Source: Alphaproteobacteria bacterium
GTDB lineage: Bacteria > Pseudomonadota > Alphaproteobacteria > SP197
Direction of reading: 5' to 3'
DNA length: 64,000 nucleotides
NCBI GenBank assembly: GCA_009694045.1
Contig: SHVY01000009.1
Location: forward strand, 5,088 to 69,087
Shown here: positions 1-64,000 of the stretch, piece by piece
Position numbering within the stretch: the first letter of the stretch is position 1
How the letters are laid out: every line of letters starts with the position of its first letter
Position numbers and translations under genes: made by a program
The notes under the pieces: generated by a model
Told to the model about the DNA's origin: nothing
Databases searched by the model: none
What the model saw: only the letters and a program-made list of their open reading frames with translations

Positions 1-491
1 AGCTCGAGGGTATCGGCGGGGCGCATCAGGCGCATGAGGATCGCGAGTTCACCGTAGTCCACGGTCAGGCCAAGCCGCTTGACCGGCATGGCGAAGCGGG
101 CGCCCGCCCCGCAGATGCGGATGTCGCAGCGAGCCGCGAGCTCCAAGCCGCCGCCGACGCACACCCCCTGGATGAGGGCGACGACGGGATGGCGGCAGGC
201 GGCCAGGGCCTCCCCGGCGCGGGCCGCCAGGCTGTCGTAGTCTTCGGCCTGGGCCTGGCCGGTGCGCAAGCGGTCGAATTCGCCGATATCGGCCCCGGCC
301 GCGAAGGCCTTGTCGCCCGCGCCCCGGATCACGATGCAGCGAAGGTCGTCGTCGGCCGACAGCTCCGCGAACACCTCGCCGAGCCGGCGGTACATCGCCA
401 GGTTGATCGCGTTGCGCTTCTCCGGGCGGTTGAGCACGACCGTCGCGACCTGGCCATCGCGCGTCACCAGAACGGGGTCCGTCGCGCTCAT
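1..491 (-). CDS. Enoyl-CoA hydratase/isomerase family protein (3' end outside window)
   Basis: Manual translation from ATG at 491: [30 protein letters not shown]...AFAAGADI...[18 protein letters not shown], typical crotonase motifs; ATGA overlap with the smpB stop. Confidence 0.9.
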
Positions 492-955
492 CCGCGTGCC
501 CTCATGATTCGGCCCTTCTCCCGTTCCCATTCGCGGGTGCGCACGGTGGCGCGTTTGTCGTGGGCCTTCTTGCCCTTCACCAAGGCGAGTTCGACCTTGG
601 CGCGGCCGCGCTCGTTGAAGTAGATCGAGAGGGGGACGAGTGTCATGCCGTCGCGGCGCACGGCCCCGATCAGCTTGTTGGTCTCGCGCCGATGGAGCAG
701 AAGCCGGCGCGGGCGGCGCGGCTCGTGGTTGAACAGGCTGGCGCCCGCGTACTCCGGGATGTGGGCGTTGAGCAGGACGATGTCGCGGCCCTGGTCGGTC
801 GCGTGGGCCTCGGCGATGTTGGCGCGGCCCTGGCGCAGGGATTTGACCTCACTGCCGACGAGCACGATTCCGGCCTCGAACGTGTCCTCGATGGAGTACT
901 CGTAGCGCGCCTTGCGGTTGCGGGCGACGATTTGGACTTCACGTTCCTTCGCCAC
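488..955 (-). CDS. smpB: SsrA-binding protein
   Basis: C-terminal part of ORF 488..3286 from GTG 955: [36 protein letters not shown]. Confidence 0.97.
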
Positions 956-966
956 GCTTCCCCGAG

Positions 967-1842
967 CTAGTTGAGCACGCCGGCCGACCGCATCGCCGCG
1001 GCGATCCGGTCCTTGGTTGGCGCCATCGGCTCGACCAGCGGCAGCCGGACGTCGGGGGCGCAGTGGCCGAGCAGGCTGGCGGCGTACTTGATCGGGGCCG
1101 GGCTCGTCTCCGCGAACAGGGCGCGATGCAGGGGCATCAGCCGCTCCTGGATCGTGAGCGTGCCGCGGGCGTCGCCCTGCTGCCAGAGCGTGTGCATCTC
1201 GGCGCATTGCCGTGGTGCCACGTTGGCGGTGACCGAGATGCAGCCGTCGCCACCGGCGACCAGCAGGGCCAGGACCGCCGGGTCCTCGCCCGAGAGCTGG
1301 CAGAACCGCTTCTTGATGGCGAGCTTGGTGTCGTGCGGCCGGGTGGGGTCGCCGGTCGCGTCCTTGACGCCGACGATGTTGGGCAGCTCGGCCAGGCGCG
1401 CCATGGTCGCGACGCTCATGTCGACCACCGAGCGGCCGGGGATGTTGTAGATGATGATCGGGATCTCGACCGCGTCGTGGATCGCCTTGTAGTGCTGATA
1501 CAGGCCCTCCTGGGTCGGCTTGTTGTAATAGGGCGTGACCACCAGCGCGGCGTCGGCGCCGGCGCTCTTCGCGTGGCGGGTCAGCTCGATCGCCTCGGCG
1601 GTCGAGTTCGATCCGGTCCCGGCGATCACCGGCACCCGGCCCTTGGCCACGTCGATGCAAAGCTCGGTCACCCGCTTGTGCTCGTCGTGGCTGAGGGTCG
1701 GCGATTCCCCCGTGGTGCCGCAGGGCACCAATCCATGGGTGCCCTCGCCGATCTGCCAATCGACGAACTTCTGGAACGCCTTCGCGTCCACTTCCCCCGA
1801 CCGGAACGGCGTGATGAGCGCGACATAGGATCCCTGGAACAT
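967..1842 (-). CDS. dapA: 4-hydroxy-tetrahydrodipicolinate synthase
   Basis: [30 protein letters not shown] motifs; start taken as MFQGSY (ATG 1842). Confidence 0.97.
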
Positions 1843-1999
1843 CCTCGATCTCCCGACCGCCATGGGGCGGTGCTTCCTCGTTCCGACGATTCATAGGCGC
1901 AAAGCGGAGGGGCGGCAAGCAAGGGAGCACCGGATGGACTTCCCCGCGAGCGTGGAGTGGTGTATCCGCGCTTGCCGGAACCCGATCGAGGAGCAGTCG

Positions 2000-2983
2000 A
2001 TGACCTCCCCTAGCCTGCCCGTCTACGCGGACGTGCTGCGCGCGGCCGAACGGTTGCGCGGCCACGCGGTGCTGACGCCGCTGCTGGAATCGGCGGCCTT
2101 GAACAAGCTGGTCGGGGGACGGGTGCTGGTGAAGGCCGAGGTGTTGCAGGTCACCGGGTCGTTCAAGTTTCGCGGCGCCTACAACAAGATCAGCCAGCTT
2201 TCCCCGGAGGACCGGGAACGGGGTGTGGTCGCGTTCTCGTCCGGCAATCACGCGCAAGGCGTGGCCGCGGCGGCGAACCTGCTGGGGGCCTCGGCGAAGA
2301 TCGTGATGCCGGCGGACGCGCCCGCGGTGAAGCGCGCGGGAACCGAGTTCTGGGGTGCCGCGGTGGTGCCCTACGACCGGGTCAAGGACGACCGCGAGGC
2401 GATGACGACCGGGATCGCCAAGGCCGAGGGGCGCACGATCGTCCGACCCTACGACGATCCGGACATCATGGCCGGCCAGGGCACGGCGGGGCTGGAGATC
2501 GTCGCCCAGGCGGACGCGGCGCGCGCCCGGGTCGATGCCGTCCTGGTGCCGTGCGGCGGTGGCGGGCTGGTCGGCGGGATCAGCATCGCGATCAAGGAGC
2601 GGTGGCCGGCGACCGAGGTCTATTGCGTGGAGCCGGACGGCTTCGACGATACCGCGCGGTCGCTGAAGTATGGAACGCGCGAGGGCAATCGCCCAGGCGC
2701 CACGACGATCGCCGACGCGCTGATGGCCCCGGCGCCGGGCGACCTCACGTTCGCCGTCAATCGCCGCAACCTTGCGGGCGGGCTGGTTGTGCGGGATGAC
2801 GAGATGCTGGCCGCCATGGCGGCGGCGTTCCAGCACCTGAAGTTGGTGATCGAACCGGGTGGGGCCGTGGCGCTCGCGGCCGTGCTCGCCGGCCACTATC
2901 CGGCTAAGGGACGGACGGTGGTGGTGGTGGCGTCGGGCGGGAACGTGGACCCGGCGACCTACGGCCGGGCGCTGGGGGTCTGA
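2000..2983 (+). CDS. PLP-dependent threonine/serine dehydratase (no ACT domain)
   Basis: SFKFRGA PLP-lysine motif, [13 protein letters not shown]; GAGGAG RBS before ATG 2000. Confidence 0.9.
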
Positions 2984-4047
2984 TCCCGGCGCCGGGCGAG
3001 CGTCCGCAAGCCCCGGCGCAGGACGGCGCGGCTCGCCCACAGCATGATCACGGTGTACAGGGCGACGACGAGCGCGAACCACAGGGGCGTGAGATCCGGC
3101 CAGGCCAGGGCCATGGCGCAGGGCAGGGCCACCAGCGCCAGGTAGCAGGGCAGCACCCAGACCTCGGGCAGCGAACGGCGCAGCAGATGGTGCAGATGCT
3201 GCTTGTCCGAGCTGAACGGCGAGCGGTGCGACGCGATCCGCCAGACGATGAGACGCAGACAGTCGAGCACCGGAACCAGGAACCACAGCGCCACGACATC
3301 GGCCCGGAGGCCCACTGGATCGCGGTTGTAGGAGTAGATGGTGAGCAGCGCGATCACCATGCTGACGGCATAGGTGCCGGAATCGCCGAGGAACAGGCGG
3401 CCACGCAGGTTGAAGGCCAAGGTGATGCCGAGGGCGGCGGCGAAGGCCGCCAGGAGCGAACGCAGCTCGGGGAGGCCGTAGATCGCCAGCAGCACGGTCC
3501 AGATGAGGCAGAGCCCGAGCACCAGGCCGTTGATGCCATCGGCCATGTTCATCGCGTTCAACAGCCCGACCAGACAGAGCAGCGTGAACAGCAGCGGGAA
3601 CGGGTAGAGCGCCTGGGGTAGAGTGGCGAAGCTGAACAGCAGGTCGTCCACCACGAAGAACTGCGGCGCGATATTGACGACCACGAGGGCAATCACGGTC
3701 GCGATCACGAGCCGGTACTTCGGCTTCACATGGTGCTGGTCATCGGCGAGGCCGAGGGCGAAGTACGCCGCCGCCGTGAGCGCGAGCGCCGGATAGAGCA
3801 GGTCCTCCGCCCGGTCGAGGGCGGTGGCCACGCACCAGACGACGAACGGCGCCACCACCGCGAGCCCGCCCACCAGCGGCGTCGGGTGCGGGTGCCGCTT
3901 CCTGCGACCGTCGGGATGATCGACGATGCCGATCACCCCGGCGATGGTGGACGCGTTGGCGCAGATCAGCAGCGTGACGCCGCACAGGAACACGAAGTCG
4001 ATCGCGAATCGCGCCGCCGAGGCGACCACGACTTCCGTTGGCGTCAT
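2959..4047 (-). CDS. MraY/WecA-family polyprenyl-phosphate GlcNAc-1-phosphate transferase
   Basis: RKRH-x2-[37 protein letters not shown]; many TM segments. Confidence 0.9.
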
Positions 4048-4071
4048 CGAATCATCCCGTCCCGAGGACCC

Positions 4072-4149
4072 CTAGTGTCGTGGTTTCGAAGTTCGCCCTA
4101 TCACGCAGTAACCCTCGAGTGCGAACTTCGAAACCAAAAACGACACTAG
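4072..4149. repeat. CTAG-bounded palindromic element (MITE/REP-like), copy 1
   Basis: Arms CTAGTGTCGTGGTTTCGAAGTTCGC and GCGAACTTCGAAACC(AAAA)ACGACACTAG. Confidence 0.8.
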
Positions 4150-4162
4150 AATCAATAATTTG

Positions 4163-4238
4163 CTAGTGTCCCATCGATTCTGAAATTCGCTCCGAGGGTT
4201 GCTGCGAGGTCGGGAGAATTTCAAAATCGGGACACTAG
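4163..4238. repeat. CTAG-bounded palindromic element (MITE/REP-like), copy 2
   Basis: Arms CTAGTGTCC(CAT)CGATTCTGAAATTC and GAATTTCAAAATCGGGACACTAG; same termini as copy 1. Confidence 0.8.
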
Positions 4239-4278
4239 CTGACACGGTTGCCGGGCGGAAGACAAGCGTCGGGAAGAG

Positions 4279-5073
4279 TTACCCATTGGGCCCCGGCCAC
4301 AGATCCTCGGTCATGCCGGCGAGACGGTAGACGATCAGGCCGAGGAGCTCGTGGACCGCGAGGTTCAGGGACTTCAACCCGCCCACGGGATCGAGGCCGA
4401 CGCCTTGGTGCGCGAGCCCGCCGGTCTGGTAGTCCGTCGGGTAGGGGATGATGTCCCAGCCAACCGCCCGGAAGCACGCCACCGCGCGTGGCATGTGAAA
4501 CCCGGACGTCACCACCACCCAGGTCTCGCCGGGCTGCGGCTGGACCAGGGCCCGGGTCGCGGCGGCATTCTCGCAGGTGTTGCGGGATTCGTCCTCGAAC
4601 GTCACCCGGCCAAGGGTCAGGCCCAGGCTTTCAAGGAGAGGGGCCGCCACGGCGGATTCGATCAGGGTCGGATCGAGGATGCTGGCCGAGCCGCCGCTGA
4701 ACACCAGGTGCGCGTCGGGGAAGCGGCGGGCAAGGGCCAGGAACGCCGTGAAGCGGTCGGCGTAGCCGTTGAGCTGGGCGGCGTCACGCTCGACGCTGGT
4801 TTGCACGAGAATGGCGCCACCGAGCACGATGATGCCGTCGATCCGCGCGGGCAGCGGTTCGGGGTTCGGGAACCGGTCCTCGAGGACGGCGAGCAGAGCC
4901 GGCCCGATCGGCAGCACCGCGAGGGCGACGAAGAGCGCGGTGCCGGCGGTAACGAGCACCCGGCCGCCGCGCCGCCAGCGGGTCCACAGCAGGATTGCGC
5001 CAACGGCCAGCACGAGCAGCAGCAGGGTCGCGGGATTCCCGGCGATCCAGCCGATCTTGGAGGCGACGAACAA
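4279..5073 (-). CDS. YdcF/ElyC (DUF218) family protein
   Basis: GIIVLGG, FSGGS, SRNTCENA, VTSGFHMPRA, PYPTDY; N-terminal TM helices; TTG start. Confidence 0.9.
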   Translation of the reverse strand: MFVASKIGWIAGNPATLLLLVLAVGAILLWTRWRRGGRVLVTAGTALFVALAVLPIGPALLAVLEDRFPNPEPLPARIDGIIVLGGAILVQTSVERDAAQLNGYADRFTAFLALARRFPDAHLVFSGGSASILDPTLIESAVAAPLLESLGLTLGRVTFEDESRNTCENAAATRALVQPQPGETWVVVTSGFHMPRAVACFRAVGWDIIPYPTDYQTGGLAHQGVGLDPVGGLKSLNLAVHELLGLIVYRLAGMTEDLWPGPNG

Positions 5074-5085
5074 GGGGGACCCGGC

Positions 5086-7230
5086 TTACGCCGCCTGGCG
5101 GCGGGCGACGAGGGCGAGAAGGTCGCGGGCGGCGGCCAGGATGTTGGAGCCGGGGCCGAACACCGCGGCCACCCCGGCGGCCTTGAGGAACGGGTAGTCC
5201 TGGGGCGGCACGACGCCGCCGACCACGACCAGGATGTCGTCGGCACCCGCCGCCCCGAGAGCCGCGATCAGGGCGGGCACCAGGGTCTTGTGCCCGGCCG
5301 CCTGGGTGGAGATGCCGACGATGTGGACATCGTTCTCCACCGCCTGGCGCGCGCACTCCTCGGGCGTCGCGAACAGCGGGCCGATATCCACATCGAAGCC
5401 CAGGTCGGCGAAGGCCGAGGCGATCACCTTGGCGCCGCGGTCGTGGCCGTCCTGGCCCAGCTTGGCGACCAGAATACGGGGCCGGCGGCCCACGCGCGCG
5501 CCGAACGCCGCGACCTCCGCCTGCACCGCGGCGAACGCGGCATCGGCGGCATAGGCGCCACCGTAGATGCCGGTGACGGCTCGGGTCTGCGGCCGATGGC
5601 GGCCGAAGACGGTGACCAGCGCCTCGGACACCTCGCCCACCGTCGCCCGCGCCCGCATGGCGGCGACCGCCAACGCGAGCAGGTTCACCCCGCCCTTCGC
5701 CCCGGCCTCGAGCGCCGCCAGGGCCGTGGCGACCGCCCCCCCGTCGCGCGCCGCCTTGACCTCGGCGAGCCGCGCGACCTGCGATTCGCGAACCCGGGTG
5801 TTGTCGACCTCGCGGAGGGCGATCGGATCGGGCGACGGCGGGGGATAATGGTTGACGCCCACCACCGTGTCCTCGCCGCGATCGACGCGCGCCTGACGGC
5901 GGGCGGCGCTCTCCTCGATCCGCGCCTTGGGCACGCCGGCCTCGACCGCCCGGGTCATGCCGCCCAGCGCCTCGACCTCGTCGATCAGGTCCTTCGCCGC
6001 GGCGGCGAGGGCGTGGGTCAGCGCCTCGACGTAGTAGCTGCCGCCGAGGGGATCGACCACGTGGCTGACACCGGTCTCCTCGGCGAGGATCAGCTGGGTG
6101 TTGCGGGCGACCCGCGCCGCCTGGTCGGACGGCAGGGCCAGGGCCTCGTCATAGGCGTTGGTGTGCAGGCTCTGGGTGCCGCCCAGCACCGCCGCCAGGG
6201 CCTCGACGGTGGTGCGCGCCACGTTGTTGATCGGGTCCTGCTCGGTCAGGGATACGCCGCTGGTCTGGCAGTGCGTGCGCAGCATCAGCGAGCGCGGGTC
6301 CGTGGCTCCGAAGTCCCGCATGATCGCCGACCACAGCAGCCGCGCCGCGCGCAGCTTGGCGATCTCCATGAAGAAATTCATGCCAATGCCGAAGAAGAAC
6401 GACAGGCGCGGGGCGAAAGCATCGACCGCGAGACCCCGGCCAAGTGCTGCGCGCACGTATTCGATCCCATCGGCCAGGGTGAAGGCCAGCTCCTGCACCG
6501 CCGTCGCCCCGGCCTCCTGCATGTGGTAGCCGGAGATCGAGATCGAGTTGAACCGCGGCATGCGCTCGGCAGTGTAGGCGATGATGTCGGCGACGATCCG
6601 CATCGAGGGCGCCGGCGGATAGATGAACGTGTTGCGGACCATGAACTCCTTGAGGATATCGTTCTGGATCGTGCCGGACAGCTTCGCCTCGGGCACGCCC
6701 TGCTCCTCCCCGGCGACGATGAACGCCGCCAGAACCGGAAGGACGGCGCCGTTCATGGTCATGGAGACCGACATCTCGCCGAGCGGGATGCCGTCGAACA
6801 GACGCTTCATGTCGAGGACCGTGTCGATCGCCACGCCCGCCTTGCCGACGTCGCCGATGACGCGGCCGTGATCCGAATCGTAGCCCCGGTGGGTGGCGAG
6901 ATCGAAGGCGACCGACAGCCCCTTCTGCCCCCCGGCCAGGGCCTCGCGGTAGAACGCATTCGATTCCTCGGGCGTCGAGAACCCGGCGTACTGGCGGATC
7001 GTCCAGGGGCGGTGGGCGAACATGGTGGCCCGCACGCCGCGCAGATAGGGCGCGAAGCCCGGCAGGGAGCCCGCGCCTTCGAGCCCTTCGAGATCGGCCG
7101 CCGTGTACAGGGGCTTGACCTCAAGGCCCTCGGGCGTGGTCCAGGTCAGGGCATCCGGCGCGGTGCCGTCGATCTCCCTGGCCGCCAGCGCCTGCCAATC
7201 CGCGAGGGTCTTTTCCGGCCAGTCGGCCAC
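5086..7230 (-). CDS. scpA: Methylmalonyl-CoA mutase (B12-dependent)
   Basis: [34 protein letters not shown]12 motif; GTG start at 7230. Confidence 0.95.
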
Positions 7231-7240
7231 GAGCGCGATC

Positions 7241-8155
7241 CTATCTCCGATACGGCGGGCAGTATGGCGAGGCGAAGGTTGCAGGGCAATCGATGGCGGC
7301 CCCCGAACGCGGCCAGACACGGGGGAAGAGCGCACCCGCAAGGGGTTGGCCGATCACGGCCTGGAACGGGGGAAGCCGATCGCGGATGCCGTCGATGAAG
7401 CTGTAGCTGCCGGGCTGGTACACCGTGTCGTCGCCGAGCCAGCGGGTGGTGATGGCGCGGCGGCGGCGGTTCGTCGTGCGGTTGCCGGGGGCGCCGTGGA
7501 TCGTGCGGGGGTGGTGGAGGATAACGTCGCCGGGCTCGGCGTCCCAGCTCACGATGTCGTAGCGCGACGGGTCGGCGTCAATGTCGGGGACGGGCGCGTC
7601 CATGGCCCGGGCCGCGTCCTTGCGGCGCTCCATGGCGTCGGCCGTGTCCTCGGTGAAGTTGGCGGGAGCGAACACGTCCGCCCAGCGGTGCGAGCCGCGC
7701 ACGTAGGCGACCGCGCCGTTGTCCCGGTTCACCGCATCGAGCGGCATCCACACGGTGACGATCCGCTCGCCGCGCACCGGCCAGTACGACAGGTCCTGGT
7801 GCCACCGAGTCGGGGCCGTGGTCCCCGGCTCCTTCACGAAGAGCTGGTCGTAGAAGAACGTGGCGGTCGTGGAACCCATCGCGACGGCCGCGATCTCGGC
7901 GTGCGGTGAATCGAGGACCAGCGCCCGGAAATCCGGATCGTCCAGCCAGAGGAATTCAGCCTCGAAGAACCGGCCGGAGCCGCTGTCGGTATCGTGGAAT
8001 TCGTGATGAATCCGCAGCCGCGACGGTTCCCCGAGGACCCGATCGACCGCCCGACCGATCCGCTCGACCCAATCGGGATCGATCGCCCCCGCCAGGTGAA
8101 CGGCGCCGTCCTCGCGATAGGCGGCGACCTCCCGCCCGCTGAGCGGACGAAACAT
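7241..8155 (-). CDS. Phytanoyl-CoA dioxygenase (PhyH) family Fe/2OG oxygenase
   Basis: KEPG, WHQD, GSHRW, HGAPGN..R motifs; ATG 8155. Confidence 0.88.
7261..7289 (-). promoter_or_regulatory. Putative sigma-70 promoter for methylmalonyl-CoA mutase
   Basis: TTGCCC-N17-CATACT on the minus strand, about 30 nt before GTG 7230. Confidence 0.4.
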
Positions 8156-8156
8156 C

Positions 8157-8807
8157 CTAGGCCAGGCAGGAGCGGAGGAAGGCGCCGCCGAGCGCCAAGC
8201 CTTCCTCGTCGATGCCGTGGCCGAGCCCGGCGCACACGTGGAATTGGGCGGGAACCTCGCTCGCCGCCAGGGCAGCCATCGCTCCATTCAGCGAGTCGAT
8301 CGGCACCACCTGGTCGGCATCGCCATGGACGAGCAGGATTGGCGGCTTCGACCGGATCTCCGTCGCCAGGGAGTCGCCGCCGATCATGGCGCCCGAGTAG
8401 CCGAGCACGGCTGCCGGCCGCTTGGCCCGGCGCACGCCGACGTAGAGTGCCATCATCGCGCCCTGGCTGAAGCCGACCAGGGCCACGCGATCATCGCCCA
8501 AGCCGTGGCGCCCCAGCTCCGCGTCGATGAACGCATCGATCGCGGCGCGGGCGCCGGCGGCACCCTTGGCCAGCACCGCCGGTGAGGAGTCGACGAAGCT
8601 GAACCACTGCCGCCCGAAGGGGTTCTGATCACAGGGTTCCGGTGCGTGGGGCGAGACGAAATGCGCCTCGGGCAAGACCCGCGCCCAGGACGGTGCCAGG
8701 CCGATCAGGTCGTCGCCGCTGGCGCCCCAGCCATGCAGCAGCACCACGATGGACGTGGGCTTGCCGCCCGATTGGGGCGCGGCGGTCGGCCCCGACAACA
8801 GCGCCAT
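8157..8807 (-). CDS. Phospholipase/carboxylesterase (alpha/beta hydrolase)
   Basis: LLHGWGA, GFSQG nucleophile elbow, HGDADQVV, GHGI. Confidence 0.9.
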   Translation of the reverse strand: MALLSGPTAAPQSGGKPTSIVVLLHGWGASGDDLIGLAPSWARVLPEAHFVSPHAPEPCDQNPFGRQWFSFVDSSPAVLAKGAAGARAAIDAFIDAELGRHGLGDDRVALVGFSQGAMMALYVGVRRAKRPAAVLGYSGAMIGGDSLATEIRSKPPILLVHGDADQVVPIDSLNGAMAALAASEVPAQFHVCAGLGHGIDEEGLALGGAFLRSCLA

Positions 8808-8830
8808 GATGATCCCCGCTCCGCGAATTT

Positions 8831-8847
8831 TGTCGAACTGCTTTACA
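8831..8847 (+). promoter_or_regulatory. TGT-N8-TTTACA enhancer-like box (PEP-CTERM/PrsR-type), copy 1
   Basis: TGTCGAACTGCTTTACA; a second copy lies at 9113-9129; both are upstream of a PEP-CTERM-like gene. Confidence 0.5.
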
Positions 8848-8933
8848 GTTCTTGCGGTCCCATGACCACCTTGGGAACGGCCGTTGCCGGACACTGCCGT
8901 GTTTTCTCGGAGTTTTCCAGGGTCGCGAAGAAC

Positions 8934-8949
8934 CTTGCACGAAAATTGC
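8934..8949 (+). promoter_or_regulatory. Degenerate sigma-54 (-24/-12) promoter
   Basis: CTTGCACGAAAATTGC versus consensus YTGGCACG-N4-TTGC; spacing is correct but -24 GG reads TG. Confidence 0.35.
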
Positions 8950-9112
8950 GTGAAATCATGGGACACCCCGATGATCCGGCAAAGGGATCGCGAGGATGGG
9001 TGCAGGTAACGCGGCGAACCGATATTTCGGCGCCAAGTTGCGGATTCTACCGCGCATGGTCTCGCCTGGGCGAGGTCATTGATCGTCGGGTGGGGGGCGG
9101 ATGAACCCGGTT

Positions 9113-9129
9113 TGTCGGTCGACTTTACA
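9113..9129 (+). promoter_or_regulatory. TGT-N8-TTTACA enhancer-like box, copy 2
   Basis: TGTCGGTCGACTTTACA, with the same TT...G flanks as copy 1. Confidence 0.45.
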
Positions 9130-9148
9130 GAAGTCACGGAGACCCTTG

Positions 9149-9571
9149 ATGCTCGCCGTCATGGTGCTTGGTCTCGAGGTTCCGGGCGAAATGGCGGCGT
9201 CTCGGGCCGACGCGCCGGCGATCGAGGTCGTCGTCGGCGCAGGCCCGCTGGCGCCGAATGACGAGATTCGCGTCACGGTTCGCAACGTGGGTCCATCGCC
9301 AATCCGTCTGGTCGACCAGCAATCGCTGTGCGGCGTCGTCGTGCTGGAAAGGCGGACCGACGGCGATTGGCTTCAGGTCGCCGGTTGCATGGCGACGATG
9401 CCGTCACGCGCCCACGAGTTGCCCGCGGGCCGCTGGCTGATCCTGGAGTTGCAACCGCCCCCGTACCAGAACGGAGTCTGGTCGGCTGGCACGTACCGGG
9501 TCCGATTGCCGTTCAAGCCCTGTCCCAGTGTGAGCGGATGCGTACTGAACTGCCTGCCTTCCGGACCTTGA
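9149..9571 (+). CDS. Hypothetical small exported protein, probable Ig-like beta-sandwich
   Basis: GGAG RBS before TTG/ATG 9146/9149; IRVTVRN...LERRTDGDW...C...GTYRVRL pattern typical of Ig-like domains. Confidence 0.55.
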   Translation: MLAVMVLGLEVPGEMAASRADAPAIEVVVGAGPLAPNDEIRVTVRNVGPSPIRLVDQQSLCGVVVLERRTDGDWLQVAGCMATMPSRAHELPAGRWLILELQPPPYQNGVWSAGTYRVRLPFKPCPSVSGCVLNCLPSGP

Positions 9572-19452: not shown

Positions 19453-20016
19453 ATGGTCCGGTTGACGCGCATCTATACGCGGGGTGGGGACAAGGGCGAG
19501 ACCTCGCTCGGCGACGGCGCGCGGGTGCCGAAGCACGCGGGGCGCGTGGCGGCCTACGGCACCGTGGACGAGGCCAACGCCGCGATCGGCCTCGCCCGGC
19601 TGCACACGACCGGCGACGCCGACGCGATGCTGGGCCGCATCCAGAACGATCTGTTCGATCTGGGCGCGGATCTGTGCACCCCGGAGGCTGGGCGCAAGGC
19701 CGAGGGCGCGCTTCGGATGGTGGCCGAGCAGGTGGCGCGGCTGGAGCGCGAGATCGACGCCATGAACCAGCGGCTGAAACCACTCGATTCGTTCATCCTG
19801 CCCGGCGGAACGGCGGCCGCGGCCTATCTGCACCTGGCGCGAACCATAGTGCGGCGGGCGGAGCGTTTGATGACCGAACTGGCAGCCAGAGAACCGGTCA
19901 ACCAGCAGGCGATCGCCTATGCCAACCGCCTGTCCGACCACCTGTTCGTCCTGGCCCGCCACGTCAACGACGACGGGGCGAAGGACGTGCTCTGGGTACC
20001 CGGCAAGAACCGCTGA
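19453..20016 (+). CDS. PduO-type cob(I)alamin adenosyltransferase
   Basis: MVRLTRIYTRGGDKGET, YGTVDEAN, FILPGG, RRAER, NRLSD. Confidence 0.95.
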   Translation: MVRLTRIYTRGGDKGETSLGDGARVPKHAGRVAAYGTVDEANAAIGLARLHTTGDADAMLGRIQNDLFDLGADLCTPEAGRKAEGALRMVAEQVARLEREIDAMNQRLKPLDSFILPGGTAAAAYLHLARTIVRRAERLMTELAAREPVNQQAIAYANRLSDHLFVLARHVNDDGAKDVLWVPGKNR

Positions 20017-20023
20017 CCTCGCG

Positions 20024-20067
20024 TTGACATCGCCGGGTCCCGAACTTATTCTTTCGCACTTGCGAAA
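20024..20067 (+). promoter_or_regulatory. Sigma-70 promoter of etfBA-hbd with adjacent palindromic operator
   Basis: TTGACA(20024)-N17-TATTCT(20047), followed by TTTCGCA-CT-TGCGAAA (20052-20067). Confidence 0.65.
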
Positions 20068-20123
20068 TGAGCCGCAGTTCGGGGCACGCGGCCTAACTCA
20101 TTGAAATATCGAGAAGGTTGCGC

Positions 20124-20873
20124 ATGAAGGTTCTCGTCGCCGTCAAGCGGGTGATCGATTACAACGTGAAAGTGCGGGTCAAGGCCGACGGCAGCGGCGT
20201 CGATCTCGCCAACGTCAAGATGTCGATGAATCCGTTCGACGAGATCGCGGTGGAGCAGGCGATCCGCCTCAAGGAGGCCGGGGTCGCGACCGAGATCGTG
20301 GCGGTGAGCCTGGGCATCGAACAATGCCAGGAGACGCTGCGCACCGCCCTTGCCATGGGCGCCGACCGGGCGATCCATGTCCACCACGACGGCGAGCTGG
20401 AACCGCTGGTCGTCGCCAAGCTGCTGAAGGCGATCATCGCCACCGAGCAGCCGGGCCTGGTGATCGTCGGCAAGCAGGCGATCGACGACGATTGCAACCA
20501 GACCGGGCAGATGCTCGCGGGCCTGCTCGGCTGGCCGCAGGGGACGTTCGTTTCGCGGCTCAAGCTCGAGAACGGCAAGGCGCTGGCGACCCGCGAGGTC
20601 GACGGCGGCCTGGAGAACGTCGAGTTGACCCTGCCGGCGATCCTGACCGTGGACCTGCGGCTCAACGAGCCGCGCTACGCCTCGCTGCCGAACATCATGA
20701 AGGCGCGCAAAAAGCCGATCGAGAAGCGGACGCCGGCCGAGCTGGGCGTCGATCCCACGCCCCGGCTCAAGACGCTCAAGGTATCGGAGCCCCCCAAGCG
20801 GTTGGCGGGGGTGAAGGTCGACAGCGTGGCCGCCCTGGTCACCAAGCTGAAGCAGGAAGCGGGAGTCATCTGA
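20124..20873 (+). CDS. etfB: Electron transfer flavoprotein beta subunit
   Basis: [44 protein letters not shown]. Confidence 0.97.
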
Positions 20874-21826
20874 TGGCGGTTCTCCTCGTCGCCGAACACA
20901 GCAACGACGCCTTGCAGCCGGCGACCCTGCACGCGGCCAGCGCCGCGCTGAAGATGGGCGGGGATCTGCACGTTCTGGTGGTCGGCAAGGGCTGCGACGG
21001 CGCCGCCGCCGCCGCCGCGAAGGTCGCCGGTGTCACGAAGGTCCTGGTCGCCGACGCGGACATCATGGCCGGCAGCCTGCCCGAGAACGTGGCGCCGCTC
21101 CTGGTCAGGCTCGCGCCCGGCTACAGCCACCTGGTCGCGCCGGCCACGACGTTCGGCAAGAACGTCATGCCGCGGGCCGCCGCCCTTCTGGATGCGCAGC
21201 AGATTTCCGACATCATCAGCGTCGAATCGCCCGACACCTTCATCCGCCCGATCTATGCCGGCAACGCGCTGGCGACCGTGCAGTCGTCGGACGCCGTGAA
21301 GGTGGTGACGGTGCGGACCACGACCTTTCCGCTCGCGCCCGCCGAAGGCGGGTCCGCCGCGATCGAGAAGGTCGCCGCGGGCGAGGCGGCCGCCAACGTT
21401 CGCTTCGCCGGGCTGGAATCCTCGCGCAACGAGCGCCCGGAACTCACCTCGGCGCGGATCGTCATCTCCGGCGGGCGCGGCATGCAGGCCGGCGACAACT
21501 TCAAGATGCTGGAGAAAGTGGCGGATATCCTGGGAGCCGCGGTCGGCGCCTCCCGCGCCGCGGTCGACGCGGGCTTCGTGCCCAACGACTACCAGGTGGG
21601 CCAGACCGGCAAGGTGGTGGCGCCCGAGCTGTACATCGCCGTCGGCATCTCCGGGGCCATCCAGCATCTGGCGGGCATGAAGGACAGCAAGGTCATCGTC
21701 GCCATCAACAAGGACGAGGAGGCGCCCATCTTCCAGGTCGCCGACTACGGATTGGTGGCCGATCTGTTCAAGGCCGTGCCGGAGCTGGCGGAAGAGCTCC
21801 AGCGCCAGAACGTCTCGGCCCGCTAG
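20873..21826 (+). CDS. etfA: Electron transfer flavoprotein alpha subunit
   Basis: [33 protein letters not shown]. Confidence 0.97.
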
Positions 21827-22717
21827 GTGCAGGCCGTGGCGATCGAGGTCAAGCGCATCGGCGTGGTCGGCGCCGGCGCCATGGGTACCGGCATCGCCCA
21901 CGTCGCGGCGCTGGCGGGCTACGACGTCCGGCTCACCGACGCGAAGGCGGACCGGCTGAAGGCGGCCGTCGGCGAGATCGACCGCAACATGAGCCGCCAA
22001 GCCGCCAAGGGAACCATCACCGCCGAACAGATGGCGCAAGCCTTCAAGCGGATCAAATCGGGACCCGGGTTCGAGCAGTTCAAGGACTGCGATCTGGTGA
22101 TCGAGGCCGCGACCGAGAACGAGGCGGTGAAGAAGGAGATCCTGCAGGGGCTCTCCAAGGTCCTGCCGCCACATGCCATCATCGCCACCAACACGTCGTC
22201 GATCCCGATCACGCGGCTTGCCACCGCTACCGACCGGCCGGCCAAGTTCATGGGCATGCACTTCATGAACCCGGTGCCGCTGATGGAATTGGTGGAGTTG
22301 ATTCGCGGTCTCGCGACCGATCAGGAGACCTACGAGACGGTGCGCGCGATCACCGTGAGGATGGGCAAGACCCCGGCGGCGGCCGAGGATTTCCCGGCCT
22401 TCATCGTCAACCGCATCCTGCTGCCGATGATCAACGAGGCGGTCTATGCCCTGTACGAGGGCGTGGGCGGGGTCGACGCGATCGACACGGCGATGCGCCT
22501 GGGTACCCACCATCCGATGGGACCGTTGGAACTGGCCGACTTCATCGGCCTGGACGTGTGCCTGTCGGTGATGCAGGTACTGTACGAGGGCCTGGCCGAC
22601 AGCAAGTACCGCCCCTGCCCGCTCCTGGTTAAGTACGTCGAGGCTGGCTGGCTGGGCCGCAAGACGGGCCGCGGCTTCTACGACTATTCCACCGAGAAGC
22701 CGACGCCGACGCGTTGA
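21827..22717 (+). CDS. hbd: 3-hydroxybutyryl-CoA dehydrogenase
   Basis: GAGAMGTGIA, TNTSS, GMHFMNPVP, HPMGPLELAD; start GTG 21827 or 21836. Confidence 0.92.
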   Translation: MQAVAIEVKRIGVVGAGAMGTGIAHVAALAGYDVRLTDAKADRLKAAVGEIDRNMSRQAAKGTITAEQMAQAFKRIKSGPGFEQFKDCDLVIEAATENEAVKKEILQGLSKVLPPHAIIATNTSSIPITRLATATDRPAKFMGMHFMNPVPLMELVELIRGLATDQETYETVRAITVRMGKTPAAAEDFPAFIVNRILLPMINEAVYALYEGVGGVDAIDTAMRLGTHHPMGPLELADFIGLDVCLSVMQVLYEGLADSKYRPCPLLVKYVEAGWLGRKTGRGFYDYSTEKPTPTR

Positions 22718-22782
22718 GGCCGGCTGGCGCGAGCGGGGGTTTCGTGCGATAGCTTTCGCGTTCCGCCTCCGGTTTCCGTTCG

Positions 22783-23967
22783 ATGAGATTGGCGCATTCG
22801 CACTGGGTGCAGCGGTTTCGCACGCCCGGAATCCTGGTGTTCGCCACCCTGGACATGCTCGATTCCGTGACGCGGGCGATGCTGGTCACCGTGATCCCGG
22901 TCCAGGCCCTGGCGACCTTCAAGGACGAGCGCGACGTTAGCCTCGTCTTCACCCTGGGCGGCATCGCCGGTTTCGTCGCCCTGTTCGCCATCCCCAAGCT
23001 GATCCGCCTGATCCGACGGCGGAGCGTCTTCATCCTCGGCATCCTGCTGGTGATCGCGGTCTGCGGCGGGCTTGCCAGCAACACGCAAGTAGGCGTGGCG
23101 GCGGCGATCTTCCTCCGCACCTTCGCGACCAGCTGCATCGTCATCACCTTCAGCCTCTACGTCCTCGACACCATTCACAAGCGCGACTTCGTGCGCCTGG
23201 AGCCGGCCCGTCTGGCCGCGGTCGCGGTGCCGTGGACCATCGGACCTTTCCTCGGAGTCTGGCTGTACGACGAGATCGCGCCGATCGCGCCCTACGTCTT
23301 CTCGACCGCCAGCGCCACGTTCGTTCTGCTCTACTTCCTGTGGCTGCGCCTGCGCGAAGGCTCCGGCGAGGGCGCCGCGCGGCCGCCGAAGACGGCCGTG
23401 GCCAGCATCCGCCGCTTCGTCGTCCAGCCGCGCCTCCGGCTCGCGTGGCTGATGACCTTCGGGCGGTCGTGCTGGTGGGTGATGTTCTTCATCTATCTGC
23501 CGCTCTACATGGTGCGTTCGGGTGCCGGCGAGCAGGCCGGGGCGATCATCATCTCGGCGTCCAGCATCATGCTGGCGGCTTCGCCGGCGATTGGCTGGCT
23601 CGCCCGCAGGTTTCGCCTGCGGCCGGTGATGTTCACGGCCTTCGTCGGCTGCGGCCTGGCCAGCATCGCGGCGGGCATGACCGCGCATGATCCCTGGTTG
23701 ACCGGCGGATTGCTGTTGCTGGCGGCACTGGGACCGGTCGCCCTCGACAGCCTGGCGCCGATCACCTACTACCGCGCCGTCCACCCGTACGAGCGGGCGG
23801 AGATGACCACCGTCTACATCACCTGGCGCGACATCTCGAACCTGGCGACCCCGGCGCTGGGCGCCCTCGTCCTCAGCTTCCTGCCGTTGCATTTCGTGTT
23901 CGTCGCGGTCGGGCTTCTGATGTTCGGGTTCGCCTGGTTCACCCGCTACGTGCCGCGCAGCATGTAG
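22783..23967 (+). CDS. MFS transporter
   Basis: 394 aa, about 12 hydrophobic segments, GWLARRF motif-A-like loop. Confidence 0.8.
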   Translation: MRLAHSHWVQRFRTPGILVFATLDMLDSVTRAMLVTVIPVQALATFKDERDVSLVFTLGGIAGFVALFAIPKLIRLIRRRSVFILGILLVIAVCGGLASNTQVGVAAAIFLRTFATSCIVITFSLYVLDTIHKRDFVRLEPARLAAVAVPWTIGPFLGVWLYDEIAPIAPYVFSTASATFVLLYFLWLRLREGSGEGAARPPKTAVASIRRFVVQPRLRLAWLMTFGRSCWWVMFFIYLPLYMVRSGAGEQAGAIIISASSIMLAASPAIGWLARRFRLRPVMFTAFVGCGLASIAAGMTAHDPWLTGGLLLLAALGPVALDSLAPITYYRAVHPYERAEMTTVYITWRDISNLATPALGALVLSFLPLHFVFVAVGLLMFGFAWFTRYVPRSM

Positions 23968-24006
23968 CGGTTGGCAACACCCCCGGGCCTTCCTACCATC
24001 GCCGCC

Positions 24007-25131
24007 ATGGACCTGTTCGATCCCCGCCACTACGCCGACGTGCGCCGCCCCCTGGCCGAAGCCGCGTCCCTGCCCGCCTGGTGCTACACCTCGCCCGCGT
24101 TCCTGGAACGCGAAGTCGAGCGCCTGTTCCTGCGGCAATGGCTGTTCGTCGGGCGGGCCGACGAGGCGCCCGCTCCTGGCGACTTCTTCGCCGTCGAGAC
24201 CCCGGCTGGACCCGTCGCCATCCTCCGCGGGCGGGATGGCGTGCTGCGCGCCTTCGCCAACACCTGCCGGCACCGGGGCTCGCGGCTGCTGGCCGGTCGG
24301 GGCAGTGTCCGCGCCATCGTCTGCCCGTACCATGCCTGGACCTACGACCTCGAGGGGCGCCTGGCCGGCGCACCCGGAATGGACGGCGTGGCCCGATTCG
24401 ATCGGGGGAGTCAGAGCCTCGTTCCCGTGCGGATCGACCAGTGGGGTGGGTTCGTCTTCATCGCCCTGTCCGACGCGGCCGGGACCCTGACAGCGCAACT
24501 GGGCGATCTGCCGACCAAGTTCGCCGCCTATCGCTTCGACGAGATGGTGTGCACCCGGCGCACCGGCTACGACGTGGCGTGCAACTGGAAGCTTCTGCTC
24601 GAGAACGCCCTGGAGGCGTATCACACCGGCGTCGTGCACGGCGGCTCGCTGCGCCAGCAGATCGCCCTGGACGAGCCGACCACGGGCGACTGGCACGCGA
24701 TCTTCATCGCCCGCGACCAATCGATCGCCGTCCTGCCCGACGAGATCCCGCCCTTCCCTCAGGTGCCAGAGCTTCCCGGGCGGCTGGCGCGGGGGTCGTT
24801 CTTCACCGCCATCCATCCCAACACCCAGTTCGCCTGCACCCAGGACTGCATGTGGTGGCTGAACCTGTGGCCGCGCGGGCCGGAAGCGTGCCGGCTTGAA
24901 GTCGGAACCTGCTTCCCGCGAACCACCGTGCAGGCGCCGGACTTCGCCCTGAAGGCGGCGCGCTACTATCATCGCTGGGACGTCTCGATCGCCGAGGACA
25001 ACGCCATCGGTGCCGTGCAACAGGCTGGATTGCGCTCGACCTTGCGCCCGCCGGGGCGCTACTCGTTGCGCGAGTTCGCCGTGCACCGGATGAACAACTG
25101 GCTCCTCGACCGGGTGCTCGACCCGCGCTGA
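24007..25131 (+). CDS. Rieske aromatic-ring-hydroxylating oxygenase alpha subunit (choline/betaine monooxygenase-like)
   Basis: CRH...CPYH Rieske motif; NWK...EAYHTGVVH mononuclear iron motif; distal ED. Confidence 0.9.
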   Translation: MDLFDPRHYADVRRPLAEAASLPAWCYTSPAFLEREVERLFLRQWLFVGRADEAPAPGDFFAVETPAGPVAILRGRDGVLRAFANTCRHRGSRLLAGRGSVRAIVCPYHAWTYDLEGRLAGAPGMDGVARFDRGSQSLVPVRIDQWGGFVFIALSDAAGTLTAQLGDLPTKFAAYRFDEMVCTRRTGYDVACNWKLLLENALEAYHTGVVHGGSLRQQIALDEPTTGDWHAIFIARDQSIAVLPDEIPPFPQVPELPGRLARGSFFTAIHPNTQFACTQDCMWWLNLWPRGPEACRLEVGTCFPRTTVQAPDFALKAARYYHRWDVSIAEDNAIGAVQQAGLRSTLRPPGRYSLREFAVHRMNNWLLDRVLDPR

Positions 25132-25152
25132 TACCCAAGGAAATGACGAACC

Positions 25153-25617
25153 ATGGACGCCACGCGGCAGGATCCCCTGGCGAATCTCGGGACCACGCTC
25201 GTCGGGCTCGCCACGCGGCCCCGCAACGCCTCGCACGAACTCGCCGAACGTCTGGGCCGGGACCTCTACGGCATCAGGGGAACCATCCTGCCGCTGCACG
25301 GCGAGCGCAACGAGAACTACCGGGTGACGGGGAAGGACGGGCGCGCCTTGACCCTCAAGTTGTCCGGAGCCGGCGAGGACCTGGGCGGAATCGACCTGCA
25401 GATCGCGGCGCTCGACCACATCGCCCGCCATGCCCCCGAACTTCCGGTACCGCGCGTGATCCGGACGACGGACGGAAGGCCCTACGTCGATCACGCCGGC
25501 TCGCGGGTCTTCGCCGTGAGCGTCCTGCCGGGCCAGCCGGTCGGGGACCGGGTCGCCGCCCGGAAAGCGCACCAAACCAAGAGTCTAGGGCGGCCCCGAC
25601 GACTCCGTTTCCATTGA
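25153..25617 (+). pseudogene. Truncated APH/homoserine-kinase-type phosphotransferase (N-lobe only)
   Basis: LHGERNENYRV, LKLS, LPVPRVIRT; ends before any HGD/DFG catalytic motif. Confidence 0.65.
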
Positions 25618-25628
25618 AGCCGCCCTAG
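25585..25628. repeat. CTAG-bounded inverted repeat
   Basis: CTAGGGCGGC-N24-GCCGCCCTAG. Confidence 0.6.
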
Positions 25629-26809
25629 TCGCGCCGATGCGCGAGGCGCCAGGCGAGCGCCAGGACCTGGGGCACGAGGACCACGGCGAGCGAGGCCGCG
25701 TAAGCGGCCCCGGGCCGTACGCCGCCCTCGGCCGGCCATAGGCCGAGGATGCCCCCCATGCCGTACTGCGCCGCGAAGGCAACGATGAACACCACCATGT
25801 TGAGCGCGGTGTTGGCGCGGCCCGCCGCGGCTGGGGGAAACGCCCGCACCAGCACGGGGTAGTACAACGGACCGCAGACCCCGAAGGCCCCGAACGCGAG
25901 GCCGACGAGAAACGGGTGGCCCAATCCCCCCACGGCCAACGCCACCTGCACCAGGAGAAAGACGCACGTGCCTACGTCCGCGGCGCCGCCCGCCGTGATG
26001 CCCCGGCGCCCGACAAGGGCCGCGAGGACCAGGGCGCCCGCCAGCATCCCCAGGGGGAAAGCGGTCAGCGCGTTAGCCTGGGCCAGGGGGTCGAGGCCGA
26101 TCACGTCGGCGAGCCAGGGGCCCGCCCACAATCCCGGCAGCGATAGGTAGACGGCCTGAGTCGTCATCAGGACGGGGGCGATGGCCCGGAACCGGCGGCT
26201 GCGGAAGATCGTCGTGTACCCGACCGACTCGTGATGCTCCTGCTTCACCTTCCGCTCCGGCAGAACGACCAGCAGGAGCACGGCCACGGCCACCGCCCAC
26301 ACCGCGAACCCGCCGAACACGACCCGCCAGCCGACCGCATCGACGGCGCGGCGCAGAGGTGCTGTCGCGGCCAGGGAACCCAGGGCGCCGAACGCCCACA
26401 GGAGGCTGTTGAAGCGCGGCGCGCGGTCTTCGCCGAACCACAGGACGAAGGCCTGGAAACCGGCCATCAGGGCGACGGAGACGCCGGCGCCGAGGATCGC
26501 GCGCGCGAGCGTGAGGGCCCACACCGTCTCCGCCAGGGCGAACGCCGCGGCCCCCAGGGCGGCGATCAGCATGAGGGCGGCGTTGACCCGGCGGGGGCCG
26601 AAGCGATCGAGGGCCGCCCCGGCGGGGAGCTGCATCAGCCCGAAAGCGATGAAGAAAGTCCCCGTTAGAAGGGCGAGCTCGGCCGGATTTAGGCCGAATT
26701 CGGCCGAAAGATCGATACCGACCACCGCGTTCGCCACCCGCAGCGCATCGGACAGGACGAACCCGATCGCGAACGGCAACACGACCCGGATCGTCGTCGC
26801 CAGGGTCAT
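25625..26809 (-). CDS. MFS transporter
   Basis: From ATG 26809 [10 protein letters not shown]; QLPAGAALDRFGPRRV motif A; GLWAGPWL. Confidence 0.9.
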   Translation of the reverse strand: MTLATTIRVVLPFAIGFVLSDALRVANAVVGIDLSAEFGLNPAELALLTGTFFIAFGLMQLPAGAALDRFGPRRVNAALMLIAALGAAAFALAETVWALTLARAILGAGVSVALMAGFQAFVLWFGEDRAPRFNSLLWAFGALGSLAATAPLRRAVDAVGWRVVFGGFAVWAVAVAVLLLVVLPERKVKQEHHESVGYTTIFRSRRFRAIAPVLMTTQAVYLSLPGLWAGPWLADVIGLDPLAQANALTAFPLGMLAGALVLAALVGRRGITAGGAADVGTCVFLLVQVALAVGGLGHPFLVGLAFGAFGVCGPLYYPVLVRAFPPAAAGRANTALNMVVFIVAFAAQYGMGGILGLWPAEGGVRPGAAYAASLAVVLVPQVLALAWRLAHRRD

Positions 26810-28041
26810 CGCCGGCGGCCAGCGAACAGAAACCAGGCGAACGCCAGAACCTGGGCCGCGATGACCAAGCCGAAAGCAGTGCCATAGGACTCGGGGGCAT
26901 AGCCGCCGCCGGTCGGCGGAAAGAGGTCGATGATCCAGCCCACTCCGTACTGCACGACGAAAGCCCCAAGGAACGTAAGGAAATTGACCGAGGTCACCAC
27001 CCGTCCGGCGAGGTGCCCGGGAAAGGCGCGGGTCAGCTCCGCGTAGTACAGGGCCCCAAACCCGCCGCAGAAGCCGAAGGCCGCCCAGGCAAGCCGAGCC
27101 CAACCAGCCGCCCATTCGAGCGCGATGGATAGCTGCACGGCGATCAGCAGTCCGGCCCCGACCGTCACGAACGCCAGCAGCGGGATGCCGCGGCGCTCCA
27201 GGCGGCTGGCCAACGCGCCGATCCCGAGGGACCCGACGACGACCGCCGCCGCCGTGGTCAGCAGATGGTCCGCGACCCCGGCGCGATCCAGCCCGGCGAC
27301 ATCGCGCAGCCACGGCCCCGCCCATAGGCTCTGGATCCCCAGGAACCCGGCGTGCACCGTCGCGGCGAGCGGGGTGAGACGCCAGAACGTGCGGCTGCCG
27401 AGGATCGTGGCGAGCCCGGCGACCTGGTCGCCGACGCCGCCGGACGGACCTTGCCCCGCGCGCTCGGGCACCACCAGGTAGATCAGGGCCGCCGCGCCGA
27501 TGGTCAGGGCCGCCAGCGCGCCGAACAGGGCCCGCCAGCCGACCAGGCCAACGGCAAATTCGGCCGGCATGGTGGCGACGATGGCGCCAAGGCCGCCGAC
27601 GGCCACGAGCGCACCGTTCGCCAGCGGCTGGCGGTGGCGCGGCAGCCACAGGACGAAGGCCTTGAACCCGGCCATCAGGCAGGACGAGACACCCAGCCCG
27701 ATGAGGGCGCGGGCGACGGCCAGGGCCGCGAGGCCCTCGGCGAACGCGAACAGCGCCCCGCCCGTGCCGGCGATCAGCAGGAGCCATGCCTCCACCCGGC
27801 GCGGGCCATAGCGATCGAGCAGCAACCCGAGGGGCAACTGGAACAGCGCGAAGGTGAGGAAATAGGCGCTGGTGAGGAGGCCCAGGTCCTCGGCATCGAG
27901 ACCGATGTCACGGACCAGATCGGGGGCGATGACAGCGTTGACGGTGCGAAAGACGTAGGAGAGGAAATACGCGCTGGCGAACGGCACGAACACCCACAGG
28001 ATCGTCGCGACAGAAGGTGATTTCTCCGACGGCGCGGGCAT
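26806..28041 (-). CDS. MFS transporter (paralogue of the neighbouring gene)
   Basis: [29 protein letters not shown]; start ATG 28041 or 28089. Confidence 0.9.
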
Positions 28042-28175
28042 GGGGGCGGACGGTTCGGTGGCCGGCCGACTCTCATGGTCCCCAGCCATGGGTCAAGGAA
28101 TTGTTGCGCATCCTTGATCCACGGGCAGAACGCTGGGAAGGTGGGGCGCGAACAACCATGGAATCGAGGCCGAGG

Positions 28176-29591
28176 GTGGCGAAGGGCGAGGGTGGGGGCG
28201 CGGTCAACCCGATGTGGGGCGGGCGGTTCACCGGGCCCCCATCCGAGGTCATGGCGCGGATCAACCCGTCGATCGGGTTCGACCGGCGCCTGGCGGCCGA
28301 GGACATCCGGGGGTCCAAGGCCCATGCCGCGATGCTGGTGCGACAAGGCATCCTGACCGCGGCGGACGGTGCGGCCATCGCCCAGGGGCTCGACCGCGTC
28401 GGCGCCGAGATCGCCGAGGGGCGCTTCGCGTTCCGGCGCGAGCTGGAGGACATCCACATGAACGTGGAGGCGCGTCTGGCCGAGCTGATCGGCGAGGCGG
28501 CGGGCCGGCTGCACACCGCCCGGTCGCGCAACGATCAGATCGCGACCGACCTGCGCCTGTGGCTGCGGGCGACGATCGACGATACCGACGCCGAGCTGGC
28601 GTCCCTGCAAGCCGCCCTGCTGGACCAGGCGGAGCGCCACGCCGCCACCGTGATGCCGGGCTTCACGCACCTGCAACCGGCGCAGGCGGTCACCTTCGGC
28701 CACCACCTGCTGGCCTATGTCGAGATGTTCGGCCGCGACCGGGGGCGGCTCGCGGATTGCCGCGGGCGGCTCAATGAATGCCCGCTGGGTGCCGCGGCCC
28801 TGGCCGGAACCTCGTTCCCGATCGATCGCGGCATGACGGCCGCGGCGCTCGGGTTCGATCGGCCGATGGCCAATTCCATGGACGCCGTGAGCGACCGCGA
28901 TTTCGTGGTCGAGTTCCTGGCGGCGGCGGCGCTGGCCGCCACCCATCTGTCGCGCCTGAGCGAGGAGATCGTCATCTGGTCGGGCCCGCAGTTCGGTTTC
29001 GTGCGCATACCCGACGCGCTGTCCGCTGGGTCCTCGATCATGCCGCAGAAGCGCAACCCGGCGGCGGCAGAGCTGGTGCGCGGCAAGACCGGCCGCGTGG
29101 TCGGCGCGCTGGTCGCGGTGCTCACCATGCTGAAGGGCCTGGCGCTGACCTACGCCAACGACATGCAGGAGGACAAGGAGCCGCTGTTCGACGCCGCCGA
29201 CACCCTGCGCCTCGGCCTTGCCGCCACGACGGCGATGGTGGCGGGGCTGGAGGCGATGCCCGACGCCATGCGCGCCGCGTGCGAGCGCGGGTTTCTCGGC
29301 GCCACCGACCTCGCGGATTGGCTGGTGCGAGAGGCCGGGCTGCCGTTCCGGCGGGCCCATCATGCGGTCGGGCGCGTGGTGCGTCTGGCCGAGGAGCGCG
29401 GCCTGAACCTCGAGCACGTCCCGCTGGCCGAGGCCCAGGCGATCGAGCCGGCGATCACCGCCCTGGGTTTGGCCGCGACCGCGATCGAACGCTCGGTCGC
29501 CGCGCGTACCAGCTTCGGCGGCACGGCGCCGGCCGAAGTCGCCCGCATGGTGTCCGCGGCGCGGCGGCGCTTCCTGGGCTCCCCGCCATGA
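28176..29591 (+). CDS. argH: Argininosuccinate lyase
   Basis: [34 protein letters not shown]; start GTG 28176 or ATG 28158. Confidence 0.97.
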
Positions 29592-29710
29592 ACCAGGCGA
29601 GGCGAAGCTTCCTGCTTGCGGTCGTCGCCGCCCTGCTGGCCGCCTGCGGGCGCAAGGGCGACCTGGAACCGCCGCCCGCCGCCGCCGAGGTCGAGGAGGA
29701 GGCGCCGTGA
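29588..29710 (+). CDS. Small lipoprotein (YifL/LptM-like)
   Basis: [14 protein letters not shown] lipobox with CGxKG motif, between argH and lysA. Confidence 0.85.
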
Positions 29711-30999
29711 TCGGCTTCGGCTACCGCGCCGGCGTCCTGCACGCCGAGGACGTGCCGATTCCAACGCTGGCGGCGGCGGTCGGGACGCCGTTCTACTGCT
29801 ATTCGACGCGCTGCCTGGAGGCCAACTACGACGCCTTCGCCGCGGGCTTCGCGGCGCAGCGCCTGCCGGTCCACATCGCCTATGGGATCAAGGCCAACGA
29901 CAACCTGGCGGTGATCGCCACCCTGGCGCGCCGTGGGGCCGGCGTGGACGTGGTCTCGGGCGGCGAGGTGCGGCGGGCCCTGGAGGCGGGGGTCGCCGCG
30001 GATCGCATCGTCTTCTCGGGCGTCGGCAAGAGTCGCGACGAATTGATCCTGGGCCTGGAGACCGGCATCCGTCAGTTCAACGTGGAGTCCGAGGGCGAGC
30101 TTGCGCTTCTGAACACGTTGGCGGTCGCCATGAAGGCGCGGGCGCCGGTCGCGCTGCGCGTGAACCCGGACGTCGATGCCCGCAGCCACGACAAGATCAC
30201 CACGGGTCGCAAGGGCGACAAGTTCGGCATCGCCTTCGATGCGATCACGGAGGTCTATGCGCAGGCCGGGAGCCTTCCCGGCATCGAGCGGCGCGGGCTC
30301 GCCTTGCACATCGGCTCGCAGATCACCGATCTGGCCCCCTTCCGCGCCGCCTTCGGCAAGATCGTCGGCCTGGTGCGGGCGTTGCGCCAGGGCGGGCACG
30401 CGGTCATGGGGCTGGACCTGGGCGGCGGGCTCGGCATCGTCTATCGCGCCGAGCAGCCGCCGACGGCCGCCGCCTACGCGGCCATGGTCGCCGACGTGGT
30501 GCGCGGCCTGGACCTGGAGCTGACGATCGAGCCAGGACGGTCGATCGCCGCCACGGCCGGCATCCTGGTGACCAGCGTTCTCTACGTGAAGCCCGCGGGC
30601 GAGAAGACGATCCTGGTGGTGGACGCGGCCATGAACGACCTGATGCGGCCGGCGATGTACGACGCCTACCATCCCGTGCGGCCGGTGCTGGAGGCCGCCG
30701 CCGCGGCGCCCCGCACCCTGGTGGACATCGTCGGACCGATCTGCGAAAGCAGCGATGTCCTGGCGCGGGGGCGCGAGATCGCCGCGATCGCGTCCGGTCA
30801 CATGCTGGTGATCGAGGCGGCTGGGGCCTACGGGCGGGCCATGGCGTCGTGCTACAATAGCCGTCCATTGATCCCGGAGATCATGGTGCGCGGAGACCGT
30901 TTTCAATCGGTGCGCCGGCGGCCGACCTTCGCCGAATCGATCGCGCTGGAAGCGATCCCCGACTGGCTGGGGGCCGGATCGGCGAAGGGCGCGGCGTGA
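29707..30999 (+). CDS. lysA: Diaminopimelate decarboxylase
   Basis: YGIKAN, FSGVGK, HIGSQI, EPGR, GPICESSD, YNSRP. Confidence 0.96.
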   Translation: MIGFGYRAGVLHAEDVPIPTLAAAVGTPFYCYSTRCLEANYDAFAAGFAAQRLPVHIAYGIKANDNLAVIATLARRGAGVDVVSGGEVRRALEAGVAADRIVFSGVGKSRDELILGLETGIRQFNVESEGELALLNTLAVAMKARAPVALRVNPDVDARSHDKITTGRKGDKFGIAFDAITEVYAQAGSLPGIERRGLALHIGSQITDLAPFRAAFGKIVGLVRALRQGGHAVMGLDLGGGLGIVYRAEQPPTAAAYAAMVADVVRGLDLELTIEPGRSIAATAGILVTSVLYVKPAGEKTILVVDAAMNDLMRPAMYDAYHPVRPVLEAAAAAPRTLVDIVGPICESSDVLARGREIAAIASGHMLVIEAAGAYGRAMASCYNSRPLIPEIMVRGDRFQSVRRRPTFAESIALEAIPDWLGAGSAKGAA

Positions 31000-33383
31000 G
31001 CGCGGCCGACCACGTTCCCGCCTGGCGCTGGGCCGCCGTCCGACTGGTTCTGGTGTGGGAGATGCTGTGGCCGGCGGCGATTCCGCCGCTCGCCTGGGCG
31101 GGGCTGTTCGTCGCCGTCACCCTGTTCGGGCTGTGGACGGTACTGCCCGGTTTCGCCCATCTCGCGGGGTTGGCGGTCTTCGCGGCCGTCGTCGGACATG
31201 CCGCGTGGCGCGGGGTGCGCCGCTGTTCAATGCCCAAGACCGACGCGGTGCGGCGGCGGCTGGAGCTCGCGAGCGGCCTTAGCCACCGGCCCCTGACGGC
31301 CCTGGACGACAAGCTCGCCATCAACATCCACGATCCGGTGACGCTGGCGCTGTGGCAGACCCACCGCCGGCGCATGGCGGCGGCGGCGCGGCGCCTGCGG
31401 GTCGGCCTGCCCTCGCCCGGCATGGCGGCGCGCGACCCGATGGCGCTGCGGTTCGGCGTCGTGCTGCTGCTGTTGGTCGGCATCGCGCTTGCGGGCGAGC
31501 GGGCCGGCGAGCGGCTGGCGGCGGCGTTCCAGCCGCGCCTGGAAGGCGTGATCGCGGCCGAACCCTGGCATCTCGCCCTGTGGCTGACCCCGCCCGACTA
31601 CACCGGCGAGGCACCGGTCTGGCTCGACGCCACCGTGGCACCGGGGCCGGACCCCATCAGGGTGCCCGAGGGAAGCGTGCTTCTGGGACAGTTCGAGGGC
31701 GGGACGACGCAGCCCAGGGTGGCGATCGGCACGACCGAGGAAGCGTTCATCGCCGCCGGCACGGGACGCTACCAGATCGAGACGAGAATCGGCAGCGGCG
31801 ACCGGATCGCGATCCTGCGCGGCGAGCAGGAACTGGTGTCCTGGCCCATCGTGGTGGTGCCGGACGAGCCCCCGACCGCGGCCTTCGCCCAACCGCCGAA
31901 CCAGACCTATCGCGGTGCCGTGGAACTCGCCTACGCCGCCGTCGACGACTATGGGCTGGCGGATCTCAAGGCCGAAATCCGCCGCCCGGAGGAGCCGGAC
32001 GCCCTGCTGGCCGTGACGGTCCCTCTGCCGCGTCCGGGGGCCACCGAGGCGAAGGGGACCAGCTTTCACGACCTGACCGCCCACCCGTGGGCGGGCGTCA
32101 ACGTCACCATGCAACTGGTGGCGATCGACGCGAGCGGCCAGGAGGGCCGCAGCGTGACCGTTCCCTACACGCTGCCGGAGCGCGTGTTCGTCCATCCGAT
32201 TGCCCGCATCGTCATCGAACAGCGGCGGCGGCTGAGCGTCGACCCAGGGTCCCGGCGGGAGGTCGCCGAGCTGCTGCGGGCCCTGACGACCCAGCCCGAG
32301 GAGTACCTGGATGCCGCGGCGGTGACCCTGGGCCTTTCGGTCGCCGGCGCCCGGCTGGTGCTCGACCGGTCCGAGACCGCGATTCCCTCGGTTCAGGAAC
32401 TGCTGTGGTACACGGCGCTGGCGATCGAGGACGGGCCTCTCGCGCTCGCCGAGCAGGCCATGCGCGATCTGCAACAGCGCATCATGGAGGCCATGGCGCG
32501 CGGCGCCGACGACATGGAGATCGAGCAGCTTCTCGACCAGCTCGAACAGTCGCTGGGGGAGTTCCTCAACGAGCTGGTCAAGCAGGCGGAGAGCGAGGCG
32601 GGCGGCGAGCTCGGCGAGGACGATCCCCTGAACCAGGCGATCAACTCCGGCGAGCTGGCGCAGATGATCGAGGAAGCCCGGGAGTTGCTGCGTTCGGGTT
32701 CGCGCGAGGCCGCCCGGGCCATGCTGGCTCGCCTGCAGGAGATCCTCGAGAACCTGAAGACGGGGCGGGTTGCCGGGCTCAACCAGGGGCTGAGCAACGA
32801 AGCCTCGGCGATGTTGCAGAACCTGCGGCAGATCATGAAGGGCCAGCGCGAACTGCTGGACGAGACCTATTCCGGCCTGCGGCAGGGCGACGAGATCGAT
32901 CCCGATCGGATGAACATCGGCCGGGCCACGCAGGAATCGCTGATGCGCGGGCTGCAGCAACTCATGCAGCACCTGGGCGACGGCGGCTACGACATCCCCA
33001 AGGCGTTCAACCGGGCGGATCGGGCCATGGGCCGCGCCCTCCGCGCCCTGGAGCAGGCCATGCCGTCCCAGGCGGTCGGGCCGCAGACCGATGCCATGGA
33101 CCAGTTGCAGCAGGGCGCCCAGTCGCTGATCGAATCGTTCACCCAGCAGCTGTCCGAGGGGACCGGGCGCGACAACATCGGGTTCTTCAGCGCGCCGCGC
33201 GATCCCATGGGGCGGGCGGTGCAGGGTCAGGGGTTGGAGGATGCCGGCGACGTGCAGATCCCCGACAAGGCCTCGCTGCACCAGATCCAGGAGATCCTGG
33301 AGGAGCTGTATCGCCGCGCTTCGGACCGACGCCGGCCGACCGTCGAGCACGACTACCTGAAGCGGCTCCTTAGGCGGTTCTGA
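30996..33383 (+). CDS. TIGR02302/DUF4175 family membrane protein
   Basis: HRPLTALDD, WLTPPDYTG, DDYG, DLTAHPWAG, RDPMGR, YLKRLL; usual position after lysA. Confidence 0.9.
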   Translation: MSAADHVPAWRWAAVRLVLVWEMLWPAAIPPLAWAGLFVAVTLFGLWTVLPGFAHLAGLAVFAAVVGHAAWRGVRRCSMPKTDAVRRRLELASGLSHRPLTALDDKLAINIHDPVTLALWQTHRRRMAAAARRLRVGLPSPGMAARDPMALRFGVVLLLLVGIALAGERAGERLAAAFQPRLEGVIAAEPWHLALWLTPPDYTGEAPVWLDATVAPGPDPIRVPEGSVLLGQFEGGTTQPRVAIGTTEEAFIAAGTGRYQIETRIGSGDRIAILRGEQELVSWPIVVVPDEPPTAAFAQPPNQTYRGAVELAYAAVDDYGLADLKAEIRRPEEPDALLAVTVPLPRPGATEAKGTSFHDLTAHPWAGVNVTMQLVAIDASGQEGRSVTVPYTLPERVFVHPIARIVIEQRRRLSVDPGSRREVAELLRALTTQPEEYLDAAAVTLGLSVAGARLVLDRSETAIPSVQELLWYTALAIEDGPLALAEQAMRDLQQRIMEAMARGADDMEIEQLLDQLEQSLGEFLNELVKQAESEAGGELGEDDPLNQAINSGELAQMIEEARELLRSGSREAARAMLARLQEILENLKTGRVAGLNQGLSNEASAMLQNLRQIMKGQRELLDETYSGLRQGDEIDPDRMNIGRATQESLMRGLQQLMQHLGDGGYDIPKAFNRADRAMGRALRALEQAMPSQAVGPQTDAMDQLQQGAQSLIESFTQQLSEGTGRDNIGFFSAPRDPMGRAVQGQGLEDAGDVQIPDKASLHQIQEILEELYRRASDRRRPTVEHDYLKRLLRRF

Positions 33384-33741
33384 CGCCGCCCACCAATTGG
33401 TCGACTATCGCGCTCATGTCGACCAGGCGGTAGGGTTTCGCCACCACCCGCTCGACCAGGGCCTCGAGATTGCGCGCGCGGGCAAGCTCGGTCGTGTAGC
33501 CGGTGACCAGGACGAGCTTGACGCCCGAGGTCACCTGCGCCGCCGCGAGCGCGAGCGCGATCCCATCCATGACCGGCATGACGATGTCGGCGATGATCAG
33601 ATCGAACCCTTGCGCGGGGAGCATGGCGAGGGCGGCCGCCCCGTCGGCCACGGTGGCGACCTCGTGGCCCCGCGCCTCCAGCCAGACCGCGAGGATGCGG
33701 CGCTCGGCCGGCTCGTCATCGGCGATCAGGATCCGCGCCAT
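33370..33741 (-). CDS. Single-domain response regulator (CpdR-like)
   Basis: ILIADDE, DIVMPVMDG, VTGY, AKPY. Confidence 0.9.
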   Translation of the reverse strand: MARILIADDEPAERRILAVWLEARGHEVATVADGAAALAMLPAQGFDLIIADIVMPVMDGIALALAAAQVTSGVKLVLVTGYTTELARARNLEALVERVVAKPYRLVDMSAIVDQLVGGVRTA

Positions 33742-33748
33742 GCGTCGA

Positions 33749-34384
33749 TCAGCCGGCCGAATCGAACAGGACGATCACCTCGGTCGCGTCCTCCGGCGGA
33801 TTTTCGTAGCGATCGGAGAACGGCAGGGTAGCGCCCGGCAGCAGCCGTTCTCCGGCCGGCGCAAAGGTCCAGGAATCGAGCTCCTGCTTGGCGGCGTCAC
33901 GCAAGACGCCCCGCAGCCTGGGCGCCGCGACGGCGCGATCCGAGGTGTTTACAATCTCGCCCGAGACGACAATGACGGTGACCCCCTGGTCCTCGAGCCG
34001 TTCCATCCTGGCGACGATCTCGAGGCCGTCCAAGGGCGAGTGCGGGGCCAGGCCGATCTTGCCGTACCAGGCCTCGGCACCCGGCCAGGCGGCGATGACC
34101 CGGTCGCGACCGAACAAGGCCCCGGTCGCCGCCCCGATCACGATCACGGCCAGGAGCCCCAGCACGAGCCCCAGGCGCGTGTGCGCGCACGCCGCCAAGG
34201 GCGGCGGCGACGCGGCGGACGAAAAGGGACGCGGCGGGGGCTCGACCACCTTCGGCATGTCGTCGGGCGGCGGCTGCATCCAACTGTGGCCGCAGCGGGC
34301 GCAGCGGACCGTGCGGCCCCGCGGAACCAGCGATGCCGGGTCCAGGGAGTAGCGCGTCCGGCACGCCGTGCAGGTGACGATCAT
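33749..34384 (-). CDS. MJ0042-type zinc-ribbon / DUF3426 domain protein
   Basis: MIVTCTACRTRY...VRCARCGHSW, TM helix, C-terminal VSGEIVN domain. Confidence 0.88.
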   Translation of the reverse strand: MIVTCTACRTRYSLDPASLVPRGRTVRCARCGHSWMQPPPDDMPKVVEPPPRPFSSAASPPPLAACAHTRLGLVLGLLAVIVIGAATGALFGRDRVIAAWPGAEAWYGKIGLAPHSPLDGLEIVARMERLEDQGVTVIVVSGEIVNTSDRAVAAPRLRGVLRDAAKQELDSWTFAPAGERLLPGATLPFSDRYENPPEDATEVIVLFDSAG

Positions 34385-34406
34385 CGCGAGCGCGACCGGC
34401 TTCGAT

Positions 34407-35066
34407 CTATGCGGCGAGCACGTCCCCCGCGTAGTCGCGATAGTTCTCGATGTAGTAGCCGGCCGCGTTCGCGATCCGCTGCACCGAGGGGCGCGCCGCC
34501 ATGGCGGCGACCCACGCCTTGAGCCTTGGGCAATCGTCCGGCAGGGCCAAGCTGCGGTAGTGGGTCCACACCGGAAGGCGCTCGAAGAACGGATAATAGG
34601 CGAAATCGGCCAGGGTCGGCGTCGCCCCCAGCCAATAGGGCCCGGTCCCCGCAAGCTCGCCCAGCCCCGCGGTCTCGATGAACCGCAACTGCTCGAGGGC
34701 CTTGGCGAAGAGGGCGGGATGCCGGCCCTGGTCCCGGTTCTTGAGGAGGTCGTAATAGTTATCCAGGAACTGGTGATCGAGGAAGTCGATCCAGATGCGC
34801 ACCCGCGCCCTGAGAGCCGGGGATTTCGGCATCAGGGCGGGCATGGGGAAGACCTCGTCGAGGTACTCGTTGATGATGGCGCTTTCGTAGAGCGCCTGGC
34901 CGTCATGCACCAGGGCCGGGACCCTGCCGTAGGGCGAGACGGCGAGGAATCGCTTCGACTTGTTCTTGAAGTCGATCTCGATGTCCTCGAACGGCAGTCC
35001 CTTTTCCAGCAGAACCAACCGCGTGCGGTGGGCGTAGGGACAAACGCGGGCGCTGAAGAGCTCCAT
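34407..35066 (-). CDS. Glutathione S-transferase (omega/SspA-like)
   Basis: CPYAHR, PYGRVPAL, ESAIINEYLDE, TLADFAYYP. Confidence 0.9.
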   Translation of the reverse strand: MELFSARVCPYAHRTRLVLLEKGLPFEDIEIDFKNKSKRFLAVSPYGRVPALVHDGQALYESAIINEYLDEVFPMPALMPKSPALRARVRIWIDFLDHQFLDNYYDLLKNRDQGRHPALFAKALEQLRFIETAGLGELAGTGPYWLGATPTLADFAYYPFFERLPVWTHYRSLALPDDCPRLKAWVAAMAARPSVQRIANAAGYYIENYRDYAGDVLAA

Positions 35067-35219
35067 GGAACGCCTCCTTCGACGGCTGCTTCGATGATGG
35101 GACCACGACCATAGGCCAAATCCGCGGGCCGGCAAACCGCTGGCTGGACCTCGGGGAGGCCCCGTGCGATTGTGCGGTCGCGGCCGGCAGCGCCATGCCG
35201 GGGTGGGGGAAAGAGTCCA

Positions 35220-35900
35220 TTGGTACGGTTCCAGAGCGTTAGCCTGCGCTACGGCAATCGACCGCAGGTCCTGCGCGACGTCACGTTTCATCTCGAGACC
35301 GGATCGTTCCATTTCCTCGTCGGACCGAGCGGCGCCGGCAAGACGTCGCTCTTGCGCCTGATGTTCCTGGCACGGCGCCCGACCCGTGGAGCAATCACCA
35401 TGTTCGGCCGCGATCTGTCGAAGACGCCGCGGCATGAGCTGCCGGCGTTGCGTCGGCGGATCGGCATCGTGTTCCAGGACTTCCGGCTGCTCGACCATTT
35501 GACCGTGGTCGACAACATCGCCCTGCCGCTGCGCATCGCCGGCATCCGCGACGGGGTGGTGCGCGAGCACGTGACCGAGCTTCTGACCTGGGTCGGATTG
35601 ACCCACCACGCGGACTCGAAGCCCACCATCCTGTCGGACGGCGAGAAGCAGCGGGTGGCCATCGCCCGGGCGGTGATCGCGCGGCCGAGCCTGTTGCTGG
35701 CGGACGAGCCGACCGGGAACCTCGATCCCGATCTCGGCCTCCGGCTCACCCAGCTGTTCGCCGAGTTGAACAAGATCGGCACCACGGTGGTGATGGCGAC
35801 GCACAACGAATCGCTGGCGGTGCGGTTCCCCTTCGCCACCCTGCAGATCGCCGAAGGCCAGGTCACCCAGGGAGGGCGGCGCGTGGCGCCGCTGATCTGA
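35220..35900 (+). CDS. ftsE: Cell division ATP-binding protein
   Basis: GPSGAGKT, VFQDFRLL, LSDGEKQR, ADEPTGNLD; followed by ftsX; TTG start. Confidence 0.93.
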   Translation: MVRFQSVSLRYGNRPQVLRDVTFHLETGSFHFLVGPSGAGKTSLLRLMFLARRPTRGAITMFGRDLSKTPRHELPALRRRIGIVFQDFRLLDHLTVVDNIALPLRIAGIRDGVVREHVTELLTWVGLTHHADSKPTILSDGEKQRVAIARAVIARPSLLLADEPTGNLDPDLGLRLTQLFAELNKIGTTVVMATHNESLAVRFPFATLQIAEGQVTQGGRRVAPLI

Positions 35901-35902
35901 CG

Positions 35903-36775
35903 GTGGCGGTGCGCTGGTCCCTGCCGCTCAGCGGCGATTCCACCGACCTATTCCTGCCGTGGATCATCGGCCTGATGGTGTTCATGGCGGCGCTGGCCCT
36001 GGCCTTCGCCCTGGGACTGGGGGGCGCCATCGCCCGCTGGAGCGAGAGCCACGGGTCGGCGCTGACGATCGAGCTGCCGGCGGCGAGCGTGGCGGAGGAC
36101 GGGCGCGTCGTGGCGGTTCACGCCGTGCTGGACGACATTCCGGGGATCGCCGGCGCAATCACCCTCGGCCGGAACGAGGCCCTGAAGCTGCTGCAACCCT
36201 GGTTGGGCGAAGGGTTCGACGGCGGCGGATTGCCGCTGCCGGTGCTGATCGATGTCCAGCTCGAGCCTGGCAAGACCCTGGACCTCGAGGCGTTGCGGAC
36301 CTCCCTGTCCGCCGCCGTGCCCGACGCTCGCGTCGAAAGCCGCGAGGGCTGGCTCGCGCCCCTGATCGCCACGGCGGACACGATCCGCACCCTGGCCTAT
36401 GCCGTCGTCGCCCTGATCGGGCTGGCGGCCGTGGCGACGGTCGTGTTCACCACGAGCACGAGCCTGGCCGCGCATCAGGATGCGATCGAGCTTCTACATC
36501 TGACCGGGGCCTACGACGGGTTCATCGCCCAACAGTTCCAGCGGCAGGCCCTGATCCACGGTCTTCTCGGCGGGCTGACGGGGCTGGCGCTGGCGGGCGG
36601 GTCGTACGTCCTGGTGGCGCGGGTCGCGGCCCGCATGGCGGCACCCCTGCTTCCGCGGCTGTCGCTCGATCCGCTCGGGCTCGCGATCCTTGCCAGCCTG
36701 CCCCTGGCGGCGGCGGGGCTGGCGACCATCGTCGCCCGACTGACGGTGCTGCGGGCGCTGTCCCGCCTGCCCTGA
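35903..36775 (+). CDS. ftsX: Cell division permease
   Basis: 4-TM architecture, LQPWLG, LPLPVLIDV, IELLHLTGA. Confidence 0.88.
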   Translation: MAVRWSLPLSGDSTDLFLPWIIGLMVFMAALALAFALGLGGAIARWSESHGSALTIELPAASVAEDGRVVAVHAVLDDIPGIAGAITLGRNEALKLLQPWLGEGFDGGGLPLPVLIDVQLEPGKTLDLEALRTSLSAAVPDARVESREGWLAPLIATADTIRTLAYAVVALIGLAAVATVVFTTSTSLAAHQDAIELLHLTGAYDGFIAQQFQRQALIHGLLGGLTGLALAGGSYVLVARVAARMAAPLLPRLSLDPLGLAILASLPLAAAGLATIVARLTVLRALSRLP

Positions 36776-36789
36776 CGATCGCACCCGCG

Positions 36790-37419
36790 ATGAAGACCAT
36801 GCGACGGCATAGGGCGACGCAGGCCCGGGCTGGGCTGCGCCTACTCGCTCTTGTACGCGCGACCGCGGTCATCCTGGCGGTCGCCACGGTCGCGTGGAGC
36901 GCCGGATTTCTGTGGTTCGTCGGCGTGATCCCCATGGCCCCGGCGGCCACGGTCGAAACCACCGACGCGATCGTGGTCCTGACCGGCGGCCAGCTACGGC
37001 TGGACACGGGGATCGCGCTGCTGAAGGACGGCCGCGCCGGCAAGCTGTTCATCTCCGGCGTCCATCGCGGGGTGGACGTCGCGCAGATCCTTCGCCTCGC
37101 CGAGGAAGCACCGGACGCGCTGCGCTGCTGCATCGAGCTTGGCCATGACGCGGCGGACACCCGAGGAAACGCGGCGGAAACCGCGGAATGGGCCGCGCGG
37201 GCAGGGATTCGATCGATCCGGCTGGTGACCGCGAACTACCACATCCCGCGCAGCCGGGTCGAGTTCGAGCGGGCCCTGCCCACGGTCGCGATCGTGCTTC
37301 ATCCGGTCTTCTCCGACCAGGTTCCGGTGGGCGAATGGTGGCGCCGGCCGGGAACCGCGGCGCTGTTGGCCGGCGAGTACAGCAAGTATGTGATCGCCCT
37401 GGCGCGCGGCGGGTTGTGA
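36790..37419 (+). CDS. YdcF (DUF218) family protein
   Basis: DAIVVLTGG, LFISGV, TRGNAAE, LVTANYHIPR, EYSKY. Confidence 0.88.
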   Translation: MKTMRRHRATQARAGLRLLALVRATAVILAVATVAWSAGFLWFVGVIPMAPAATVETTDAIVVLTGGQLRLDTGIALLKDGRAGKLFISGVHRGVDVAQILRLAEEAPDALRCCIELGHDAADTRGNAAETAEWAARAGIRSIRLVTANYHIPRSRVEFERALPTVAIVLHPVFSDQVPVGEWWRRPGTAALLAGEYSKYVIALARGGL

Positions 37420-37429
37420 CGGGTTGGGG

Positions 37430-38152
37430 ATGCTGCGCTCGGCACTGTTCAGTCTGTTCGTCGTGGTCTGGGCCGTGATCGTGCCCGTGCTCGTGCTGCC
37501 CCTGTTGCTGTTGCCGCGCCGCGCCGTGGCGCTGGTGATCCGACGCTGGGCCGGCGGCATCGAATGGGCGGCCGCGACCGTGCTTGGGCTCGGCTACGTC
37601 GTGCGCGGGCGCGACAACCTTCCGGCCGGAGCCTGCGTCATCGCCGCCAACCACCAGTCGACCTGGGAAACGCTGATGCTGTACCGCATCCTCGACGACG
37701 CGGCGTTCGTCCTGAAGCGCGAACTGGCCTGGGCGCCCTTCGGTTGGTTCCCGATCCGGGCCGGCAGCATCGCGGTCGACCGGTCCGGCCACGCGGCGGC
37801 GTTGCGCCACACCATCCGCGCGGCGCGCACGGTCATCGCCAACGGCCAGCAGCTGGTGATCTTTCCCCAGGGGACGCGAACACCCCCGGGTGCGCGCCGT
37901 GCGTTTCAGCCGGGGGTCGCGGCGCTGTACCATCGGCTCGGCGTTCCGGTCATCCCGGTCGCGCTCAATTCGGGCTCGTTCTGGGGGCGGCGCGCGTTTT
38001 ACAAGCGACCGGGGAGGGTCGTGGTAGAATTCCTGCCGGCGATTCCCCCGGGCCTCGACCGCCGGCGATTCATGGCCCTGCTGACCGAGACGATCACCAC
38101 CGCCGCCGAACGGTTGACGGCGGAGGTGCCCAAGGCTCATAGTGAAACATAA
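37430..38152 (+). CDS. plsC: 1-acyl-sn-glycerol-3-phosphate acyltransferase
   Basis: NHQSTWE, FVLKREL, IFPQGTR. Confidence 0.88.
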   Translation: MLRSALFSLFVVVWAVIVPVLVLPLLLLPRRAVALVIRRWAGGIEWAAATVLGLGYVVRGRDNLPAGACVIAANHQSTWETLMLYRILDDAAFVLKRELAWAPFGWFPIRAGSIAVDRSGHAAALRHTIRAARTVIANGQQLVIFPQGTRTPPGARRAFQPGVAALYHRLGVPVIPVALNSGSFWGRRAFYKRPGRVVVEFLPAIPPGLDRRRFMALLTETITTAAERLTAEVPKAHSET

Positions 38153-38173
38153 CGGGAACGCCGGATCCCTTCC

Positions 38174-40477
38174 ATGACCACGTCGATCACACCGATCTCA
38201 TCCCAGATCTGGGACATGAAGTACCGCCTGAAGGCCCCGGACGGGACCCCCGTGGACGGCACGATCGAGGACAGTTGGCACCGCGTGGCGCGGGCGCTCG
38301 CGACTGTGGAGGCGGAGCCCGAGACGTGGGCCGCGCGGTTCTACGAGGCGCTGGCCGATTTTCGCTTCCTGCCGGCGGGACGCATCCTCGCCGGGGCCGG
38401 AACCGGGCGCAAGGTGACCCTGTTCAACTGCTTCGTCATGGGCACGATTCCGGACGACATGAAGGGGATCTTCCAGAACCTGCAGGAAGCGGCCCTGACC
38501 ATGCAGCAGGGTGGCGGCATCGGCTACGACTTCTCCACCCTGCGGCCGAAAGGCGCGCCGGTGAAGGGCGTCGGCGCCGATGCCTCCGGCCCGCTCTCGT
38601 TCATGGACGTGTGGGACGCCATGTGCCGCACGATCATGAGCGCCGGCCACCGGCGCGGCGCGATGATGGCGACCATGCGCTGCGACCACCCGGACATCGA
38701 GGCGTTCATCGCCGCCAAACGATCCCCGGGCCGGCTGCGCATGTTCAATCTGTCGGTGCTGGCGACCGACGCGTTCATGGCGGCGGTGAAGGAGGATCGG
38801 TCCTGGGAACTGGCGTTCGGCGGCACGACCTACAAGTCGCTCCGCGCCCGCGACCTGTGGGACCAGATCATGCGGGCGACCTACGCCTACGCCGAGCCCG
38901 GCGTGATCTTCATCGACCGCATCAACCGCCGCAACAACCTGCACTACTGCGAGACCATCGCCGCCACCAACCCGTGCGGCGAGGAACCGCTGCCGCCATA
39001 CGGCGCTTGCCTCCTCGGTTCGGTGAATTTGGCGCGCCTCGTGCGGCAGCCGTTCACCGAACAGGCGTCACTCGACGAAGGGGAGTTGGCCGAACTGACC
39101 GCCGTCGCGGTTCGCCTGATGGACAACGTGACCGAGGTTTCCAGATTCCCGTTGCCCGAACAGGACGCCGAGGCGAGGGCGAAGCGGCGACTGGGACTCG
39201 GGGTCACTGGTCTCGCCGACGCGCTGATCATGTGCCGGGCGCGCTACGACAGCGCCGCGGCGCTCGCCTTGACCGATCGTTGGCTCGGCGTGCTGGAGCG
39301 CGCGGCCTACCTCGCTTCGGTCGACCTGGCGAAGGAGCGCGGTTCGTTCCCCTTGTTCGACCGCGATGCCTATCTCGCCAGCGAAACGATCAAGGGGCTG
39401 GACGGTGACGTTCAGGCGGCGATTTCCCGGCACGGCATCCGCAACGCGCTGCTGACCGCGATCGCGCCGACCGGCACGATCTCGCTGCTGGCCGACAATG
39501 TTTCATCGGGTCTCGAGCCGGTGTTCGCGTTCACCTACAACCGCAACCTGCTGATGCCCGACGGCAACCGGAAGACCGAGGAAATCAGCGATTACGCCTA
39601 TCGGCTGTACCGCCGGATGTTCGGTGATTCCGCGCCGCTCCCGGACTACTTCGTTGACGCGCAGAGCCTCACCCCGGCCGACCATGTCCACATGCAAGCG
39701 GTGGCTCAACGCCACATCGACGCGTCGATCTCCAAGACCATCAACTGTCCCGAGGACATGAGCTTCGAGGCGTTCAAGGACGTCTACCTCATGGCCTACG
39801 ACGAGGGCTGCAAGGGCTGCACCACCTACCGGCCGAACGAGGTGACCGGCGCCGTCCTGGAGCTGCCCGCCAAGGCCGACCGGCAGGGCGAGCTGCCCCT
39901 GCCCCAGGCCGGCCCCCGCCCCCGCGACCCCTACGAGGCCGGTGGCGTCGTCTACATGACGCAGCCGCTGTCGCGGCCCGAGGTGCTGCCCGGCACAACC
40001 TACAAGGTGCGCTGGCCGGACAGCGAGCACGCCATCTACATCACCCTCAACGACATCGTGCAGGACGGCCGGCGCCGCCCCTTCGAGGTGTTCATCAACT
40101 CGAAGAACATGGAGCACTACGCCTGGACCGTGGCGCTGACCCGGATGATCAGCGCGGTGTTCCGCCGCGGCGGCGACGTGTCGTTCGTGGTCGAGGAGAT
40201 GAAGGCGGTGTTCGACCCGCGCGGCGGGCAGTGGATGGAGGGGCGCTATGTGCCCTCGCTGCTGGCCGCCATCGGCGAGGTGATCGAGCGGCACATGATC
40301 GACATCGGGTTCATGACGCCGCCCGAGCACCGCAAGTTCTCCGCCGAGGTGCTGGCCAAGGCGGTGGGCGAAGACAGCCCCCGCCTGAAATCCTGCCCGC
40401 GCTGCTCGCAACCCGCGCTCATCCACCAGGAAGGCTGCGACCTGTGCACCAGCTGCGGCTACTCCAAGTGCGCGTGA
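38174..40477 (+). CDS. nrdJ: Adenosylcobalamin-dependent (class II) ribonucleotide reductase
   Basis: FLPAGRI, TLFNCF, TNPCGE, APTGT, KGCTTYR, C-terminal CxxC...CxxC. Confidence 0.95.
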   Translation: MTTSITPISSQIWDMKYRLKAPDGTPVDGTIEDSWHRVARALATVEAEPETWAARFYEALADFRFLPAGRILAGAGTGRKVTLFNCFVMGTIPDDMKGIFQNLQEAALTMQQGGGIGYDFSTLRPKGAPVKGVGADASGPLSFMDVWDAMCRTIMSAGHRRGAMMATMRCDHPDIEAFIAAKRSPGRLRMFNLSVLATDAFMAAVKEDRSWELAFGGTTYKSLRARDLWDQIMRATYAYAEPGVIFIDRINRRNNLHYCETIAATNPCGEEPLPPYGACLLGSVNLARLVRQPFTEQASLDEGELAELTAVAVRLMDNVTEVSRFPLPEQDAEARAKRRLGLGVTGLADALIMCRARYDSAAALALTDRWLGVLERAAYLASVDLAKERGSFPLFDRDAYLASETIKGLDGDVQAAISRHGIRNALLTAIAPTGTISLLADNVSSGLEPVFAFTYNRNLLMPDGNRKTEEISDYAYRLYRRMFGDSAPLPDYFVDAQSLTPADHVHMQAVAQRHIDASISKTINCPEDMSFEAFKDVYLMAYDEGCKGCTTYRPNEVTGAVLELPAKADRQGELPLPQAGPRPRDPYEAGGVVYMTQPLSRPEVLPGTTYKVRWPDSEHAIYITLNDIVQDGRRRPFEVFINSKNMEHYAWTVALTRMISAVFRRGGDVSFVVEEMKAVFDPRGGQWMEGRYVPSLLAAIGEVIERHMIDIGFMTPPEHRKFSAEVLAKAVGEDSPRLKSCPRCSQPALIHQEGCDLCTSCGYSKCA

Positions 40478-40508
40478 TGGGGACTTGTTGACGGACGAAG
40501 GCCAGGCC

Positions 40509-40970
40509 ATGTTCGAAGGCGGCTGTGCCTGCGGCGCGGTGCGCTATCGCCTGGTGAGCCGGCCGCTGTTCGTCCATTGCTGTCATTGCCGCTGGTGCCA
40601 ACGGGAATCCGGCGCCGCCTTCGCGCTCAACGCCATGATCGAGGCCGATCGGGTCGTGCCGCTGCGGGGCGAGCCCGAGATCGTCATGACGCCGACCCTG
40701 AGCGGCAAGGGCCAGAAGATCGCCCGCTGCCCGACCTGCCGGATCGCCCTGTGGAGCAACTACGTCGGCGCCGGCGACCGGTTGCGCTTCGTGCGCGTCG
40801 GCACCCTCGATGAGCCGGACCGCCTGCCGCCGGACATCCATATCTTCACTACGTCGAAGCAGCCCTGGGTCCAGCTTCCGCCGGGAGTTCCCGCGGTCCC
40901 CGAGCACTACGACCGGGCAGCGTACTGGCCCGCGGAGAGCCTCGCCCGCCGCCGCGCGCTTCTTGGTTGA
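40509..40970 (+). CDS. GFA (CENP-V/GFA) family protein
   Basis: GGCACGAVRY, CHCRWCQR, CPTC, HIFT. Confidence 0.92.
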   Translation: MFEGGCACGAVRYRLVSRPLFVHCCHCRWCQRESGAAFALNAMIEADRVVPLRGEPEIVMTPTLSGKGQKIARCPTCRIALWSNYVGAGDRLRFVRVGTLDEPDRLPPDIHIFTTSKQPWVQLPPGVPAVPEHYDRAAYWPAESLARRRALLG

Positions 40971-41056
40971 TACGGGTGGTCCTCGCGTTCGACCCGTCGC
41001 CATCGGCGTAGGGGCGGGTGTACGGGCGGGTGGGGCAACAGCGACGATCGCTGGTA

Positions 41057-41614
41057 TCAGCCACGTTCCAGGCGCGCGCGCACCCGCAGCAAGAGATCGT
41101 GCAGGCGGGGATCGCGGAAGCCCATCGCCTCGAGGTGGGTGACGGTGTTCTCGAGATAGTCGTGCGCGCGCCCGCTGAGGCCTTCGCCTTGCAGGAACAG
41201 CTCGACGCTGCGTTCGACGGGCAGCCGGCCGGCGTAGTGCGCGCGATCGCGGCGGACGATGTAGGCGTGCGCCTTGACCCGCCGGGCACTCTCGCCTGGC
41301 CGATGCAGCTCGACGGTGACGAGCCGGCGCCGATAGACCTCGTGCGGAATCTCGCGGGCATCGAGGTAGGCCAGGACATCGTCCGCCGTGTTCGCCGCGA
41401 CCCGGAAGGCCACGCCGCGACAGGCCCCGCCCGGTTCGAGGCCGAGCACCAGACCGGGGCGGTCCGGCGTGCCGCGATAGTGGTAGGAGTAGACGCAGAA
41501 CGACCGGTGATAGCCCCGGAGCAGGGCCGGCACCGCCTCCTCGTGCGCGAACCCCGGCCGCCACATGAGCGAGCCGTAACCGAACACCCAGAGATCGCCG
41601 TCTTCGCCCGCCAT
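41057..41614 (-). CDS. chaC: Glutathione-specific gamma-glutamylcyclotransferase
   Basis: WVFGYGSLMWRP, RGTPDRPGLVL, YLDARE. Confidence 0.92.
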   Translation of the reverse strand: MAGEDGDLWVFGYGSLMWRPGFAHEEAVPALLRGYHRSFCVYSYHYRGTPDRPGLVLGLEPGGACRGVAFRVAANTADDVLAYLDAREIPHEVYRRRLVTVELHRPGESARRVKAHAYIVRRDRAHYAGRLPVERSVELFLQGEGLSGRAHDYLENTVTHLEAMGFRDPRLHDLLLRVRARLERG

Positions 41615-41690
41615 GGTCCTGCCCGTCGCCCGCGCTCGACCCCGCAGGCGACGGCGGCTATAACCCCCCCGTTCCAAGGTCGCAAGGTCG

Positions 41691-42707
41691 ATGCGCAAAT
41701 TTGTCTTCCCGCTCGTGCTGCTGGTCGCGGTCGCGGCCTATGTCGGGCATTGGTTCTACGTGGCGGCTCAGGTCGAGGGCGCGGTGGCGGATTGGGCCAA
41801 GGACAACCGGCGCCAGGGCCGCGACGTCCGCTACGGCGCGATCGAGACCGCCGGCTTTCCGTTCAAGCTGAGGATCGCGGTCGCCGACGTCGAGATCTCC
41901 GGGGCGCTCAAGGACATCGGCTGGACCTGGCGCGCGCCGATGCTGCGCGTTCTTCTTCGCCCCTGGGGATTCGACCGCATCCTGCTGACCCTGCCGCCGG
42001 CCCATGAACTGATCCTCGAGCAGGCGGGGCGGCGCTACGACGTGGCCATCGCCCAGGACAGCAACCAGGTCGCGATCGTGACCGATGATGGCGCGCTCGC
42101 GGTGCTCGGACTCGACGCGCTCGGCCTGCGCATGAGCGACGAGACCGGCGCCGCGTTCGCAGCCAGGACCTTGAAGGTGCGGCTGGAACGGGGCGACGAC
42201 GACGGGGACGGGGACGGGGGCGCGACGCTCGGGCTCCAGGTGGAATCCTTGCGCCTGCCCGAGGCCCCGCCGGGCTTTCCCAACGAGATTGCGTCCCTGA
42301 CGGCGATCGCCCGCCTGCTCGGCGGCATCCCGCCGGGTGAGGTCCGCGCGTCCCTCGCCACCTGGCGCGAGGCCGGTGGCACCGTCGAGACGCCACGGCT
42401 GCATCTGGTCTGGGGCGAGCTGGACGTCGAAGGCGATGGCGCGCTCGCCCTCGACGCGGCGTTTCGGCCGATCGGCGCGTTCCGCCTGAAGCTCGCGGGG
42501 TACGCCCTGATGCTCGCGGCCGGCGCCGCCACGGGCGTGCTCGAGCCGTTCGAGGCCACGGCCATCCGCGCGGCCCTGGACCTGGTCGCCAAGCCGGGCG
42601 AGGACGGCGGCCGACCGCGCGCTGAGATCGCGGTGTCGGCCCAGGATGGCGTGATCTACGTCGGACCGATCGCCGTCGGCAAGCTGGCGCCCCTGCCGCT
42701 GGACTGA
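41691..42707 (+). CDS. DUF2125 domain protein
   Basis: N-terminal TM, WF, GFPF, C-terminal GPIAVG; usual position between chaC and tyrA. Confidence 0.8.
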   Translation: MRKFVFPLVLLVAVAAYVGHWFYVAAQVEGAVADWAKDNRRQGRDVRYGAIETAGFPFKLRIAVADVEISGALKDIGWTWRAPMLRVLLRPWGFDRILLTLPPAHELILEQAGRRYDVAIAQDSNQVAIVTDDGALAVLGLDALGLRMSDETGAAFAARTLKVRLERGDDDGDGDGGATLGLQVESLRLPEAPPGFPNEIASLTAIARLLGGIPPGEVRASLATWREAGGTVETPRLHLVWGELDVEGDGALALDAAFRPIGAFRLKLAGYALMLAAGAATGVLEPFEATAIRAALDLVAKPGEDGGRPRAEIAVSAQDGVIYVGPIAVGKLAPLPLD

Positions 42708-42711
42708 GCCC

Positions 42712-43596
42712 TCAGGCCTGGCCGGCATCGATGATGCCGCGGCGCACGGCGCGGGTGCGGGTGAACAGATCCTGCAACTCGTCGGCCTCGCCCCGGCGGA
42801 TCGCCCGCTGCAGGCGCGACAGATCCTCGGTGAAACGCTGCAGCATCTGCAGCACCGCCTCGCGGTTGGTGAGGAACACGTCGCGCCACATCACCGGATC
42901 GCTAGCGGCGATGCGGGTGAAATCGCGGAACCCCGATGCGGCGAACTTGATGACCTCGCGTTGGGTTTCCTGCTCCAGGTCGGCCACCGTGCCGACGATG
43001 TTGTAGGCGATCAGATGCGGCAGGTGCGAGGTGATCGCCAACACCATGTCGTGGTGCCGCCAGTCCATCACCTCGATCATGGCGCCGGCGCGCCGCCACA
43101 GCTCGGCCACCCGCTCGACCGCGCCCGCATCCGTCGCGGCCTCGGGCGTGAGGATGCACCAGCGGCCGCGGAACAACGTGTCGAACCCCGCCTCGGGGCC
43201 GGAGTGTTCCGTGCCGGCGACCGGATGGCCCGGCACGAAGTGCACGCCGGCGGGAAGGAGCGGCGTCACGTCGGCGACGGCCGAGCCCTTGACCGATCCC
43301 ACGTCGGTGACGATGGCCCCGGGCATGAGCGCCGGCGCCATCGCCGCGGCGATGGCCCGGTAGGTGCTCATGGGCGAGGCAATCACGACGAGGTCCGCCC
43401 CCTTGACCGCCTCCGCGACCGACGTGGACGCGGTGTCGGCGAGGCCCAGCGCCAGCGCCGTGTCGAGAGTCGCCTGGGTGCGCGCGCAGGCGACGATGTG
43501 CCCCGCGAGGGAGTCGCGGCGCATGACCCGGGCCAGCGACGAGCCGATCAGGCCGATGCCGATGAAGGCCACGCGGTCGAACAGAGGGCCGCTCAC
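42712..43596 (-). CDS. tyrA: Prephenate/arogenate (cyclohexadienyl) dehydrogenase
   Basis: GIGLIGSS, DVGSVK, HPVAGTE, SHLPH, GFRDFTRIA. Confidence 0.95.
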   Translation of the reverse strand: MSGPLFDRVAFIGIGLIGSSLARVMRRDSLAGHIVACARTQATLDTALALGLADTASTSVAEAVKGADLVVIASPMSTYRAIAAAMAPALMPGAIVTDVGSVKGSAVADVTPLLPAGVHFVPGHPVAGTEHSGPEAGFDTLFRGRWCILTPEAATDAGAVERVAELWRRAGAMIEVMDWRHHDMVLAITSHLPHLIAYNIVGTVADLEQETQREVIKFAASGFRDFTRIAASDPVMWRDVFLTNREAVLQMLQRFTEDLSRLQRAIRRGEADELQDLFTRTRAVRRGIIDAGQA

Positions 43597-44684
43597 CGGC
43601 GGCTCAGGAATTCGGCCAGGGCCGCGACCAGGGCCTTGAGTTCGGGCCCGCGCCCCACGGTGATGCGCAGGCAGTCGGGCAGGCCGTAGCTTGCCACGGC
43701 GCGCACCAGGATGCGGCGCTCGGCCAGGTAGGCGGCCGCGGCAACGGCGGCGGGCGGCGGCGGGAAGCGTACCAACACGAAATTGCCGATGCTCGGATAG
43801 GTGGCGAGGCCGAGGCCATCGAGGTGGCGGCGGAGCCAGGGCAGCCAGCGATCGTTATGGGCGCGCGCCTTCCTCTCATGGTCCGGGTCGGCGAGCGTGG
43901 CCGTGGCCGCCGCGATCCCGGCGCTCGACAGGTTGAAAGGCCCGCGAATCCGGTGCAGCACGTCGATCACCGCGCGCGGCCCATAAGCCCAGCCAACCCG
44001 CAACGCGGCGAGGCCATGGATCTTCGAGAACGTGCGCAGCGTCACCACGTTGTCGTGGGCGGCGGCCAACTCCAGGCCGCTCGCGTAATCCGGGGCGCTC
44101 ACGTACTCGGCGTAGGCCGCGTCGACCACGAGCAGGACCCCGGCGGGCAGATGGCGCCGCAAGCGATCGAGCTCCTGGCCGGACAGATGGCTGCCGGTCG
44201 GATTGTTCGGGTTGGCGACAAAGACGACGCGGGTCCGCTGGTTGACGCGGGCAAGGACCCCATCGACATCGAAACGCAGGTCCGGCTCGGGCACGGCAAT
44301 CGGCGTCGCGCCGGCCGCATGCGCGGCGATCGGGTACATGACGAAGCCATGGCGGCTGTGGACGATCTCGTCACCCGGGCCGGCGAAACCCCGGGCCACG
44401 AGGCCGATTAGTTCGTCGGAGCCGGCGCCGCAGACGATCCGACCGGCGTCAAGTCCGTAGCGCCGGGCGAGCGCTGCGCGCAGGGGTGTCGACCCCGGAT
44501 CGGGATAGCGGTGCAGATCACGGCAGGCGGCGCGCGCCGCGGCGACGGCCAGACGGCTGGGGCCGAGCGGCGATTCGTTCGACGACAACAGGATAGTATC
44601 GCCCACATCGTCGACCCCGCCATCGCGGCCCGGGACATAGGGGGCGATGTCGAGAATCCCAGCACGCGGGTCGGGAGCCGGCAT
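43593..44684 (-). CDS. hisC: Histidinol-phosphate aminotransferase
   Basis: LSSNESP, NPNNPTG, DAAYAEY, RTFSKIHGLAALRVG. Confidence 0.95.
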   Translation of the reverse strand: MPAPDPRAGILDIAPYVPGRDGGVDDVGDTILLSSNESPLGPSRLAVAAARAACRDLHRYPDPGSTPLRAALARRYGLDAGRIVCGAGSDELIGLVARGFAGPGDEIVHSRHGFVMYPIAAHAAGATPIAVPEPDLRFDVDGVLARVNQRTRVVFVANPNNPTGSHLSGQELDRLRRHLPAGVLLVVDAAYAEYVSAPDYASGLELAAAHDNVVTLRTFSKIHGLAALRVGWAYGPRAVIDVLHRIRGPFNLSSAGIAAATATLADPDHERKARAHNDRWLPWLRRHLDGLGLATYPSIGNFVLVRFPPPPAAVAAAAYLAERRILVRAVASYGLPDCLRITVGRGPELKALVAALAEFLSRR

Positions 44685-44698
44685 CGGGCGTGGTCCGT

Positions 44699-45568
44699 TC
44701 AGACCGAGGAGTCGATCGGAGCAGCGTAGCCACCGAGTCCGATGACGCGGCGCACGGCCTTGCCCGCCAGGGACTGCAGCTCGGCCAGCCGTGGATCCCC
44801 CGATTCGACGAATCCCTCGATGCGGATCAGATGCAGGCGCTGATCGGGCGCGTTCGCATCCTCGGTCACCGCCATGTCCGCCGTCTTCAGGCCCGCTCGC
44901 TCGAGGATGTCGCGCAGCCGCGCCCGCGACAGCTCGAGGTCCGCCTCGACGGCCACGAGGGAAACATCGTCGCCGGTCGGCTGCAGCTCGGCCCTGGCGA
45001 TGGCCAGGGCCTTCAGGTCCTCGAACCGGCCGGCATCATTGGCGAGGAACGGCAGGCAGGCGACAATGCGCGGCGCGCCGGCCTCGCTCGCCACGAGGAA
45101 GGGCCACCACGGGTCGCTCTGGCCGTCGTTCGGCATGGCGAGCACGCCGATCGTCGCGTGTCCCTGGGCGACTTCGCGCACCACGCGCTGGGCGGATTGG
45201 TGCAGGGTCATCCGCGTGCAACTGCCGTAGTGGTCGCGCGCCAAATCCCAGTATCCGACCGACTTTTCCGGCGCGTGCACCGCGACCGAGAAGGGTCCCT
45301 GCATGCGCGTCGTGCCGGCCAGAAGTTCCCGCCACATCCGCACGAGCACGATCGCCGGAAAGGCCCCCGCGTGCTTGTCGAGGAGGCGCCGCACGATCAT
45401 CGCCTCGCGCGCGGGTCGGATGGCGATGCCGTCGGCGGAAGCCTGCCGCTTCACGGTGCCGATGGTTTCGACCACGCTGGCCCGGCGCATGATGAGATCG
45501 TGCATGGCATCGTCGATCGCGTCGATCTCGCGGCGCAGGTCGTCGAGTACGGGCGGGGGCGTCGCCAT
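44699..45568 (-). CDS. Chorismate mutase (AroQ) with C-terminal prephenate-dehydratase-like domain
   Basis: [32 protein letters not shown]. Confidence 0.9.
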
Positions 45569-45637
45569 GGCGTTCAGGGGGGAGTTTGCGGGAGTTGCTA
45601 GTCCTAGCCGAGGGTCCAGGTAAAAGCAAAGAAAACA

Positions 45638-45666
45638 TTGACATAGGTGCGGGTCAAGACCTAGTG
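45638..45666 (+). promoter_or_regulatory. Putative sigma-70 promoter of metXW
   Basis: TTGACA at 45638, 17 nt spacer, CTAGTG; A-rich tract upstream. Confidence 0.45.
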
Positions 45667-45714
45667 AAGCAGGCCATGCATGGACCCTGGGTGGGCCCGT
45701 TGAGGTTGCCCCGG

Positions 45715-46893
45715 ATGCCTGCCCCGACTCACCATTCGACCGCCATCCCCGAAGGGCTCCACATGCCGGGACCGCGCGTCGTTCTGGGGCGCGGCGAACC
45801 CTTGAAACTGGATGGCGGCGGCCTGCTGGGTCCCTTCCCGGTCGCGTACCAGACCTACGGAACCCTGAACGCCGACCGCTCGAACGCCATCATGGTCTGC
45901 CACGCGCTGACAGGCGATCAGTATCTGGTCGGCCCCCACCCCGTCACCGGCAAGTCCGGCTGGTGGGAGGAGATCGTGGGTCCGGGCAAGGTGCTGGATA
46001 CCCGCCGCTTCTTCGTCATCTGCGCCAATGTCCTCGGCGGCTGCATGGGCACGGCCGGGCCGCGCGAGATCGATCCGCTGACCGGGCGCCGCTACGGGCT
46101 GAGCTTCCCCGTCATCACCATCCGCGACATGGTGCGCGCCCAGGCGCTGCTGCTCGACAACCTCGGCATCGAGCAGCTGTTCTGCGTCATCGGCGGTTCG
46201 ATGGGCGCCATGCTGGTGCTGGAGTGGGCCGCGAGCTTTCCCACCCGCGTCTTCAGCGCCGTGCCGATCGCGGGCGCGGCGCGCCATTCGGCGCAGAACA
46301 TCGCCTTCCACGAGGTTGGCCGGCAGGCGATCATGGCCGACCCCGATTGGTTGGACGGCGCTTACGAGGAGAGCGGGACGCGCCCGGAGCGGGGTCTGGC
46401 CGTCGCGCGCATGGCGGCGCACATCACCTACCTGTCGGAGGCGGCGCTGCACCGCAAGTTCGGCCGGACCCTGCAGGATCGCGACCGGGTGTCGTACGGT
46501 TTCGGCGCCGATTTTCAGGTCGAGAGCTACCTGCGCCATCAGGGCAGCAGCTTCGTCGACCGATTCGACGCCAACTCCTACCTCTACATCACCCGCGCCA
46601 TGGACTACTTCGATCTCGCCGCCGAGCATCAGGGCACCGTGTGGCGTGCCTTCCAGGGAACCCGTACCCGCTACTGCGTGGTTTCGTTCTCGAGCGACTG
46701 GTTGTTCCCGACCCGGGAGAGCCGCGAGGTCGTCCGCGCCCTGAACGCCGCCGGTGCCAACGTGAGCTTCGTCGAGATCCAATCGGACAAGGGGCATGAC
46801 GCCTTCCTGCTCGACGAGCCCGAGTTCCACGCCACCCTGACCGGGTTCCTCGAGGGGGCCGCCGAACTTCGCGGTTTCGGACCCGGCGGATGA
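45715..46893 (+). CDS. metX: Homoserine O-acetyltransferase
   Basis: [31 protein letters not shown]; start ATG 45715 or 45763. Confidence 0.95.
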
Positions 46894-47735
46894 CGGCGGC
46901 GCCAACTCCCTTGCGGCGCGACCTGGCGGTGGTCGCCGGCATGGTGACGGCGGGTGCCCGCGTGCTCGACGTCGGCTGCGGCAAGGGATCGCTTCTCGAG
47001 CTGCTCGGCCGGGAAAAGGGAGTCGACGCGCGTGGCATCGAGCTGAAGCAGTCCCGGGTCGCCGCGGCGGTCGCCCGGGGACTGTCCGTCATTCAGGGCG
47101 ACGCGGACACCGACCTGGCCGACTATCCCGATGGCGCGTTCGACTTCGTGATCCTGAGCCAGACCTTGCACGCCGTGCGGCGGCCGCTCGACGTTCTCAA
47201 GCAGATGCTGCGGATCGGCGCCAACGCGATCGTGTCGTTTCCGAACGTCGCGGTCTGGCCCGCGCGGATTCGCTTTCTCGTGGAGGGGCGGGCGCCGCTG
47301 CCACAGACGACCGAGGAACCGTGGTACGCCTCGGGCAGCATCCATCCCTGCTCGATCGCCGACTTCCTCGAATTGTGCCACGCCCATGACGTCGAGATCG
47401 TGCAGGGCCAGGCCCTGATGCGCGGGGGTCGGGTCCGGCCGGTGGGACCGCTGGCGAACCTGCTGGCCGAACAGGCGGTGTTTCTCCTCAAGATCGCGCG
47501 ATCTTGGGGGAGCGGGCCGCCGGCAGCGGCAGCGCGATGCGGCGGCGAAACCGTCGCAAACTCGCCGTCGCCTGGGTCGGCGCGTAGATCTGCTTCGCCG
47601 ACTCGATCAGGATCACGCCCGGAAACGGCAACCCCCAGCGCTCGCCGAATCGCTCCCACGTGCCCGCGGCCCGCAGCGTCAGCCGCAGGTTCGACGGCGG
47701 AACATAGAGGGCCGCCGTCGACTTCAGGGGCGTGA
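46890..47735 (+). CDS. metW: Methionine biosynthesis protein MetW with about 80-aa read-through extension
   Basis: [27 protein letters not shown]; coupled to metX; homology appears to end near 47490. Confidence 0.85.
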
Positions 47736-48234
47736 AGAGGCTGTCGCGCAGCAGGTGGTTGAGTTGTGATTCGCTGAACGGGTGGCCATGGGCGAAGGGG
47801 TTGTTTTCGAACCGCGCCCAGATGCCGCGACGGTTCGGCGCGACGACCAGCAGCCGGCCGCCGCCGGTCATCACCCGCCAGACCTCGCGCAGCATGGGCC
47901 GCAGGGCCTCGCTCGCCTCGATGGCGTGAACCAGCAGCACCCGATCGAACGATTCGTCGGCGAACGGCAACTCGGACTCGTCCGCCAGCGCGACCAGCGA
48001 TGGTCCGTCGCTCGGCCAGGGGATGACACCCTGGGCCGCCGGCATGACGGCCACCTGGCGCCGAGGCTCGTCGCCGAACAGCCGCAGATAGGGGGTAGGA
48101 AAGCCGATGCCGAGGAGCGCGAGGCCCGCGAGGTTCGGCCAGTGCTCGCGCAGCCGGTTGCGGATCTGGCGCCGCGCCACCTGGCCGAGGAAGGTATTGT
48201 AAAAGGCGTTGAGGTCGACGACATCCTGGTACAT
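47488..48234 (-). CDS. Class I SAM-dependent methyltransferase (type 11)
   Basis: MYQDVVDLNAFY, GIGFPTPYL, LPFADESFDR, PNRRGIWAR; divergent from gloB. Confidence 0.88.
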   Translation of the reverse strand: MYQDVVDLNAFYNTFLGQVARRQIRNRLREHWPNLAGLALLGIGFPTPYLRLFGDEPRRQVAVMPAAQGVIPWPSDGPSLVALADESELPFADESFDRVLLVHAIEASEALRPMLREVWRVMTGGGRLLVVAPNRRGIWARFENNPFAHGHPFSESQLNHLLRDSLFTPLKSTAALYVPPSNLRLTLRAAGTWERFGERWGLPFPGVILIESAKQIYAPTQATASLRRFRRRIALPLPAARSPKIARS

Positions 48235-48267
48235 CGTCGCTGCAGAATAGCACGGCGGTTGGGGTTC

Positions 48268-49038
48268 ATGGCGCGACTCGAGGTCGTTCAGCTCCCGGTC
48301 CTGAAGGACAACTACGTCTATCTGGTCCGGGAACCCGCGACCGGCGCGGTGGGCGTGGTCGATCCGGCCGTGGTCGAGCCCGTGATCGGCGCGCTGCGCG
48401 AGCGCGACTGGCAGCTCACCCACATCCTCAACACCCACCACCATGGCGATCATGTCGGCGGCAACCTGGAGCTGAAGCGCCTGACCGGCTGCACCATCGT
48501 CGGGCCGCGGCACGACCGCGAACGCATCCCCGGAATCGACGTCGAGGTCGGCGATGGCGACACCTACCGGTTCGGCGGGGCGGAGGCGCGGGTGTTCTTC
48601 GTCCCCGGTCATACCCGCGGCCACATCGCCTATTGGTTCGCGGAATCCGACGCCCTGTTCTGCGGCGATACCCTGTTCGCGCTCGGCTGCGGCCGCCTGT
48701 TCGAGGGCACGCCGCAACAGATGTGGTCGAGCCTGTCGCGCATCCGCGCCCTGCCCGAGGCGACCAGGGTCTATTGCGCCCACGAGTACACCCAGGCGAA
48801 CGCGCGCTTCGCGCTCACGATCGAGCCGGGGAACCGGGCGCTCGCCGAACGGTCGAAGGCGGTGGACGCGGCGCGCGCCGAGGGGCGGCCGACGGTCCCC
48901 TCGACGATCGGCGAAGAATGTCTGAGCAACCCTTTCCTGCGACCCGAGAGCCCGGAGATCCGCCGGCGCCTCGGGCTCGACCACGCCGACGATACCGCCG
49001 TCTTCGCCGAGGTACGGCGCCGCAAGGACAACTTCTGA
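48268..49038 (+). CDS. gloB: Hydroxyacylglutathione hydrolase (glyoxalase II)
   Basis: DNYVYL, THHHGDHVGG, GHTRGH, GDTLF, CAHEYT, RRRKDNF. Confidence 0.96.
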   Translation: MARLEVVQLPVLKDNYVYLVREPATGAVGVVDPAVVEPVIGALRERDWQLTHILNTHHHGDHVGGNLELKRLTGCTIVGPRHDRERIPGIDVEVGDGDTYRFGGAEARVFFVPGHTRGHIAYWFAESDALFCGDTLFALGCGRLFEGTPQQMWSSLSRIRALPEATRVYCAHEYTQANARFALTIEPGNRALAERSKAVDAARAEGRPTVPSTIGEECLSNPFLRPESPEIRRRLGLDHADDTAVFAEVRRRKDNF

Positions 49039-49050
49039 GGAGAAATTACC

Positions 49051-49665
49051 ATGAAGCTGCGCTATTCCATGACCTCGCCTTACGTTCGCAAGGTCGTCGT
49101 CACCGCCGCGGAGAAGGGGCTGAGCGACAAGATCAAGCTGGTTCCCACCAACACGCGCGACGCGAATTCGGGGCTCGAGAAGGACAATCCGCTCGGCAAG
49201 GTGCCGGCGCTGATCACCGACGACGGTGAATCGCTGTACGACAGCCCGGTGATCTGCGAGTACCTGGACGGACAGGCAAAGGGCCGGCGGCTGATCCCGG
49301 CGCGGGGACCCAAGCGGTTCAAGGTGCTGAAGCTCCAGGCGCTCGGCGACGGCATGCTCGACGCGGCGGTCGCCGTCATGATGGAGAAGCGGTTCCGCCC
49401 GCCCGAAAAACTGCACCAGCCCGACATCGACCGGCAGATGGGCAAGATCACCAACGGCCTGGACGCGCTCGACGCGATGATCGCGGCGAAGGAGTTGGGC
49501 CGCGCGCCGACCATCGGGTCGATCGCGGTCGGCTGCGCCCTAGGCTATCTGGATTTCCGGTTCCCGGATCTGAAGTGGCGCCGCGGCCGGCCGAAGCTCA
49601 CCCGCTGGTTCAAGGGCTTCGCCAAACGGCCCTCGATGGCCGGCTCGGAGCCCAAGGACGCTTAG
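49051..49665 (+). CDS. Glutathione S-transferase family protein
   Basis: SPYVRKV, NPLGKVPAL, DSPVICEYLD, YLDFRF. Confidence 0.92.
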   Translation: MKLRYSMTSPYVRKVVVTAAEKGLSDKIKLVPTNTRDANSGLEKDNPLGKVPALITDDGESLYDSPVICEYLDGQAKGRRLIPARGPKRFKVLKLQALGDGMLDAAVAVMMEKRFRPPEKLHQPDIDRQMGKITNGLDALDAMIAAKELGRAPTIGSIAVGCALGYLDFRFPDLKWRRGRPKLTRWFKGFAKRPSMAGSEPKDA

Positions 49666-49735
49666 GTTCGAACCCGGGGCCGAATCCCGCGCTCCTCTCG
49701 CTCCGCCGGCGCGATGAGCGCGGGGGACGGCAGCC

Positions 49736-51793
49736 ATGAACCGCACCTCTGCCCCTCAAGCGACGCCCGTGTCTGCGCCCGCGGGGGGCGCCTTGCATGC
49801 CTACCGGCCGGACATCGACGGGCTGCGGGCCATTGCGGTCCTGGTCGTCGTCCTGTTCCACGGCAAGCTGGGGCCGTTCAGCGGCGGGTTCATCGGCGTC
49901 GATGTCTTCTTCGTCATCTCCGGCTTCCTCATCACCCAAATCATCAGCGAGGAGATCCGCGCCGGAACCTTCACGATAGCGGGGTTCTACGAGCGGCGGA
50001 TCCGCCGCATTTCCCCCCCCTCGTCGTCGTCCTCCTCGTAACCTTCGCGCTGGGTTGCTGGATCCTGCTGCCTGACGAGCTCATGGATATGGGGGAATCG
50101 GGGGCGGCAACCACCCTCTTCGCCTCGAACATCTACTTCACCTACAAGTTCGGCTACTTCGACAGCAGCGCGGAGATCCGGCCGCTGCTCCACACCTGGT
50201 CGCTGGCCGTCGAGGAGCAGTTCTATATCGTCTATCCGATCGCGCTGGTGCTGTTCAACAGGCACGCTCGGCGCCGGCTCCTTCCGCTCCTCGGTGCCGG
50301 GCTTCTCGTGTCGCTGGGCATCGGCGTTTGGTGGACCGTGCGCTACCCGACGCCCGCCTTCTATCTCGCGCCGGCGCGCGGCTGGGAGCTGCTGATGGGT
50401 GCGCTGCTCGCGCTCGGCACCCTCTCCTGTCCGCCCAAGAGCCTTATGCGCGACGCCGCCGGGCTGGCCGGGCTGGGTCTGATGGGCTGGAGCTTCCTCG
50501 CCTACACCGAGCAGACCGAGTTCCCCGGCGTGGCAGCCCTGGTGCCCTGCCTTGGGGCCGCGCTGGTCATCTATGCCGGCACCGGCGGGACATCCGTCGT
50601 CACCCGGGCGCTCGCGTTCCGGCCCTTGGTGTTCATCGGCCTGATCTCCTATTCGCTCTATCTCTGGCACTGGACCCTGCTCGCCCTAGCCAGGGAGGCA
50701 ACCGCCCGGCCATTGCTGTCGCCGCTCACGACCGTCGTGGTGCTGGCCGCGAGCTTCGCGGCGGCCACGCTGTCCTGGCGTTACGTGGAGCGGCCGTTCA
50801 GGGACCGGCGGCGGTACACGCGATCGACGGTGTTCCGCCTGGGCGGCGCGAGCATGGCGGGCGTCCTCGCCCTTTGCCTCCTGGCCACCACCGGCGATGG
50901 CTGGAGCCTGCGATTCTCTCCATCGGTGCGAAAACATCCTCGCCGCGCGGGAGGACTACGACCACGAGGCCCGGGAGTGCATGCGGAAGCCGTTGGCGTC
51001 GGTCAACGCGGGCCGGCTCTGCGTCTATGGCACCGCTGGGCTCGCGCCGACGGCGGTTCTCTGGGGCGATTCGCACGCGGCCGCTCTGGTGCCGGCCGTC
51101 GCCATCGCCGCCGAGGGCGCCGGGCGGGCCGTGCTCTTCGCGGGCAACACCGGATGCCCGCCCCTCGTCGGCATCACGGTTCGCTCGCACGGACGGCGCT
51201 CGACCGACTGCCTCGCCTACAACGCGGCCGTGCTGAGCCAAGTCCTAGCCAACCCGGCGATCGATACGGTCATCCTCGCGGCGCGATGGGCCGTGGCGAG
51301 CGAGGCGACGCGGTACGGCTACGAATCGGACGATCTCTTCGTCATCGCCGACGAGCAGGCGCCGGAGGTCGCGCCCACCACCAACCGGGCCGTGTTCCGC
51401 CGCGCCCTCGATCGCACGCTCGAGGCCTTGAGGGGCGCCGGCAAGCGCGTCGTGATTGTGGGCCCCGTGCCCGAGATCGGCATGGACGTGCCAAAGGCGC
51501 TCGCCATCGCGCCGACAGGGGAAGGGCAGATCGAGAGCGCACCGACGACGGCCGCGTTCCTCGAACGTCAGTCGTTCGTGTTGGCTTCCTTTCGCGACGC
51601 GGCAGCGGCCAGCGGGTCGGGGTTGATCCTGCCGCACGAGGCGCTCTGCGACGCGGAGCGCTGCGACGTGGAGCGGGAAGGCCGCATCCTCTACTCCGAC
51701 GACGACCACATCTCGTACGCCGGCATCGCCGTCGTTCAGCCCCTCTTCGCAGGGCTTTTCTCGGCAACGGGTGCAGGCACCGCCAGCCAGTGA
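49736..51793 (+). pseudogene. Acyltransferase-3 + SGNH O-acyltransferase (OafA/OatA-like) with two compensating frameshifts
   Basis: [59 protein letters not shown] spread over three segments; shifts at T3C8 (50010-50020) and A4 (50931-50934). Confidence 0.85.
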
Positions 51794-51876
51794 TCACCCA
51801 TCTCCGACATAACGGGCGACGTAGTCGAGGTGGGCCGGAACCCTGCGGAGACGGTCGGTTCGTCCACCTCGCCGCC

Positions 51877-51963
51877 TGCGGCTGACCGAACGTCACCCGC
51901 TGGTTCAAGTCGTTCTCCAAGCACCCGTCGATGGCGAACTCGGCACTGAAGGAACCGACGTAG
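51877..51963 (+). repeat. Diverged duplicate of the GST 3' end (49582-49665)
   Basis: PNVTRWFKSFSKHPSMANSALKEPT* versus PKLTRWFKGFAKRPSMAGSEPKDA*; identical 17-mer TCACCCGCTGGTTCAAG at 49598 and 51893. Confidence 0.8.
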
Positions 51964-52013
51964 GGGGAGAGATAGCGGCCCGGTCCGCGCCAACCAAAGG
52001 GGCCGGCGTGGCG

Positions 52014-52736
52014 TCAGGTCAGGTACTGCCCGCCGTTGATGGTGAGGGTGGAGCCAGTGATGAACCCGGCCTCGTCCGCCACCAGGAAGACGACGGCACG
52101 GGCGATCTCCTCGCCTTTCCCCAGCCGGCCCACGGGGATCCGGGCGATGATCTGGGCGAGCACGTCCTTGGGAACCGCCTGCACCATCGCCGTGTCGATG
52201 TGGCCGGGGCAGATGGCGTTGACGGTGATGCCCTTGCGCGCGCCTTCGAGGGCCAGCGCCTTGGTGAAGCCGATGATCCCCGCCTTGGCCGCGGAATAGT
52301 TGGTCTGGCCGAACTGGCCGGCCTGGCCGTTGATCGAGGAGATGTTGACGATGCGGCCGAAGTTCCGCTCGCGCATCCCGTCGATCACCACGCGGCTGGT
52401 GTTGTAGCAGCTCGTCAGGTTGGCGCCGATGACGTCGGACCACTGCTGTTCGGCCATCTTGTGCAGCGGCACGTCGCGGGTGATCCCGGCGTTGTTGACG
52501 AGGATCTCGATCGGTCCGATCTCGGCCTCGACCTTGGCGATCCCGGCGGCCGTGGCCACCCCGTCGGAGACGTCCCACTGGAACACCGGGATGCCCGTCA
52601 CCCCGCGGAACGCCTCGGCGTTCGGGGCATTGCCGCCGAAGTTGGCGGCGACCTGATAGCCGGCGTCGGCGAGCGCGATGGCGATCGACGCGCCGATCCC
52701 GCGCGTGCCGCCCGTGACCAAGGCAACTCGCGCCAT
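52014..52736 (-). CDS. phaB: Acetoacetyl-CoA reductase
   Basis: TGGTRGIG, NNAGITRD, GQFGQTNYSAAKAG, INGGQY. Confidence 0.95.
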   Translation of the reverse strand: MARVALVTGGTRGIGASIAIALADAGYQVAANFGGNAPNAEAFRGVTGIPVFQWDVSDGVATAAGIAKVEAEIGPIEILVNNAGITRDVPLHKMAEQQWSDVIGANLTSCYNTSRVVIDGMRERNFGRIVNISSINGQAGQFGQTNYSAAKAGIIGFTKALALEGARKGITVNAICPGHIDTAMVQAVPKDVLAQIIARIPVGRLGKGEEIARAVVFLVADEAGFITGSTLTINGGQYLT

Positions 52737-52741
52737 CGCGG

Positions 52742-53995
<1,254 letters not shown>

Positions 53996-54030
53996 TTAGC
54001 CATGTGGCGTCGGTTTGCAACCGCGGGCGG

Positions 54031-55245
54031 TCACGGTGCGACCAGGACGCCCTCGAGCCAGTCGGCGAGCGGCCGCCACAACACGGCCTCGGCATTGCGA
54101 CCCACCATCATGCCGATATGTCCCGCCAGGGGGCGATGCACCAGCGCGTGGGGCATGCGCCGCGCCAGGGCCTCGGCCGAGGCGGGCGGGACGATCCGGT
54201 CGCGCGCGGGCACAACGATCAGAGTCGGGCCGCCGTAGCGTTCCGGCGCCACCGCCGCCCCGGCGATGCGCCAGCGCCCCTGCTCCGGCCGGTTCTCGCC
54301 ATACCAGCCGATCATGCACTCCTCGGCCACGGGACCCGCCAAGTCGACGCCGTCGTTGAGCCAGTCCTCCAGGGCGACGAAGGCCTGGGCCTCGGAGGAG
54401 GCCGGATCGAGGCGGGCGAAGGCGCGCAGCTTGTTCGGCACCAGGTTGGGATCGAGGGACGCGAGCAGGGACTGCAACAGGTCCACCGGCAGCACCGGGG
54501 AAAGCCGCAGGAAGGCCGCGAACGGTGGCGCCCCGAACAGACGGATGTGGGCGGGCGCGTCGGCGTGAAAATCCCACGGGGTGGCAAGCAGGGCCAGCCC
54601 GGCGATGTCCGCGGCGCGGCGCTGGGCCAGGGCGAGGGCGAGCAGCCCACCCATGCAGTAGCCGACCACGGCGGGGGGCCGACCGGTCGCCCGCCGCACC
54701 GCATCCAGGGCACCCTCCAGGCGGCCGACCACATAGTCGGTGAGGGTGAAGCCCTGTTCCGCCTCGGCCGGCGCGCCCCAGTCGACGAGGAACGGCCGCA
54801 GGCCCCGCGCGGAGAGGTAGCGGAGGAGGCTGCGATCCGACTCCAGATCGAGGATGTAGCCGCGGTTGATGAGCGACGGAACGAACAGGACCGGCGCGCC
54901 CGCCCCCGGTCCGTAGTCGCGCAGCAGCGTGGTGCCCTCGCGCCACAGCGGCGCCGGGTCGCGCACCCGGCGGCGATAGGGGTGATGGCGATAGGCATCG
55001 ATGCCGGCGAGCACCGCGCCGAGCCTACGTCGCACCTCCGCCGTCAGGGCGTGGGCGACGGCCTCGGGCTCCGCCGCCCCGAGGGCTTGCTCCAGGCTTG
55101 CGCCCGCCGGTGCGAGGCCGGCACTCCAGGAGAGCGAGCCGAGCCTCGCAAGCGGCAAGGCGGCGAGCGAGCTCGTCAAGACGATCCATGACGTCGCGAG
55201 ATGGAGCGGCAGGGGCCGCGGTCCCCGCCTGGTCGCGCGGTTCAT
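54031..55245 (-). CDS. phaC: Short PHA-synthase-like alpha/beta hydrolase
   Basis: VPSLINRGYILDL, DWG, GYCMGG PhaC box, DRIVP Asp, GHIG His; 404 aa, lacks the class I N-terminal domain; upstream of phaAB. Confidence 0.75.
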   Translation of the reverse strand: MNRATRRGPRPLPLHLATSWIVLTSSLAALPLARLGSLSWSAGLAPAGASLEQALGAAEPEAVAHALTAEVRRRLGAVLAGIDAYRHHPYRRRVRDPAPLWREGTTLLRDYGPGAGAPVLFVPSLINRGYILDLESDRSLLRYLSARGLRPFLVDWGAPAEAEQGFTLTDYVVGRLEGALDAVRRATGRPPAVVGYCMGGLLALALAQRRAADIAGLALLATPWDFHADAPAHIRLFGAPPFAAFLRLSPVLPVDLLQSLLASLDPNLVPNKLRAFARLDPASSEAQAFVALEDWLNDGVDLAGPVAEECMIGWYGENRPEQGRWRIAGAAVAPERYGGPTLIVVPARDRIVPPASAEALARRMPHALVHRPLAGHIGMMVGRNAEAVLWRPLADWLEGVLVAP

Positions 55246-55402
55246 GGGGGCCGGTGCCCCACGGCGCCGCGGCCGGAGCGAACGCCATCAGCCGCGACGC
55301 CCAGGAAACCAGCGCCGGATCGGCCATCATGGCCGCGACCTGTTCCTGCCAGAGATCGAGGAATCGGCGGGCCAGCTCGCCGGGATCGTCGGAGGTCGTC
55401 AT
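55025..55402 (-). CDS. Small hypothetical protein overlapping the phaC-like gene (candidate PhaE-like subunit)
   Basis: MTTSDDPGELARRFLDLWQEQVAAMMADP...PSRDVMDRLDELARRLAACEARLALLE; TATATT 6 nt before the ATG suggests a leaderless mRNA. Confidence 0.6.
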   Translation of the reverse strand: MTTSDDPGELARRFLDLWQEQVAAMMADPALVSWASRLMAFAPAAAPWGTGPHEPRDQAGTAAPAAPSRDVMDRLDELARRLAACEARLALLECRPRTGGRKPGASPRGGGARGRRPRPDGGGAT

Positions 55403-55512
55403 CCACGCAATATACGGCCCTCGGGCGGCCCGAGGCGAGGCCCAGCTTTTTGCCATGCCGGGCGTCGAGCGGGCCATGTATGATAGCGGCTGCGCAGGCG
55501 GGACGGAGCACC

Positions 55513-56097
55513 ATGAACACCGAGACGGCCAAGTCGGAACAGCGGATCGTCATCAAGAAATACGCCAACCGGCGCCTCTACAACACCGCCACATCGTCCT
55601 ATGTCACGCTCGACCACCTCTGCCAGATGGTGAAGGACGGGACCGATTTCGTGGTGTTCGACGCGAAATCCGGCGAGGACATCACCCATTCCGTCCTGAC
55701 CCAGATCATCGTCGAGGAGGAGAACAAGGGCCAGAATCTCCTGCCGATCGGCTTCCTGCGCCAGCTGATCAGCTTCTACGGCGACAACCTGCAGACCTTC
55801 CTGCCGCGCTATCTCGAGATGAGCATGGGCCAGTTCACCCATAATCAGGGGCAGATGCGGGAGTATCTCAAGGAGGCGTTCGGCGGCCTGTTCCCCTTCC
55901 CCCATGTCGAGGCCATGGTCAAGGACAACGCCGCCATGTTCCAGCGCGCCATGACCATGTTCTATCCGTTCGGCAACCCCGCGCAAGGTGGGGAACCCGG
56001 ATCCGCCAAGGCTGGAGACCCGCTCGGCGAACTGCGCAACCGCATCAACGAGCTGCAACAGCAGGTCGAGGCCCTGGCCAAGCGGCCGGGGTCCTAG
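55513..56097 (+). CDS. phaR: Polyhydroxyalkanoate synthesis repressor
   Basis: IKKYANRRLYNT, DAKSGEDIT, LRQLISFYG; GGAG RBS. Confidence 0.96.
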   Translation: MNTETAKSEQRIVIKKYANRRLYNTATSSYVTLDHLCQMVKDGTDFVVFDAKSGEDITHSVLTQIIVEEENKGQNLLPIGFLRQLISFYGDNLQTFLPRYLEMSMGQFTHNQGQMREYLKEAFGGLFPFPHVEAMVKDNAAMFQRAMTMFYPFGNPAQGGEPGSAKAGDPLGELRNRINELQQQVEALAKRPGS

Positions 56098-56125
56098 TGC
56101 TTAACGCCCGAAGGAATAGTCTTAC

Positions 56126-57865
56126 TTAACGGGCGACGCCAAGGACGAGGCTCGGCTCCGGGTTTCGGAGCCACGGCCGTGTCACGGAGGGGCGGCCGAA
56201 ATGGTAGCCCTGGAGATAGTTCACGCCGTGGTCGGAGAGGAGCCGCGCCGTCGCCGCGTCCTCGACCCATTCCGCGACGGTCGCCAAACCACAGGCATCG
56301 GCGAGGTTTTGCAGGGCCGCGACATAGGCGATGTCCTCGGGATACTGCGCCAGGCTGGCGGTGAACGACCCGTCGATCTTCACCTGGTCGACGGCGAGAA
56401 CCTTGAGGTTGCGGAACGACGTGTTTCTGGCGCCAAAATCGTCCAGGGCGACATGGCAGCCGACGTCGCGCAAGGTGGCGACGAAGCGGATCGATTCCGC
56501 AAGGTCCTGCATCGCCGCGGTCTCGGTGATCTCGACCGTGAGACGTTCGGCGAGTTCGCGCCGACCCTGGACCAGGGCGCCGAGGCGGCGCAGCCATTGC
56601 CGGTCCGACGTGGTCAGGCCCGAGACGTTGATGGCCAGTCGCAGCCCGGGTACCCGTTCGAGCTCGCGCACCGCAAGTTCGAGGGCCCGGATGTCGAGCC
56701 GCCGGATCAGCCCCGTGCGCTCGGCGACCTTGATCATGGGGCCCGCGCCGTGGGGCATCGCGCCGTCTCCCAGAAGCCGAAGCAGGCATTCGTAGGACAC
56801 CACCTCGCCACTGCCGCTGGCGATGATCGGTTGGAACGCCAGGGCGACCGAATCGTTCTGCAGGCACCACCGGAGCCGTTCGGCGACGGCGAGATCGCGA
56901 TGGACCTCGCTGCCGTAAGTCGACCCGTGGCGATGGCCCATCACCGTCACCCGCGCGTCCTTTCCGCCGCGGCGCAGGGTTTAGTCCGCCCGTTCCATGA
57001 CATCGTGGGCGGTCAGCTCCCCGCCCGGAAACGCGATCGCGCAGATCGACGCGGACACATGCAGCGGACCGAAATCGCACGGGATCGGCGTGCCGGTCAC
57101 CACCGCGGCGATCTTGGCGACGACGGCTTCGACGTTGGCGTGCGGGCAGCCGTCCAGCACGATCCCGAAGCGATCCAGCCCCGCCCGACCGACGGTATCG
57201 CTATCCCGCACGCAACGGTCGAGCTATTGGGACACCGCGACCATGGCGGCGTCGGCGACCTCGCGGCCATAGACGTCGCCGAGAAGGGCCAGGTCATCGA
57301 CCGCCACGACGACATAGGCCCCGGTCGATGCGTACCGGCGCGCGTAGGCAAGGGCATGGTCCAGGGATTCGCGCAGGCGCTGCAGGTTGTAGTGGCCCGT
57401 CAGATCGTCGTAGTTCGCGCGCCGTTCGAGTTGGGTTTCACGTTCCTTGTTGGCGGTCACCAGGCGAAGCACGCCGCACACGCGACGCGCGACGCCGTCG
57501 GGCCCGATCTCCGCGCTACCGCGATCCTGGACCCAGCGGACGCTGCCGGCACGGCCCCGCATCCGGCACTCGATCTCGAAGGCCGCGGCCGATTGAAAAC
57601 GGCGGCCCAGGCGATCCTCGATCGCCGCCAGGTCGTCGGGATGAACCCGCCCCATGAGGGTCATGCGATCGTCGGGGCGCGGGCCCACGGCGAGGTCCAG
57701 CGCCCTGATCGGATCCGTGGACCACGCGACCCGGCCGCTGGCAAGGTCCCAGGCGTAGGCCACATCGCCGGCAGCGTTCAAGGCGCCGCGAATCCACGGT
57801 CGCGAGGGGATGCCCTCGACGCGAGGTCGCACGGAAGTAGCCACCTTCCTGGTCGCTCGCTTCAT
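56126..57865 (-). pseudogene. PAS-GGDEF(degenerate)-EAL protein interrupted by two in-frame stops
   Basis: One reading frame with TAG at 57224-57226 and TAA at 56981-56983; PAS (VHPDD, RWVQDRG), DDLTG, GLDRF, then ECLLR, EITE, DDFG, KID, QGY. Confidence 0.8.
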
Positions 57866-57981
57866 CGGCCTTCATGGCGCAGCGTTGTCCCTTGCATCCG
57901 GGAGTCGAACCCCGGAGCGGGCACGGAAATCCTAGTCCCCGGCGCCTTAAGAAAGCTTGAAGGGCGGACCTGCGGCGGCGA

Positions 57982-58009
57982 TCCCGAATCGCGGATTCGC
58001 GATCCGGGA
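57982..58009. other. Hairpin downstream of the aminotransferase
   Basis: TCCCGAATCGCG-GATT-CGCGATCCGGGA (one mismatch); no U-tract. Confidence 0.35.
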
Positions 58010-58032
58010 CAGGAGCTTAACTCGCTTTCACG

Positions 58033-59364
58033 CTAATCGATGGTGGCCAGGGCCTTGGCCAGGGTGCCGAACATCTCGTCGATTTGGGCCTTGGTCACGA
58101 TCAGCGGCGGCGAGAACGTCAGGGTGTCCCCAACCGAGCGGCTGAGGACCCCCGCTTCGTAGCACTTGAGGAACGCCTCGTATGCCCGCGCCCCGATCTT
58201 GCCGGGCCGCGAGTCGAGCTCGATTCCGGCCATCAAGCCAATGTTGCGGACATCCACCACGTGCCGCGCGTTCTTCAGGCCGTGGGCCGCGTCCTCGAAG
58301 TGCTTGCCGAGTTCCTTGGCGCGGGTGAACAGGCCTTCCGCCTTGTAGACATCGAGGGCCGCGAGGCCCGCCGCCGCCGCCAGCGGATGCGCCGAATAGG
58401 TGTAGCCGTGGAACAGCTCGACCATGTTCTCGGGCGCGTTCATGAACGCATCGTAGATGCCCTTGCGCACGAACACCGCGCCCATCGGCACGGTCGCGTT
58501 GGTCAGGCCCTTGGCGCAGGTCATGATGTCGGGAAGGACGCCGAAGTATTCGGTGGCGAACGGCGCTCCCAGCCGGCCGAACCCGGTGATCACCTCGTCG
58601 AAGATCAGCAGGATGCCGTGGCGATCGCAGATCTCGCGCAGCCGCTTGAGGTAGCCCTGCGGCGGCGGCAGGACGCCGGTGGACCCGGCGACCGGCTCGA
58701 CGATCACCGCGGCGATCGTGGCCGGATCGTGCAGTTCGACCAGGCGTTGCAGATCGTCGGCCAGATGGGCGCCCTTGGCCGGCTCGCCCCGGCTGAAGGC
58801 GTTCTGCTCCAGGTCATGGGTATGGCGCAGGTGATCGACCCCCGTGAGCAGAGTGCCGAACTGCTTGCGATTGGCGACCATGCCGCCGACCGAGATGCCG
58901 CCGAACCCGACGCCATGATAGCCGCGCTCGCGGCCGATCAGGCGGAAGCGCCCGCCCTCGCCCCGCACCCGATGGTAGGCGAGGGCGATCTTCAGCGCGG
59001 TATCGACCGCTTCGGAACCGGAATTGGTGAAGAACGCATGGTCCAGATCGCCCGGAAGCAGCGCCGTCAAGCGCGCCGCCAGCTCGAACGGACCCGGGTG
59101 CCCCATCTGGAAGCTGGGGGCGAAATCGAGCTTGGCGACCTGGGCCTGGACCGCCTGGATGATCTCGCGGCGGCCATGGCCGGCGTTGACGCACCACAGG
59201 CCGGCCATGCCGTCCAGGATCTTGCGCCCGTCGTGGCTGGTGTAGTGCATGTCCTTGGCATCGATCAGAAACCGTGGGTTCGCCTTGAACTGCCGGTTGG
59301 CGGTGAAGGGCATCCAGAACGATTCGAGATTGTTGGGCACGTTCGCCAGCGGCGCGGTGGCCAT
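58033..59364 (-). CDS. Omega-amino acid (beta-alanine)--pyruvate aminotransferase, class III
   Basis: FWMPFTANRQFK, GLWCVNAGH, NSGSEAV, FDEVITGFGR, TCAKG, HGYTYSAHP. Confidence 0.93.
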   Translation of the reverse strand: MATAPLANVPNNLESFWMPFTANRQFKANPRFLIDAKDMHYTSHDGRKILDGMAGLWCVNAGHGRREIIQAVQAQVAKLDFAPSFQMGHPGPFELAARLTALLPGDLDHAFFTNSGSEAVDTALKIALAYHRVRGEGGRFRLIGRERGYHGVGFGGISVGGMVANRKQFGTLLTGVDHLRHTHDLEQNAFSRGEPAKGAHLADDLQRLVELHDPATIAAVIVEPVAGSTGVLPPPQGYLKRLREICDRHGILLIFDEVITGFGRLGAPFATEYFGVLPDIMTCAKGLTNATVPMGAVFVRKGIYDAFMNAPENMVELFHGYTYSAHPLAAAAGLAALDVYKAEGLFTRAKELGKHFEDAAHGLKNARHVVDVRNIGLMAGIELDSRPGKIGARAYEAFLKCYEAGVLSRSVGDTLTFSPPLIVTKAQIDEMFGTLAKALATID

Positions 59365-59566
59365 GAGCTGCTCCTTGGATTTCCGGTCGGATCGTCACGT
59401 CGCGGTGCGACCGCTTTCTATAGCACGGCGCTACCGCCGATTGAACCACCCTGGGGTTGGCACGATCGATGCTTTGACCCGAGCATGAAGGCGGTGACGT
59501 CTCTTAACCATAACCCTTTGAATCCCTTTACCTAATGGTCATGGATCAGGTAGTCTTCTACACTGT

Positions 59567-59989
59567 TTGCTGCTCCATCGACGGACAGGATCGGGTCGGG
59601 ATCTGACCTTGCTGGCACTCGAATCACCCTTCGTCCCCACGACCGCGCTGATCCGGCTTCCGAACCCCCATGGGTTCGCGCCGCGGATCGATCCCGCGCG
59701 CGTGACGCCACCGGTCGAGTCGGAGCACGCGCGATCGCGGGCATCGGGCACGGCGCCTCAGCCCCGCGCCCCGCGGACCATGCCCGATCTCGCATCCGCC
59801 GGGCCCATGGTCCTTGCCACCATCGCCTATCCGAACCTCAGGGGTCTGGCGTTCGCGGCGCAGATGCTAGCCCAGCGGGACAACATCCCGGCGACGACGG
59901 CGGACGTCGCGGCGCGGGCGTATGCGCAGCCCGCGATCAGCCTGACCGGTTTCCTCGGCCTGCTCGATCCCTTCGACCTGTCGATTTAA
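59567..59989 (+). CDS. Hypothetical protein (start uncertain)
   Basis: Only ORF filling the gap; plausible helical C-terminus FAAQMLAQ...AARAY...FDLSI. Confidence 0.4.
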   Translation: MLLHRRTGSGRDLTLLALESPFVPTTALIRLPNPHGFAPRIDPARVTPPVESEHARSRASGTAPQPRAPRTMPDLASAGPMVLATIAYPNLRGLAFAAQMLAQRDNIPATTADVAARAYAQPAISLTGFLGLLDPFDLSI

Positions 59990-60031
59990 GGCCCCTCGCG
60001 TTTTACGCCGTGCGCGGCTAGAACCGTCGGC

Positions 60032-61557
<1,526 letters not shown>

Positions 61558-61561
<4 letters not shown>

Positions 61562-62550
61562 AGATCGCCGTGTTCGGCGCCGGCGCGATCGGCGGCGTGA
61601 TGGGCGCGGCCTTGGCGCGGGCCGGGGTGGAGACGACACTGATCGCCCGGGGTCCGCACCTCGAGGCCATGCGGGCGTGTGGCCTCACGGTCCGGAGCAA
61701 GAGCGGCACGATCAACGTGCGGCCCCGCCTGGCGGCGAACGGCGCTGAGGCAGGCCGGCAGGATATGGTGATCGTCGCCCTGAAGGCCCAATCGGCGGTG
61801 GCCTCGGTCGCGGGGCTGCTGCCCATGCTGGGGCCCGAAACCGCCGTCGTCACCGCCATGAACGGGATGCCCTGGTGGTACTTCCACGGCGTGAGCGGCC
61901 CCCTGGCCGATCGCACGCTCGAGACCGTCGATCCCGGCGCCCGACAATGGACCATGATCGGACCGCGGCGGGCCATCGGCTGTGTCGTCTATCCGGCCGC
62001 TGAAGTGGTCGAACCCGGAGTCGTCGAGGTGATGGAGGGCGACCGCTTCGTCCTCGGCGAACCGGACGGCACGTCCTCGAAGCGGGTTGCCGCCTTGGCC
62101 CGGGCCTTGGTCAAGGGCGGCCTGAAGGCTCCGGTGCGATCCAGCATCCGCACCGATATCTGGCTGAAGCTGTGGGGCAACGCGGTGTTCAACCCCTTGA
62201 GCGCCCTGACCGGCGCGACCCTCGCGGCCCTGGTCGGCGATCCCTTGACCCGGGCGTTGGCCCGCGCGGCGATGACCGAGGCCGAGGACGTGGCGCGCGC
62301 CCTTGGGGTCGTCATGCCGATCGACGTGGATGCCCGCATCGCCGGCGCGGGGCGGGTGGGCGAGCACAAGACCTCGATGCTCCAGGATCTGGAGCGCGGA
62401 CGGCCCATGGAGATCGACGCGCTGGTCGCCGCCGTTGCCGAGCTCGGCCGCCTGACCGATGTGCCCACGCCGCTGCTCGACGGCATCTACGCCCTGGTTC
62501 GCCGGCGGGCGATCGAGGCCGGCTGCTATCCGAAGGAGAGACTGGGATGA
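61558..62550 (+). CDS. Ketopantoate-reductase family protein (oxalyl-CoA reductase PanE2-like)
   Basis: GAGAIGG, MNGMPWWYF, GCVVYP, WLKLWGN, HKTSMLQD; ATGA-coupled to the ligase. Confidence 0.88.
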
Positions 62551-63251
62551 TCACGCTCTATTCGGCCAAGACCCCGAACGGTCAGAAGATCCACATCATG
62601 CTCGAGGAGTGTGGCCTTCCCTATCGCGTCCGCTGGATCGACATGGATCGTGGCGATCAGTTCGATCCGGCGTTCCTGGCGGTCAGCCCCAACAACAAGA
62701 TCCCGGCGATCGTCGACGACGAGGGGCCGGGTGGGACGATCGCCCTGTTCGAATCCGGAGCGATCCTGCTCTACCTCGCCGACAAATGCGGACGGTTCCT
62801 GCCGACCGATCCGAGGCGACGGTGGGACACGATCCAGTGGCTGATGTGGCAGATGGGCGGGTTCGGGCCGATGCTGGGCCAGGCGCACCACTTCAACGCC
62901 TACGCGCCGATGCGCCCCGACGGCCCCGTGGTCCTGCCCTATGCCCAGGAGCGCTACACCAACGAGGCGCGGCGACTCTATGGCGTGCTCGACAAGCAGC
63001 TTGCCGAGCACCGCTACGTCGCTGCCGACGAATACACCATCGCCGACATGGCGATCTTTCCCTGGTGCCGGCTGTACAAGCGCCAGCGCCAGAACATCGA
63101 CGACTTCCCCAACGTAAAGCGCTGGTTCGGCGAGATCGCCAGCCGCCCCGCCGTGGCCCGCGACATGGCGACGCTGGAGGACGTGGTCGACGGCTTCAAC
63201 AAGGACAGCTGGTCCGTCTTGTTCGGCCAGCGGCAGGGCTCGCAGGCGTAG
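62547..63251 (+). CDS. GST, Nu-class (YfcG/YghU-like)
   Basis: TPNGQK, PNNKIPAI, FESGAIL, QMGGFGPMLGQAHHF, YTIADMA. Confidence 0.92.
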   Translation: MITLYSAKTPNGQKIHIMLEECGLPYRVRWIDMDRGDQFDPAFLAVSPNNKIPAIVDDEGPGGTIALFESGAILLYLADKCGRFLPTDPRRRWDTIQWLMWQMGGFGPMLGQAHHFNAYAPMRPDGPVVLPYAQERYTNEARRLYGVLDKQLAEHRYVAADEYTIADMAIFPWCRLYKRQRQNIDDFPNVKRWFGEIASRPAVARDMATLEDVVDGFNKDSWSVLFGQRQGSQA

Positions 63252-63260
63252 CCGAAGCCA

Positions 63261-63908
63261 TCACGCCGATCGCGAGGCGACCAGGCCGCGGGGGCGGCCC
63301 TCGCCGACGGCGGCCATGCCGGCCTGGACCTTGGGGCGGGCGCCGATCAAGTCCATCCAGCGCCGCACGTTCTGGAAGCGGCCCAGGGCGGGCAGGTCTG
63401 CCATGCCGAGGACGGCCGAAGGGTAGCCGGCGATGTCGGCGATGGTGAACGCCGCGCCGCCGACGTAGGCGGACCGGGCGAGGCGCGCGTCGAGCGCCGC
63501 GTACTCGGCGATGGCGCGGTCCTCGAACCAGGCGGCGGCGGGCAGCTTGGGCTCGTCGAGCCAGCTCATGAAGTAGACCGCGGCATAGGGCGGGTAGATG
63601 TCCGTCGCCAGCATCATCGTCCATTCGAGGCACGTGGCGCGGGCGCGCGGATCCGTGGGCAGGAGCTTCCCCGACTTCTCGGCCAGATGGATCAGGATCG
63701 CGACCGACTGGGTCAGCGACAGGGGTTCGCCGCCGGGACCGTCCTGGTCAATGATCGCCGGGGTCCGGCCCCGGGCCCCGGTCGCGACGTAGGTCGGGTC
63801 GGTCGATCCCCACGGCACCGGCACGGCCCGATACGGCAACCCCGATTCCTCCAGCATCACCGTGGCGCGCTGGGTCAGCGTCGTCGGCCGTACGAACACG
63901 TCGATCAT
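63261..63908 (-). CDS. Glutathione S-transferase family protein (divergent)
   Basis: MLEESGLPY, TPAIIDQDGPGG, QSVAILIHLAEK, FTIADI. Confidence 0.85.
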   Translation of the reverse strand: MIDVFVRPTTLTQRATVMLEESGLPYRAVPVPWGSTDPTYVATGARGRTPAIIDQDGPGGEPLSLTQSVAILIHLAEKSGKLLPTDPRARATCLEWTMMLATDIYPPYAAVYFMSWLDEPKLPAAAWFEDRAIAEYAALDARLARSAYVGGAAFTIADIAGYPSAVLGMADLPALGRFQNVRRWMDLIGARPKVQAGMAAVGEGRPRGLVASRSA

Positions 63909-63915
63909 GGCAGCC

Positions 63916-64000
63916 TTAGTAGCCGAGGGCGCAGCCGTCCTTGCGCGGGTCGGAGCCGCCGGTCAGCACTCCGCGGGTCCAGTCGATCTGGATCGCCTGG
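63916..64000 (-). CDS. ggt: Gamma-glutamyltransferase, C-terminal end (partial)
   Basis: QAIQIDWTRGVLTGGSDPRKDGCALGY*. Confidence 0.85.
   Translation of the reverse strand, partial: QAIQIDWTRGVLTGGSDPRKDGCALGY

Follow-up and report, generated by a model that had tools for sequence, protein, structure and literature searches.

A conserved small gene in the −1 frame over the start of a short phaC-like gene, and its product, a probable partner of the PHA synthase

The window analysed here, a stretch of 64,000 nucleotides from an alphaproteobacterial contig, carries a PHA locus in which the regulator gene phaR (55513..56097, plus strand; PF07879 and PF05233; TIGR01848 at 151.9 bits against a cut-off of 109.45) diverges from a minus-strand series made up of a small gene (55025..55402), a phaC-like gene (54031..55245), the acetyl-CoA acetyltransferase gene phaA (52742..53917; TIGR01930 at 479.9 bits against 240.55) and the acetoacetyl-CoA reductase gene phaB (52014..52736; TIGR01829 at 343.6 bits against 302.1). 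These above-cut-off NCBIfam scores bear out the position between phaR and phaAB that the initial annotation had assigned to the module, with the small gene as the first cistron of a small-gene/phaC/phaA/phaB operon. Its open reading frame, recovered by translation as first described, encodes 125 aa from the ATG at 55402 to the TAG stop at 55025-55027 and shares 221 nt with phaC (55025..55245), where small-protein residues 53-125 are read in frame −1 and residues 1-74 of the phaC-like protein in frame 0; within the overlap GPRPLPLHL belongs to the phaC frame and PSRDVMDRLDELARRLAACEARLALLE to the small frame, again as noted at the outset. A further 52 codons of the small gene lie outside phaC. 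An alternative upstream ATG at 55477 would extend the product to 150 aa, a form that we rejected as relatives align from the ATG at 55402 and a conserved hexamer precedes that codon. No Rfam family reaches its gathering score across 54700-55800.

The phaC-like ORF encodes 404 aa from its ATG and contains the catalytic triad expected from the initial annotation, in the motifs GYCMGG (Cys197, 54655-54657), DRIVP (Asp349, 54199-54201) and GHIG (His376, 54118-54120). All three residues are invariant in 27 sequences, and 9knj has its own Cys box and Asp at the matching alignment positions. The AF2 model (mean pLDDT 86.4) has a three-helix N-terminal extension (helices 12-34, 42-57 and 60-86), and its top Foldseek matches in the PDB are all PHA synthases (9knj/k/l, 5xav, 6k3c, 5hz2 and 5t6o; E from 2e-16 to 2e-13), with other hydrolases lower and sequence matches to solved PHA synthases reaching down to 2e-18. 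By fold and by Cys-Asp-His triad, the 404-aa protein is thus a member of the PHA synthase superfamily. It has no class I N-terminal domain, as had been stated: PF07167 matches with the last 28 of its 173 positions alone (22.8 bits, cut-off 23.7), the class I model TIGR01838 scores 81 bits against 622, and class I enzymes measure about 560-600 aa. The class III model TIGR01836 aligns residues 116-398 with profile positions 62-348 at 130.3 bits, under its cut-off of 365.3.

PHA synthases are divided into four classes by subunit make-up. In Rhodospirillum, Azospirillum and related bacteria, the phaC-phaA-phaB operon encodes a short synthase that is taken to consist of a single subunit, or is simply labelled 'alpha/beta fold hydrolase'. 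The RefSeq label of an Azospirillum homologue is of the latter kind. In Rhodospirillum rubrum, as described in the available excerpts of PMC4026134 and PMC12983893, phaC1-phaA-phaB and a divergent phaR have the same gene order and orientation as here, PhaC1 is only 14-18% identical to its class I paralogues, full loss of PHB requires deletion of both phaC1 and phaC2, and the passages on the phaC1 operon within these excerpts mention no small upstream gene. Operon layout, the sole basis of this assignment, suggests that the synthase in the window is an orthologue of R. rubrum PhaC1. We infer that the 404-aa protein polymerises 3-hydroxyacyl-CoA because it shares an operon with phaA, phaB and phaR and because of the genetics of R. 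rubrum PhaC1 (PMC12983893, in excerpt).

The small protein belongs to a family, with at least 265 relatives at E ≤ 1e-3 in a search of cluster representatives, mostly 100-140 aa long and aligned starting at residues 1-9. Among at least 594 related loci we analysed the best 80, two of which are cut by a contig end. In all 80 of these best-scoring loci the small frame lies upstream of and overlaps a phaC-like gene, on the same strand and in frame −1, and in all 80, as in the window, the small gene stands beside a short phaC in the same orientation; the overlap spans 146-353 nt (median 209). The check proposed with the initial annotation, whether the small frame is maintained in relatives, came out in its favour, the frame being stop-free and kept in 80/80 of this best-scoring set. 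The examined loci are divergent, with a median phaC core identity of 0.56 and values above 0.8 in 16 of 3240 pairs. Where the small gene can be aligned, its ATG falls at profile column 1 in 53/53 loci, and its single-coded part has entropies of 0.98, 0.70 and 1.39 at codon positions 1, 2 and 3, a coding signature. W18, R81 and E86 are invariant in the family alignment, with conservation of 90% or more at L17 and D28. The small-frame stop is found at phaC column 65 in 37 of 74 relatives and at column 63 in 10 of 74, and lies at column 81 in the window. The column-65 stop is built from a T-ending phaC codon followed by GA, and CCT accounts for 21 of the 43 Pro codons at this place, against 5% of Pro codons elsewhere. 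On these comparative grounds we regard the small ORF as a genuine gene, conserved across many Alphaproteobacteria, and not as an artefact of GC-rich DNA.

The small gene also has a distinctive start. The proposed leaderless-type start gained support, in that the −10-like hexamer TATATT (55409..55414, minus strand) ends 6 nt ahead of the ATG, and 65 of 79 loci have a TAnnnT hexamer whose end lies 6-10 nt from the small-gene start codon (TATACT in 30, TATAGT in 23, TATAAT in 4, TATATT in 4 and others in 4), compared with 1.9% at random positions. No SD-like 4-mer precedes the small-gene ATG in any of 53 aligned loci, and a generic sigma-70 scan returned no full promoter at the small-gene start. 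A −10 element near the AUG together with the lack of a Shine-Dalgarno sequence is the pattern that marks leaderless mRNAs at the sequence level; the TATAnT-type hexamer and the missing Shine-Dalgarno therefore suggest a leaderless start, and the transcript probably begins at or near the AUG. The phaC ATG in the window likewise has no SD, as had been pointed out, GGAG, GAGG and AGGA all being absent from the preceding 22 nt. Across the best 80 of the at least 594 loci, every locus has a phaC start codon, ATG in 72, in the interval from the upstream stop to the conserved Arg, and an SD-like motif precedes a candidate start in 34 of the 80, the chance expectation being roughly 17.

Length says little about whether the small frame is coding: alternative-frame ORFs of 228 and 316 aa occur inside the same phaC, and about 58% of synonymous shuffles leave the −1 frame open. 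What raises the small ORF above chance is its conservation rather than its length. When phaC was shuffled synonymously, none of 100 shuffles reached the real small-frame score in 77 of 79 loci (mean z 5.5). In a train/test design, phaC columns 28-46 gave z=7.6, with 40/40 loci beating every shuffle, whereas five control regions of phaC gave z=0.8-2.1, with 4-19 of 40 loci beating all shuffles; the real small frame has stops in 0/40 loci in columns 28-46, compared with 7-18 of 40 in the control regions. Codon choice in phaC follows suit. Leu at columns 35 and 38 is written as TTG in 65/65 and 54/54 loci, a codon with a 10.3% share of Leu in the rest of the gene, and AGG, which elsewhere accounts for 2.5% of Arg codons, encodes the column-39 Arg in 29/35. 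These rare phaC codons under the coiled coil preserve small-frame Leu, Glu and Arg, and the residues that replace Leu or Arg in phaC at columns 35, 38 and 39 (W, S and K) all preserve the small-frame Leu or Glu. Entropy at phaC codon position 2 exceeds that at position 3 in 13 of 19 coiled-coil columns but in only 60 of 335 columns elsewhere, and over the same overlap nucleotides the small frame has a higher median identity (0.58) than the phaC frame (0.47). Synonymous variation in the overlap is accordingly both suppressed and re-patterned, as judged by shuffles, codon usage and position-specific entropy, which is the outcome that the initial annotation had named as supporting its claim.

The aligned loci show that both frames are open and each under purifying selection, the defining property of dual coding, and that the constraint alternates along the overlap. 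Over its first part (55198..55230, minus strand; RRGPRPLPLHL, phaC residues 6-16), the synthase frame is seen to rule, with the consensus R.GPRPLPLHL and a loose Ala/Pro/Ser/Thr-rich linker tolerated in the small protein: entropy is 0.44, 0.23 and 1.18 at phaC codon positions 1, 2 and 3, variation in the small-frame columns is confined to the first position, and phaC G8, P9, R10, P11, L14, H15 and L16 are conserved at 90% or more. Over the next part (55121..55198, minus strand), the substitution patterns show the small frame to rule, its coiled-coil helix (residues 69-94, DRLDELARRLAACEARLALLE) following the consensus LDELARRLAA.E.RLA.LE, while the synthase, at about residues 17-42, takes such residues as are thereby permitted. 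The remainder of the small gene (55028..55120, minus strand) encodes residues 95-125, a disordered tail rich in Arg, Lys, Gly and Pro that is longer here than in most relatives; basic tails occur family-wide.

AF2 models the small protein as helices 7-27, 29-41 and 69-94, with block-mean pLDDT values of 88-97 for residues 11-40, 90-97 for residues 71-90 and 54-67 for residues 101-125, the last having no predicted secondary structure. The N-terminal helices (residues 7-41; LARRFLDLWQ..DP) are encoded at 55280..55384 on the minus strand, in single-frame DNA upstream of phaC, and are the predicted docking surface for the synthase. Modelling of the pair, one of the checks suggested with the initial annotation, gave a score of 0.76 in 3/3 runs against 0.00 for the best of three controls, with at least 67% of contacts in common between runs and a partner pLDDT of at least 56; among solved complexes 116 of 157 attained this scoring mark, and among mismatched pairs 2 of 215 did, counts that apply here only roughly because the alignments were custom-made. 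The predicted interface joins small-protein residues 5-39 to synthase residues 22-74, 231-241 and 263-271, and the model leaves the coiled coil and tail unplaced. From these models, the small gene probably encodes a partner that docks onto the synthase; PhaC binding, one of the traits of a PhaE/PhaR-type subunit, is supported in silico, through complex-model confidence.

Such a partner would resemble PhaE of class III and Bacillus PhaR of class IV synthases (PF09712) in being a small helical protein whose gene adjoins that of a short PhaC (about 350-400 aa) devoid of the class I N-terminal domain. The likeness extends to the roughly 80-residue core of the known partners, a Trp-containing N-terminal helix, a spacer and a Pro-Ser/Thr-x-x-Asp turn into a coiled coil, with turn motifs APSRDVMDRLDEL here, VPTKEDVANVASL in Priestia PhaR and VPSQHDFDEL in a Rhizobium PhaE-like protein. 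In addition, Haloferax PhaE and the Rhizobium PhaE-like gene lie upstream of phaC and co-oriented with it, as the small gene does here. However, homology to PhaE, to which the earlier reading had looked, gained no support from the family model: PF09712 is matched by 0/36 members at E ≤ 1 and 0/150 at E ≤ 0.01, while three of three known partner subunits used as positive controls match it at 52.7, 28.3 and 19.7 bits. The NCBIfam models, TIGR01834 included, do not match the small protein, and its profile searched against solved structures finds generic coiled coils as the sole matches. Profile alignment by hhalign gives a probability of 30% against Haloferax PhaE, over 26 columns that pair the coiled coil with the C-terminal helix only, 2.3% against the Rhizobium PhaE-like protein and 0.5% against Priestia PhaR. 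In language-model space (Atlas), the named clusters nearest to the small protein are those of short PhaE proteins; the nearest three carry PF09712 PhaE in 12-32% of their members, at scores of 0.87, 0.85 and 0.84 that lie below the 0.9 lead threshold. The small protein further differs in size, at 125 aa here and a family median of 144 aa against 182 and 232 aa for two PhaE-type partners and 199 aa for Priestia PhaR, and in arrangement, since PhaE-type genes meet phaC through a 4-nt overlap or a short gap and the small gene through an out-of-frame overlap of 146-353 nt. Also unlike PhaE and PhaR, it is probably translated from a leaderless start and its product ends in a basic disordered tail.

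Taking these lines together, we consider it likely that a probably leaderless small gene heads the pha operon, with its last 73 codons running in frame −1 over the first 74 codons of phaC, and that its product is a synthase partner with a PhaE/PhaR-like role. In the proposed mechanism, the small protein would comprise two N-terminal helices, a disordered linker, a single coiled-coil helix and a basic tail. The N-terminal helices would dock on the three-helix N-terminal extension of the synthase and on the helices between its catalytic Cys and Asp, the coiled coil would gather two or three synthase molecules, as PhaE and Bacillus PhaR do for class III and IV synthases, and attachment of the complex to the nucleoid or granule may fall to the basic tail. 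The synthase itself would be translated separately, from its own start codon. The two-component, dual-coded synthase module posited in the initial annotation is supported by three of its four proposed computational tests: frame conservation, synonymous patterns and the complex model. We advance more tentatively, and at slightly less than even confidence, the idea of a fifth, two-component class of PHA synthase, in which a short PhaC1-type enzyme would pair with a leaderless mini-subunit, related to PhaE very distantly or similar to it by convergence, whose gene lies out of frame over the docking helices at the synthase N-terminus, so that about 200 nt would encode part of both partners under dual-coding constraint throughout Rhodospirillales-like Alphaproteobacteria.

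Long same-strand, out-of-frame overlaps are known in bacteria from comS inside srfA in Bacillus and rpmH inside rnpA in Thermus. As in these pairs, one stretch of DNA here would yield two functional proteins from different frames of the same strand; unlike in them, binding between the two products is predicted, the overlap encodes synthase helices that make the predicted contact, and the pair is kept in at least 80 species-level genomes.

A real small protein need not be a synthase subunit. It could instead organise granules or regulate, as a PhaM-like activator or tether that holds granules to DNA by the basic tail, as a phasin-like coat or by modulating PhaR, a reading that we hold to be unlikely without being negligible. 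The likeness would be to PhaM of Cupriavidus necator, which combines a coiled coil with a basic tail, stimulates the synthase on binding it and tethers granules to the nucleoid; it has roughly double the length of the small protein and is not known to be encoded beside phaC. The coiled coil and the Arg/Lys-rich disordered tail suit such a role, as do the divergent placement of the small gene relative to phaR and the lack of detectable PhaE homology by PF09712. Phasin models (PF09361 and PF05597) speak on both sides, 1 of 150 members giving a weak Phasin_2 match (E=0.0076, below cut-off) and the other 149 none. The complex model, on the other hand, seats the small protein on the synthase with a high score, as would also be compatible with a PhaM-like activator that binds its enzyme; moreover, the small gene is welded to phaC in all of the best 80 of at least 594 loci, and in one case the two are fused. 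This fusion, known from a single representative and from its protein sequence alone, is a 418-aa protein in which the small protein continues in frame into the hydrolase core; it preserves the full small protein but is short of about 100 residues at the synthase N-terminus. Longer forms, with the two proteins fused, were absent from our search results, which is weak evidence.

The same fusion might be taken to mean that the 5' portion of the small ORF simply encodes the synthase N-terminus, with a programmed +1 ribosomal frameshift within the overlap linking the two, the rest of the small frame being functionless. That the two frames run together in each of the best 80 of at least 594 loci and that the phaC ATG in the window has no SD would fit such a scheme. 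We rejected it as very improbable: the small frame is most strongly selected well within the overlap and closes with a conserved stop, phaC possesses a start codon of its own in 80/80 of those best-ranked loci (ATG in 72), and the fusion, in keeping the whole small protein and missing about 100 residues of the synthase N-terminus, is therefore unlike a frameshift product. Still less probable, in our estimate, is an upstream overlapping ORF that tunes phaC expression through translation and whose peptide is irrelevant; ribosomes from the leaderless ATG must indeed cross the phaC start, which often has no SD, but amino acids are conserved with synonymous variation at L17, W18, D28, R81 and E86, and both the helices and the interface are confidently predicted. 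Least credible of all is a chance ORF in GC-rich DNA whose family is a by-product of conservation in the synthase N-terminus: it can appeal to the other long alternative-frame ORFs, to the frequency with which shuffles leave the −1 frame open and to each frame's consensus being the frameshifted consensus of the other, and it is refuted, so far as sequence comparison can refute it, by the coding signature in the 52 codons outside phaC, by the failure of synthase-preserving shuffles to reproduce small-frame conservation, by variation at phaC second positions and by the conserved promoter hexamer and ATG.

If the conserved synthase partner that we favour is real, it would alter how such synthases are expressed for bioplastic production: constructs that begin at the annotated phaC start omit the partner's N-terminal docking half, an omission that might explain weak effects of phaC1 over-expression. 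In the literature that we searched, which lay outside most subscription journals, we found no description of a small gene upstream of or overlapping such a phaC. The overlap represents long, deeply conserved same-strand dual coding in bacteria with a clean signature, its constraint alternating over about 200 nt, and is of use as a benchmark for gene finders, by which the small gene is here missed or phaC shortened. The statement that gene callers overlook the small gene stands in part: neither the protein lists of this window nor an Azospirillum plasmid's gene table contains it, whereas at least 265 representatives of the family are already in databases as hypothetical proteins.

The minus-strand phaC-like ORF at window positions 54031-55245 (404 amino acids from its ATG, with the GYCMGG, DRIVP and GHIG motifs) shares 221 nucleotides with a 125-residue ORF on the same strand, which begins with an ATG at 55402, ends at 55025 and is read in frame -1 relative to phaC. 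All the features on which the initial annotation had built its proposal of a hidden synthase partner are present, including a TATATT hexamer ending 6 nucleotides upstream of the small ORF's ATG, the lack of a Shine-Dalgarno motif before the phaC ATG in the window, a divergent phaR (TIGR01848, 151.9 bits, above cut-off) and downstream phaA (TIGR01930) and phaB (TIGR01829) genes, both above their cut-offs. The length of an ORF by itself means little in such GC-rich DNA, and the same phaC gene contains further alternative-frame ORFs of 228 and 316 amino acids. The lines of evidence below nonetheless establish that the small gene is real and conserved and forms a dual-coding overlap with the 5' end of the gene for a short PHA synthase, and complex modeling predicts that its product binds the synthase; the initial reading is thus upheld as far as sequence and modeling reach, and we rate the putative system as a two-component PHA synthase, unusual both in its partner and in its gene geometry. 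In layout, the window resembles the Rhodospirillum rubrum phaC1-phaA-phaB operon with its divergent phaR, as presented in two reports (PMC4026134, PMC12983893). The literature searched, with partial coverage, yielded no description of the small gene or of its overlap with phaC.

The larger gene encodes a short PHA synthase with an N-terminal extension of its own. It scores 130 bits against the class III PhaC model TIGR01836, far below the cut-off of 365, and its match to PhaC_N is restricted to the last 28 profile positions; its sequence matches to solved PHA synthases extend down to E=2e-18, and the best PDB matches of its AF2 model (mean pLDDT 86.4) are all PHA synthases. More than 7000 relatives of 375-452 amino acids cover 91-100% of the protein. 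An alignment of 27 relatives shows C197, D349 and H376 to be invariant and the N-terminal motif R.GPRPLPLHLA, followed by SSLAALPL.R.GSLPW, to be conserved, which argues that the phaC frame is truly coding across the overlap; in the AF2 model the extension forms three helices (residues 12-34, 42-57 and 60-86). The database version of the window's synthase (P0001, 382 amino acids) was called from a TTG that lies 22 codons after the ATG, and this start is probably wrong, because the omitted stretch (55180-55245, minus strand) carries the conserved R.GPRPLPLHL.

Species-representative genomes were scanned for synthase relatives, which gave at least 594 loci, of which the best 80 were kept; these span Rhodospirillales, Kiloniellales, Azospirillum, Inquilinus, Nitrospirillum, Thalassobaculum, Pelagibius and many MAGs. 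In all 80, including two cut by a contig end that retain only the C-terminal part of the small protein, the small-protein profile matches on the same strand in frame -1, in an ORF that begins ahead of phaC and extends into it. Among these best 80 of at least 594 loci the small proteins measure 100-205 amino acids (median 144) and the overlaps 146-353 nucleotides (median 209), and the arrangement is universal. The loci are divergent, with a median phaC core identity of 0.56 and values above 0.8 in only 16 of 3240 pairs.

Since the two consensus sequences are frameshifted versions of each other, conservation of either could be a by-product of the other, and we used codon-level data to tell true dual selection from such by-product conservation. 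The phaC frame dominates in columns 11-21 of the phaC profile (R.GPRPLPLHL), where variation falls on phaC third positions (entropy 0.44/0.23/1.18 at positions 1/2/3) and the small protein is a loose Ala/Pro/Ser/Thr linker. The pattern is inverted in columns 28-46, which encode the small protein's coiled coil: the small frame dominates there, and the most variable phaC position is the second (0.72/1.13/0.90), the wobble position of the small frame. Entropy is higher at position 2 than at position 3 in 13 of these 19 columns, as compared with 60 of 335 in the remaining gene. At column 35, Leu is encoded by TTG in 65 of 65 cases and is otherwise replaced by Trp (TGG) or Ser (TCN), so that the small frame keeps Leu (CTN); at column 38, TTG accounts for 54 of 54 Leu codons, the other residues are mainly Trp (TGG) and Ser (TCG), and a small-frame Leu (CTN) is kept with TTG, TGG or TCG. 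Elsewhere in phaC, TTG makes up 10.3% of Leu codons. Similarly, Arg at column 39 is AGG in 29 of 35 cases (2.5% of Arg codons elsewhere), or is replaced by Lys (AAR), with an invariant Glu (GAR) kept in the small frame, and at column 41 phaC has mainly Gly, Ala or Asp while the small frame, after a C-ending codon, keeps Arg (CGN). Over the same nucleotides, median identity is 0.58 in the small frame versus 0.47 in the phaC frame.

When synonymous codons were resampled with the synthase protein and its codon usage kept, the real small-frame profile score was matched by 0 of 100 shuffles in 77 of 79 loci (mean z 5.5). Suppressed synonymous variation, by which dual coding could be checked, is found in columns 28-46 in a train/test design, with z=7.6 and all 50 shuffles beaten in 40 of 40 loci, versus z=0.8-2.1 and 4-19 of 40 loci for five control stretches of phaC. 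None of the 40 loci has a real stop in the -1 frame over columns 11-46, whereas 7-18 of 40 do in the control stretches; the +1 frame of the overlap, whose nucleotides are conserved too, is yet interrupted by stops in 33-40 of 40 loci. The 52 single-coded codons of the small gene that precede phaC display an ordinary coding signature (0.98/0.70/1.39), with synonymous variation at conserved residues. These sequence patterns indicate that both frames are under selection, with the constraint alternating along the overlap.

All 53 aligned loci have an ATG at column 1 of the small-gene profile, none of them with an SD-like 4-mer upstream, and a TAnnnT hexamer ends 6-10 nucleotides before the start in 65 of 79 loci (TATACT 30, TATAGT 23, TATAAT 4, TATATT 4, others 4), versus 1.9% of random positions. 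This geometry is that of a -10 box with transcription from the AUG, so that the small gene is probably leaderless, as initially suspected; a generic scan for promoters detected no complete sigma-70 site at the small gene in the window. In all 80 loci, phaC has a start codon that comes after the preceding in-frame stop and ahead of the conserved Arg, an ATG in 72 of them, and an SD-like motif precedes a candidate start in 34 of 80, little more than chance. The position of the small-gene stop is conserved as well: of 74 loci, 37 have it at column 65 and 10 at column 63, and TGA is the codon used in 68 of 81. The column-65 stop arises where a T-ending codon (CCT, or GCT in the case of Ala) precedes GA within the synthase D-P-E motif, and CCT makes up 21 of 43 Pro codons at that column versus 5% elsewhere. 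In the window the stop comes 16 codons beyond the column-65 position (equivalent to about 55050-55060), hence the longest basic tail seen.

Existing annotation passes over the gene on Azospirillum sp. TSH58 plasmid p04 (NZ_CP022366.1), where the gene order is phaR, a 515-nucleotide gap, an 'alpha/beta fold hydrolase', a thiolase and phbB: the stretch without a listed gene (2443-2957 of that locus) contains the small ORF, with CATACT 7 nucleotides before the likely ATG, and because PLSDB lists the genes incompletely, the original p04 record may differ. When 1.84 billion cluster representatives were scanned in full by phmmer, the small protein as query retrieved 265 relatives at E<=1e-3 and 9 at E<=1e-10 (top match E=2e-20, 61% identity), named 'hypothetical' where sources name them; no Pfam or NCBIfam family was reached. 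Most are 100-140 amino acids long, with alignments that begin at residues 1-9. Family members have an N-terminal helix (LARRFLDLWQ.Q, with an invariant W18), which a low-complexity linker of variable sequence connects to a coiled coil (LDELARRLAA.E.RLA.LE, with R81 and E86 likewise invariant), and they end in a basic tail. AF2 places helices at residues 7-27, 29-41 and 69-94 and leaves the remainder disordered (mean pLDDT 79). In one case, known from its protein sequence, the complete small protein is fused in frame to the hydrolase core of the synthase, without the first ~100 synthase residues; this 418-residue protein (P0233) belongs to a Lys-rich branch of the family with lower GC.

Modeling of the small protein with the synthase scored 0.76 in each of three runs versus 0.00 for the best of three controls, and so passes a mark attained by 116 of the 157 complexes of solved structure and by 2 of the 215 mismatched pairs, counts that hold only roughly here because the alignments were self-made. 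At least 67% of contacts agree between runs, with a partner pLDDT of at least 56; we know of no solved PhaC-partner complex, which makes a pass from a memorized structure unlikely. The modeled interface joins residues 5-39 of the small protein, its single-coded N-terminal helices, to synthase residues 22-74, in helices encoded within the overlap, and to residues 231-241 and 263-271, helices between the catalytic Cys and Asp that by position would correspond to the cap site of class I synthases. The coiled coil and tail have no placement in the model. In our reading, the small protein would dock on the synthase and its coiled coil would oligomerize the enzyme, while the basic tail may attach to DNA or to the surface of the granule.

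By sequence, the small protein does not qualify as a member of the PhaE family. It was compared with Haloferax PhaE, Priestia PhaR and a PhaE-like protein of Rhizobium, all known partners taken from annotated plasmids. In these three, as in the small protein, a helix containing Trp and then a spacer precede a Pro-Ser/Thr-x-x-Asp turn and a coiled coil; however, all three match the last ~80 positions of PF09712, whereas 0 of 36 and 0 of 150 small-protein family members do. Comparison by hhalign gave 30% probability with Haloferax PhaE, over the coiled coil only, and 2.3% and 0.5% with the Rhizobium protein and Priestia PhaR, respectively; the nearest named language-model clusters are short PhaE-family proteins (0.87, 0.85, 0.84), with scores short of the level at which the tool sees more than a lead. 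By analogy, the small protein plausibly functions like PhaE or PhaR. On Rhizobium leguminosarum plasmid pRLa11, a 'hypothetical protein' (1595-2293 of that locus) directly upstream of a class III phaC is an unannotated PhaE, as it matches PF09712 at 52.7 bits.

Between phaR and the small gene, many of the related loci (L002, L008, L010, L015, L020, L022 and L024 among them) have recurrent palindromes rich in TGC, for example TTGCAGCGCAA or TGCAACGCAA, with CTGCGCAG (55490-55497, minus strand) as the window counterpart. PhaR binds TGC-rich palindromic sites of this type, and these could be candidate PhaR operators. Further along the window, a minus-strand PAS-GGDEF-EAL signaling gene (56126-57865) is apparently broken into three successive ORFs in different frames (57865-57224, 57211-56981 and 56950-56126), in which the EAL part, the PAS domain and the start of the GGDEF domain are recognized; it may be a pseudogene or reflect sequencing frameshifts.
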